A stretch of 24,000 bases of DNA, from assembly GCA_910586855.1 (NCBI GenBank), contig CAJUJH010000001.1, forward strand, positions 807,393-831,392, in the 5' to 3' direction. Under the pieces are notes generated by a model, which ran no database searches, had not been told where the DNA came from, and saw only the letters and a program-made list of their open reading frames with translations. Shown here piece after piece: positions 1 to 24,000 of the stretch (positions within the stretch are counted from its first letter, which is position 1; each line of letters begins with the position of its first letter). Source of the DNA: Candidatus Gastranaerophilales bacterium. GTDB taxonomy: Bacteria; Cyanobacteriota; Vampirovibrionia; Gastranaerophilales; Gastranaerophilaceae. The position numbers and the translations under genes were made by a program.

Positions 1-558
1 GAGAATTAAGCGCAGAAATACTCAATGGTGAATACTCACTTGCACCCTCAAGTCTTATTTGAAGAAAAGTATTGTTTGTTGCTTTTTTGTATTCTTCAAG
101 TGCTTTTTGCCTTTCTATTTCAAATGAGGTTATTGTTTTTTCGGGTGTAGATTCTTCGGCAGCACTTTCGTTATTTGCAGAATCACTTCCTGCAGGAGGT
201 GATGTTTTTATTTCAATATCTTTACCATCCTTATTTGTTACCATATTGATAAGATTTTTTGCCAGGGCAGCCAGTTGGTTTTCCTTGCCGGCAATTCCAA
301 CATTTTCACAAAATGCGACTATTTCTTCATCAGTGATATCTCCGTCTTTATTCACATCTAGTTCGCTTAAAATAACATTTATCTCTCTTGCATCCAGACC
401 ATCATTAAAGTTAAGATTCCAAGCGTCATTTTGATAATGTCCTTCAAGGGCGCTTATTGTTTTGTTTTCAAGTCCTTCTGTATTATATACGGAACTTTTT
501 TTATTATTTGATTATCCTGTAGATTAACAAATCCTGAAAGATTAATACCATTGTTCAT
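1..558 (-). CDS. EF-hand (Ca2+-binding loop) protein, 5' part. It runs off the left window edge and its reading frame is interrupted at an A7 tract.
   Basis: Not in the ORF track. On the minus strand, GGAG (rc of 568-571) lies 9 nt before the ATG at 558-556. That frame stops after 34 codons (TAA, rc of 454-456). The -1 frame is open from 511 to position 1 (>165 codons: ..SSVYNTEGLENKTISALEGHYQNDAWNLNFNDGLDAREINVILSELDVNKDGDITDEEIVAFCENVGIAGKENQ..). It contains a canonical 12-residue EF-hand loop, DVNKDGDITDEE (323-358). The two frames meet at T7/A7 (496-502). The plus-strand ORF 72-434 is its antisense shadow. Confidence 0.55.
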
Positions 559-594
559 TAATTACCACTCCTTTTAACTTATATTTATATTATC

Positions 595-609
595 GGGGGG
601 GGGGGGGGG
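595..609. repeat. Homopolymeric G15 (C15 on the minus strand), 36 nt upstream of the EF-hand gene ATG
   Basis: Direct count: 6 G at 595-600 plus 9 G at 601-609. On the minus strand it lies between TTGTGA-N17-TAAAGT (rc of 635-640 / 612-617) and GATAAT (rc of 589-594). Confidence 0.95.
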
Positions 610-715
610 TAACTTTAGGATAATTTTTAAAAATTCACAAAAATTTACAAAATATTTAAATATGATTTATCCATACACTTATTAGTTTGTTTTTATTTAA
701 AATCATAAAATAAAC

Positions 716-755
716 AATAAAAATCAGAGTCTGATTTAATTTTCAGACTCTGATT
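716..755 (-). terminator. Rho-independent terminator of the 837-aa gene
   Basis: Perfect 13-bp inverted repeat, aatcagagtctga (722-734) / tcagactctgatt (743-755), with an 8-nt loop. On the minus strand it is followed by TTTTTATTGTTTATTTT. Confidence 0.8.
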
Positions 756-769
756 AATATATTATTTAA

Positions 770-3283
770 CTATTTTTGGTCACCGTAGGTTTCGTATCCT
801 TTTTTCTTCATTTCATCAATTACGGTGTCGTTGATGGCTTCATCAAGACCTTCGCCTTTATCGTTGAACCATCCACTGTACTCGCCTTCGTTGTTATAGT
901 TATCTTCATCTGGCGTGTCTACACCTTCCAGTGAGCCTTCACCAAATGTTGCACCACCAACCGCTTTTGCTAAATCTGCAGCATCATTAAGTTCTTGTTT
1001 AATGCGGTCATTAAATGCTTTTTCTTCATCTTTGTCAATCAATATGTCACCATTTCCGCCGTTTTTCTCTTTGAGCTCGGTTGCTTGTGTGTGAATTTTT
1101 TCGGCTAAATCATATACTGATTGCATTTTGTCATTTAATGGGTCATTGTATGCTTTTTCAACATCGGCTTCAGATAATTGAGAGAACATATTTGTACCCA
1201 TAACCGCATCGTTTTCAAGAGTTGCTGCTATGTAATCATCATCTTCCATTGCTTGTTCTGCAGTGAAGTTATTGCCGTTCATTGTTACATTAAACGTTGT
1301 TTGAACCTGAGTATTATTAATGTTGTATGAATCTTCATTATTTGTTGGTGTCAGGTCAATCTTTGTAATTCCTGCATCCCAGGCACTTATGAAGCTTTGT
1401 TGAACACTTACGGTTCCATCGCCGTTATCAATTTCTTTAAGCTGCATCATCATAATTCCGCTTAAAGCTTCTTCGCCTTCGATAACGTTTTGACCTTCAG
1501 GAATGCCGTATTTTGTGCGGAATCCTGCCATACCTTCATCGTTATCTGAACCTAGAAGGTCTGTAATGCCGTCATATGTGCCATTACCATCATCTGCCAT
1601 AAAGTATAATCTGCTATCACCGTTTTTAATAGATATCGGGTCTGATCTGCCTGTGTCATTAACATCATTTTGAGTGGTTTTTGTTGATTGGATAACCTGA
1701 GAATCCTCCCATTGACCACCTTTTCCTGTGAAGCTCTTGATTTTTTCTGCAAGAGGAGTGTAGCTTGGGTCTGAATTAAATCTTACGCCGCCTTGACCTT
1801 GTTCAAAATCTTTTTGTTCACCCAATGAATAACCTATATCAAGACCGGGGAAGAATTGGTCGAGAGTATACATTGCTTCTTTGAATGAGAATCCGCCTGC
1901 TGCAAGTTCATCAACAAGTTTCATTGCATTTGCCATATCTTTTTCATTGGCAGGAGCAGTGCTTACCTCAGGCATTCCTGCTGTATTGTTTGCAATAGAC
2001 ATCACTGCTGTAAATATTTCCGGACCTCTGCCTGTAATTGTTCTGCCGGCAGCAGTTCGTTCATCCGGTGTACCATGACCGTATGGTACGGTATAGTTTC
2101 CGTTACCATTATCTTTAATGCCTATTCCGCCAAATGCATCAGCCAATATAGACATTATTTCACTGTTTGTTGCGCCGTTTTCCGCTAATTGCCATACAAG
2201 GCTGCCTTCCTGAATGGTTGTAGCATCTTTTTTGTCTCCAAATAATGCAGTTTCTAATGCCTGCATCATAGTATTATCTTTGCCGTAAGCATATTGGTCG
2301 CCTGAACCATGGGTTGTATTACCTGCTAAATCTTTGATTTGTTGTGTTATATTTCCTATGTTGCCGTCATTTCTTGTAGCGGCTTTGCCATCATTTGTAA
2401 CTTGGTTGTTATCGTTTCTGTCATTTAAATCAATACCATATTTATCAGCAAGCTCAGCAATTTTTGTTTCTTTTTCATATGTGAAAACAGGAACCTTTGA
2501 ATCATTATTTGCGTTAGAATAATAATTGTTATTTTGAGCAGTCATATTGCCCTTTTGCTGATTTAATACATTAATAATGGCTGAGGCATTCTTTAAGCCT
2601 TTCATTGCATTATCGCTATCTGAAATACATCTGTCGATATCTACCATATATTTATTCAAAGTACTGTTTTCGTTACCCATATCTTGATATAATTTTGCAA
2701 TATCAGCAAGACTTGAGTCTCCACTCATAAGACTGTCCAGGCTCGCATTAAATGTTTCTTTAAATGTTGTATTAACGCCAGCTTGTCTGTTTCTTTTTGT
2801 TTTATCGACAGCATCCGTAATGGCTTGACTGATTGCACTTTGTAATTGCTTTTCATATTTATTTTGTCTGCCGATGATATCCATACTGATATCACCAATC
2901 TTATCGCCGGTTTCACCAATTTCTTTATTTATTTTTGCAAGCTCTGTTTCATATTCTTTAAGCTTTGCTTCCCATTTTTCAATTTCATCATTAATATTTT
3001 TAATTTGTTTATCGATATCATCTATTGCTTTTTGACCGCCATTATTGTAGGTTTCTGTTCCCCAAAGAGTAAAATCGCCTTTGCTGATATCAGCTAAACC
3101 TGAAGCTAAACCATCTTTTTCTTTCATCCAATCTTGTACTTGTTTTAGCATGTCTGCTTGTACGTTTTGTGTTTTTGAAATGTCAGTTGCCATCTTCTTT
3201 AAATCCTTTCGCACTTTATTAAATACTTTATTGTCTTTAATTTTGCTGTATATATCAAATATATACATAGTGTTTTTCGGCAT
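770..3283 (-). CDS. Large orphan acidic, Asn/Asp-rich protein with an N-terminal coiled-coil region; no recognisable signal peptide
   Basis: 837-codon ORF. The N-terminal ~180 aa show heptad-like charge patterns (DKQIKNINDEIEKWEAKLKEYETELAKINKEIGETGDKIG). The centre and C-terminus are rich in D/N/G, with Ca-loop-like stretches (MADDGNGTYDGITDLLGSDNDEG). The start is uncertain. The ATG at 3283 lies 6 nt after a hairpin. M31 (ATG, rc of 3191-3193) has GAAAGGA upstream. Confidence 0.8.
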   Translation of the reverse strand: MPKNTMYIFDIYSKIKDNKVFNKVRKDLKKMATDISKTQNVQADMLKQVQDWMKEKDGLASGLADISKGDFTLWGTETYNNGGQKAIDDIDKQIKNINDEIEKWEAKLKEYETELAKINKEIGETGDKIGDISMDIIGRQNKYEKQLQSAISQAITDAVDKTKRNRQAGVNTTFKETFNASLDSLMSGDSSLADIAKLYQDMGNENSTLNKYMVDIDRCISDSDNAMKGLKNASAIINVLNQQKGNMTAQNNNYYSNANNDSKVPVFTYEKETKIAELADKYGIDLNDRNDNNQVTNDGKAATRNDGNIGNITQQIKDLAGNTTHGSGDQYAYGKDNTMMQALETALFGDKKDATTIQEGSLVWQLAENGATNSEIMSILADAFGGIGIKDNGNGNYTVPYGHGTPDERTAAGRTITGRGPEIFTAVMSIANNTAGMPEVSTAPANEKDMANAMKLVDELAAGGFSFKEAMYTLDQFFPGLDIGYSLGEQKDFEQGQGGVRFNSDPSYTPLAEKIKSFTGKGGQWEDSQVIQSTKTTQNDVNDTGRSDPISIKNGDSRLYFMADDGNGTYDGITDLLGSDNDEGMAGFRTKYGIPEGQNVIEGEEALSGIMMMQLKEIDNGDGTVSVQQSFISAWDAGITKIDLTPTNNEDSYNINNTQVQTTFNVTMNGNNFTAEQAMEDDDYIAATLENDAVMGTNMFSQLSEADVEKAYNDPLNDKMQSVYDLAEKIHTQATELKEKNGGNGDILIDKDEEKAFNDRIKQELNDAADLAKAVGGATFGEGSLEGVDTPDEDNYNNEGEYSGWFNDKGEGLDEAINDTVIDEMKKKGYETYGDQK

Positions 3284-3288
3284 TTCAA

Positions 3289-3318
3289 AATAAGAACTTG
3301 AGGAATTCGGTTCTTATT
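3289..3318 (-). terminator. Hairpin after the GT-C-like gene (possible terminator or attenuator)
   Basis: aataagaac (3289-3297) pairs with gttcttatt (3310-3318) across a 12-nt loop. On the minus strand it is followed by TTTTG and then the ATG of the next gene. Confidence 0.45.
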
Positions 3319-3336
3319 GTTACAAAAATTAATAAA

Positions 3337-5469
3337 CTATTTTTCTTTAGTTGAAAATGAAAGATTGGCGGTGTTTTTCCAGATTATATATTGTAAATAT
3401 TGGGTTTTATTATCAATATCTTTGTAGCTTGTTCTTATATTATACACAGGGGTAAAGCTTGCATTTTCAAGCTTTTTATAAGGAATCCCGCACTGAATTA
3501 ATACAACTTTATTGTTTTGTTCACTCTTTTCAAAGTAGCAGTTTTTCGGGTATTTTTTTTCTAAAAGCGCCTGTTTATCCTTGTTGTTAAATGCATTTAT
3601 ATCTTGATTAGGATATGGGGTGATTATATAATCATATTTTTTAACAATATCTGCATTAAATCTGGAAAGTATTAATTCATCAGCTTTTATATGTTTTTTG
3701 GCAGCAATAAATATTGCAAGCTGTGTTAGGGCATAATTGTTGTGAAATATTCCAACAGTTTTATATTCTTCAATATATGAAAACAATGTTCCATATATTT
3801 TGCAATCAGGTTTGTATCTTTTAAAAAAATCATAATTAAGACATCTAACATTATATGTAAATGTGTTAAAATTTCTTTCTTTTTTATACATATCTAAAAG
3901 GCTGTAAAATGGTCTGGCAGCCAAGTGCCCAGATGCAACAAGGAAATAAAACATTGCAAATATTATAACCAAAGTTTTATAGAAATTGTTCTTTTTGAAA
4001 TAGGTAAATATTAATACCGGTGTGCTTATTACTACAAAAGTTGTAATAAATCTTATGCTATAAACCATATATCCTATTGCAAAACTTAATACAACAATGT
4101 TTATATAAAATAAAAGCCCTAATACAGGTATTATAATCTTATTTTCTTGTATATTTTTTCTGTATATTAATTTTGTGATTAATAATGCAATAGATAATAA
4201 AATTGCTGGTATGAGTGCTAAAATACCAGTTATCCCAAAGCCTATAAATTGTTCCGAGAGAGATGAGTTTAAAGATTCCATTCTCATAAGAACCCCTGTC
4301 TCCTGTGGTATATGCAAAATAGCAAATAGGGCACTTTGAACTTTATACATTAAAGGGGTTAAATATATTCCCCAAGTAAAACCTGAGAAATCTATAAGCT
4401 GGATATTATATGTTACAAAATTTGCTAAAAAACCTTTAAAACCGCCAAAAAATCCATGTCCGTTGATTGATATTTCAGAACCCAGCGGGTTTGAATAATC
4501 TATAAGGTTTAAAATATAGTTGTAGCTTGAAAATATTATAAAATTAATTATTAAAAAGCAAATAAATTTTATAAACTTTTTTATTCCCGCTGTTTTCTTC
4601 TTGAATATCAGGTAAATAAAATATGCTGCTAAAAGCGGCAATCCTGCCATAAATGCCGTACTTTTTACGCCAAGCGCTATTGCAAAAGAAAGGCTTGAAA
4701 AATATCCTTTTATTATATTGTCTTGTTTTACATAATCAATAAAAAATAGTACCGAATAAAAAAGTAAAACACCTGTCAATAAATCAGTCTGAGTGCTTGA
4801 AATTTGAGCAATTATACCGGCAAACGATGAAAATATGAAAATTGCCCATAATCGTTTTCTGTATGATATCTTAAATTTTTCTAAAAAGGTCCAAATGCCT
4901 GCTATTCCAAAAAAGTAACTTGAAAATTGTAAAAATCCAAAACCAAAATCTTTATTTGTAAGTGAAAAAATCCAAGTATAAATAAGTTCTGAATTAATCG
5001 GCATAACATGGTTTCTGATGTCTGCAGTATCAAAATGATGTATAAAACCTTTTTGTGCCCAAATAAGAGCTCTGTATGTGTGATAACTTAAAGCATCCGG
5101 TTCATTTACAGGTAAAAAAGCACATAAAATAAAACTTATTACTATTAAAAAAATAAATCCGGCACCTAAAATTGCAAGCCCCTTATCAAGTTTGAAGCAA
5201 TTTAAAATCCTCTCTGCTCTGTTTTTCAGTTCTGTTACATCCGGCTTTAATACGGGTTTTTTATTTTTTAACCACAATATTAATGAAATTATAAAAAATA
5301 TTAAATTTAATAAAATAATTCCAATCGGGCTTATTGCTTTAAAAAGAGACAACAACTCAATATTTAAAATAATGAGTCCTAAAAATATTATAAAAAAATA
5401 CAAAAAGCACCCGGCAAATGCCGACAAAAAATATGAAGTTAAAATAGTTAGCAGCAAGGATAATATCAT
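3337..5469 (-). CDS. Polytopic membrane protein, probably a GT-C fold (ArnT/PMT-like) glycosyltransferase
   Basis: 710 aa with more than 12 predicted hydrophobic helices. An acidic motif (PVNEPDALSYHTYRALIW) follows the early helices, as in the GT-C first loop. There is a soluble C-terminal domain of about 170 aa. The family assignment is inferred from architecture only. Confidence 0.5.
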   Translation of the reverse strand: MILSLLLTILTSYFLSAFAGCFLYFFIIFLGLIILNIELLSLFKAISPIGIILLNLIFFIISLILWLKNKKPVLKPDVTELKNRAERILNCFKLDKGLAILGAGFIFLIVISFILCAFLPVNEPDALSYHTYRALIWAQKGFIHHFDTADIRNHVMPINSELIYTWIFSLTNKDFGFGFLQFSSYFFGIAGIWTFLEKFKISYRKRLWAIFIFSSFAGIIAQISSTQTDLLTGVLLFYSVLFFIDYVKQDNIIKGYFSSLSFAIALGVKSTAFMAGLPLLAAYFIYLIFKKKTAGIKKFIKFICFLIINFIIFSSYNYILNLIDYSNPLGSEISINGHGFFGGFKGFLANFVTYNIQLIDFSGFTWGIYLTPLMYKVQSALFAILHIPQETGVLMRMESLNSSLSEQFIGFGITGILALIPAILLSIALLITKLIYRKNIQENKIIIPVLGLLFYINIVVLSFAIGYMVYSIRFITTFVVISTPVLIFTYFKKNNFYKTLVIIFAMFYFLVASGHLAARPFYSLLDMYKKERNFNTFTYNVRCLNYDFFKRYKPDCKIYGTLFSYIEEYKTVGIFHNNYALTQLAIFIAAKKHIKADELILSRFNADIVKKYDYIITPYPNQDINAFNNKDKQALLEKKYPKNCYFEKSEQNNKVVLIQCGIPYKKLENASFTPVYNIRTSYKDIDNKTQYLQYIIWKNTANLSFSTKEK

Positions 5470-5523
5470 AAGGCAATTATAAGATTAAATATTAAGGTAA
5501 TCAAGAACTATGCTATCGGGTAG

Positions 5524-5552
5524 TTTACATTTGTCCTTAAGATTTTTATTAT
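5524..5552 (+). promoter_or_regulatory. Sigma70-like promoter candidate (TTTACA-N17-TATTAT)
   Basis: TTTACA at 5524-5529, a 17-nt spacer, and TATTAT at 5547-5552. It would drive a transcript of about 65 nt ending at the 5592-5624 terminator. Confidence 0.3.
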
Positions 5553-5591
5553 AACTATTGTGCATATTCCACTCTCACTCGTAAACTGTTT

Positions 5592-5624
5592 AACCGATTT
5601 CCTTTCTGGAGGTCGGTTTTTTTT
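5592..5624 (+). terminator. Intrinsic terminator with no annotated gene upstream on this strand
   Basis: 11-bp stem, aaccgatttcc (5592-5602) / ggaggtcggtt (5608-5618), including 2 G-U pairs. The loop is tttct. A T8 run (5617-5624) follows, with its first two Ts closing the stem. Confidence 0.7.
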
Positions 5625-5632
5625 GTTATAAT
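5624..5632 (+). promoter_or_regulatory. Extended -10 box TGTTATAAT
   Basis: TGnTATAAT consensus, directly downstream of the terminator T-run. It would start a transcript near 5640. Confidence 0.35.
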
Positions 5633-5657
5633 TTCATTAAGGGTAAACTTCTGCTTG

Positions 5658-5702
5658 CCTCCTCCGACACATGCTGGTTAAGAGATAAAATCGGAAAGGA
5701 GG
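5658..5702 (+). promoter_or_regulatory. 5'-UTR hairpin that sequesters the Shine-Dalgarno site of the small ORF
   Basis: CCTCCTCCGA (5658-5667) pairs with TCGGAAAGGAGG (5691-5702), giving 10 bp with a 2-nt bulge. The 3' arm is the only SD for the ATG at 5709. Confidence 0.4.
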
Positions 5703-5708
5703 TAATGA

Positions 5709-5786
5709 ATGATTTTCAGTATTTCTGAAAAAGCGCTATTGCTTATCTTGTTGATAATCATAGCGCTTACAAAAATCATTAAATAG
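5709..5786 (+). CDS. Unannotated 25-aa hydrophobic peptide (MIFSISEKALLLILLIIIALTKIIK), a type I toxin-like small membrane peptide candidate
   Basis: GGAGG lies 6 nt upstream of the ATG at 5709. The ORF is 26 codons ending in TAG (5784-5786). The peptide has a single predicted TM helix with a Lys-rich C-terminus, and a terminator lies 10 nt downstream. It is too short for the ORF track. Confidence 0.4.
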   Translation: MIFSISEKALLLILLIIIALTKIIK

Positions 5787-5794
5787 GGAGTTAA

Positions 5795-5830
5795 GAAAGG
5801 CTTGAAGAGATGCTGCTCTTTGAGCCTTTT
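5795..5830. terminator. Bidirectional terminator hairpin shared by recR (minus) and the small ORF (plus)
   Basis: 13-bp stem, aaggcttgaagag (5797-5809) / ctctttgagcctt (5816-5828), with 2 G-U pairs. It has T-rich flanks on both strands. Confidence 0.65.
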
Positions 5831-5878
5831 CCCTATATCTATATTATAAACCTCATTAATGCTTTGTCAATCATATCA

Positions 5879-6490
5879 TTACATCTCGCATCTTGCTTCT
5901 AATGCTTTTATGAGTGTTAATTCATCCGCATATTCTAATTCAGAGCCTAAAGGAATACCGAATGCTATTCTTGAAATCTTTATTCCAAAAGGTTTTAAAA
6001 GTTTATTAAGATACATGCTTGTAGCTTCCCCCTCAACAGAAGGGTTTAGAGCCAATATGACTTCTTTAATGTCATCTTTATGTACTCTTGTTAATAATTC
6101 TTTAATCCTGATATCATCAGGGCCGATGCCGTCAATTGGGGAGATTAACCCTTGCAGGACATGATAAAGCCCGTTGTATTCATTTGTTTTTTCTATAGCG
6201 ATTAAATCTTTAGTCTCTCCGACTACACAAATAATTTCCCTGTTTCTTGCAGAATTTTGGCAAATTTCACAAGGATTTGAAGATGACATATTAAAACAAA
6301 CATCACAATAATTTATAGTGGTTTTGGCTTCAATCATTGATTCTGCAAATTTTTCCACCTCATTTAACGGCATCTTTAAAAGATGCAGTGCAAGTCTTTG
6401 TGCTGTCTTTGGACCAATTGAAGGCAGTTTTTGAAAATATTCAATTAATTTTGCAAGCGGTTTTGTATATTCCAAACTTTTAAACTCCAT
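5879..6490 (-). CDS. recR: Recombination protein RecR
   Basis: 203 aa. It has an N-terminal HhH (LPSIGPKTAQRLALHLL), a Cys4 zinc finger (CDVCFNMSSSNPCEIC) and a Toprim segment (ICVVGETKDLIAIEKT). Confidence 0.95.
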   Translation of the reverse strand: MEFKSLEYTKPLAKLIEYFQKLPSIGPKTAQRLALHLLKMPLNEVEKFAESMIEAKTTINYCDVCFNMSSSNPCEICQNSARNREIICVVGETKDLIAIEKTNEYNGLYHVLQGLISPIDGIGPDDIRIKELLTRVHKDDIKEVILALNPSVEGEATSMYLNKLLKPFGIKISRIAFGIPLGSELEYADELTLIKALEARCEM

Positions 6491-6538
6491 TCAAAAATAT
6501 GCCCAAGAAAAATTTTCCCGGGCATAAAATTTTATTTC

Positions 6539-6871
6539 TTAAAATAATCCTGGTATGCTTATTCCGCCGGTTGCCTGTTTCATTGATTTTTCCATTTCAG
6601 CTGCAGCTTTTTTTGTAGCATCCTTAATAGCTTCGGCTACTAAGTCTTCAAGCATTTCAATGGTTTCTTTGTCAACACTTTCAGGATTTTCTGAATTAAT
6701 TGCTTCAGGTTTAATTTTAATTGATTTAAACTTAGACTGTCCGTCAAAAATTATTTCAATTGCTCCCCCTGCTGATTGTCCTGTTACTTCAATCTCTTTT
6801 AATGCTTCTTGCGCATCTTTTAATTTTTTTTGCATTTTTTGCGCCTGCTGCATCATTTGAATCATATTCAT
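6539..6871 (-). CDS. ybaB: Nucleoid-associated protein YbaB/EbfC
   Basis: 110 aa. The pattern MMQQAQKMQKKLKDAQEAL...GQSAGGAIEI is typical of the family. The position directly upstream of recR is conserved. The RBS is GGGGAGA, 8 nt upstream. Confidence 0.9.
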   Translation of the reverse strand: MNMIQMMQQAQKMQKKLKDAQEALKEIEVTGQSAGGAIEIIFDGQSKFKSIKIKPEAINSENPESVDKETIEMLEDLVAEAIKDATKKAAAEMEKSMKQATGGISIPGLF

Positions 6872-6924
6872 TATAATTTTCTCCCCATTGTCATTCTAAA
6901 AGTCATGTTATAATTACTTATTAT

Positions 6925-7704
6925 ATGCAAAGAAAAACTTATCTTCAATATTGTTTAAATAATAAAGGTAAAATTTCAAGGTGGATGTCAAATATGATGC
7001 CGCTTTCTTTTCATATTGCACCTTTTAGATGGTATAAATCCACCTCCCAATCTGATGCATATAAATATACGGGTCTTGTAATAGATGCACTTAATGCCTG
7101 GCAGAATGCTGCCGGTGGATGCATAGGTTTTAATGTAGTAAATGCTTTGATTGATTCCCACGTTAACCTTGAGTGGAAGCGTGTAGATAGAAAGTCATTA
7201 GGGCATTGTCAATTTCATTATGACCCAAACGGCAGATATTATTCAGCAGAAGTTAAAATAGGGCTGTCTGACGGTATTATTTGTAAAAAATATATGGATG
7301 AAGCTGAGGTTTATCATACTATCCTCCATGAAATCGGGCATGCCTTGGGTCTTGGGCACTCGCCTTATAAAGAAGATATTATGTACACTCCGCACCAATA
7401 TGGTATTGTAAAACTTTCTCAAAGAGATGTTCAAACTCTTCGCTGGCTTTATAAATTTGATATAGGAAAATCTCCTTCTGAAATTCTTGCTCAGTATCCA
7501 AATTCAGGAGCTAAGGATTTAGATGAACTTATTATGATATTATCCGGCGAGAAATCGGAATTTCAAAAAGTAAAAGACGGGCTTTCGTCTCGCCCGGGTA
7601 AAGATTTAATTCAAGAAAGCCAAAATATAGGCGACTTAAAAATGTATTTATTACAGGTTCATAATAATTTTGTTATACGAAAACCCGCTCCGCCAAAGGA
7701 ATAG
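6925..7704 (+). CDS. Matrixin-like metzincin zinc metalloprotease (peptidase M10-like); no signal peptide
   Basis: HEIGHALGLGHS (HExxHxxGxxH), then the Met-turn IMY, then LSQRDVQTLRWLY. The last matches the MMP-type L..DD..GIQ.LY motif. The start is uncertain. The ATG at 6925 has TGTTATAAT (6906-6914) 10 nt upstream and no SD. An internal ATG-ATG near 6993 follows AAGGTGG. Confidence 0.8.
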   Translation: MQRKTYLQYCLNNKGKISRWMSNMMPLSFHIAPFRWYKSTSQSDAYKYTGLVIDALNAWQNAAGGCIGFNVVNALIDSHVNLEWKRVDRKSLGHCQFHYDPNGRYYSAEVKIGLSDGIICKKYMDEAEVYHTILHEIGHALGLGHSPYKEDIMYTPHQYGIVKLSQRDVQTLRWLYKFDIGKSPSEILAQYPNSGAKDLDELIMILSGEKSEFQKVKDGLSSRPGKDLIQESQNIGDLKMYLLQVHNNFVIRKPAPPKE

Positions 7705-7736
7705 CGGATATTCTTAATAATTCAACAATATTGTGC

Positions 7737-7997
7737 TTACCCTGTCAGTGTGAAACCTTCTGGCAATTCTTCTTCTATCATTTTTACAAAATCAGATGCT
7801 TGCACTCCAAGTGCCTCTGAAAGCTTAAATACAGTTGTTAATTGCGGGTCCTTAAGACCGCGCTCAAGGCTATTTAAAAGTGATGTTGAAATTTCATATT
7901 CCATAGATAAAATATATAAGCTTTTATTGCCTCTGAGCTTTTTTAGGATTTTTCCTGCAGCAGTGCGTATTAGTTTTTTCTTATCTTCTTGTTGCAT
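7737..7997 (-). CDS. XRE/Cro-C1 family helix-turn-helix transcriptional regulator
   Basis: 86 aa. The HTH_3-like core is LRGNKSLYILSMEYEISTSLLNSLERGLKDPQLTTVFKLSEALGV. There is no SD. TATTAT (rc of 8005-8010) lies 7 nt before the ATG. Confidence 0.85.
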   Translation of the reverse strand: MQQEDKKKLIRTAAGKILKKLRGNKSLYILSMEYEISTSLLNSLERGLKDPQLTTVFKLSEALGVQASDFVKMIEEELPEGFTLTG

Positions 7998-8026
7998 TTT
8001 TTAAATAATAAGTTAAAATAAAATTA

Positions 8027-8044
8027 TCACGTTCACGAACGTGA
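8027..8044. promoter_or_regulatory. Perfect palindrome TCACGTTC-ac-GAACGTGA (candidate operator 1)
   Basis: 8-bp arms with a 2-nt centre, in the 116-nt divergent region between the XRE gene and the glycine-rich gene. Confidence 0.6.
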
Positions 8045-8051
8045 ATGAAAT

Positions 8052-8072
8052 AATTCACAAAGTTTGTGAATT
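8052..8072. promoter_or_regulatory. Perfect palindrome AATTCACAAA-g-TTTGTGAATT (candidate operator 2), overlapping the putative promoter of the glycine-rich gene
   Basis: 10-bp arms with a 1-nt centre. It overlaps TTCACA (8054-8059)-N16-TATAGA (8076-8081). It shares the GTGAAT half-site with operator 1. Confidence 0.6.
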
Positions 8073-8113
8073 AAGTATAGAGAAGCTGTTTATCGAAATT
8101 GGAGCTATTTTAA

Positions 8114-11100
8114 ATGAAAATTGTTTATCTAAAGCCTTTTAAAAGGTTACGTTCTTTTGCTGTACAAAAATTACAGTTTATATCTAAGGTGAAAAATCAA
8201 GGTCGCAGAGTGCAATTTATTGTATCGACATTGAAATTAGGATTAAGAAAATCCTTTGCCTTCTCCCTTGTTGAAATGCTTATGGCATTATTGGTAGCAT
8301 CGCTGCTTTTAGCAGCGCTTGCCCCTGTAATGACAAAGAGGATGACAGATAATGAAGTAAAAATAATATCAGAAGCAGCTAATTATGATAAAGATAGCGT
8401 AATAACTATTTTTACAGATGCATCTGAACAAAAAGAATTTAATATACCAACAGATGCAAGCAGAATAACATTAACAGCAGTAGGTGCAGGCGGTGCAGGC
8501 GGTAATGCATTATACGGTAATAAAGAATTTACAACAAGCGGAACATTTACCATACCAAACGATGTTAACAAGATAAGAGTATTTATGGTAGGTGCGGGAG
8601 GAGGCGGAGCTTCCGGAGGTATGGGAAATGGTATGGCATACGCTAATGTCCCTGCAATAGGAGCTGTTGAAACAACACTTACAAATGCCGGTACATATAC
8701 ACTTTCAGATGTTGTTACCATTCCAAATACATATACAGCACCTGTTCTAAATTCTTATTGTGATAAATTCAGTGCATTAAAAAAATGGGTAATGAAATCA
8801 AATACCTCAACACAAATAAATCCTGGAGCCAAAATTTCAAAAATTGATGGCAGTGCAATTGTCACATTTAATAAATTTACTGCATGCGGCGGAGGCGGAG
8901 GCGGGGGATATACTTCAGGCGGTATTGGTGCAAGCGGAGGAGGTTCTGGCGGATATGTAACAAATCAAACATTAGCCGCATCTGCTGCTGCCTCTGGTAT
9001 TAAATTTATAGTAGGTGCTGGTGGTAGTGGTGCGTTGCAAGCAAGCTATGGTCAGGGAGGTCCCGGCGGTGGCACGGGAGGTGCAGAAGGCGGAGGCAGG
9101 GGTGTACCTCAAGGTGGTCAGAATGGGACTAACGGTTCTGGCGGTCGCGGAGGTTATAGAACATACTCTGATATGTCAGGGGCACATGGGTTTTCGGGTT
9201 TTGGCGGCGGAGGTGGTGGCGGAACTGCAATATTATCTGACACAAGTGCAATTGCAGAAATTGGCGGCGGAGGTGGCGGTGCTGGTGGAACATGGGGTAG
9301 AAGTGATGGAACCATTTCTTCCAGCTTTATTTCTGGTGCTGGCGGCGGAGGCGGTGGACGTGGTGCTGGCGGCGGAGGCGGTTCATTAAGACTGCAAATG
9401 GTGAACGTTGGGTGTCAGGGACGTTCCGGTACAACAGGCGGTAATAATGGTAGTAGGGGTCTATGTGGTTTTGCACCCGATGATGGTGGTAGATATCCTG
9501 AACAGCAAGGCGGTGCAGGGTATGATGGTGGTGGCGGAGGCGGTGGAGGGGCATATTTAGATACCCCCTCTACAGAAGGGAGAACATGTACTGTGGCTAA
9601 TGGGTCTACGACATCAAGCGGTGCTGGTGGAGGTGGCGGTGGATTTACCTCACGAACCTATCCTGATGTTAGCCACGCATTTGGCGGTGGAGGGGGCGGG
9701 GGAAAAGGCGGACGCGGGGGAACCGGCGGTCCAGGCGGAGGTATTGGTGGCTCAATATCTACCATCTTTGGAAGCAGTAACTGCAATGGAGGCGATTCTG
9801 GAGTTGACGGTAAACCCGGTGCTATGCGTGTATGGTATTCTATTGCAGGTGTTACCAACGGTCTTCAGTGTGCATATTCTACCCAATCAAATGGCGGAGG
9901 CGGAGGTGGTGCAGGTCAAGTATGGATGGGTGAAATTAATGTAACGCCGGGGCAGACTATTACATTAAACATAGGACAAGGCGGTGCTGCTCAAAATATC
10001 GGCGGAGAAAACGGAAACGACGGTACACCAACAAGTATTGTTGTTAATGGTAATACATATTCTGTATCAGGCGGAAAAGGCGGAAAGTTTGAAAACGATA
10101 ATACATATATAGCTAATTCAGGAGGTCTTGGCGGCGGAATAAAAACCACTAATTATAGTTCTTCTGCTATATATAAAGATTGGCTTAAATTAAATGAAAA
10201 AGGAATAACTCTAACAGGAGGAAATAACGGCGGACAAGGATATCTAAAAACAGACAGTGAAAGCAGTGCAGGCGGAAATGGCGGAAGTGCATTAAAAATG
10301 GATGGTACTTATGCTGCAGGCGGTGTTGGCGGAGCTGCAGTTACCGGTGGTGCTAATTCAACAAATTATGGTACAGGCGGAGGCGGAGGAGGAGCAGGTA
10401 CTGATGGAACATTTGGAAACGGAGGCAGAGGTGCTAACGGATATATATACATTGAATGGGGTGGAACAAACGGAGGCGGAGGAACAAATGGTGAAATTGT
10501 TCAAAGAATACTTACCAACTTTGATATGAATGATAGAAAGATGTTAATAAATATTGGAAAAGGCGGAAGTAATTCATCAGGTGATGGTAATGGAGGCAAT
10601 ACAACAATTTCTGTTAAATCCGGAGGAAAAAACGTTGTTGTTACAGCAAGAGGAGGTATTAAAGGAAACATTGGCACATCTGACGCCAATACCCATGGAG
10701 CAGAAATGATATTTCCATCTGACTACAATAACCTATACAAGGACTTTGTTCAAAACAATCTGAATATTATTAACGGACAAAAAGGAATAAATGATTATGG
10801 CGGTATGGGCGGATATCTGGCTTGTATATATTATTCAAAGGACAAAGACGGTAACAGAGTATGCAATACATCTGTTGATTCCAATGATGGAGTTGAAGAA
10901 ACAGCAGGACCAACAAGACCCGGATGCGGAGGAAGCGCTATACCATCTCCGCTATATGAAGCCATCTGTAATGCTAAATCAACATCGGTATCTGCTGATG
11001 GAGGTAATGGAACCTTTGGCGGCGGAGGCGGCGGCGGAGCAGTATTAAACAGAATGGGAGGCAAAGGAGGCAATGGCGGCAATGGCTTTGTAATTCTTGA

Positions 11101-11119
11101 ATACAAGAGTGTACAATAG
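8114..11119 (+). CDS. Giant glycine-rich protein with a prepilin-type (class III) N-terminal signal and multiple glycine-rich, tail-fibre-like modules
   Basis: 1001 aa, with GGAG 9 nt upstream. The motif RKSFA|FSLVEMLMALLVASLLLAALAPV (8258-8329) fits [GAS]|[FM]xxxE with Glu at +5, followed by a hydrophobic helix. The rest repeats a beta-strand followed by a Gly run (ITLTAVGAGGAGG, IRVFMVGAGGGGASGG, KFTACGGGGGGG, IKFIVGAGGSGA, VTPGQTITLNIGQGGAA, GYIYIEWGG, GFVILEYK). Gly runs reach 7-8 residues. The leader is long (49 aa). Alternative starts at GTG (V33) or TTG (L40) are possible. Confidence 0.85.
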   Translation: MKIVYLKPFKRLRSFAVQKLQFISKVKNQGRRVQFIVSTLKLGLRKSFAFSLVEMLMALLVASLLLAALAPVMTKRMTDNEVKIISEAANYDKDSVITIFTDASEQKEFNIPTDASRITLTAVGAGGAGGNALYGNKEFTTSGTFTIPNDVNKIRVFMVGAGGGGASGGMGNGMAYANVPAIGAVETTLTNAGTYTLSDVVTIPNTYTAPVLNSYCDKFSALKKWVMKSNTSTQINPGAKISKIDGSAIVTFNKFTACGGGGGGGYTSGGIGASGGGSGGYVTNQTLAASAAASGIKFIVGAGGSGALQASYGQGGPGGGTGGAEGGGRGVPQGGQNGTNGSGGRGGYRTYSDMSGAHGFSGFGGGGGGGTAILSDTSAIAEIGGGGGGAGGTWGRSDGTISSSFISGAGGGGGGRGAGGGGGSLRLQMVNVGCQGRSGTTGGNNGSRGLCGFAPDDGGRYPEQQGGAGYDGGGGGGGGAYLDTPSTEGRTCTVANGSTTSSGAGGGGGGFTSRTYPDVSHAFGGGGGGGKGGRGGTGGPGGGIGGSISTIFGSSNCNGGDSGVDGKPGAMRVWYSIAGVTNGLQCAYSTQSNGGGGGGAGQVWMGEINVTPGQTITLNIGQGGAAQNIGGENGNDGTPTSIVVNGNTYSVSGGKGGKFENDNTYIANSGGLGGGIKTTNYSSSAIYKDWLKLNEKGITLTGGNNGGQGYLKTDSESSAGGNGGSALKMDGTYAAGGVGGAAVTGGANSTNYGTGGGGGGAGTDGTFGNGGRGANGYIYIEWGGTNGGGGTNGEIVQRILTNFDMNDRKMLINIGKGGSNSSGDGNGGNTTISVKSGGKNVVVTARGGIKGNIGTSDANTHGAEMIFPSDYNNLYKDFVQNNLNIINGQKGINDYGGMGGYLACIYYSKDKDGNRVCNTSVDSNDGVEETAGPTRPGCGGSAIPSPLYEAICNAKSTSVSADGGNGTFGGGGGGGAVLNRMGGKGGNGGNGFVILEYKSVQ

Positions 11120-11160
11120 ATGATTTAAACAATAACTTTACGATAAATAAACAACTTTTT

Positions 11161-11196
11161 AGGGGCGCGTTTGTAACCTTTGCGCCTCTTTTCTTT
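11161..11196 (+). terminator. Rho-independent terminator of the glycine-rich gene
   Basis: aggggcgc (11161-11168) pairs with gcgcctct (11182-11189), followed by TTTTCTTT. Confidence 0.7.
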
Positions 11197-11281
11197 ACTA
11201 TTCCTTATTAACACTATTTTGCAATGATGTTTTTTGTGACTAATGTTACAAATGAGGTTGGAATTATATTTAGGAGGCAAA

Positions 11282-11437
11282 ATGCAAGAACAAACAACAC
11301 AAAAAAACCTTATAAAAAGGGTTGAAATCTTAGGAGAGGCGGCGCAAACTGCACTTGAAGCAATTTTAGAAATTCAGGCAGAACAAAAACTTCTCACCTA
11401 TCTTCTTTTAGAAAAGGAGCCAGCAGATGAAAATTAG
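11282..11437 (+). CDS. Small (51-aa) helical acidic hypothetical protein
   Basis: AGGAGG (11272-11277) lies upstream of the ATG at 11282 (MQEQTTQKNLIKRVEILGEAAQTALEAILEIQAEQKLL..). The track ORF starts earlier (11243) without an RBS. Confidence 0.45.
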   Translation: MQEQTTQKNLIKRVEILGEAAQTALEAILEIQAEQKLLTYLLLEKEPADEN

Positions 11438-11465
11438 AGCCGGATTTTTAAACTGATGGCTAATT

Positions 11466-11487
11466 GGGGCTTTATATTTTAAGCCCC
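11466..11487. terminator. Bidirectional hairpin between the small ORF and the lepA 3' end
   Basis: ggggctt (11466-11472) pairs with aagcccc (11481-11487). It directly abuts the lepA stop codon (11488-11490). Confidence 0.55.
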
Positions 11488-13290
11488 TTATTCTTCATTC
11501 AGGCTCAAAACTGCCATAAATGCTTCCTGCGGAATATCTACCCTTCCAACAGATTTCATGCGCTTTTTACCTTTTTTCTGTTTTTCCAAAAGCTTGCGTT
11601 TGCGGGAAATATCGCCGCCATAGCATTTATCAAGTACATTTTTCCTTAATGCTTTAATGGTTGTTCTTGCTATAACGCGTCCGCCGACCGCTGCTTGAAT
11701 TGCAACTTCAAACATCTGTCTTGGAATAATATCTTTCAATTTGGCTGTGAGGTTTTGCCCGATTCTATATGCTGAATCCTTGTGGCATATAACAGAAAGG
11801 GCATCCACAACTTCTCCTGAGAGTAGAATATCCATTTTAACAAGGCTTGAACGTTTATAGCTGTGAAAATCATAGTCCATGCTGGCATAACCCTTAGAGC
11901 GGGATTTTAATTGGTCATAAAAATCCGTGATAACTTCGCTTAAAGGTATGTGATATTCAAGATTTACACGCGTTTTATCCAGATATTGCATATTTATAAA
12001 ATCACCGCGTTTACTTTGGCATAATTCCATAAGGGAACCCACGAAGTCTTTAGGGGTAAAAATATTTACACGAACATAAGGTTCTTCAATATAATCGCGA
12101 TATTGCGGGTCCGGCAGGTTGGCAGGGTTATCAATCTCAACCACTTCGCCATCTGTTTTATAAACTTTGTATATAACGGAAGGTGCTGTCGTAATTAGGG
12201 AAAGGTCATACTCGCGTTCCAGCCGCTCTTGTGCAATTTCCATATGAAGCATCCCAAGGAAACCGCACCTGAAACCAAAACCAAGAGCCGATGATGTTTC
12301 AGGCTCAAATGTTATGGAACTATCATTTAATTTTAATTTTTCCAATGCCTCTTTTAAGTCATGGTACTGGTCATTATCAACGGGATAAAGTCCTGAAAAT
12401 ACCATTGGTTTGGCTTCTTTATATCCTTCTAATGGTTTTGATGCCGGAAGTTCAGCGTTTGTAATGGTATCGCCTACAAATCTTGTTATTTCTTTAATAG
12501 AACCTGCAAAGTAGCCCACTTCCCCGGTTTTTAACTCATTTACCTGTACTCTGTTTGGGTTTAAATATCCAAGCTCAACAACTTCAAACTTTTTGCCCGT
12601 TGCCATAAACTGAACCGTATCGCCCATTTTAATTGAGCCGTCCATAACTTTAAAAAAGCATAGAGTGCCAAGATATTGGTCATAGGCGCTGTCAAAAACA
12701 AGTGCTCTTAATGGCTTGTCGGATGTATCATCCGGTGCAGGGATATATTCTACAACGGCCTCAAGCACTTCTTCAATACCAATTCCCTCTTTTGCACTTA
12801 CAGGAATTGCCATAGAGGCATCAATTCCAAGCACCTCTTCGATTTCATTTTTAACGCGTTCAACATCAGCAGACGGCAGGTCGATTTTATTAATGACGGG
12901 AATAATTTCAAGGTTTTGTTCAATCGCAAGATAAACATTTGCAAGGGTTTGCGCTTCAACCCCCTGTGTTGCATCTACTATTAAAAGTGCCCCTTCACAG
13001 GCTGCAAGCGACCTTGAAACCTCGTAAGAAAAATCTACATGCCCAGGGGTGTCAATCAAGTTTAAAATATATTCTTTACCATCTTTTGCTTTGTACTGCA
13101 TTTTCGCAGCGTTTAGTTTAATTGTAATTCCGCGCTCGCGCTCAATATCCATAGTATCTAAAAGCTGGTCTTGCATTTCTCTTTGAGAGATTGTTCCTGT
13201 TTTTTCAAGAAGCCTGTCTGCAAGCGTCGATTTACCATGGTCAATATGTGCAATTATGCTGAAATTTCTTATGTTTTCTATTTTTTTCAT
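11488..13290 (-). CDS. lepA: Translation elongation factor 4 (LepA)
   Basis: 600 aa. It has the GTPase motifs [25 protein letters not shown] and NKID, plus the LepA-specific C-terminal domain (..[22 protein letters not shown]..). Confidence 0.97.
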
Positions 13291-13397
13291 AGGAAAATTA
13301 TATTATAAAAAAATAAAATTTAAAAAATGAAAAACGAACGGTTTTTCTATTTTTCTCATAAGAAGATTATATTATAAAAAAATATAAAAATAAAATT
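13273..13397. repeat. Imperfect tandem duplication (~48 and ~57 nt, period ~68 nt) of the lepA promoter plus its first 6 codons
   Basis: Copy A is 13273-13320 and copy B is 13341-13397. On the minus strand the copies read ..TTTTTTTATAATATAATTTTCCTATGAAAAAAATAGAAAAC and ..TTTTTTTATAATATAATCTTCTTATGAGAAAAATAGAAAAAC. Copy B opens an 18-codon mini-ORF (13303-13359, minus). Confidence 0.8.
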
Positions 13398-13463
13398 GCA
13401 CAAAAATGCATTAAAGGATTTTACCCCGAATCGGGGTTTAGTATATTTTTATAGAAAACAGAT

Positions 13464-13745
13464 TTAATAATCTACATCGTGTCTGTGAAGTAAATTAACC
13501 TGGTTGTAGCCTTTTTGCCTTGCAATGTCGTTAAATTGCTTTATTGCTCCGCAGCTGTTTAAGCGGGCTCCGGCTAAAAAATAGCTGGCTTCTGCTTTTT
13601 GAAGACTTTTGTATTCTTTATCTTCACTAACTTCTATTGTGCTTTGAGTTTCGTAATTATCCAAAATATCTGCTGCACCGCTGCCGTATGGATTTACTGC
13701 CCTTGCCTCAATAAAGTTTGTTCTTTCAATCTGTAAGTTTGCCAT
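13464..13745 (-). CDS. Hypothetical protein (93 aa), no recognisable family
   Basis: ORF only. It is bracketed by its own intergenic regions, and a promoter-like TTGCAA-N17-ATATAC lies upstream on the minus strand. Confidence 0.45.
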   Translation of the reverse strand: MANLQIERTNFIEARAVNPYGSGAADILDNYETQSTIEVSEDKEYKSLQKAEASYFLAGARLNSCGAIKQFNDIARQKGYNQVNLLHRHDVDY

Positions 13746-13838
13746 CTTTACTATTTTACTCTTAATATCTCCTACATATATATTAAGTATATACTTTTAT
13801 AAAAATTGCTTGCAAAAGACACTTTGTAAAGAAATATT

Positions 13839-13864
13839 AAAAAACTCCACCAAATTTGGTGGAG
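13839..13864 (-). terminator. Rho-independent terminator of the PEBP-family gene
   Basis: Perfect 20-nt palindrome ctccaccaaatttggtggag (13845-13864), followed on the minus strand by T6 (13839-13844). Confidence 0.85.
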
Positions 13865-13890
13865 ATATAAATTTATATACAGCTCATTAT

Positions 13891-14445
13891 CTATTCTCTG
13901 CCGTATGTTGCACTTATTGTTGCACTTGCAAGGGCGTGTTTTTTAACTTGTCTTTCAATAGAATCAGGTGCACTGCCCGGTGTTGGTAAAAGTGCAGCTG
14001 ATTCAAGCGCATAAATTGTAAAATTATAACGGTGAACACCATGTCCTTTTGGCGGGCAGGCGCCCCCATAGGTAACAGAGCCAAAATCATTTTTTGCCTG
14101 AAGCATAGGGTGGTTTATTTGCTGCCCTTCTTTTAATTCCGTTATATTTGCAGGAATATTTAAAACAATCCAATGGTACCATCCTGTTGGGCGCGGTGCA
14201 TCCGGGTCATGCACAATTAATGCAAAGCTTTTAGTGCCTTTTGGTGCTCCTTGCCATTTTAAATGCGGGGATTTATTTCCGCCTGTACATCCAAAGTGAC
14301 TGTGTATTAAGGAATTAGGCATTGTATCATTATTTGAAAAATTATTTGATGTAATAATAAAGCTTTCAGCGTTTGAATTTTGCATAAAGAACACTCCTAA
14401 AATACTAATTATTGCTATTAAAAATAAATTTCTTAAAATATTCAT
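13891..14445 (-). CDS. YbhB/YbcL (PEBP / Raf-kinase-inhibitor-like) family protein with a signal peptide
   Basis: 184 aa. It has an N-terminal signal (LFLIAIISILGVFFMQNSNA|E) and the PEBP motifs HDPDAP, WYHWIVLNIP and GHGVHRYNFTIYAL. Confidence 0.85.
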   Translation of the reverse strand: MNILRNLFLIAIISILGVFFMQNSNAESFIITSNNFSNNDTMPNSLIHSHFGCTGGNKSPHLKWQGAPKGTKSFALIVHDPDAPRPTGWYHWIVLNIPANITELKEGQQINHPMLQAKNDFGSVTYGGACPPKGHGVHRYNFTIYALESAALLPTPGSAPDSIERQVKKHALASATISATYGRE

Positions 14446-14456
14446 TAAAATTTCCC

Positions 14457-15509
14457 TTAGACATATATATAGTTAATTTTTATTGTAAAAAAGCACACAA
14501 GTGCAAGAATAATACAGAAAATAAATCCCAGATTTCTTGCTATGTAAAATCTGTACATAAAGTATTCAATATCTGCCTTTTGAATGATATCCCAATTTTC
14601 CATTGGTCCAAGGTACCATTTTGGGATGAACTTTAAATTTTTCATATTATTATAATCGTTTAATGAAATTATTAATTTAATTGAAAGCGGTGCTGTAAGA
14701 AGAATGCTGAGTAAAATCCAATACGGGAATTGCTTGCTTAAAGCAAGGTATATAATTATTAAATAAGCAATTAAAATTTCTCCGGCAAGTAAAATAAGAG
14801 CACCTTTTTTAGAACCGGTTAATGTACTCAAAGTTCTTTTTCCTGCCTTTTTATCGTAATCATAATCCATAATATTATGTGTGCTGAGTAAAACTACAAT
14901 AATAAGCCCAACCGCAATTGACATAATAAAAAGTTTATGGAGATAAAGCCCGGTAAGCGCTGTATAAGTTCCCATGATAAGTAATGGACCAAATATGGTT
15001 CCGACAATTGTTTCGCTTAAATAAAATCTTGATGATATTGGGTACAAAAGACATAAAATACCGGAAACAACTGCATAAAAAGGAATTATCCAGCCATAAA
15101 GAAAGGTAAAATAAATCCCTGATAAAATTCCAAATCCAAATAATATTCCAAGAATTACTTTAACGTCTTTAAGTGAATATGTGCCGTCTATTATAAGCCC
15201 TGCTTTATTTCTGACTTTGTCTTCAAATTTTATTTCAGATAATGGAGTTCCGTTTTTTATTTGTTTTTTTACATCAATATAGTCATCCAGTAAATTTACA
15301 CCTAAATGCACACACATTATAGCTATAAAGGATAAAAATGTTGTAAACAGCTTAAGTTTTATATCAGAATAAAAGTGTGCCGACACTGATGCTGCAGCAG
15401 CTGCAACAAACCACGGAGCAGCAGAAGTCAAAAGAGTATAGCCCCTTGTAAGTTCTATAAACTGCAGTTTTAAAGTTTGAAAACTATTTAGAAATTCTTT
15501 TAATTTCAT
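14457..15509 (-). CDS. UbiA-superfamily aromatic prenyltransferase (MenA-like)
   Basis: 350 aa and polytopic. The first Asp-rich motif is NLLDDYIDVKK and the second is NIMDYDYDKKAGKRTL. An 11-nt gap to the PEBP gene suggests an operon. Confidence 0.75.
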   Translation of the reverse strand: MKLKEFLNSFQTLKLQFIELTRGYTLLTSAAPWFVAAAAASVSAHFYSDIKLKLFTTFLSFIAIMCVHLGVNLLDDYIDVKKQIKNGTPLSEIKFEDKVRNKAGLIIDGTYSLKDVKVILGILFGFGILSGIYFTFLYGWIIPFYAVVSGILCLLYPISSRFYLSETIVGTIFGPLLIMGTYTALTGLYLHKLFIMSIAVGLIIVVLLSTHNIMDYDYDKKAGKRTLSTLTGSKKGALILLAGEILIAYLIIIYLALSKQFPYWILLSILLTAPLSIKLIISLNDYNNMKNLKFIPKWYLGPMENWDIIQKADIEYFMYRFYIARNLGFIFCIILALVCFFTIKINYIYV

Positions 15510-15826
15510 TGTTTTTATTCCTATTTGATGTAAATTATTGTATCATTTTTTAAATATTTTTAAAACATTTGCTATTTAAAGTTTAAAATTAATGATTTTT
15601 TAATTAAAGATTCAACATATTAGAAGTTTTACAAAACTTAATACGAAGTGCTAAAAAACTAATAAAATTAGATGTTTGGAACATATTGTCATATTGTAAT
15701 GAAATCAATATTTAAAAAAACAATCAATAAAAATGATTAAAAAATACGTGAAAATCCAAATTATACTCTTGCTTTTGAATATTTAGTATGTATGATTAAA
15801 CTTATCAAATAAAATAAAGGATTAAA

Positions 15827-16042
15827 ATGTCAAAAGATGTAATTGAATTTGAAGGCACAATTTTAGAAGCTATGCCTAATGCAATGTTTAGAGTAGAGCT
15901 TGAAAACGGTCATGAAATTCTTGCACATATCTCAGGTAAAATCAGAAAAAACTTTATAAGAATCCTTCCCGGAGATAAAGTAAAAGTAGAAATGACACCA
16001 TATGATTTAACCCGCGGCAGAATTACATACAGATTAAAATAA
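15827..16042 (+). CDS. infA: Translation initiation factor IF-1
   Basis: 71 aa: [63 protein letters not shown]. Confidence 0.97.
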
Positions 16043-16064
16043 TAAAGTAAAAAGGAAAAAATAA

Positions 16065-16181
16065 ATGAAAGTCAGAGCATCAGTAAAACCAATTTGCAAA
16101 GATTGCAAGGTAATTAAAAGAAGGGGAAGAGTTACAGTAGTATGTAAGAAATACCCTAAACACAAACAAAGACAAGGATAA
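16065..16181 (+). CDS. rpmJ: 50S ribosomal protein L36
   Basis: Not in the ORF track (38 aa): [38 protein letters not shown]. It has the Cys3-His zinc ribbon pattern and the conserved position between infA and rpsM. Confidence 0.95.
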
Positions 16182-16272
16182 CGCAAGCCGGATGTGCAAA
16201 GGTAATTTATCTAACCTTAAAGCACAATTGCGAGCGCTTTATAAAGAACTTAATCAAAGGAGAATAAAATAA

Positions 16273-16638
16273 ATGGCAAGATTGTCTGGGGTTGATTTAC
16301 CCCGTAACAAAAGAATGATTATCGCATTGACCTATATTTATGGTATCGGTCCAACCAGAAGTAAAAAAATCCTAGAAGCTGCTGGAGTTTCAGAAGATTT
16401 AAGAACTGATGATTTAACCGATGATGATATTAAAAAACTTAGAACGGAAATCTCTCATTATACAGTTGAGGGTGACCTTAAAAGGGAAGAATCTTTAAAT
16501 ATTAAAAGATTATCTGAAATTGGCTCATACAGAGGTCAAAGACACAGAAGAAAATTACCGGTTAGAGGTCAGAGAACTAAAACCAATGCAAGAACCAGAC
16601 GCGGCAAAAAAACCGGACCTGTTGCTAAAAAGAAATAA
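16273..16638 (+). CDS. rpsM: 30S ribosomal protein S13
   Basis: [34 protein letters not shown].., with a basic C-terminal tail. Confidence 0.97.
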
Positions 16639-16750
16639 AACAACTTAAGGCTTGCAAATAGTCTTTGATTTTGCAAGCTGCTGAAAATGCTCCTGAAACG
16701 GGGTAAAATACATTAAATTATCTTAAAAATAATAAAAGGAAGAAAATATA

Positions 16751-17137
16751 ATGGCTAAACCAACTAAAACTAAAAAGAAAGAAAGAAAGAATGTATTACA
16801 AGGTGTTGTACATATTCAATCCACCTTCAACAATACAATTGTAACTTCAACAGATACACAAGGTAATGCTGTTGCTTGGGCTTCTGCAGGTGCTTGCGGT
16901 TTTAAAGGTGCAAGAAAAGGTACACCGTTTGCTGCTCAATCTGCTGCGGAATTGGTTGCTAAAAAATCAGTAGACCAAGGCATGAAAAAAGTTGAAGTAT
17001 ATATTAAAGGTCCTGGGTCTGGACGTGAAACTGCTATAAGAGCAATTCAGGCTGCAGGTTTAGAAATTACATTAATTAAGGACGTAACACCTATTCCTCA
17101 CAATGGCTGCCGTCCGCCTAAAAAACGTAGAGTATAG
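16751..17137 (+). CDS. rpsK: 30S ribosomal protein S11
   Basis: [44 protein letters not shown]. Confidence 0.97.
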
Positions 17138-17191
17138 TAAACTCTATGATTCTGTACAAGTAATCACAAAAATAATAAAAGGAGCTAAAAA

Positions 17192-17794
17192 TTGGCTAAA
17201 TATAATGGACCAACAAATAAACTATTTAGAAACTATGGTGTTAAGGATTTATCAAACAGAAAATTAACATCTTCTATGGAGCAAAATGCATCTGGTCAAC
17301 ATGGCGCTCTTAGAAAAAAACCATCTGATTATGCATTACAATTAAAAGAAAAACAAAAAATCCGTTTAACATATTTAGTTAGCGAAAAACAATTTGCTAA
17401 ATATTACGAAAAAGCATCAAGAAAAACCGGTGTAACCGGTACTGTGATGCTTCAAACATTGGAAAGCCGTCTTGATAACGTGTTATTCAGAGCAGGTTTT
17501 GCAATTACAAGACGTCAGGCAAGACAAATTGTAAACCACGGTCACTGTCTTGTTAATGATAAAAAGGTAGATATCCCGTCATATCTTTTAAAAGAGGGTG
17601 ATGTAGTTACTGTAAAAGAAGCAAGCAAAAAATACATTAAAACCGTTATCGAATCAATTGATATGGCTTTAAATTATGCTTGGATTACTGTTGATAGTAA
17701 TGAATGCAAAATTACATTTGACAGAGTGCCCAACAGAGAAGAAATGGATCCGGAGTTTAAAGAACAGCTCGTTATTGAGTATTACTCAAAATAG
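17192..17794 (+). CDS. rpsD: 30S ribosomal protein S4
   Basis: TTG start with AAAGGAG upstream. It has the S4 N-terminal region and the S4 RNA-binding domain (RLDNVLFRAGFAITRRQARQIVNHGHCLVNDKKVDIPSY). Confidence 0.95.
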   Translation: MAKYNGPTNKLFRNYGVKDLSNRKLTSSMEQNASGQHGALRKKPSDYALQLKEKQKIRLTYLVSEKQFAKYYEKASRKTGVTGTVMLQTLESRLDNVLFRAGFAITRRQARQIVNHGHCLVNDKKVDIPSYLLKEGDVVTVKEASKKYIKTVIESIDMALNYAWITVDSNECKITFDRVPNREEMDPEFKEQLVIEYYSK

Positions 17795-17815
17795 TAATTA
17801 GGAGAAATTAACAGT

Positions 17816-18796
17816 ATGGAACTTAAAATTAAAAATGTAAATACAACCACAAGCTCTGATGGTTCTCAATACGGTAAATTCGTTATTGAACCATTGGAAA
17901 GAGGCTTTGGTGCTACAATTGGTAACTCTTTAAGAAGAGTTTTATTATCCAGTCTTGAAGGTGCTGCAGTAACAAGCGTTAGAATTGAAGGCATAACTCA
18001 CGAATATACATCTATTCCTGGTATTGTTGAAGATGTTATTGATATTATGTTAAATCTTAAAGGTTTAGTTGTAAAAACTGAAACTGATGAAATTCAACAT
18101 TTGAGAATAGATGCTACAAAACCCGGACCGGTTTTAGCTTCTGATATTCAATTACCTTCAGGTGTTAAAATTGTTAACCCGGACTGCGTTATTTGTACAA
18201 TTGCAGAAGGTGGTTCATTCCACGCTGATATCGTTGTTGAAGTTGGTAAAGGATATGTTGCTGTTGATGCACTTAAAGACCAAAAAAACGGGCTTCCTAT
18301 CGATATGCTTCCTATTGATGCAGCATTTATGCCTATTAAAAGAGTATCTTATCTAGTTGAACCTGCTCGTGTAGGTGAAGTTATTGACTATGATAAATTG
18401 ACTCTTGAAATTTGGTCAAATGGTTCAGTTGATGTTAACCAAGCTTTAAGCAAGGCTGCCAGTCTTTTAATTGACCATTTTAGACAAATTACCGGAATTA
18501 CAGGTCAGCCTGTTGGTGCTGCCTCTTTTGAAGAAGAAGCGGTTGTGGAAGATGAAACAGAACAAACACCTGCTTTCACTATTGAAGACCTTGAGCTTTC
18601 AGTTAGAGCATATAACTGCTTAAAGAGAGCAAGCATTAATTCAATGGCTGAACTTTTGAAAAAATCAGAACATGATTTATTAAATATCAAGAACTTCGGT
18701 AAAAAATCTTCTGATGAAGTAATTGAAAAGCTGCACGAATTAGGGTTGGACCTTCAACCAAATCCTGAAGGTGTAGATGATATGGAACTTATATAA
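17816..18796 (+). CDS. rpoA: DNA-directed RNA polymerase alpha subunit
   Basis: 326 aa. The N-terminal domain contains GKFVIEPLERGFGATIGNSLRRVLLSSLEGAA. The C-terminal domain contains LELSVRAYNCLKRASINSMAELLKKSEHDLLNIKNFGKKSSDEV. Confidence 0.97.
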   Translation: MELKIKNVNTTTSSDGSQYGKFVIEPLERGFGATIGNSLRRVLLSSLEGAAVTSVRIEGITHEYTSIPGIVEDVIDIMLNLKGLVVKTETDEIQHLRIDATKPGPVLASDIQLPSGVKIVNPDCVICTIAEGGSFHADIVVEVGKGYVAVDALKDQKNGLPIDMLPIDAAFMPIKRVSYLVEPARVGEVIDYDKLTLEIWSNGSVDVNQALSKAASLLIDHFRQITGITGQPVGAASFEEEAVVEDETEQTPAFTIEDLELSVRAYNCLKRASINSMAELLKKSEHDLLNIKNFGKKSSDEVIEKLHELGLDLQPNPEGVDDMELI

Positions 18797-18832
18797 TAGA
18801 ACTAATATAAAAATAATAAAGGAACAAATAAA

Positions 18833-19261
18833 ATGAGACACCAGTGTAAAAAACATCATTTAGGGAAGGCAGCAGATCAAAGAACCGCACTATTAAGGTC
18901 TTTAGCTACCGAACTATTCCTTCATGGTGAAATCGAAACAACAATGGCAAGAGCAAAAGCTCTTAAGCCTTTCGCTGAAAGTATCATTAGCTTTGCTAAA
19001 AAAGGTGATTTAGCATCTAGAAGACAAGCTGCTAAACATGTTTTTGATAAAGAAACAGATAAATATATTAATCTTGAAACCGGCGAATTGTATGATGCTC
19101 TTCCTGAAGGTGCAAAACACCCGAAACAAACTGTTTTAAGACAATTATTCACAGTTATCGGTAAGAAATATGCTACAAGAAACGGTGGTTATACAAGAAT
19201 TTTCAGACTAACTCCAAGAAGGGGCGATGCTTCTGAAATGGCTTTGATTCAATTAACATAA
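18833..19261 (+). CDS. rplQ: 50S ribosomal protein L17
   Basis: MRHQCKKHHLGKAADQRTALLRSLATELFLHGEIETTMARAKAL..GGYTRIFRL. Confidence 0.95.
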   Translation: MRHQCKKHHLGKAADQRTALLRSLATELFLHGEIETTMARAKALKPFAESIISFAKKGDLASRRQAAKHVFDKETDKYINLETGELYDALPEGAKHPKQTVLRQLFTVIGKKYATRNGGYTRIFRLTPRRGDASEMALIQLT

Positions 19262-20052
19262 TGAATCGATATTTAATAAGCTTTGAGTACGACGGAAGAG
19301 ATTTTTACGGTTCTCAAAGCCAGCCTGATAAAAGAACTGTTCAGGATGAATTAAATAAAGCAATTCGTACTTTGACAAAAGAAAATACTAAAATCATAAT
19401 GGCAGGAAGACTCGACAGGGGTGTGAATGCAAGATGCCATACGGCACATTTTGATGCAAAACACAAAATAGAAACGCCGCAAGATGAATTTAGATTTTTA
19501 AATTCATTGAATGCAATCTTGCCTCCCGATATTTCAGTCTTTAAGATTGAAATTAAAAATAAAGATTTCCATGCTCAAAAAAATGCTGCATTCAGGCATT
19601 ACAGGTATATTATAAGAAACTCTTTTATTAAACCGGTATTTGATAAAAACGTTCTTTTTATAAGAAAACCTTTGAATGTTCAATTAATGAATGAAGCAAT
19701 TCAAAACCTTATAGGTAAGTATGATTTTAGTGCTTTTAAGTCTGTCTCAGATAACCCTTCTACGGTTTGTGAAATCTATTTTGCAAATGTTGTTGAAAAA
19801 CCGCTTGAAAATGGTATGGGAAAATATCTTGAGATAAATATTATAGGGAACAGGTTTCTCTACAATATGGTAAGAGCAATAGTTGGAACTCTTTTAATGA
19901 TTGAAAAGGACGATATGCCACCTTCAAGAATGAAAGAGATTTTAGATTCTAAAAACAGAGCTCTTGCAGGACACAATGTTGAACCATATGGTTTGACATT
20001 AATAAAAACAGGGTATGACAGCCCTGAAAATTACATAAAAACAATTAATTAA
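19261..20052 (+). CDS. truA: tRNA pseudouridine(38-40) synthase TruA
   Basis: 263 aa. The start overlaps the rplQ stop (TAATG). It has the motifs YDGRDFYGSQSQP and AGRLDRGVNA (catalytic Asp) and RFLYNMVR. Confidence 0.9.
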   Translation: MNRYLISFEYDGRDFYGSQSQPDKRTVQDELNKAIRTLTKENTKIIMAGRLDRGVNARCHTAHFDAKHKIETPQDEFRFLNSLNAILPPDISVFKIEIKNKDFHAQKNAAFRHYRYIIRNSFIKPVFDKNVLFIRKPLNVQLMNEAIQNLIGKYDFSAFKSVSDNPSTVCEIYFANVVEKPLENGMGKYLEINIIGNRFLYNMVRAIVGTLLMIEKDDMPPSRMKEILDSKNRALAGHNVEPYGLTLIKTGYDSPENYIKTIN

Positions 20053-20067
20053 TGGAAAGGCAAATAA

Positions 20068-20514
20068 ATGAAGACATTTAGCGCAAAACCGCTTGAAGTT
20101 GAAAGAAAATGGCATTTAATTGATGCCGAAGGTGTTCCTTTGGGCAGATTGGCCGTTATCGCTGCAAATCTTCTAAGAGGTAAGCATAAACCACAATACA
20201 CGCCAAACGTTGATACTGGCGATTTTGTTATTGTTATAAATGCCGAAAAGGTTATTGTAACAGGTAAAAAAGAAACAGATAAAATGTATTATCACCATAC
20301 AGGATTCCCAGGTGGCTTTAGAAGTGCAAGCTTTAAAGAATTAATAGAAAAAGATGCAAGACTTCCTATTGAAAAAGCTGTTAAGGGTATGCTTCCGCAT
20401 AATACTTTGGGTTCAGAACAATTTACTAAATTAAAAGTTTATGCCGGAGCTGAGCATCCGCATGAAGCCCAAAAACCTGTAAAATATGAAATCAGCAAAG
20501 GAGAAGATAAGTAA
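20068..20514 (+). CDS. rplM: 50S ribosomal protein L13
   Basis: [48 protein letters not shown]. Confidence 0.97.
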
Positions 20515-20918
20515 TGGCAGCTGAAAATAAGAATGTAATCGTTAAAACAGGCAGAAGAAAATGCTCTATTGCAGTTGCAAAAGTTTCTTCCGGAAAAGGC
20601 AGAGTTTTTGTAAATGGTAAGACATTAAGAGGATATTTTGGAAATCGTCCTTCTTTAGAAATGACAATTTTTAGACCTCTTGTTTTGACTGATAACCAAG
20701 ATAAACTTGATATTAATGTTAAAGCATTAGGCGGCGGCGTTTCAGCTCAAGCCGATGCCATTAAGCATGCAATTTCACGCGCTCTGCTTGCAATGAATGA
20801 AGAGTATAAACCTGTTTTAAAACAAGAAGGTTTATTAACCCGCGATGCAAGAATCAAAGAACGTAAAAAATATGGTAGAAAAAGAGCAAGAAAAAGATTC
20901 CAATTCTCAAAAAGATAA
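20514..20918 (+). CDS. rpsI: 30S ribosomal protein S9
   Basis: TAATG overlap with rplM. It contains GRRKCSIAVAKV..GKGRVFVNG and the C-terminal RKKYGRKRARKRFQFSKR. Confidence 0.97.
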   Translation: MAAENKNVIVKTGRRKCSIAVAKVSSGKGRVFVNGKTLRGYFGNRPSLEMTIFRPLVLTDNQDKLDINVKALGGGVSAQADAIKHAISRALLAMNEEYKPVLKQEGLLTRDARIKERKKYGRKRARKRFQFSKR

Positions 20919-20971
20919 TTTTTCAAAGCTCTTGCAGGAATTTTCAAACCTGCGATATCAATACAAATTTC

Positions 20972-21005
20972 AAAACCCGCTTATTTTTAAAGCGGGTTTT
21001 TTATT
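20972..21005. terminator. Rho-independent terminator after rpsI (possibly bidirectional with wecB)
   Basis: aaaacccgct (20972-20981) pairs with agcgggtttt (20991-21000), followed by TTATT. Confidence 0.85.
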
Positions 21006-21027
21006 ATATTAAATTAAAAAATTAAAA

Positions 21028-22179
21028 TTAAGAAAATCTACTTAAAATAATATCGGCAATTCTTTTTGAAGCAAGCCCGTCTCCATATGGGTTTACAGCC
21101 ATTTTCATTGAATTATAAAAATTATCATCATCCAAAAGCTGTCCCACGGTGGATGTAATTTTTTCCCTATTTGTACCAACGAGTTTAACGCAGCCGCTAT
21201 GAACCGCTTCCGGTCTTTCAGTTTCATCTCTTAAGACAAGTACCGGAACACCAAGAGATGGCGCTTCTTCTTGCACGCCGCCTGAATCAGTTAAAATGAT
21301 ATGCGCTTTTTTCATCAAGGCGCAAAACGGAGCATAATCCAGCGGCTCAATAAGTTTTACCCTCTCAACACCGTCAAGCTTTTTAAACACTATATCTCTA
21401 ACATTTGGATTCAAGTGAACAGGATATACAATTTCTATATCTTTATGTGCTTTAATGATATCTAAAACTGCATCACAAATGTTTTCTAACGGTTTGCCAA
21501 AATTCTCTCTTCTATGGGAGGTTAAAAGTATAGTTTTTAAATCTTCTCTAAGCCCTAAATATGAAAGGTCAAAATCTTTTTTCACCGTATACAAAAGGGC
21601 ATCAATTACGGTATTTCCTGTTTTGTATATTCTTCTGCCATCTTGGTATGAATTGTCCATACCTGCATTTAAAATACCTTCTTTGATTCCTGAATTTAAA
21701 AGATTTTCAATAGAACCCTCTGTTGGTGCAAAATGCAAATCAGAAACTGCATCCGCTAAAACCCTGTTAATTTCCTCAGGAAATGGGTAACCCTTATTAA
21801 ATGTGCGAAGCCCCGCCTCAACATGTCCTATCGGCACCCTTGCATAAAATGCACTTAAGGCGCTTGCAAAAGCAGTTGTCGTATCACCATGCACAAGCAC
21901 TATGTCAGGCTTTACTTCTTCAAATATATTTTTTGTTTCCATTAAGATTTCAGAAGTTAAACTCCACAGATTTTGATTTGGCTTCATTAAATTTAAATCA
22001 TAATCAGGGATGATTTCAAATAAATCCAAAACCTGGTCAAGCATTTGCCTGTGCTGCGCTGTTACAATTACAACAGGCTCAAATTCTGCCCTTTTCTTAA
22101 GTTCCAAGACAAGGGGTGCCATTTTAATGGCTTCAGGTCTGGTACCAAATATAACGGCAGTTCTAATTTTCTTATCCAT
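21028..22179 (-). CDS. wecB: UDP-N-acetylglucosamine 2-epimerase (non-hydrolysing)
   Basis: IFGTRPEAIKMAPL, HGDTTTAFASALSAFY, GHVEAGLRT, TDSGGVQEEAPSLGVPVLVLR. I place the start at the ATG (MDKKIRTAV..). The track ORF extends to a TTG at 22215. Confidence 0.93.
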   Translation of the reverse strand: MDKKIRTAVIFGTRPEAIKMAPLVLELKKRAEFEPVVIVTAQHRQMLDQVLDLFEIIPDYDLNLMKPNQNLWSLTSEILMETKNIFEEVKPDIVLVHGDTTTAFASALSAFYARVPIGHVEAGLRTFNKGYPFPEEINRVLADAVSDLHFAPTEGSIENLLNSGIKEGILNAGMDNSYQDGRRIYKTGNTVIDALLYTVKKDFDLSYLGLREDLKTILLTSHRRENFGKPLENICDAVLDIIKAHKDIEIVYPVHLNPNVRDIVFKKLDGVERVKLIEPLDYAPFCALMKKAHIILTDSGGVQEEAPSLGVPVLVLRDETERPEAVHSGCVKLVGTNREKITSTVGQLLDDDNFYNSMKMAVNPYGDGLASKRIADIILSRFS

Positions 22180-22363
22180 AAAAAGGATTGTATACAAATA
22201 ATTGGAAAAATACAAGGCTGATTTTCAAAATTTCTAATAATGGTACAAATTCCACTATTTTAAATTATTAATTTATGTAAAATTTTTTTCCAAACGTGCA
22301 TATCTCCAATTTATATATACTTTTTATATATAAAAGATAGCAATAAATATTCGGAGTTTAGAT

Positions 22364-23347
22364 ATGGTTAGTTTAATTTCATCCATTAAGGCAAACATAG
22401 TTAACAATTATAAAAATGCAGAACCTTTAAAAACTGCATCAAAAGCTAATGAAGCAAATCTGTTTGGTTTAAAAAATAGTGAAGAAAATGCTCTTTTTGA
22501 ACTAAACTTTGATGAAACCATTACCCCTCAGGCGCCTAAATATAAAGCTGGAAATTATGGTAATTTTACAAAGCATGCAGGTAATGGCAAGTTTGATGCT
22601 GATGCAATACAGGGGCAAATTGGTGACTGCGGCTTGCTATCTACCTTGCGCGCATTAAGAAACTCTGAAGGCGGTCAAAAAGCTGTTGGTGAAATAATGA
22701 GCTATTCTGCAGATACCGGCGAATGGAGTTTTAATTTTAAAACCAAAGATTTTGATGGTACAAATCCTATTGTTGTAACTCAAGCTGAAATTGACCAGGC
22801 TATAGCTGAAAAAAGAGTAAGTAAGGGCGATGATGATATTACGGCAATGGAACTTGCGGTAGAAAAGTATTTACAGCAAATTGGCGATAATGGCACACAG
22901 GATAATACGGTAAAACAAATATTTGATATACAAAATAAGAGTAGAAATGCAAGAATTGCAGCCGGTGCTGAAGATAAGGGCTATTTAGATGGTATATCAC
23001 CCTATATCGGCTATATATTTACAGGAAGTATTCCAAAACCATTGCATACCTATGATTCAAATCAGCAGCTTGCTGCAGAAGCTCTTGAAAGCTTTGATAA
23101 ATCTACAGATATGTTGATTTTTTCTCAAATACAATCAGGCGATGTAGCGAGTGGAGGAGATAACCCCTTCCTTATGCTGGGTGATGACCAGATTCTTGGT
23201 AATCATGCCTATACGGTTTGTGATGTTGAAGGCGATAATGTAATTCTTAGAGAATCAAATAACCCTTCTGAAACAATAACCGTAACTAAAGAAGAACTTC
23301 TAAACTGTGAGGGTAAAAACTCATTGTATGTATATTCTGCTAAATAA
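22364..23347 (+). CDS. Calpain-like (peptidase C2-like) cysteine protease; no signal peptide
   Basis: 327 aa, with GGAG 7 nt upstream. The catalytic-Cys motif IQGQIGDCGLLSTLRAL matches calpain QGxLGDCWLL. The His motif is LGNHAYTV (calpain GHAYSV). The Asn region is ILRESNNP (calpain LRNPWG). Confidence 0.65.
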   Translation: MVSLISSIKANIVNNYKNAEPLKTASKANEANLFGLKNSEENALFELNFDETITPQAPKYKAGNYGNFTKHAGNGKFDADAIQGQIGDCGLLSTLRALRNSEGGQKAVGEIMSYSADTGEWSFNFKTKDFDGTNPIVVTQAEIDQAIAEKRVSKGDDDITAMELAVEKYLQQIGDNGTQDNTVKQIFDIQNKSRNARIAAGAEDKGYLDGISPYIGYIFTGSIPKPLHTYDSNQQLAAEALESFDKSTDMLIFSQIQSGDVASGGDNPFLMLGDDQILGNHAYTVCDVEGDNVILRESNNPSETITVTKEELLNCEGKNSLYVYSAK

Positions 23348-23371
23348 AAATTGATTTTTTAATAATTCTAA

Positions 23372-23410
23372 AACGCACACTGATATTAAGTGTGCGTTCT
23401 TTATTTTTAA
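23372..23410 (+). terminator. Rho-independent terminator of the calpain-like gene
   Basis: aacgcacac (23372-23380) pairs with gtgtgcgtt (23390-23398), followed by CTTTATTTTT. Confidence 0.8.
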
Positions 23411-23467
23411 TATGCACTTATTTGTCATGACCTGTGTGTTTGTTGTAAAATGTTATTATTAGCCTAG

Positions 23468-24000
<533 letters not shown>

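Follow-up and report, generated by a model that had tools for sequence, protein, structure and literature searches.

Frame changes at adenine-rich sequences are known from several kinds of genetic system. Escherichia coli dnaX is the familiar example of programmed −1 frameshifting at a slippery heptamer of the X_XXY_YYZ pattern, in this case A_AAA_AAG. Heptamers that lack a stimulatory element raise frameshifting 2- to 10-fold over a background of 0.055% in a controlled E. coli reporter (PMC4066793). In the pDEST17 vector, however, the sequence C-AAA-AAA gives 25-60% −1 frameshifting when overexpressed in E. coli (PMC1851650), and full-length protein is still obtained from one-base-deletion constructs through slippage of ribosomes, with no stimulator designed in (PMC1851650). 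A frame can also be restored by transcriptional slippage, which is efficient in bacteria at runs of ~9 (PMC5009743), and a concept termed ‘savior indel plus compensatory frameshifting’ has been described (PMC5009743). Finally, homopolymers can set the frame through slipped-strand phase variation, and bacterial contingency and surface-protein loci can carry polymorphic loss-of-function alleles.

Here we examine a frame break at a run of seven adenines (A7) in a stretch of 24,000 nucleotides (hereafter ‘the window’) from a mouse-gut Gastranaerophilales (Melainabacteria) species, whose nearest GTDB genomes are MGBC MAGs with RecF identities of 82-92%. An earlier note on this DNA had joined two open reading frames at the A7 tract into one EF-hand gene and had offered three readings of the break: a homopolymer sequencing error, a second slipped-strand ON/OFF switch beside a poly-C tract, or programmed ribosomal or transcriptional slippage. 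The joining of the frames into one gene holds, whereas the explanation that fits best, a plain loss-of-function allele, was absent from that list. We estimate a probability of about three in four that the A7 break is a genuine, heritable and recent null allele, created by a one-base deletion in a strain-variable orphan gene.

Two reading frames of one gene meet at an A7 tract

The features of the locus, in the order in which they are read on the minus strand, are as follows.

722 to 755, no strand assigned: 13-bp hairpin terminator of an upstream gene for an 837-aa protein, marking a separate transcription unit
595 to 609, minus strand: poly-C15 tract (G15 on the plus strand), upstream of the Shine-Dalgarno sequence and polymorphic in length among strains
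571 to 568, minus strand: Shine-Dalgarno sequence GGAG, read directly, with a spacing of 9 nt to the ATG at 558-556
454 to 558, minus strand: stub ORF of 34 codons in the zero frame, from the ATG at 558-556 to a TAA at 456-454, the product of the frameshifted allele
515 to 518, minus strand: AGGA, Shine-Dalgarno-like, 12 nt upstream of the heptamer and only 4 nt long
512 to 514, minus strand: TAA ahead of the A tract, the upstream limit of the long frame, located by frame reading
496 to 502, minus strand: A7 run (T7 on the plus strand), the junction of both frames, A_AAA_AAA in the zero frame
1 to 511, minus strand: long frame, which reaches the window edge at position 1
323 to 358, minus strand: EF-hand-like loop of 12 residues, DVNKDGDITDEE, with sub-threshold Pfam EF-hand matches

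The gene lies between the 837-aa gene and the convergent recF. Because the hairpin at 722-755 ends the 837-aa gene, the EF-hand-like gene forms its own transcription unit. Frame reading reproduced the arrangement described earlier: the Shine-Dalgarno sequence, which is the same in every allele compared, and the ATG at 558 open a frame of 34 codons with the translation MNNGINLSGFVNLQDNQIIKKVPYIIQKDLKTKQ, and the long frame, shut by the TAA at 512-514, has no start of its own. The two meet by a single base at 496-502, and relatives with one more base are in frame from the same ATG. The stub and the long frame are thus parts of one gene, joined at the A tract with a difference of a single base, as these in-frame relatives confirm. 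The long frame corresponds to codons 22-186 of an ancestral gene of 309 codons, which could be rebuilt in full from locus L003.

Read in the zero frame, the tract gives AT A_AAA_AAA GTT, so that the heptamer indeed lies in X_XXY_YYZ phase, as the earlier note had observed. Either a −1 shift or one extra A at the tract would give ..NQIIKKSSVYNTE... The trans-frame peptide expected from a −1 shift is ..NQIIKKSSVYNTEGLENK.., and the peptide SSVYNTEGLENK, or any peptide from the long frame, would point to such shifting.

The long frame was scanned for ATG, GTG and TTG, and none lies ahead of the GTG at 355-353. That codon sits within the EF-hand-like loop and has no Shine-Dalgarno sequence. As an internal start, which is the choice of gene callers, it was rejected on these grounds, given that it would split the loop. 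Reinitiation past the TAA of the stub was also rejected, because no neighbouring ATG or TTG lies in the frame required. The possibility raised earlier that the long frame starts independently finds no backing among the alleles, none of which supplies a start codon for it.

A lineage-restricted protein with an EF-hand-like loop

The EF-hand label comes from one canonical loop of 12 residues, DVNKDGDITDEE, which by inspection conforms to D-x-[DNS]-x-[DNS]-G-x-[ILV]-x-x-x-E; Pfam matches fall below threshold (EF-hand_1, 17.6 bits versus a cutoff of 25.4). Besides this single EF-hand-like loop, the protein has a C-terminal domain in one or two copies, and it is probably exposed or secreted. Copy number of the domain is one in the 309-codon gene of L003 and two in a 486-aa version (L044), and three tandem copies occur in a sister species (L013, 6119-7400), where a poly-C run adjoins a scaffold gap. 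The ratio dN/dS between alleles is 0.2-0.3 (pairs involving L037 were left out, being mis-aligned owing to an internal stop), which identifies a genuine protein-coding gene that has been under purifying selection in the past. Within the A7 lineage the allele is of such recent origin that dN/dS carries no information.

In most sister species the gene is missing and the 837-aa gene abuts recF, and the gene is therefore lineage-restricted. Homology searches with the repaired protein recovered two clusters only. A protein scan of the GTDB species genomes, in which the window's own region may be masked, gave no match, and a phmmer search of 1.8 billion representatives returned same-species fragments and generic EF-hand repeats, with no diverged orthologue. 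Scans of the window for tRNAs and Rfam families were empty.

Strains differ unusually strongly in the neighbouring 837-aa gene (770-3283, minus strand), with ~91% nucleotide identity and dS of 0.15-0.30, and this suggests that the entire neighbourhood is a fast-evolving region. On the other side of the EF-hand-like gene, recF and pfkB are ~97% identical between strains. Elsewhere in the window, positions 8114-11119 (plus strand) encode a glycine-rich protein of 1001 aa (Pfam Gly_rich_2) whose N terminus bears a prepilin methylation motif (Pfam N_methyl), and the core of its gene has 54% GC in a genome of 33% GC. Two further proteins, encoded at 22364-23347 and 6925-7704 (both plus strand), have no obvious signal peptide; one is weakly calpain-like (Peptidase_C2) and the other is a matrixin-like zinc metalloprotease (HEIGHALGLGH).

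The A7 allele recurs across independent assemblies

Homopolymers are error-prone, and one base suffices to produce the break. An error of sequencing or assembly in the window, with a true genome that is in frame, was therefore an obvious reading to consider. The exact 34-aa stub peptide, however, was found on 112 contigs (NCBI, JGI/IMG, Logan, ENA and MetaClust). Four further variants with a single substitution all retain ..IIKKVPYII.., which brings the A7 reading to 116 contigs. The truncated product called from the GTG (P0003) occurs on 195 contigs and in 410 index blocks, of which 11 include contigs >1 Mb; 15 of the 19 members of the protein cluster were covered. The same A7 is present in L001 (Logan), L003 (JGI), L008 and L009, and the 34-codon stub is also seen in the first two. 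Across the site, L008 (on a 1.0-Mb contig) and L009 (SPAdes, 808 kb) match the window letter for letter.

These sources represent independent samples, pipelines and assemblers, including SPAdes short-read assemblies, Logan, JGI and megabase contigs. Moreover, the conserved genes of the window are all intact, which speaks against a general problem with homopolymer errors. The recurrence of one identical allele on >100 independent contigs, some of 0.8 to >1 Mb, excludes a sequencing or assembly artefact, and we consider this first of the earlier readings refuted and its chances negligible. The A7 allele is in fact the most frequently assembled allele of the gene, with its downstream 288 codons still intact, although the contigs that carry it may largely represent one clone spread among laboratory mice.

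In-frame alleles and independent lesions in other strains

Within the species, all alleles share one Shine-Dalgarno sequence and one ATG, and two in-frame versions of the site are found. The first, CAA ATA ATC AAG AAA GAT TCC (..QIIKKDS..), contains no homopolymer and is carried by L044, L045, L038-43, L004 and L005. The second, CAA ATA ATT AAA AAA AGT TCC (..QIIKKSS..), is carried by L002, L006, L007, L037 and L048-53. The window version, CAA ATA ATA AAA AAA GTT CC, equals the second version less one base. The earlier note had proposed to see whether orthologues carry A8 in frame. The relatives are one base longer and in frame from the same ATG; at the site, however, they have either T plus A7 or the non-homopolymeric ATCAAGAAAGAT, and none has A8.

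Intact alleles of the whole gene also exist. A protein of 486 aa with two copies of the C-terminal domain (P0043) is found on 77 contigs and in 140 blocks. In GCA_948691935.1 (L044) code 11 yields it without interruption; codon 47 is TGG there and the upstream tract is C14. A protein of 309 aa (P0045, from L045) is likewise intact under code 11. The frameshift is the derived state, intact alleles exist and no alternative start lies ahead of the GTG at 355-353, all of which is expected of a loss-of-function allele.

The A7 deletion is one of several independent lesions in this gene. The others are listed below.

Q17 to TAA, in L037
E28 to TAA together with W47 to TGA and indels, in L002 and, from several samples, L048-53
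W47 to TGA, in L038-43, L046 and L047, and the sole lesion in L038-41, L046 and L047
W47 to TGA together with a 5-nt duplication, in L006 and L007
84-nt 3′ deletion with loss of the stop and of the 31 codons ahead of it, in L001, L004, L005, L042, L043 and L048

The 84-nt deletion is found on several different 5′ allele backgrounds, and the ORF that it creates reads across the terminator hairpin and continues antisense to recF.

Several of these lesions involve TGA, and some public pipelines read TGA47 of this gene as tryptophan. The stops of 20 window genes comprise 13 TAA, seven TAG and no TGA. TGA stops number ~2 in 60 genes in the genus and are normal in more distant Gastranaerophilales (L010-L032). 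Within the window, no in-frame TGA occurs in 6551 codons and every tryptophan codon is TGG. Reassignment of TGA to tryptophan (code 4) was rejected because of this lack of in-frame TGA, the exclusive use of TGG and the fact that TGA terminates genes in the genus and family; we regard TGA as a rare stop in this organism. If this rejection were wrong, the alleles that carry only TGA47 would be intact, the deletion and the Q17 and E28 stop lesions would stand and the verdict on A7 would be unchanged.

From nucleotide 170 to the end of the gene, the window allele does not differ from the intact L045. L045 and L008 differ at eight positions within a 27-nt patch around the site (nucleotides 39-65), plus nucleotide 169. 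Since the differences are confined in this way, 5′ modules are swapped by recombination, and as judged from these sequences the pattern is a mosaic of the 5′ end generated by recombination or gene conversion. A diversity-generating retroelement was considered as the source of the patch and rejected, because the substitutions are not adenine-specific. The identity from nucleotide 170 onwards also indicates that the frameshift is recent, and consequently the intact downstream ORF says nothing about function.

The poly-C tract varies in length and the A tract does not

The second of the earlier readings holds that A7 (OFF) and A8 (ON) interconvert by reversible slipped-strand phase variation, which would create a second switch beside the poly-C tract. 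Several observations make this attractive. Adding a single A would bring back precisely the ..IIKKSS.. protein that the sister alleles encode, the locus resembles a contingency locus in its behaviour, and one hypervariable tract, the poly-C run, is already present in the gene. The length of this tract is 10, 11, 12, 13, 14, 15 or 16 across assemblies, interrupted forms (C6AC9 and C9T/C10T) occur among the loci examined (the window, L002, L008, L009 and L037-L050), and numerous short-read contigs begin or break off within it. The lengths that we observe are consistent with a hypermutable promoter-region tract.

The A tract offers a different picture. No consensus with A8 or A6 was found in any locus or assembly examined, these being consensus sequences in which minority A8 cells could be hidden. 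The repaired (A8) protein of 309 aa is missing from a collection of 15 billion proteins, as against 116 contigs for the A7 stub. The in-frame relatives carry T plus A7 or a non-homopolymeric sequence, and the one route of restoration that was observed is recombination of the 5′ module. Seven adenines are also below the usual length of phase-varying tracts. With the length of the A tract invariant and that of the poly-C tract ranging from 10 to 16, the G/C tract acts like a mutable switch, whereas the A tract does not. We thus find the evidence unfavourable to a second switch and regard this reading as improbable.

The slippery heptamer lacks a downstream structure and a conserved setting

The third of the earlier readings was programmed slippage. 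Folding of the 80 nt downstream of the site gave a minimum free energy of −7.5 kcal/mol versus a mean of −8.5 kcal/mol for shuffled sequences (z = +0.4), and 129 of 200 shuffles fold equally well. No stimulatory stem-loop or pseudoknot was found by this folding, and the addition of flanks left the result unchanged. Nor is the arrangement conserved, given that other alleles form a single ORF and that the gene is missing from sister species. Tracts of at least seven A or seven T number 21 in the 24-kb window, and A_AAA_AAA is found in frame six times in 20 ordinary window genes, including ybaB and rpsD; an A7 run is common in this genome of 33% GC. The one-base deletion by itself creates A_AAA_AAA in slippery phase, which means that selection did not produce the motif. 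Programmed slippage thus goes unsupported, as the site has no stimulatory structure and no conserved arrangement and its heptamer is a by-product of the deletion.

A weaker version of the same idea is that frameshifting at A7 is leaky and functionally maintained. A −1 slip of the ribosome, or addition of an A by RNA polymerase, would then provide a low but useful amount of full-length protein, and the A7 allele would be a down-tuned gene of the ‘savior indel plus compensatory frameshifting’ type and not a null. The heptamer is in perfect X_XXY_YYZ phase with AGGA 12 nt upstream, AAA-AAA is intrinsically shifty in E. coli (25-60% in overexpression; PMC1851650), and the allele is common with its downstream ORF intact, as a functional recoded gene would appear. 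Other observations weigh against it. The AGGA at 518-515 is unchanged in the in-frame L006 and L037, and is therefore older than the deletion; it is missing from L044 and L045, which are intact and carry ATC AAG AAA GAT. Unstimulated heptamers reach only ~2- to 10-fold over 0.055% (PMC4066793), the site has no downstream structure (z = +0.4), and ordinary genes of the window hold the heptamer in frame just as well on six occasions. Rescue by transcriptional slippage needs runs of ~9 or more (PMC5009743), and the run here is seven. The allele is too young for its intact downstream ORF to be informative, and other strains use TAA codons and deletions, which makes loss of function a common outcome. 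On balance, maintained leaky expression seems unlikely.

Even so, a small fraction of ribosomes may slip −1 at A7 and produce the full-length protein, and if the C-AAA-AAA figures are a guide, ‘null’ may be an overstatement for this allele. We also entertained, as a rather remote prospect, the idea that selection favours A7 as a ‘dimmed’ allele, whose spontaneous −1 slippage would supply a trickle of full-length protein and, together with the poly-C switch of the promoter region, would allow multi-level expression of an exposed protein. If true, no contingency-type locus would have been described before in Melainabacteria, and the combination of slippage in replication with slippage in translation would likewise be a first.

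A proposed origin for the frameshifted allele

We favour loss of function by a recent deletion, which could have come about as follows. The ancestral gene is a single ORF that starts at the ATG at 558. In one family of alleles, synonymous and nearby changes would have converted ATC AAG AAA GAT to ATT AAA AAA AGT. Loss of the T would then give ATA AAA AAA GTT, and an equivalent path would be a T-to-A change that makes A8, shortened afterwards to A7. Translation of the window allele from its Shine-Dalgarno sequence and ATG is predicted to stop after 34 codons. Since the other 288 codons lack a start of their own, the allele would be essentially null, and no full-length protein is expected to be made from it. 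The A_AAA_AAA in slippery phase would be an accident of the deletion, and nothing points to selection for slippage.

A7 is one among several independent knockouts of the gene, at a locus that also shows a hypervariable poly-C tract in the promoter region, a varying number of C-terminal repeats and mosaic recombination. The pattern is that of a contingency-type protein whose loss is tolerated or favoured, and selection may have promoted such losses. The variability of the poly-C tract, the independent knockouts, the variation in repeat number and the mosaic 5′ modules together hint, if modestly, at contingency-like loci in uncultured gut Melainabacteria that are under pressure from the host or from phage.

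For annotation, the locus is best recorded as a frameshifted allele (pseudogene) of a gene for a 309- or 486-aa protein, and neither as a recoding site nor as two genes. A more general caution also follows. A one-base deletion beside a pair of lysine codons automatically yields a slippery heptamer, and the motif alone is no evidence of programming.

Comparison with known systems

Of the systems considered, E. coli dnaX is the one that the heptamer itself calls to mind. Both sites are A-rich, follow X_XXY_YYZ and place tRNA-Lys in both ribosomal sites, and the AGGA in the window lies 12 nt upstream, about the right distance for a Shine-Dalgarno-like element, which is expected at 10-14 nt. Unlike dnaX, however, the site described here has no downstream stem-loop and ends in A and not G. 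It is also not conserved, since other alleles are in frame with ATC AAG AAA GAT, and a shift would be needed for the sole useful product and not for a second, shorter one. The attB1 C-AAA-AAA of pDEST17 (Belfield et al. 2007, PMC1851650) is similar in having an AAA-AAA lysine pair ~20 codons into an ORF, but its figures come from T7 overexpression in E. coli, which is another organism and another site.

Slipped-strand systems, such as the poly-G/C tracts of Neisseria, Haemophilus and Campylobacter and the poly-A tracts of Mycoplasma, share with this locus an early coding homopolymer that sets the frame, and the gene studied here also has a length-variable poly-C tract upstream. In contrast to those systems, its A tract is only seven long and is invariant in >100 assemblies. 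The rescue by transcriptional slippage seen in Buchnera and Blochmannia, and Thermus dnaX, likewise involve a poly(A) run at the frame break, but those runs are ~9 or more (PMC5009743) and this one is seven.

The closest likeness is to the polymorphic loss-of-function alleles of bacterial contingency and surface-protein loci. As in those cases, a derived 1-nt deletion lies near the 5′ end of the gene, intact alleles persist in other strains alongside several independent lesions, and a hypervariable homopolymer, variation in repeat number and mosaic recombination are found close by. What sets the present example apart from that class is its setting in an orphan gene of an uncultured Melainabacteria gut commensal, and a deletion that happens to create a canonical slippery heptamer.

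What the first reader, a model, noticed from the sequence alone, without database searches (positions are those of the whole stretch)
595..609. G15 homopolymer in the promoter or leader of the EF-hand gene: candidate phase-variation switch
A run of 15 G (C15 on the coding strand) is extreme for such AT-rich DNA. It lies 36 nt upstream of the ATG at 558.

On the coding strand it is flanked by TTGTGA-N17-TAAAGT upstream and GATAAT immediately downstream. So it is either the first transcribed bases or the -35/-10 spacer of the promoter.

Homopolymeric G/C tracts in such positions are the established mechanism of slipped-strand phase variation of surface or contingency genes in Neisseria, Haemophilus, Campylobacter and Helicobacter.
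Basis: partly seen in the sequence, partly recalled or inferred. Interest (0 to 1): 0.7.

Follow-up and report, generated by a model that had tools for sequence, protein, structure and literature searches.

The report
Length-variable poly-C tract in a promoter
A run of 15 G (C on the coding strand) just upstream of a small orphan gene in an uncultured mouse-gut Gastranaerophilales bacterium is real and is the only place where otherwise identical genomes differ (11 to 15 bases), so it looks like a classic slipped-strand expression switch, but in this genome the gene it would control is broken by a frameshift.

Summary
G15 lies at 595-609 and is the only G or C run longer than 5 in 24 kb (about 5e-6 expected by chance). 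It is not an artefact: the same tract, with the same flanks, occurs in 13 independent metagenome assemblies of this Gastranaerophilales (Melainabacteria) species.

The assembled length varies: C11 x3, C12 x4, C13, C14 x2, C15, plus two interrupted versions. The window differs from two other assemblies by nothing but the tract over 9-10 kb. Six further assemblies break or carry an N gap at or within about 30 nt of the site.

The tract sits between a phased A/T repeat with TTGTGA-N17-TAAAGT upstream and a GATAAT hexamer directly downstream. It is 36 nt before an ATG with a strong ribosome-binding site. This geometry matches Neisseria opc and the Bordetella fim C-stretches. Whether length changes expression is inferred, not shown.

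- The gene is frameshifted here, giving a 34-aa stop. This allele is the most commonly recorded one. Other lineages carry a TGA nonsense codon, and one lineage has an intact 486-aa gene with C14.
- The product is an orphan protein with one sub-threshold EF-hand loop and no signal peptide.

Verdict: a new member of a known kind, of moderate interest.

The parts
595..609 (-). Poly-C tract (C15 on the coding strand, G15 on the + strand). It is the hypermutable element.
   Evidence: the only G/C run longer than 5 in the window; the same site reads C11-C15 in other assemblies.
589..594 (-). GATAAT, a -10-like hexamer (5/6 of TATAAT, with -11A and -7T present) that directly abuts the tract
   Evidence: Sequence reading. 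It is identical in all clean assemblies. Its function as a -10 is inferred.
612..640 (-). Alternative promoter TTGTGA (640..635) - N17 - TAAAGT (617..612). It would start transcription inside the C tract.
   Evidence: Sequence reading. It matches 8 of 12 consensus positions, below the scan tool's threshold of 9 of 12.
629..658 (-). Phased A/T-rich direct repeat (period 10, 2.9 copies; TTTTGTRAAT units on the minus strand). It is a candidate UP-like, curved-DNA or activator site whose phase relative to GATAAT is set by tract length.
   Evidence: Tandem Repeats Finder. The functional role is inferred.
568..575 (-). Shine-Dalgarno AAAAGGAG, 9 nt before the ATG
   Evidence: Sequence reading.
454..558 (-). 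Start codon (558..556) and the truncated 34-aa reading frame of the target gene
   Evidence: The exact 34-aa product is on 112 contigs.
496..502 (-). A7 run at the frameshift site. The window reads ATAATAAAAAAAGTTCC, which is 1 nt shorter than the in-frame alleles ATAATTAAAAAAAGTTCC and ATAATCAAGAAAGATTCC.
1..500 (-). Remainder of the target gene in the -1 frame. It includes the EF-hand-like loop DVNKDGDITDEE and runs off the window. The full corrected length is 309 aa (from L001).
   Evidence: Intact homologue P0039 (486 aa).
722..755 (-). Intrinsic terminator hairpin (13-bp stem followed by a T run) of the upstream 837-aa gene. It makes the target gene a separate transcription unit.

Best explanation
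The tract is a genuine hypermutable poly(C)/poly(G) run in the promoter region of a monocistronic orphan gene. The host is a mouse-gut Gastranaerophilales (Melainabacteria) bacterium.

Shown:
- The tract exists in many independent assemblies.
- Its length is the only difference between otherwise identical genomes.
- It lies between an A/T-phased upstream region and a GATAAT hexamer, 36 nt before a start codon with a strong ribosome-binding site.

Inferred:
- Replication slippage adds or removes C:G pairs.
- Each step changes the distance by 1 bp, and the rotational phase by about 34 degrees, between the upstream elements (-35-like, UP-like or an activator site) and the -10 hexamer abutting the tract. 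Transcription of the downstream gene would therefore be tuned or switched, as in Neisseria opc and Bordetella fim2/fim3.

In the lineage sampled by this window the gene also carries a 1-nt deletion at codon 21-22. Here the switch drives a gene that yields only a 34-aa peptide unless the frame is rescued. A sister lineage keeps an intact 486-aa gene behind a C14 tract.
For: - Extreme outlier: the only G/C run longer than 5 in the window, about 5e-6 expected. Elsewhere G homopolymers are avoided. The Gly-rich gene has 258 Gly codons and 121 Gly-Gly pairs, yet its longest G run is 5.
- Same site and same flanks in 13 assemblies, with lengths 11, 11, 11, 12, 12, 12, 12, 13, 14, 14, 15, plus C6AC9 and CCCTC14.
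- Window vs L088: 10,558 bp with 0 mismatches and one 3-nt gap, which is the tract. Window vs L001: 9,280 bp with the same result.
- L002 vs L089 come from accessions of the same numeric series, with SPAdes-style contig names and coverage 17-19. Over 13.7 kb they are identical except at the tract.
- Six assemblies break or carry an N gap at or within about 30 nt of the tract: L084, L085, L086, L093, L094, L095.
- The tract is retained (C14) in the lineage with the intact 486-aa gene.
- Anatomy: terminator, phased A/T repeat, tract, GATAAT, SD, ATG.
- Known precedents have the same tract type and length range. The opc poly-C shifts between 11C, 12C and 14C (PMC6389960). Bordetella fim2 has C10-15 and fim3 has C13-18 promoter C-stretches that influence transcription (PMC1891110).
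Against: - There are no expression data or transcription-start data. No -35 hexamer with a usable spacing to GATAAT exists for C11-C15; TTATCC would need C9-C10.
- Assembled homopolymer lengths from short reads are error-prone. Low-coverage assemblies show error-like substitutions next to the tract (L087, L092, L100, L101).
- The target gene is frameshifted in the most commonly recorded allele and carries a nonsense codon in another lineage. In those lineages tract variation may be neutral.
- No second poly-G/C locus was seen in about 55 kb of this genome, and the paralogue P0058 has no tract. There is therefore no sign of a contingency-locus repertoire.
- The intergenic identity between lineages lies inside a larger 400-bp identical mosaic block, so it does not indicate selection on the promoter.
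Confidence: 0.5

Rival explanations
1. The tract is real and hypermutable but has no regulatory function in this lineage. It is a neutral mutational hot spot in front of a decaying gene, and its length drifts because nothing selects on it.
For: - The gene is frameshifted here, and that allele is on 112 or more contigs.
- Other lineages carry independent lesions: TGG->TGA at codon 47 in L100, L101 and L094, and a 5-nt insertion in L094/L095.
- The family is a tiny orphan family, with 12 representatives among 1.84 billion proteins.
Against: - A long G/C run is hard to create by chance in a genome that has no other run longer than 5, so its origin and retention need explaining.
- It is kept (C14) in the lineage whose gene is intact and which is also widely recorded (P0039 in 140 blocks).
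- About 290 codons downstream of the frameshift remain open, so the lesion is recent.
Confidence: 0.22
2. The tract is real but stable. The 11-15 spread comes from library PCR slippage, post-homopolymer miscalls on Illumina, and the assembler's choice of path.
For: - Error-like substitutions immediately beside the tract in assemblies at coverage 2-6.5.
- Contig breaks and an N10 gap at the site.
- Junk sequence after the tract in L003.
Against: - Four independent assemblies agree on C12 with clean flanks.
- C12 and a 15-nt-equivalent length come from accessions of the same numeric series at coverage 17-19, with 13.7 kb otherwise identical.
- A 3-4 nt spread is larger than the usual +/-1 consensus error.
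Confidence: 0.15
3. The tract is transcribed rather than being promoter spacer. With TTGTGA-N17-TAAAGT as the promoter, RNA polymerase starts inside the C run, and the tract acts through start-site choice or reiterative transcription, or as a poly-C 5' leader.
For: - TTGTGA-N17-TAAAGT has correct spacing and lies 2 nt upstream of the tract.
- The A/T repeat overlaps and precedes it in the way an UP element would.
Against: - It matches only 8 of 12 consensus positions and was not reported by the scan.
- The start would have to be a pyrimidine.
- Folding the leader with C0 to C18 gives the same structure and energy (-3.9 kcal/mol) with the poly-C unpaired, so there is no anti-SD pairing.
Confidence: 0.1
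4. The tract belongs to a + strand transcript, or acts as a DNA structure. TTACCA-N18-TATATT (562-591, + strand) would start transcription inside G15. Alternatively, G15 forms a G-quadruplex (and C15 an i-motif) that blocks transcription.
For: - The + strand promoter-like site scores 9 of 12.
- G15 is exactly long enough for a three-tetrad quadruplex with 1-nt loops (established G4 geometry; inference).
Against: - There is no + strand ORF and no Rfam family there.
- Promoter-like sites are common in this AT-rich DNA: 6 found against 3.1 expected.
- Most alleles are C11-C12, too short for three tetrads.
Confidence: 0.03

Closest known systems
Neisseria meningitidis opc promoter poly-cytidine tract (Sarkari et al. 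1994, cited in PMC6389960; Hubert et al. 2012, PMC3447861)
   Same: - A poly-C run of about 11-15 lies directly upstream of the -10 region of a single gene.
- Length shifts of 1-3 bases occur between clones (11C to 12C or 14C in PMC6389960).
- Transcription is tuned by promoter geometry, not by reading frame.
   Different: - Here the host is an uncultured Melainabacteria gut commensal.
- The product is not a known outer-membrane protein.
- No length-to-expression relation is known.
- The target gene is frameshifted in this genome.
Bordetella pertussis/bronchiseptica fim2, fim3 and fimX promoter 'C-stretch' (PMC1891110)
   Same: - Cytosine homopolymers lie in the promoter: fim2 C10-15, fim3 C13-18, and up to C19 in B. 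bronchiseptica fim3.
- The stretch sits between an upstream conserved element or activator site and the -10 (the position is from my own knowledge, not from PMC1891110).
- Length is polymorphic between strains and influences transcript level.
   Different: - No fim box and no BvgA-type activator are identified here.
- The upstream element is only a 10-bp-phased A/T repeat.
- This is a single locus rather than a gene family; the paralogue P0058 has no tract.
Intragenic poly-G/C contingency loci of Campylobacter jejuni and Helicobacter pylori
   Same: A long G/C homopolymer in an AT-rich genome that otherwise avoids such runs, with slipped-strand length changes.
   Different: - Those tracts are mostly inside coding regions and switch the reading frame. 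This one is 36 nt upstream of the start codon.
- Those genomes carry tens of such loci. Only one was seen in about 55 kb here.

Membership tests
SSR (homopolymer) phase-variable promoter, opc/fim type | Homopolymeric tract far longer than composition predicts | tested here: met
   G15 against a next-longest run of 5; about 5e-6 expected per window.
SSR (homopolymer) phase-variable promoter, opc/fim type | Tract located within the core promoter, or between promoter elements, of the regulated gene | tested here: inconclusive
   The tract abuts GATAAT and lies 36 nt before an SD-preceded ATG, downstream of the neighbouring gene's terminator. The transcription start is unknown and no convincing -35 is present.
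SSR (homopolymer) phase-variable promoter, opc/fim type | Tract length polymorphic among otherwise identical genomes | tested here: met
   C11-C15 in 13 assemblies. The tract is the sole difference over 9-14 kb. Caveat: these are assembled lengths, not read-level lengths.
SSR (homopolymer) phase-variable promoter, opc/fim type | High-frequency, reversible length switching within a clonal population | not testable with these tools
   This needs raw reads or cultured clones. Contig breaks at the tract in six assemblies are compatible with it but not specific.
SSR (homopolymer) phase-variable promoter, opc/fim type | Tract length changes expression of the gene | not testable with these tools
   No transcript or reporter data are available. 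RNA folding excludes a simple leader-structure effect.
SSR (homopolymer) phase-variable promoter, opc/fim type | Regulated gene is functional and encodes a surface or host-interaction determinant | tested here: not met
   In this window the gene is frameshifted, with a 34-aa stop. The intact homologue P0039 has no Pfam, NCBIfam or PDB relative apart from a weak EF-hand loop. The N-terminus MNNGINLSGFVNLQ has no hydrophobic core. The fold model has pLDDT 53 and gave no structural match.
EF-hand calcium-binding proteins | Canonical 12-residue loop (D-x-[DN]-x-[DN]-G-x-[ILV]-x-x-x-E) scoring above the family threshold, usually in pairs | tested here: inconclusive
   The loop DVNKDGDITDEE fits the pattern. 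Pfam EF-hand_1 gives E=9e-4 and 19.1 bits against a cut-off of 25.4. No second canonical loop is present. PDB hits to calcium-binding proteins have E=0.016-0.02.
Two-colour-chemistry poly-G sequencing artefact | Poly-G confined to read or contig ends and not reproducible across runs or assemblies | tested here: not met
   The tract is internal to long contigs (at least 0.8-1.0 Mb; L088, L089), has the same flanks in 13 assemblies from several accession series, and is read on both strands.
Programmed -1 ribosomal frameshift (dnaX / IS3-type A_AAA_AAG) | Slippery heptamer in frame, plus stimulatory elements, plus conservation of the two-frame arrangement in relatives | tested here: not met
   The heptamer A_AAA_AAA is in the right frame, and a -1 shift would restore the protein. 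However, no downstream structure is present (z=+0.9), and related alleles are simply in frame.

The most novel reading that the evidence does not exclude
This would be the first simple-sequence-repeat contingency locus in Melainabacteria/Vampirovibrionia, the uncultured non-photosynthetic sister group of Cyanobacteria. It would have been detected purely from differences between metagenome assemblies.

In this reading, a promoter poly-C rheostat controls an orphan calcium-loop protein. That protein is also being knocked out repeatedly in the wild by a frameshift, a nonsense codon and an insertion. This would imply strong fluctuating selection, for example from host immunity or phage, on this one protein in a gut commensal.
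Probability: 0.35. Interest if true: 0.55.

Novelty: new member of a known kind. Interest (0 to 1): 0.42.

Why it matters
Phase variation by homopolymer slippage is well described in a few cultured pathogens. I know of no description in uncultured gut commensals of the Melainabacteria; full-text searches for Gastranaerophilales with 'phase variation' and Melainabacteria with 'homopolymeric' found nothing relevant.

If the switch is functional, it marks this orphan protein as one whose expression is sometimes harmful to the bacterium in the mouse gut. It also shows that such loci can be found by comparing public assemblies.

There is a practical consequence too. The tract is a recurrent breakpoint and a source of local errors in assemblies of this species, and gene callers mis-annotate the downstream gene.

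Tried and rejected
- **Genome-contig scan with the 837-aa neighbour:** no relatives found. A RecR scan then identified the clade and gave 56 related loci, but none carries the homologous gene or tract.
- **JGI metagenome pattern scans spanning the tract:** two scans found nothing.
- **RNA anti-SD or leader structure involving poly-C:** rejected. The fold is the same for C0 to C18.
- **Rfam:** no family in the window.
- **A-run slippage as the cause of the frameshift:** rejected. The in-frame allele differs by a T next to the same A7 run.
- **Programmed -1 frameshifting:** the heptamer is present, but there is no stimulatory structure and no conservation.
- **Conservation of the intergenic region as evidence of selection:** rejected, because it lies within a larger 100% identical mosaic block.
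- **The 'intact' 309-aa alleles P0040/P0050:** they turned out to contain an in-frame TGA that the gene caller read as Trp.
- **Structure prediction and fold search for the product:** pLDDT 53 and no match at E<=0.001.
- **Poly-C upstream of the paralogue P0058:** absent.

Full report
**1. Observation**

The + strand of the window reads ...TATTATC-G15-TAACTTTAGG..., with the G run at 595-609. A run-length census shows G runs of 1-5 and then 15, and C runs of 1-5. The number of G15/C15 runs expected in 24 kb is 3e-7 under independent bases and 5e-6 under a first-order Markov model.

The genome avoids such runs even where the coding sequence invites them. The glycine-rich 1001-aa gene at 8114-11119 has 258 Gly codons and 121 adjacent Gly-Gly pairs, but only 13 GGG codons and no G run longer than 5. 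A further 20.7 kb of the same genome (L097) has no G/C run of 6 or more. About 900 kb of related loci have only four runs of 7 or more, two of them at a contig end or N gap.

**2. Organism and layout**

RecR, YbaB, LepA, the ribosomal-protein/RpoA cluster and other genes show that this is a bacterial chromosome with about 33-35% G+C. The closest genomes are mouse-gut MAGs labelled Gastranaerophilales / Vampirovibrio / Melainabacteria, with RecR up to 98% identical.

On the minus strand the order is:
- an 837-aa orphan gene (3283..770)
- its terminator hairpin (755..722)
- an A/T-rich stretch with a 10-bp-period repeat (658..629)
- TTGTGA (640..635), N17, TAAAGT (617..612), TA
- C15 (609..595)
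- GATAAT (594..589)
- AAAAGGAG (575..568)
- ATG (558..556)

The downstream neighbour converges (L001 gene table), so the gene behind the tract is monocistronic.

**3. The tract in other assemblies**

The 837-aa protein and the 34-aa product of the ORF starting at 558 occur, as exact sequences, in 206 and 288 blocks of the public collection. In the loci that could be fetched, the same site with the same flanks reads as follows:

| Tract | Assemblies |
|---|---|
| C11 | L087, L091, L101 |
| C12 | L001, L002, L088, L090 |
| C13 | L092 |
| C14 | L096; also L089, which reads A+C14 and so has the same total spacing as C15 |
| C15 | the window |
| C6AC9 | L100 |
| CCCTC14, then junk to the contig end | L003 |

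Six assemblies are interrupted at or near the site:
- an N10 gap replaces the tract in L084
- the L086 contig starts with the last four C of the tract
- contigs L085, L093, L094 and L095 start 12-30 nt downstream of it

The tract is also the only difference between otherwise identical sequences:
- Window vs L088: 10,558 bp, 0 mismatches, one 3-nt gap. Window vs L001: 9,280 bp, same result.
- L002 vs L089 come from accessions of the same numeric series, with SPAdes-style contig names and coverage 16.7 and 18.9. Over 13.7 kb they are identical apart from the tract and one adjacent base.

The tract is therefore real and reproducible, and it is where the variation concentrates. There is a caveat. 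Low-coverage assemblies (2-6.5x) carry error-like substitutions next to the tract. Some of the spread may therefore be technical. Read-level data are needed to prove within-population switching.

**4. The gene behind the tract**

From ATG 558 the frame closes after 34 codons. The rest of the gene, including the loop DVNKDGDITDEE, is in the -1 frame. Adding one base at ATAATAAAAAAAGTTCC gives a 309-aa protein.

The broken allele is the one most often recorded: the 34-aa ORF is on 112 contigs and the 241-aa internal-start call on 195.

Other alleles:
- P0039, 486 aa with an internal duplication, is listed in 140 blocks. It reads ATAATCAAGAAAGATTCC and is truly intact behind a C14 tract.
- The '309-aa' alleles P0040/P0050 read ATAATTAAAAAAAGTTCC or the P0039-type sequence. 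They carry TGG->TGA at codon 47, which the gene caller read as Trp. L094/L095 also have a 5-nt insertion.

The gene has therefore been hit independently at least three times.

The frameshift is a lost T beside an unchanged A7 run, so it is not A-run slippage. The heptamer A_AAA_AAA is in the right frame for a -1 shift to restore the protein. However, no stimulatory structure follows it (z=+0.9), and relatives are simply in frame. Programmed frameshifting is therefore not supported.

The product is an orphan:
- EF-hand models score below threshold (19.1 vs 25.4 bits).
- PDB hits are weak (E about 0.02).
- There is no NCBIfam hit.
- Only 12 representatives exist among 1.84 billion proteins.
- The AlphaFold model has low confidence (pLDDT 53) and gave no fold match.
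- The N-terminus has no signal-peptide character (direct reading of the sequence).

**5. Mechanism**

Two geometries fit the sequence.

(a) GATAAT, abutting the tract, is the -10.
- The transcript would start about 7 nt further on, in a purine-rich stretch, giving a leader of about 25 nt.
- The tract would occupy the spacer and -35 zone. Its length would set the distance and helical phase between the -10 and the upstream A/T repeat with its -35-like hexamers.
- For C11-C15 no good -35 lies at 16-18 bp; TTATCC would need C9-C10. Such a promoter would depend on UP-like or activator contacts.

(b) TTGTGA-N17-TAAAGT is the promoter and transcription starts inside the C run.
- It matches only 8 of 12 consensus positions, and the scan did not report it.
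- It would need a pyrimidine start.
- The poly-C would not pair with anything in the leader; folds are identical for C0 to C18.

I favour (a), by analogy with two known systems. In opc, clones shift between 11C, 12C and 14C (PMC6389960). In Bordetella, fim2 has C10-15 and fim3 has C13-18 promoter C-stretches whose length influences transcription (PMC1891110).

The steps from length change to expression change are inferred. What is shown is the tract's existence, its position and its length polymorphism.

**6. Limits on the functional claim**

- The intergenic region is 100% identical between the two main lineages. It lies inside a 400-bp identical block of a mosaic pattern in which 100% blocks alternate with 77-89% blocks. 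This does not demonstrate selection on the promoter.
- The paralogue P0058 has no tract.
- No other poly-G/C locus was seen in the roughly 55 kb of this genome available.
- In the window's lineage the gene is broken, so tract variation may currently be neutral.

**7. Comparison and novelty**

In mechanism this is the known kind called 'SSR-mediated promoter phase variation'.
- Membership features met: tract length, and polymorphism among identical genomes.
- Inconclusive: position within the core promoter.
- Untestable here: switching rate and effect on expression.
- Not met in this window: a functional surface-protein target.

I found no paper linking Gastranaerophilales or Melainabacteria with phase variation or homopolymeric tracts. 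It is therefore a new member of a known kind, in an unstudied phylum.

**8. Verdict**

- Observation: confirmed.
- Interpretation: partly supported.
- Confidence that the tract is real and length-polymorphic between genomes: about 0.85.
- Confidence that it acts as a transcriptional switch or rheostat where the gene is intact: about 0.5.
- Interest: moderate, 0.42.

Noticed in passing
window 454-558 and 1-500 (minus strand); L094, L095, L100, L101: The gene behind the tract is inactivated in different ways in different lineages. Here it has a 1-nt deletion. L100, L101 and L094 have TGG->TGA at codon 47, which gene callers read as Trp, so the database proteins P0040/P0050 look intact. L094/L095 also have a 5-nt insertion. 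The 486-aa allele P0039 is intact.
   Followed up: yes
window 496-505 (minus strand): The frameshift site reads ATA AAA AAA G in the zero frame. This is an A_AAA_AAA slippery heptamer, and a -1 shift there would restore the full protein. An AGGA lies 12 nt upstream. No downstream stimulatory structure was found.
   Followed up: partly
window 8114-11119 (+): A 1001-aa glycine-rich protein with a pseudopilin-type N-terminal methylation motif (Gly_rich_2, weak N_methyl). Local G+C is 54% in a genome of about 33%. It has many Gly6-8 runs encoded without any G run longer than 5.
   Followed up: partly
window 8028-8043 and 8052-8072: Two operator-like palindromes, CACGTTCACGAACGTG and AATTCACAAAGTTTGTGAATT. 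They lie between the glycine-rich gene and a divergent 86-aa HTH_3 (XRE-type) gene at 7997..7737. The half-site TTGTGAAT also occurs upstream of the poly-C tract (640..633).
   Followed up: no
window 5476-5504 (minus); 13297-13313 and 13366-13382 (minus): Near-consensus promoters placed so close to the start codon that the mRNAs would be leaderless. The 710-aa membrane protein has TTGATT-N17-TATAAT-N6-ATG. TTTTTTTATAATATAAT occurs twice upstream of lepA.
   Followed up: no
window 770-3283 (minus) vs L096/L084: Between lineages the 837-aa orphan gene is a mosaic. Blocks of 100% identity alternate with blocks of 77-89% identity, which suggests recombination.
   Followed up: partly
P0003, P0058, P0071, P0075-P0077 (alignment A1); L097 10001-10714: The tract-linked protein belongs to a tiny orphan family, with 12 representatives among 1.84 billion proteins. 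Other members share an N-terminus MGL[AS]ASQGRLLLLT... and a C-terminal coiled coil around a variable middle domain. This is a conserved-ends, variable-middle layout. No known family matches.
   Followed up: partly
window 562-591 (+): A + strand promoter-like site, TTACCA-N18-TATATT, would place a transcription start inside the G15 run, reading towards the hairpin at 722-755. No ORF or Rfam family lies there.
   Followed up: no
L005 9691-9710: In a related MAG a C10 run sits directly after an N10 scaffold gap. This is either another assembly break at a homopolymer or an end artefact.
   Followed up: no

Follow-up and report, generated by a model that had tools for sequence, protein, structure and literature searches.

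A conserved predicted small RNA and a species-specific insert resembling a type I toxin–antitoxin pair share the spacer after recR in a Gastranaerophilales bacterium

RybB and OmrA/B are enterobacterial trans-acting small RNAs with a conserved 5′-terminal seed. In cyanobacteria, the conserved small RNA Yfr1 is 54–69 nt long and carries an unpaired, ultraconserved undecanucleotide, ACUCCUCACAC (PMC2190773). It folds into two stem-loops, a 5′ helix of 6–10 bp and a 3′ terminator (PMC2190773). Type I toxin–antitoxin systems, on the other hand, have been reported from Proteobacteria, Firmicutes and Tenericutes only, together with one candidate described from Microcystis in 2025, and their toxins are recognized as hydrophobic peptides of less than 60 aa with a predicted transmembrane helix (PMC12390103). 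The Bacillus subtilis systems bsrG/SR4 and txpA/RatA are type I pairs whose RNAs overlap at their 3′ ends (PMC3834814, PMC12390103). The Microcystis aeruginosa candidate, MsoT1/MsoA1, was called the first in the phylum Cyanobacteria, and both the toxicity of MsoT1 and its partial rescue were tested in E. coli (PMC12390103).

We were particularly interested in the spacer after recR in a 24 kb stretch of DNA (the whole stretch is called the window here) from a Candidatus Gastranaerophilales bacterium. To our knowledge, the gut relatives of cyanobacteria are almost entirely uncultured. recR occupies positions 5879–6490 on the minus strand, so all of the features considered previously are convergent with it. 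No tRNA or tmRNA was found within the window. A sequence-only reading had described the spacer as a single organised locus. Each of its elements was found where it had been placed, and a 278-nt plus-strand segment of the spacer gave a folding z of −5.5. However, when eight other species with RecR proteins 90–98% identical were compared, conservation was limited to 5470–5624, and the SD (Shine–Dalgarno) hairpin, the ORF and the last terminator were absent from all eight. Since 5470–5624 is conserved without the ORF in these species, the upstream RNA exists independently of the ORF; it was also found in other genomic settings. In one of the related loci (L001), the T-run of the small RNA ends 4 nt from the recR stop codon. 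Judged by this comparison, the spacer is two unrelated units and not one organised locus. We hold with moderate confidence that the two are independent, one being a free-standing small RNA gene (5524–5624) and the other an insert arranged like a type I toxin–antitoxin pair (5625–5878). The ends of all three RNAs predicted in the spacer were deduced from sequence. The features of the first unit and of its divergent neighbour are as follows.

5476–5504, minus strand: TTGATT-N17-TATAAT, promoter serving the gene for the 710-aa membrane protein and facing away from that of the small RNA
5524–5552, plus strand: small RNA promoter from the promoter scan, TTTACA (5524–5529), 17-nt spacer, TATTAT (5547–5552)
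5560–5624, plus strand: predicted small RNA of about 62–66 nt, 5′ part unpaired, 3′ part terminator
5563–5587, plus strand: invariant block CATATTCCACTCTCACTCGTAAACT, containing CACUC-U-CACUC, predicted unpaired
5592–5624, plus strand: intrinsic terminator of the small RNA, stem 5592–5602 with 5608–5618, T-run to 5624

The promoter proposed previously at 5524–5552 (TTTACA-N17-TATTAT) was confirmed, with 10 of the 12 consensus positions matched. Its −35 and −10 hexamers were kept in relatives, with a variable intervening spacer, and a GGGnAnTT-type motif at the −35 region was found again in distant lineages. The intrinsic terminator claimed at 5592–5624 was also present, with a stem of 11 pairs followed by T8 and a free energy of about −16 kcal/mol. 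Two U-G pairs of this stem would be A-C mismatches on the other strand, indicating a plus-strand terminator. From this orphan terminator an RNA of about 65 nt had been postulated, and the comparative data supported it by showing a conserved gene. A total of 28 distinct versions were collected (27 in one set, plus that of L116). Their sources are genomes of Gastranaerophilales and metagenome contigs of low GC content, among them genome assemblies from mouse gut and metagenome contigs from human gut. The metagenome scan gave 22 further loci, with L116 as one more, while another metagenome locus (L104) was a chance match to the core. The predicted length was about 52–76 nt among the versions. Conservation begins at the predicted start site and ends at the hairpin. 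Within it, CATATTCCACTCTCACTCGTAAACT was identical in all 25 distinct upstream-complete sequences, and its flanks were variable. The terminators, on the other hand, comprised about a dozen unrelated stems. The covariation analysis which had been suggested for the locus was carried out on these terminators (26 distinct sequences), showing compensatory changes at 11 of 11 pairs. The proportion of paired cells was 94.9%, against 60.9% in shuffles (none of 500 shuffles reached 94.9%) and at most 55.5% in slid controls.

No Rfam family (release 15) matched the small RNA. Scans at gathering thresholds on the window and 14 related loci, and at permissive E-values on 5400–5950 and 5550–5632, returned terminator look-alikes only. 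Among the papers returned by the literature search, none described a regulatory RNA in Melainabacteria or contained the sequence of this small RNA. Several other identities were considered. A coding gene was rejected: with hairpins of different lengths, and no start codon in some versions, the 23-aa GTG frame is not maintained. A dif site was dropped by eye for want of dyad symmetry, and so was a CRISPR anti-repeat, there being one hairpin only and no cas genes or repeats nearby. The single match of the core in viral contigs was at chance level and came from a high-GC phage. Taken together, the comparative evidence indicates that the first unit is a real, previously undescribed small RNA, as a predicted transcript. 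It has its own promoter, a Rho-independent terminator and a position outside coding genes, as expected for a small RNA that may act in trans by base pairing.

The sigma-70-type promoter would start this RNA near 5560 and the terminator would stop it near 5620–5625, giving about 65 nt. The first ~30 nt would be unpaired, including the 25-nt block that is invariant across gut Melainabacteria, and we propose from its conservation that the CATATTCCACTCTCACTCGTAAACT region is the functional single-stranded part. The C/U-rich 5′ region (CACUC-U-CACUC) would then be the working part, and the RNA would act in trans, either through base pairing to other RNAs or through a conserved partner that it binds. 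Because the 25-nt invariant block exceeds the usual seed, plain pairing with mRNAs may be an incomplete account. No target stood above chance in the window, and none stood out in 0.5 Mb of related loci. rRNA was rejected as a target since pairing with the E. coli rrnB operon was, at its best, no stronger than in shuffled controls. The mRNA of the 710-aa neighbour was rejected as well, an 11-nt match at the start codon being found in the L091 lineage only and in no other lineage. We know of no RNA chaperone in the source lineage.

In many cases the small RNA gene and a gene for a PMT_2-like membrane protein diverge from each other, and the small RNA is not tied to recR. The genes divergent from it encode homologs of the 710-aa protein with 31–44% identity (38% in L116), some homologs of this membrane protein carrying PF13231. 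In the window, the −10 box of the 710-aa gene precedes its ATG (5469) by 6 nt, giving an mRNA that looks leaderless, and its promoter diverges from that of the small RNA. This arrangement was kept in L003, L004, L006, L007 and L008. The divergent promoter region, often shared with a PMT_2-like membrane glycosyltransferase homolog, hints at a link to the cell envelope.

The second unit was missing from every other species examined. It was identical in two contigs of the same species (L081 and L082), and strain look-ups via RecR and YbaB returned identical spacers throughout. The RecR of this species appears in 411 blocks of the assembly collection, and its contigs include ERZ27241791 k141_311287 and ERZ13657766 NODE_14. 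Another contig, L110, whose 710-aa homolog is 89% identical, belongs to the same species with recombination patches, and its cassette differed by one SNP. No sequence similar to the insert was found in the other fetched loci, and plasmids and phages gave chance-level matches or none. Likewise, 80 recR loci, 23 metagenome loci, plasmids, phages and viral contigs contained no further copy of the cassette. The inserts occupying the same position in L006–L009 had no comparable SD-preceded hydrophobic ORF, and no convincing direct or inverted repeats, as marks of a transposable element, flanked the cassette. Its plus-strand features are listed below.

5625–5878, no strand assigned: insert of 254 bp with the candidate toxin/antisense cassette, absent from L001–L004 and L006–L009
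5624–5632, plus strand: extended −10 box TGTTATAAT, putative promoter of the ORF transcript, predicted start about 5639
5655–5705, plus strand: SD-burying hairpin, AAGGAGG (5696–5702) against CCTCCTCCGA, 5655–5667 pairing with 5691–5705
5709–5786, plus strand: 25-aa ORF MIFSISEKALLLILLIIIALTKIIK, ATG 6 nt after the SD
5796–5833, plus strand: terminator hairpin of the ORF transcript, 5796–5809 with 5816–5829, short U-tract (4 U)

The ORF that had been claimed at 5709–5786 is present and encodes MIFSISEKALLLILLIIIALTKIIK. The window has a single AAGGAGG followed by ATG, against 0.28 expected, and most of its genes lack an SD; a perfect SD is therefore a useful flag for acquired or unusual genes here. 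The encoded peptide is hydrophobic with a basic tail. Its GRAVY of 1.98 ranked first among the 168 ATG-ORFs of 20–40 aa in the window, and about 60 kb of intergenic sequence in related genomes gave no other hydrophobic small ORF preceded by an SD. With 12 residues, the longest uninterrupted hydrophobic run is rather short to span a membrane. No match was found in Pfam or NCBIfam at E ≤ 10, type I toxin families included; the exact peptide was absent from a 15-billion-protein collection, and a degenerate back-translation scan of viral contigs gave nothing. Codon usage is atypical (GCG twice, CTA, TTG three times), both Ala codons being GCG, a choice made for 7% of the Ala residues encoded by the genes of the window. 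Such usage also fits non-coding or foreign DNA.

The hairpin proposed to sequester the SD was recovered, burying AAGGAGG at −18 kcal/mol (z = −2.5), and its helix was also present in the full-length fold. The predicted mRNA as a whole folded with z = −5.3, and both SD and AUG were placed in helices in the minimum-energy and centroid predictions alike. The promoter evidence was mixed. The extended −10 box TGTTATAAT does exist at 5624–5632, but its significance is not borne out by count alone, as three such patterns were found and 2.5 were expected, i.e., it is not rarer than chance. The same 9-mer lies 10 nt before the ATG of an apparently leaderless peptidase gene at 6925. The last hairpin had been described as a bidirectional terminator and indeed folds on both strands, at −19.9 kcal/mol on the plus strand (z = −4.7) and −15.1 kcal/mol on the minus strand; its G-U pairs favour the plus strand. 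The weaker minus-strand form would also follow recR.

The minus strand of the insert contains a further set of elements.

5843–5870, minus strand: antisense promoter, perfect TTGACA-N16-TATAAT facing the ORF, predicted start about 5836
5727–5836, minus strand: predicted antisense RNA of about 110 nt, both ends deduced from promoter and terminator
5728–5768, minus strand: antisense terminator inside the ORF, AAGCGCUAU with AUAGCGCUU (5768–5760 with 5739–5731), then U5

This promoter is the only perfect TTGACA-N16-TATAAT in the window, where 0.02 would be expected by chance. Over its whole length, the predicted antisense RNA is complementary to the ORF transcript, covering its final 20 codons and 3′ UTR, and folds into two hairpins at −40.1 kcal/mol (z = −6.5). 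Its terminator (−16.4 kcal/mol, z = −4.3) has a stem formed by the two rare GCG Ala codons of the ORF. On the plus strand the palindrome is followed by ACAAAAA, indicating that only minus-strand transcripts are terminated. The antisense promoter and the terminator within the ORF had been overlooked in the sequence-only reading.

These features suggest how the cassette may work. A plus-strand mRNA of about 200 nt (5639–5835), with SD and AUG held in helices, would encode the 25-aa hydrophobic peptide. The consensus minus-strand promoter would direct an antisense RNA of about 110 nt, from 5836 to about 5727, ending inside the ORF and complementary to the 3′ half of the mRNA. The duplex would lead to mRNA decay or keep translation locked, as in bsrG/SR4 and txpA/RatA. 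When compared with the hallmarks of type I systems, the cassette has a short hydrophobic peptide (25 aa, GRAVY 1.98, with a 12-residue run short for a full span), an antisense RNA on its own promoter in silico (predicted overlap about 110 nt) and a ribosome binding site poorly accessible in predicted folds. Homology to Fst, TxpA/BsrG, Hok, Ldr, Ibs, TisB and other toxin families was not found; known type I toxin families are often lineage-restricted, so the lack of homology is compatible with the mechanism. The earlier claim of a type I toxin–antitoxin module is thus plausible for the ORF and was strengthened by the antisense promoter and terminator, whereas membership of the upstream RNA was not upheld. 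Judged from its layout, the insert resembles a gene for a small membrane toxin that is kept silent by an antisense RNA of its own.

The same sequence evidence would also suit a non-toxic small membrane protein, such as a regulator or a subunit of a membrane complex, with its expression tuned by the cis-antisense RNA. Many single-helix bacterial proteins of 20–40 aa are harmless, and a 12-residue hydrophobic run is short for a pore-former. However, the cassette was gained by one species and is self-contained with no partner gene, and the combination of a locked SD with an antisense promoter of consensus strength has been described for type I toxins (PMC12390103, PMC3834814). We consider a harmless peptide unlikely. 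It also seems improbable that the insert is non-coding, consisting of convergent small RNAs and/or a recR terminator, with an ORF that is fortuitous in AT-rich DNA. The atypical codons, with both rare GCG codons building the palindrome, would be accounted for in this way, as would the lack of a homologous peptide in Pfam, NCBIfam and the 15-billion-protein collection; 25 codons would stay open with an estimated chance of about 13% at such composition, and the hairpins are strong regardless of coding. Against this, genes here mostly lack an SD and the perfect one placed 6 nt ahead of the ATG has no second example, the ORF ranks first of 168 in hydrophobicity and has no equal in about 60 kb of intergenic sequence, and the hairpin buries the SD specifically.

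That the upstream RNA is instead a trans-acting antitoxin or regulator of the ORF, its UUUCCUUUCU pairing with the SD as previously proposed, is very improbable. Manual inspection does allow 10 bp between the two, three of them G-U, and the short 5-nt loop of the small RNA terminator is specific to the source species, but conserved copies of the small RNA stand in at least 22 loci and in 8 other species that have no such ORF, its UUUCC belongs to an ancestral stem common to L001 and L003, its conserved 5′ region has no complement in the cassette, and both hairpins stay intact on cofolding. The cofolding check that had been recommended gave a gain of −5.5 kcal/mol not involving the SD. The gain was equal with the different hairpins of three relatives, and the duplex energy was within one standard deviation of shuffled controls. 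These comparisons indicate that the upstream small RNA is not part of the cassette.

With its invariant core, its occurrence in mouse-gut and human-gut assemblies and its recurrent position beside a PMT_2-like envelope glycosyltransferase homolog, the small RNA offers a concrete entry to post-transcriptional control in Melainabacteria. It could also help to show whether regulators of the Yfr1 type are older than the separation from photosynthetic cyanobacteria. If confirmed as type I, the cassette would widen the known range of such systems and show a type I unit landing in a variable spot next to a small RNA gene. A more far-reaching picture, which we offer as speculation with a low chance of being right as a whole, is that the small RNA is a core regulator of gut Melainabacteria, maybe a diverged relative of Yfr1, that its invariance comes from a conserved partner linked to the envelope glycosyltransferase and not from seed pairing, and that with the insert a type I pair is seen for the first time among the non-photosynthetic members of the cyanobacterial phylum.

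Among known systems, the small RNA resembles Yfr1 in size, in its Rho-independent terminator and in an unpaired C/U-rich conserved motif, and the two RNAs come from sister lineages within the same phylum (PMC2190773). The length predicted in the window, about 62–66 nt, falls within the 54–69 nt of Yfr1, and the versions as a whole span about 52–76 nt. In contrast to the Yfr1 motif ACUCCUCACAC, the RNA here has ACUC-UCACUC. The undecanucleotide itself is absent, and CCACUCUCACUCG, which differs from it by one deletion and one substitution, is invariant in all versions. The invariant block is 25 nt long here, compared with 11 in Yfr1. The 5′ stem-loop of Yfr1 (6–10 bp) is also absent; at most a 3-bp GUG/CAC pairing can be formed, and this is lost in the versions starting AUACAUA. 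RybB and OmrA/B are likewise encoded by free-standing genes, and their 5′ end is conserved and unpaired while the terminator hairpin varies, but the conserved stretch is far longer here than a typical seed.

For the cassette, bsrG/SR4 and txpA/RatA provide the closest layout, namely a hydrophobic peptide gene with a structured mRNA and a poorly accessible ribosome binding site, faced by a convergent antisense RNA with its own strong promoter and complementarity to the 3′ part of the toxin mRNA. The RNAs fall into similar size classes, about 200 and 110 nt as predicted here and about 294 nt for bsrG mRNA and about 180 nt for SR4. The peptide, on the other hand, is shorter, with 25 aa versus 38 aa for BsrG. 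The cassette also differs in belonging to a Melainabacterium, in having its antisense terminator within the ORF and in showing no sequence similarity to known toxin families. Unlike the Bacillus pairs and MsoT1/MsoA1, it is known from sequence alone; it is likened to MsoT1/MsoA1 by architecture, and its host belongs to a non-photosynthetic sister class. Both it and MsoT1/MsoA1 are candidate type I pairs from the cyanobacterial phylum that were found by architecture rather than by homology.

The spacer between recR and the gene for a 710-aa polytopic membrane protein was re-examined in its host, a gut Gastranaerophilales (Melainabacteria / Vampirovibrionia) whose closest RecR loci in the genome collection were mouse-gut assemblies so labelled. 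The sequence-only reading had taken this spacer for one organised type I toxin-antitoxin locus. All of its elements, i.e., promoter, terminator, -10 box, SD hairpin, ORF and last hairpin, were found in place, and its interpretation is upheld in part. They all lie on the plus strand and are thus convergent with recR.

Features of the recR spacer
5879-6490, minus strand: recR
5470-5878: spacer between recR and the 710-aa gene, 409 nt
5469 down to 3337, minus strand: gene for the 710-aa polytopic membrane protein
5524-5552, plus strand: small RNA promoter, TTTACA-N17-TATTAT
5592-5618 (stem), plus strand: small RNA terminator, an 11-pair stem followed by T8
5624-5632, plus strand: extended -10 box, TGTTATAAT
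Plus strand: SD hairpin, AAGGAGG buried by CCTCCTCC, -18 kcal/mol
5709-5786, plus strand: 25-codon ORF
5796-5829, plus strand: last hairpin, 14 bp

Structure in the region greatly exceeds that of shuffled sequence, with z = -5.5 for the plus strand and -4.6 for the minus strand. Because the G-U pairs of the stems at 5592-5618 and 5796-5829 become A-C mismatches on the opposite strand, both stems are better read as plus-strand RNA. The gap from the stop of ybaB (6539) to the start of recR (6490) holds another terminator-like hairpin (13 pairs then TTTTT, 6498-6526, minus strand), which may separate the two genes as a terminator or attenuator, rather than leaving them simply co-transcribed.

The spacer was compared with the DNA 3′ of recR in 80 related loci, and the single locus fell into two parts. 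In eight other species with RecR 90-98% identical (L001-L004, L006-L009), only 5470-5624 is conserved; the sequence that begins at 5625 and runs to the recR stop is wholly absent. These relatives lack the SD hairpin, the ORF and the last terminator, which therefore form a lineage-specific insert beside an older conserved element. The terminator T-run of L001 (RecR 98%) stops 4 nt from the recR stop, the spacers of L002-L004 are short and unrelated, and in L006-L009 the cassette position is taken up by other inserts, unrelated and roughly 200-470 nt long, with no comparable small ORF within them. Judged from these sequences, short inserts appear to have accumulated at the site just 3′ of the small RNA terminator, different ones in different species. 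Two of them (L008 2658-3124 and L009 3607-3942, ~340-470 nt, between the recR stop and the small RNA terminator) look by eye richer in G+C than their surroundings and are partly conserved between both species; they gave no Rfam match and no convincing ORF, and may represent another non-coding RNA. Same-species contigs carry an identical 409-nt spacer, and a recombinant strain (L110) differs from the window by one base in the cassette/spacer. The L110 locus is otherwise ~100% identical to the window except for two patches of ~80% identity (~1600-2200 and ~3500-4400) inside an 837-aa gene (770-3283, minus strand) and the 710-aa gene (3337-5469, minus strand), which point to recombination in surface-related genes.

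The firmest result, drawn from sequence comparison, is that the conserved part encodes a predicted small RNA, previously undescribed and deeply conserved in gut Melainabacteria; we are highly confident that it is a real RNA gene. Across the eight other species the promoter keeps its hexamers but not the sequence separating them, only one species has a substitution (a single one) in the 32 nt that begin at the predicted start site (GTGCATATTCCACTCTCACTCGTAAACTGTTT), and the terminator stem differs via paired changes. When 20 nt of the core were used to search the metagenome collection, 23 loci were recovered, 22 of which share the same build: -10 box, core, GC-rich hairpin of unrelated sequence and T-run. 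The versions compared comprise 27 distinct sequences, and L116 has a further copy. The stretch CATATTCCACTCTCACTCGTAAACT (5563-5587) is unchanged in every one of the 25 distinct sequences whose upstream flanks are complete; the flanks themselves diverge freely. When the hairpins were aligned by covariance model, compensatory changes appeared at 11/11 terminator stem pairs, and 94.9% of cells were paired versus 60.9% in shuffles (0/500 as high) and at most 55.5% in slid-register controls; fitting the alignment to the model favours the structure, but the margin is large. No reading frame is preserved across the versions. Rfam returned no family at any threshold, terminator look-alikes aside, and our literature search found no paper with this sequence and none reporting small RNAs in Melainabacteria.

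The small RNA gene is not tied to recR. It lies divergent from and upstream of homologs of the 710-aa protein in five metagenome loci (31-44% identity), is likewise divergent from a homolog in L116 (38% identity), and has different neighbours at the other loci. Some homologs carry PF13231 (PMT_2), a GT-C glycosyltransferase family; the window's protein matched no Pfam or NCBIfam entry. Paralogs of this protein form tandem arrays in other Gastranaerophilales, and the TTGATTA-N16/17-TATAAT-N6-ATG of its gene is retained in L003, L004, L006, L007 and L008. Between the divergent promoters, an inverted repeat (AACTAYCC-N4-GGGTAGTT, 5506-5527) overlaps the small RNA -35 box. The repeat, which may serve as an operator or form an RNA hairpin, is retained in the eight related species, where T/C changes keep pairing as G-U on the plus strand; more distant lineages retain only a GGGnAnTT-type motif.

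With its two CACUC units, the unpaired C/U-rich 5′ region of the small RNA resembles the part through which a trans-acting RNA works. Searches of the window, 0.5 Mb of related loci and the E. coli rRNA operon gave no target above chance, and around the start of the neighbouring gene the only candidate was an 11-nt match in one lineage. There (L091, L099, L102), the start-codon region of the 710-aa homolog (GGAGCAGUGGAAUAUG), ~100 nt upstream of the small RNA on the opposite strand, is complementary to the small RNA 5′ end (CAUAUUCCACU); the match is absent from other lineages and is probably chance. The L006 insert (~3640-3700, window plus orientation ...AACCCTGCCTCCTTTAGCTTAAGGCAGGGTTGAGTTTACGAGC...) contains a terminator-like hairpin and, directly after it, GAGUUUACGAG, the complement of 10 nt in the invariant block; it may be a local pairing partner, or the match may be fortuitous. 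Since ordinary seeds are shorter than the 25-nt invariant stretch, the partner of the small RNA could be a conserved protein or RNA.

The two units had been linked by a proposed pairing of UUUCCUUUCU, in the upstream RNA hairpin, with the SD. Four results oppose this link, and the units are therefore treated as independent neighbours: cofolding keeps both hairpins and gains only -5.5 kcal/mol, a gain unchanged with RNAs of three relatives having different hairpins; the energy of the best duplex differs from that of shuffled controls by less than one standard deviation; UUUCC belongs to the ancestral stem, which L001 and L003 also have; and the RNA is found in many genomes without the ORF.

In the insert, the extended -10 box would start a plus-strand transcript of ~198 nt, with a predicted fold of -68.2 kcal/mol (z = -5.3) that places SD and AUG both in helices; the start-codon region pairs with the stop-codon region of the ORF (inverted repeat I4). 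An SD is absent from most of the window's 13 long genes, and AAGGAGG followed by ATG occurs once, at the 25-aa ORF. Several window genes show a TATAAT-like box 6-10 nt before ATG (5469-5481, 6906-6927, 13290-13312, 22179-22201), which suggests that leaderless mRNAs are widespread in the host. Most GGAGG strings in the window come from GGA/GGT codons of a 1001-aa glycine-rich protein (8114-11119, plus strand; Pfam Gly_rich_2 in the precomputed annotation) with an N-terminus resembling a prepilin signal (FSLVEMLMALLVASLLLAALAP). Among the window's 168 ATG-ORFs of 20-40 aa, the 25-aa ORF ranks first in hydrophobicity, and ~60 kb of intergenic DNA from related genomes contains no other small hydrophobic ORF preceded by an SD.

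Two minus-strand elements had been overlooked. The sole perfect TTGACA-N16-TATAAT in the 24 kb window (5870..5843; 0.02 expected) points into the ORF, and ~70 nt past the predicted start of the antisense RNA a hairpin (5768-5760 with 5739-5731, -16.4 kcal/mol, z = -4.3) leads into UUUUU; on the plus strand, ACAAAAA comes after this palindrome. Together they predict an antisense RNA of ~110 nt (z = -6.5), whose complementarity to the ORF transcript would be complete over the last 20 codons and the 3′ UTR. For the insert, the best single explanation is a type I toxin-antitoxin pair, tentatively and at slightly under even chances. The toxin reading is weakened because no homolog of cassette or peptide appeared in any collection searched, the hydrophobic run is 12 residues, the plus-strand terminator has four U only, and the -10 box is not significant by count. 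That the insert encodes a harmless small membrane protein is a live alternative, and so is a non-coding pair of convergent RNAs. Both Ala codons of the ORF are GCG, 7% of Ala codons in the window's genes, and they make up the antisense terminator stem; this fits a dual-purpose sequence, and equally foreign or non-coding DNA.

Cyanobacterial Yfr1 has an unpaired C/U-rich invariant motif, ACUCCUCACAC (PMC2190773). The small RNA is like Yfr1 in size, terminator and possession of such a motif (ACUC-UCACUC), but it is not filed as Yfr1 because the exact motif and the 5′ stem-loop, both defining Yfr1, are missing; the two may share ancestry. The toxin-antitoxin reading rests on a cassette layout that agrees with the description of type I pairs (PMC12390103); by architecture the cassette would be such a pair, outside every described toxin family. 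In layout, its closest counterpart is the 3′-overlapping bsrG/SR4 class, whose antisense RNA both brings about RNase III-dependent decay and makes the fold around the ribosome binding site tighter (PMC3834814).

Follow-up and report, generated by a model that had tools for sequence, protein, structure and literature searches.

We found that the open reading frame at positions 8114..11119 (+) probably encodes the precursor of a 'headless' modular type IV pilin-like surface protein, whose family has so far been found only in Gastranaerophilales. The window, by which we mean the whole 24-kb stretch of DNA that was analysed, had been read previously from its letters, and that sequence-only reading described a protein of 1001 aa with an ATG start at this place. 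The same frame and start were recovered in this study; the ATG at 8114 is preceded by a GGAG (8101-8104) at a distance of 9 nt. A Pfam match, homologues and an AlphaFold2 model all agree that the gene is genuine. The whole protein matched Gly_rich_2 (PF21722) at 61.3 bits (gathering threshold, 24.3), searches at E<=1e-5 yielded 253 homologues with lengths of 840-1135 aa, and the model had a mean pLDDT of 81. These results rule out a chance low-complexity ORF. The features of the locus are shown in Table 1.

Table 1. Features of the gene, its divergent partner and the surrounding DNA (positions in the window; residues of the 1001-aa protein where applicable).
Feature	Residues	Position	Strand	Remarks
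XRE-family HTH regulator		7737..7997	-	86 aa, divergent, conserved cassette partner
Perfect palindrome TTCACGAACGTGAA		8032..8045	.	Candidate operator near the XRE start codon; palindrome scan
Second palindrome TAATTCACAAA-G-TTTGTGAATTA		8051..8073	.	11-nt arms; candidate operator nearer the big gene
Conserved translation-start region		8088..8129	+	Direct repeats TGTTTATC (8088-8095, 8122-8129) flank GGAG and ATG
Leader peptide	1-49	8114..8260	+	Strongly basic, Ala49 last
Class III (prepilin-type) mature N-terminus	50-74	8261..8335	+	Alpha1N-type helix, FSLVEMLMALLVASLLLAALAPVMT
Linker	75-92	8336..8389	+	KRMTDNEVKIISEAANYD..., predicted non-globular
Module 1	93-578	8390..9847	+	Expanded TNF-like beta-sandwich with very large glycine-run insertion; end ...GKPGAMRVWYS
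Hypervariable core of module 1	about 266-522	8908..9679	+	
Module 2, Gly_rich_2 domain	579-785	9848..10468	+	End GYIYIEWGG
Module 3, Gly_rich_2 domain	786-1001	10469..11119	+	End GFVILEYKSVQ, plus stop codon
Terminator-like hairpin		11466..11487	+	Between the gene and convergent lepA; consensus scan; tentative

The N-terminus had been assigned class III signal logic, and this assignment holds. The 49-aa leader contains 13 Lys and Arg and no Asp or Glu. Residues 45-80 read RKSFA↓FSLVEMLMALLVASLLLAALAPVMTKRMTDN, where the arrow marks the predicted cleavage site, and A49, F50 and E54 are present. In mature numbering, residues 50-74 include F1, E5, S14 and P22 (P71 = +22). They form a single hydrophobic helix of 21-25 residues, which is the sole hydrophobic stretch of the protein (mean Kyte-Doolittle value of 2.3 for residues 55-74). 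F50, S51, L52, E54, L56, A58-S63, L65, A68-V72, and T74 were invariant in 72 sequences, and the -1 residue was small in 98/98 copies (A in 87, G in 10, and S in 1). The usual -1 residue of prepilins is Gly; here it is Ala. A divergent subfamily with a different helix sequence still keeps F+1, S/T+2, L+3, E+5, and P+22, and it carries canonical short leaders (MKKRA↓FTLAELLTAVLVISVIMVALAPVITKR and KG↓FTLSELL...). A further distant member also has a short leader, MKKA↓FSLIELLVSLIIISV..., and the canonical leaders of the distant members are 4-8 aa long. The class III motif is conserved both family-wide and in the divergent subfamily.

Known prepilin leaders are roughly 5-30 aa long, and the leader of 49 aa is much longer. 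A true start downstream of the FSLVE motif had been raised as an objection. In 7/7 syntenic orthologues, an ATG is conserved in frame and the frame is free of stop codons up to FSLVE, which places the start upstream of the motif. The leaders of these orthologues are 16-58 aa long with unrelated middles; a set of 110 distinct leaders has a median length of 35 aa (range 4-185 aa), and the net charge is positive in 107 of them. Sequence conservation begins abruptly at -1/-2, and before that point both the length and the sequence of the leader vary freely. A leader that is translated but unconstrained is as expected for a peptide that is removed.

Profile searches with the N-terminus, proposed as a check on the pilin assignment, gave a divided result. 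The protein scored 17.7 bits with Pfam N_methyl (PF07963), below the threshold of 21.2, and 11.3 with TIGR02532, short of the threshold of 16.3; the NCBIfam models for the pilin N-terminus also matched weakly. However, Pfam N_methyl matched 41/52 family members at E<=0.01, and a PF07963 annotation was precomputed for at least six relatives. The sole PDB sequence match of the N-terminus (phmmer) was PilE1 of S. sanguinis, a type IV pilin, at E 0.18. F50 was aligned against mature residue 1 of PilE1, with P22 in register.

Glycine makes up 25.8% of the residues. Runs of at least seven Gly begin at residues 259, 364, 472, 524, and 969, and five additional runs of six Gly are present. The recurring module ends quoted in the sequence-only reading were located at residues 612 (PGQTITLNIGQGGAA), 637 (GTPTSIVVNGNTYSVSGGKGG), 776 (GYIYIEWGG), and 991 (GFVILEYK). 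Gly_rich_2 matched 52/52 relatives. When the modules were scanned separately, module 2 scored 48.8 bits over profile positions 31-225 of 226, and module 3 scored 33.0 bits over positions 35-226, whereas module 1 scored 19.3 bits at its N-terminal edge only. In the AlphaFold2 model, residues 93-1000 mostly have a pLDDT of 80-97 (85-97 in module 2, and mostly 80-94 in module 3). The strands at 95-300 and 570-577 of module 1 enclose a Gly-rich coil with a pLDDT of about 50-90. PHROG 863, of the tail category, matched residues 135-172 locally at E 8e-9 and was the sole phage-family match. The top Foldseek matches in the PDB were the cyanophage Pam3 fibre (7ypx), the mycobacteriophage Bxb1 tail tip (9d93), and the TG domains of ALK/LTK, at E-values that are weak against solved structures (1e-2 to 1). 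A search of BFVD gave 48 matches at E<=1e-3, mostly to phage 'glycine-rich domain', tail-fibre, and minor tail proteins. The modelled fold is a beta-sandwich with a glycine-rich insertion and resembles the solved TG domains. The body is, as modelled, three TNF-like/glycine-rich (TG) modules of the phage fibre-tip and ALK/LTK kind. The earlier description of glycine-rich, phage tail-fibre-type modules is therefore borne out by Gly_rich_2, PHROG, Foldseek, and BFVD together.

The AlphaFold2 model also places these modules behind an N-terminal helix and a linker. The modelled helix comprises residues 53-67 only, with a pLDDT below 50. The linker has a pLDDT of 36-47, and DSSP assigned neither helix nor strand between residues 68 and 94. 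Other subfamilies have Gly/Ser-rich text, for instance NVSGTGG, in place of this stretch. A globular pilin head (an alpha1C helix and a beta-sheet) was absent from the model, a result that is provisional because the N-terminal part was modelled with low confidence.

The sequence-only reading stated that the gene sits alone. This is correct within the window, but the gene is not a singleton: tblastn confirmed 156 places for the family, and single MAGs hold at least 10-18 copies, a few of which adjoin genes for a secretin, an MshE-type ATPase, and PilC-like proteins. The Gastranaerophilales are gut-dwelling, non-photosynthetic relatives of cyanobacteria. Every homologue whose N-terminus is intact combines the pilin-type helix with the Gly modules. 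Identity between positional orthologues is 26-42%, whereas the flanking genes are 63-100% identical. The DNA of the module 1 core has no blastn similarity to the L002 gene, which is otherwise 92-96% identical. Compared with P0002 and P0005, the protein identity of the core is 46-66% and that of its flanks is 96-100%. The gene is also a mosaic, with segments that match a gene from a different locus. These results demonstrate that the bodies are hypervariable, fast-diverging and mosaic, and the bodies probably exchange segments by recombination between loci; gene conversion is suggested by a few mosaics only. All copies look like complete genes, each promoted separately and with its own regulator.

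It has been reported that a Gastranaerophilus genome carries pilA, B, C, T, and D (PMC5877343). In the 24-kb window, we found no pilB/C/D/M-Q genes. Genes for a prepilin peptidase, a major pilin, or pilM-Q were absent from the window and from 1.31 Mb of flanks around 90-odd copies, and the peptidase A24 motif was not found in the 1.31 Mb of flanks. Most family copies are placed among unrelated housekeeping genes. The paralogue P0078 (L006, L035) has genes for a secretin, an MshEN-T2SSE ATPase, and T2SSF 2.7-8.4 kb upstream, and three other copies adjoin an MshEN-T2SSE ATPase gene.

Another use of the class III signal is conceivable, in which it serves only for peptidase processing and for hand-over to a machine of the type IV filament or T2SS-like kind, and the protein is not a filament subunit. 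By analogy with the archaeal non-pilin class III proteins, it would then be secreted or surface-tethered and might serve as a coat or binding protein. The model without a pilin head domain favours this, as does the mature protein of ~950 aa, which is far bulkier than any subunit packable along a filament. The 10-18 paralogues scattered away from pilus genes also look more like a substrate family than like the minor pilins of one operon. However, all 25 residues of alpha1N are invariant among paralogues that are only ~40% identical elsewhere, well beyond what recognition by the peptidase needs. This invariance includes P22, the kink residue of pilins, and suggests that the helix packs against helices of partner subunits. 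Pilins reduced to alpha1 are known, as in PilA-N of Geobacter. We consider a role outside the filament unlikely.

Less probable still is an uncleaved signal anchor, in which case the product would be a type II inner-membrane protein with its glycine-rich body in the periplasm or cell envelope. The long leader, the N_methyl score below threshold, and the lack of a peptidase gene nearby are all compatible with such a protein. However, a generic anchor would not keep the small residue at -1, Phe+1, Glu+5 (a charge within the membrane helix), and Pro+22 across divergent subfamilies, so the survey of homologues speaks against it. The abrupt onset of conservation behind a freely varying leader fits a part that is cut off, and hypervariability of the body is typical of exposed surface proteins. 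Cleavage by signal peptidase I is unlikely when Pro stands at +1, which makes a cut after A68-L69-A70 unlikely, since Pro follows.

The gene lies among recR, ybaB, lepA, and ribosomal protein genes, which are housekeeping genes in conserved synteny, and its position is syntenic in seven genomes. No phage genes were found nearby in the window. The G+C content has a local peak of 0.54 compared to ~0.33 in the flanks; this peak is expected from the GGN codons for glycine and is no evidence of foreign origin. Terminator-like sites in the region were not more frequent than in shuffled sequence. No recurrent downstream gene or conserved chaperone gene was found downstream of the family copies. A prophage or phage-derived tail-fibre gene encoding a phage structural protein, not a cellular one, is very improbable: the fold and profile resemble those of phage fibre and minor tail proteins, but the neighbours and their synteny are those of a chromosome, a baseplate-attachment domain and the downstream chaperone gene are missing, and a membrane-helix N-terminus is foreign to tail fibres. 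The earlier suggestion of a domesticated phage receptor-binding module is likewise reduced to a resemblance at the level of fold.

A divergent XRE repressor had been proposed to control the gene. The divergent gene is real and is a conserved partner. Its product matched Pfam HTH_3 at 27.1 bits, above the threshold of 23, and is 74-86% identical across syntenic loci. In 65/94 family copies, the gene immediately upstream is a small divergent HTH gene, and the distant subfamily loci L087 and L088 also carry one. The perfect palindrome near the XRE start codon is identical in 7/7 syntenic orthologous intergenic regions. The stretch of the second palindrome is variable in sequence among orthologues, and TTCAC/GTGAA half-sites are common to both. 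The palindromes of the shared intergenic region are cassette-specific, with a separate set for each regulator cluster. These results suggest that the palindromes may be operators for the XRE-type regulator, which would control transcription through them from the shared intergenic region of 116 bp. The translation-start region is conserved at the DNA level in 7/7 syntenic loci. Over the 350 nt that precede the F codon in family genes, its repeat, TGTTTATC, shows a ~21-fold sense-strand enrichment (37 hits in 33.8 kb compared to 0.05 per kb per strand elsewhere; antisense 0), and it is carried by 25/97 copies.

If the protein is a headless pilin-like surface protein, its path to the surface may be outlined as follows. 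The basic leader would hold the N-terminus in the cytoplasm, and the hydrophobic helix would insert into the inner membrane. A prepilin peptidase would then cut between Ala49 and Phe50 and probably methylate Phe50; we infer this cleavage because the [A/G]↓F-S-L-V-E motif is invariant. The alpha1N helix, with Glu5 and Pro22, may act as the handle for extraction and presentation by a type IV filament machine, putatively made up of a secretin, an ATPase of the MshE/PilB type, and a platform of the PilC type. Presentation would most likely take place at the filament tip, as for a minor pilin that bears an adhesin. In the body of roughly 900 residues, the TG modules would bind a ligand as phage fibre tips and ALK/LTK do. 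The glycine-run insertion of module 1, which is variable, may be the part that determines specificity.

The many cassettes, with their copy number, divergence, and mosaicism, may provide a variable repertoire of surface binding proteins. A stronger form of this idea is a programmed repertoire, in which 10-18 cassettes, each with a private XRE switch and a headless pilin, have bodies shuffled between loci, and the filament machine displays interchangeable receptor-binding tips. We regard this as a tentative possibility that is more doubtful than probable. If true, it would constitute a bacterial system of adhesive or antigenic variation that draws on phage-like binding domains, and its proteins would form a new class of substrates for type IV filaments, without a pilin head.

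Raynaud et al. (2021) described modular pilins, in which an effector module is grafted on a pilin, in more than 1,200 proteins with 264 architectures and up to 860 aa (PMC8179133). The examples include PilB (vWA) and PilC (lectin) of S. sanguinis, CofB of ETEC, TcpB of V. cholerae, and GspK of the T2SS, and the catalogue includes a module related to phage fibres, peptidase S74 (PMC8179133). The claim that a fibre of this kind is not a described pilin class was therefore an overstatement (PMC8179133). As in modular pilins, a class III signal and alpha1N are followed by a linker and then by bulky non-pilus modules, predicted to bind ligands; modular pilins are thought to be exposed at the tip. 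The class III motif, the linker, and Gly_rich_2 are all present here. However, only alpha1N is predicted, and not a globular pilin module; with no alpha1C and no beta-sheet in the model, the protein as modelled falls outside the definition of a pilin module, which is reduced to alpha1N. The leader is also different, at 49 aa here and a median of 35 aa in the family. The effector consists of three TG/Gly_rich_2 modules, a combination that the architectures quoted from PMC8179133 do not include. Finally, the gene lies outside a pilus operon and belongs to 10-18 hypervariable paralogues per genome with an XRE partner gene (65/94 copies).

The tips of phage tail fibres share Pfam Gly_rich_2, the same fold family, and a conserved glycine-run stem with variable segments between. 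In contrast, the N-terminus here consists of a membrane helix that carries a prepilin motif, and no baseplate- or fibre-docking domain; three modules stand in tandem, of which the first has about 490 aa; and the gene lies in a chromosomal, syntenic housekeeping setting with neither an adjacent chaperone gene nor a recurrent downstream gene. ALK/LTK are receptor kinases of eukaryotes with cytokines as ligands. Their extracellular TG supradomain (for example PDB 7nx1, 7ls0, 7mzy) was among the Foldseek neighbours, with a beta-sandwich and a glycine-rich insertion, but the match was weak (E of 0.08-1 at 13-17% identity) and the likeness seen is one of structure. In the pilE/pilS system of Neisseria, a constant N-terminus is combined with recombining variable bodies in a multigene form of surface variation. 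The family described here is similar in its invariant pilin helix, its hypervariable remainder, its many copies, and its mosaic segments shared between loci; unlike the silent cassettes of Neisseria, its copies look like complete genes with their own regulators.

The sequence-only reading had proposed that a prepilin-type (class III) signal precedes a long glycine-rich, phage-fibre-like body in one protein of the window (the query), and its ORF was present as described. What that reading observed was confirmed, and its interpretation was upheld in part. The query N-terminus reads ...LRKSFA/FSLVEMLMALLVASLLLAALAPVMTKRM... (slash, predicted cleavage site), which placed A49, F50 and E54 as claimed. 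The leader (aa 1-49) contained 13 Lys/Arg and no acidic residues, and the helix after it was the sole strongly hydrophobic stretch of the protein. The query alone was sub-threshold for pilin N-terminus models: Pfam N_methyl matched aa 45-69 with 17.7 bits (threshold, 21.2), and the NCBIfam matches were weak, all of them to pilin or pseudopilin N-termini, e.g., HpsB, ComGC, ComGE and ComGF. The question was settled by the homologues, and N_methyl matched 41 of 52 family members at E<=0.01. F50, S51, L52, E54, L56, A58-S63, L65, A68-V72 and T74 were invariant in 72 aligned sequences with an overall identity of about 40%, and the residue at -1 was Ala in 87, Gly in 10 and Ser in one of 98 genomic copies. 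In mature numbering (Phe50 as F1), the helix has F1, E5, S14 and P22, which puts it in register with classical type IV pilins. Among PDB sequences, the N-terminal segment matched only the S. sanguinis pilin PilE1 (E 0.18), which aligned from PilE1 residue 1 with P22 matched. The helix sequence differs in a divergent subfamily (790-836 aa), which keeps the same key positions behind canonical short leaders (MKKRA/FTLAELLTAVLVISVIMVALAPVITKR, ...KG/FTLSELLVSVLIISILMVVLAPVITKR and ...KA/FSLIELLLGLLIVTIIFAAMVPVLTK); a further short-leader N-terminus reads MKKA/FSLIELLVSLIIISV.... A search with the 45-aa N-terminus for short pilins with the same helix returned only seven fragments of 48-73 aa. Cleavage by signal peptidase I after A68-L69-A70 is unlikely because the next residue is Pro. 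Such conservation fits a prepilin peptidase site with an alpha1N helix behind it and does not fit a generic signal anchor. We regard a prepilin-type signal in the query as probable, with good confidence.

The leader is long, and alternative starts were considered. Some gene callers place the start 3' of FSLVE (MLMALLVAS... or MALLVAS...), and this was ruled out by the protein-level invariance of (A/G)FSLVE. GTG 8190 and TTG 8231, which would give a conventional short leader, are both without a usable Shine-Dalgarno sequence; they were rejected on that ground and because ATG 8114 and its GGAG were kept, in frame, in all seven syntenic orthologous loci (the window, L029, L045, L056, L067, L082 and L084). 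Since the sequence from ATG 8114 is in frame and stop-free up to the (A)FSLVE codons in 7/7 of these loci, we conclude that ATG 8114 is the real start. The seven loci share near-identical intergenic DNA, GGAG, ATG and the first ~12 codons (MKIVYLKPFKRL), after which the leaders, 16-58 aa in length, have neither sequence nor size in common up to the point where the (A)FSLVE codons begin. Gene-called leaders of the homologues were likewise unconserved in sequence. The 110 distinct leaders were 4-185 aa long (median 35) and net positive in 107 cases, with 16.8% K+R versus 5.2% D+E. The leader thus appears to be translated and otherwise free to vary, as would be expected for a removed segment. Many leaders carried translated repeat-element text (...HCE(R/G)..SDEAI..., ...AELVSAS..., ...VTLNLFQGL... 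and ...LPRSRRSLAMT...). Apparent short palindromic repeat elements lay in frame in, e.g., P0013, P0029, P0044-P0067, P0116 and P0137 (homologous proteins), and 5' of the FSLVE codons in L045 and L067. These in-frame elements suggest that mobile repeat sequences have been inserted into leader-coding DNA with the frame unbroken.

Glycine accounted for 25.8% of query residues, with five runs of 7-8 Gly, as claimed, and five of 6 Gly; the module ends quoted in the earlier reading were also found. The G+C content of the gene peaked at 0.54, against about 0.33, because of GGN codons. Pfam Gly_rich_2 (PF21722) matched the query with 61.3 bits (threshold, 24.3). When segments were scanned separately, aa 579-785 and 786-1001 gave 48.8 and 33.0 bits, and only the N-terminal edge of aa 87-580 was matched. 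On the basis of these scans, the body is read as three modules (aa 93-578, 579-785 and 786-1001), the first greatly expanded. One tail-category PHROG matched aa 135-172 (E 8e-9). In the AlphaFold2 model (72 homologues; mean pLDDT, 81), the glycine-rich body was confident and residues 1-92 were not; there, only residues 53-67 formed a helix, at low confidence, with a linker after it, and no globular pilin head was seen. Foldseek against solved structures returned 7ypx (cyanophage Pam3 fibre), 9d93 (tail-tip protein of Bxb1) and the TNF-like/glycine-rich (TG) domains of ALK/LTK, with weak E values of 1e-2 to 1. The Pam3 fold has been described as combining a TNF-like with a glycine-rich domain, and as similar to S16 gp38 and ALK (PMC9608196). 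Predicted viral structures gave 48 matches at E<=1e-3, most of them to tail fibre, minor tail or 'glycine-rich domain-containing' proteins, including single-domain matches with TM 0.43-0.47 and rmsd 4-5 Å. The family profile found no sequence relative among PDB chains, only chance-level matches (E>0.5). We consider it very probable that the query body consists of TG modules.

The query had 253 homologues of 840-1135 aa, all with Gly_rich_2. A phmmer search with the body only, against 1.84 billion cluster representatives, returned 52 clusters only; those examined were family members or fragments, save a marginal 287-aa Gly-only protein (E 2e-4). The pilin helix and the glycine-rich modules occurred together in all homologues whose N-terminus is intact. 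A helix-peptide scan of one genome per species gave 362 matches, and tblastn confirmed 156 of them. Of the 79 loci retained, nearly all came from metagenome-assembled genomes (MAGs) with the label Gastranaerophilales, Melainabacteria or 'uncultured Vampirovibrio sp.', and the others were labelled 'uncultured bacterium' only, plus one contig labelled Bacteroides. The last of these (CAZULD010000167.1, 4.4 kb), from an 'uncultured Bacteroides sp.' bin, carried one family match; this is most simply a binning error, not true presence outside Gastranaerophilales. The query had been described as sitting alone, which holds for pilus genes in the window but not for the family: among the loci retrieved, single MAGs held 18, 17, 12 and 10 distinct copies. 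The family occupies up to ~50 kb, roughly 2% of the DNA in a small genome. A multigene organisation in cassettes, each a family gene with a divergent small regulator gene, is almost certain. Literature searches found no paper describing this family and nothing relevant on PF21722/Gly_rich_2.

Between the window and its syntenic loci, flanking proteins were 63-100% identical (LepA 95-96%, S11 99-100%, XRE 74-86%) and the family protein only 26-42%; the family gene is the fastest-evolving at its locus. The query body was near-identical to P0002/P0005, whose gene lies at an unrelated locus (L002) with another leader and regulator: aa 51-200 and aa 601-1001 were ~100% and 98-100% identical, aa 251-550 only 46-66%, and the leader was unrelated. 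In DNA, 8248-8907 and 9680-11181 of the window were 92% and 96% identical to L002, with no similarity between 8907 and 9680 or upstream of 8248; the left boundary lay 13 nt before the Phe codon. Three paralogues of one MAG shared 5' segments of 340-520 nt at 97-99% identity. Segment exchange between cassettes would be the simplest reading of these mosaics. Slipped-strand phase variation was rejected, as codons are mixed within the Gly runs and the DNA had no slippage-prone repeats, only trivial ones of 2-3 copies.

In 65 of 94 copies, the gene immediately upstream was divergent and coded for a small protein of 70-131 aa, and the distant subfamily showed the same arrangement. These neighbours fell into several sequence clusters; those tested matched HTH_3, matched DUF6471 weakly or had no Pfam match, and the intergenic region carried long palindromes specific to each regulator cluster. 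The earlier proposal that a divergent XRE repressor controls the query stood as to the divergent 86-aa HTH_3 gene, but the palindromes are candidate operators only. Scans for sigma-70 promoters and terminators gave counts not above shuffled sequence, and no chaperone or partner gene recurred downstream of family copies. Within the 350 nt that precede the Phe codon of family genes, the octamer TGTTTATC showed a ~21-fold enrichment confined to the sense strand; it occurred in 25 of 97 copies (L004 and other loci), across cassettes with different regulators. Two same-strand tandem family pairs were also seen.

The window is ordinary chromosome, with recR, ybaB, an M10-like peptidase gene, the HTH_3 gene, lepA, PEBP, UbiA, a ribosomal protein/rpoA cluster and UDP-GlcNAc 2-epimerase; as the sequence-only reading had noted, no pilus genes lie within its 24 kb. 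The Peptidase_M10 gene kept its position in all seven syntenic loci (80-86% identity) and was not associated with other family copies. ORFs sized like the two large ones at the left of the window occupied the same positions in syntenic loci. The QGQIGDCGLLSTLRAL stretch of the 327-aa ORF resembles a papain/calpain-type catalytic Cys motif.

Positions of features in the window, or in the locus named
Feature	Position	Strand	Remark
837-aa acidic, Asn/Asp-rich protein	770-3283	-	No Pfam match
710-aa protein, many hydrophobic segments	3337-5469	-	No Pfam match
Matrixin-like (Peptidase_M10) gene, 259 aa	6925-7704	+	Directly adjoins XRE gene
XRE gene, 86 aa	7737-7997	-	HTH_3; divergent from query
Candidate operator TTCACGAACGTGAA	8032-8045		Kept in 7/7 orthologues
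Candidate operator TAATTCACAAAGTTTGTGAATTA	8051-8073		Palindrome in intergenic region
Octamer TGTTTATC, direct repeat	8088-8095 and 8122-8129		Flanks Shine-Dalgarno and ATG
Shine-Dalgarno GGAG	8101-8104		9 nt ahead of query ATG
Query ORF	8114-11119	+	1001 aa
327-aa ORF	22364-23347	+	No Pfam match at E<=1e-3; contains ...QGQIGDCGLLSTLRAL...
Family copy, L014	6996-9506		Directly upstream of second copy; no regulator between
Family copy, L026	7044-9542		Directly upstream of second copy; no regulator between
390-aa protein, one membrane segment, L006	368-1540	+	No Pfam match; immediately upstream of secretin-ATPase-platform genes

Type IV filament genes adjoined five family copies. For the widespread paralogue P0078 (L006, L035), genes for a secretin, an MshEN-T2SSE ATPase and T2SSF are found 2.7-8.4 kb upstream, and in L049, L058 and L062 a 459-aa MshEN-T2SSE ATPase was encoded just past the regulator. 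The 390-aa protein of L006, with 94% conservation in L035, is possibly a component of the secretin-ATPase-platform machine that has gone unrecognised. A motif scan of 1.31 Mb of family-copy flanks found no peptidase A24 motif (GxGDxK) and no other prepilin-like ORFs or short pilins, and a literature search on a Melainabacteria prepilin peptidase found nothing relevant. In the 'Ca. Gastranaerophilus termiticola' genome, pilA, pilB, pilC, pilT and pilD have been reported (PMC5877343).

It is likely that the query works through the class III/type IV filament route. Because the head domain, a defining feature of pilins, was not found, we did not file it as a bona fide pilin, and it could be either a subunit at the filament tip or a substrate that forms no part of a filament. 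That a type IV filament machine displays it as a variable adhesin is, in our judgement, an evenly balanced proposition. Gastranaerophilales are common in the gut communities of humans and animals but uncultured, and we know of nothing on their attachment to, or sensing of, their environment. If displayed on filaments, these proteins would offer testable candidates for the specificity with which this group binds hosts, glycans or microbes, and would extend the modular pilin concept to alpha1N-only subunits and to a multigene, individually regulated repertoire. If the N-terminus serves secretion only, the family would illustrate, in bacteria, the use of class III signals by non-pilin cargo. The family joins the export handle of type IV pilins to the TNF-like/glycine-rich binding fold of phage fibres and ALK, two well-studied systems whose pairing is not known from earlier reports.

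The claim that such a protein is not a described pilin class is overstated, since a very diverse class of modular pilins is already established (PMC8179133), and the concept is therefore not new. Compared with modular pilins, the effector in this family consists of three tandem TG modules, the globular pilin head is apparently absent (in a low-confidence model), the leaders are long and variable, and the genes are scattered over many hypervariable cassettes that each have a regulator of their own.
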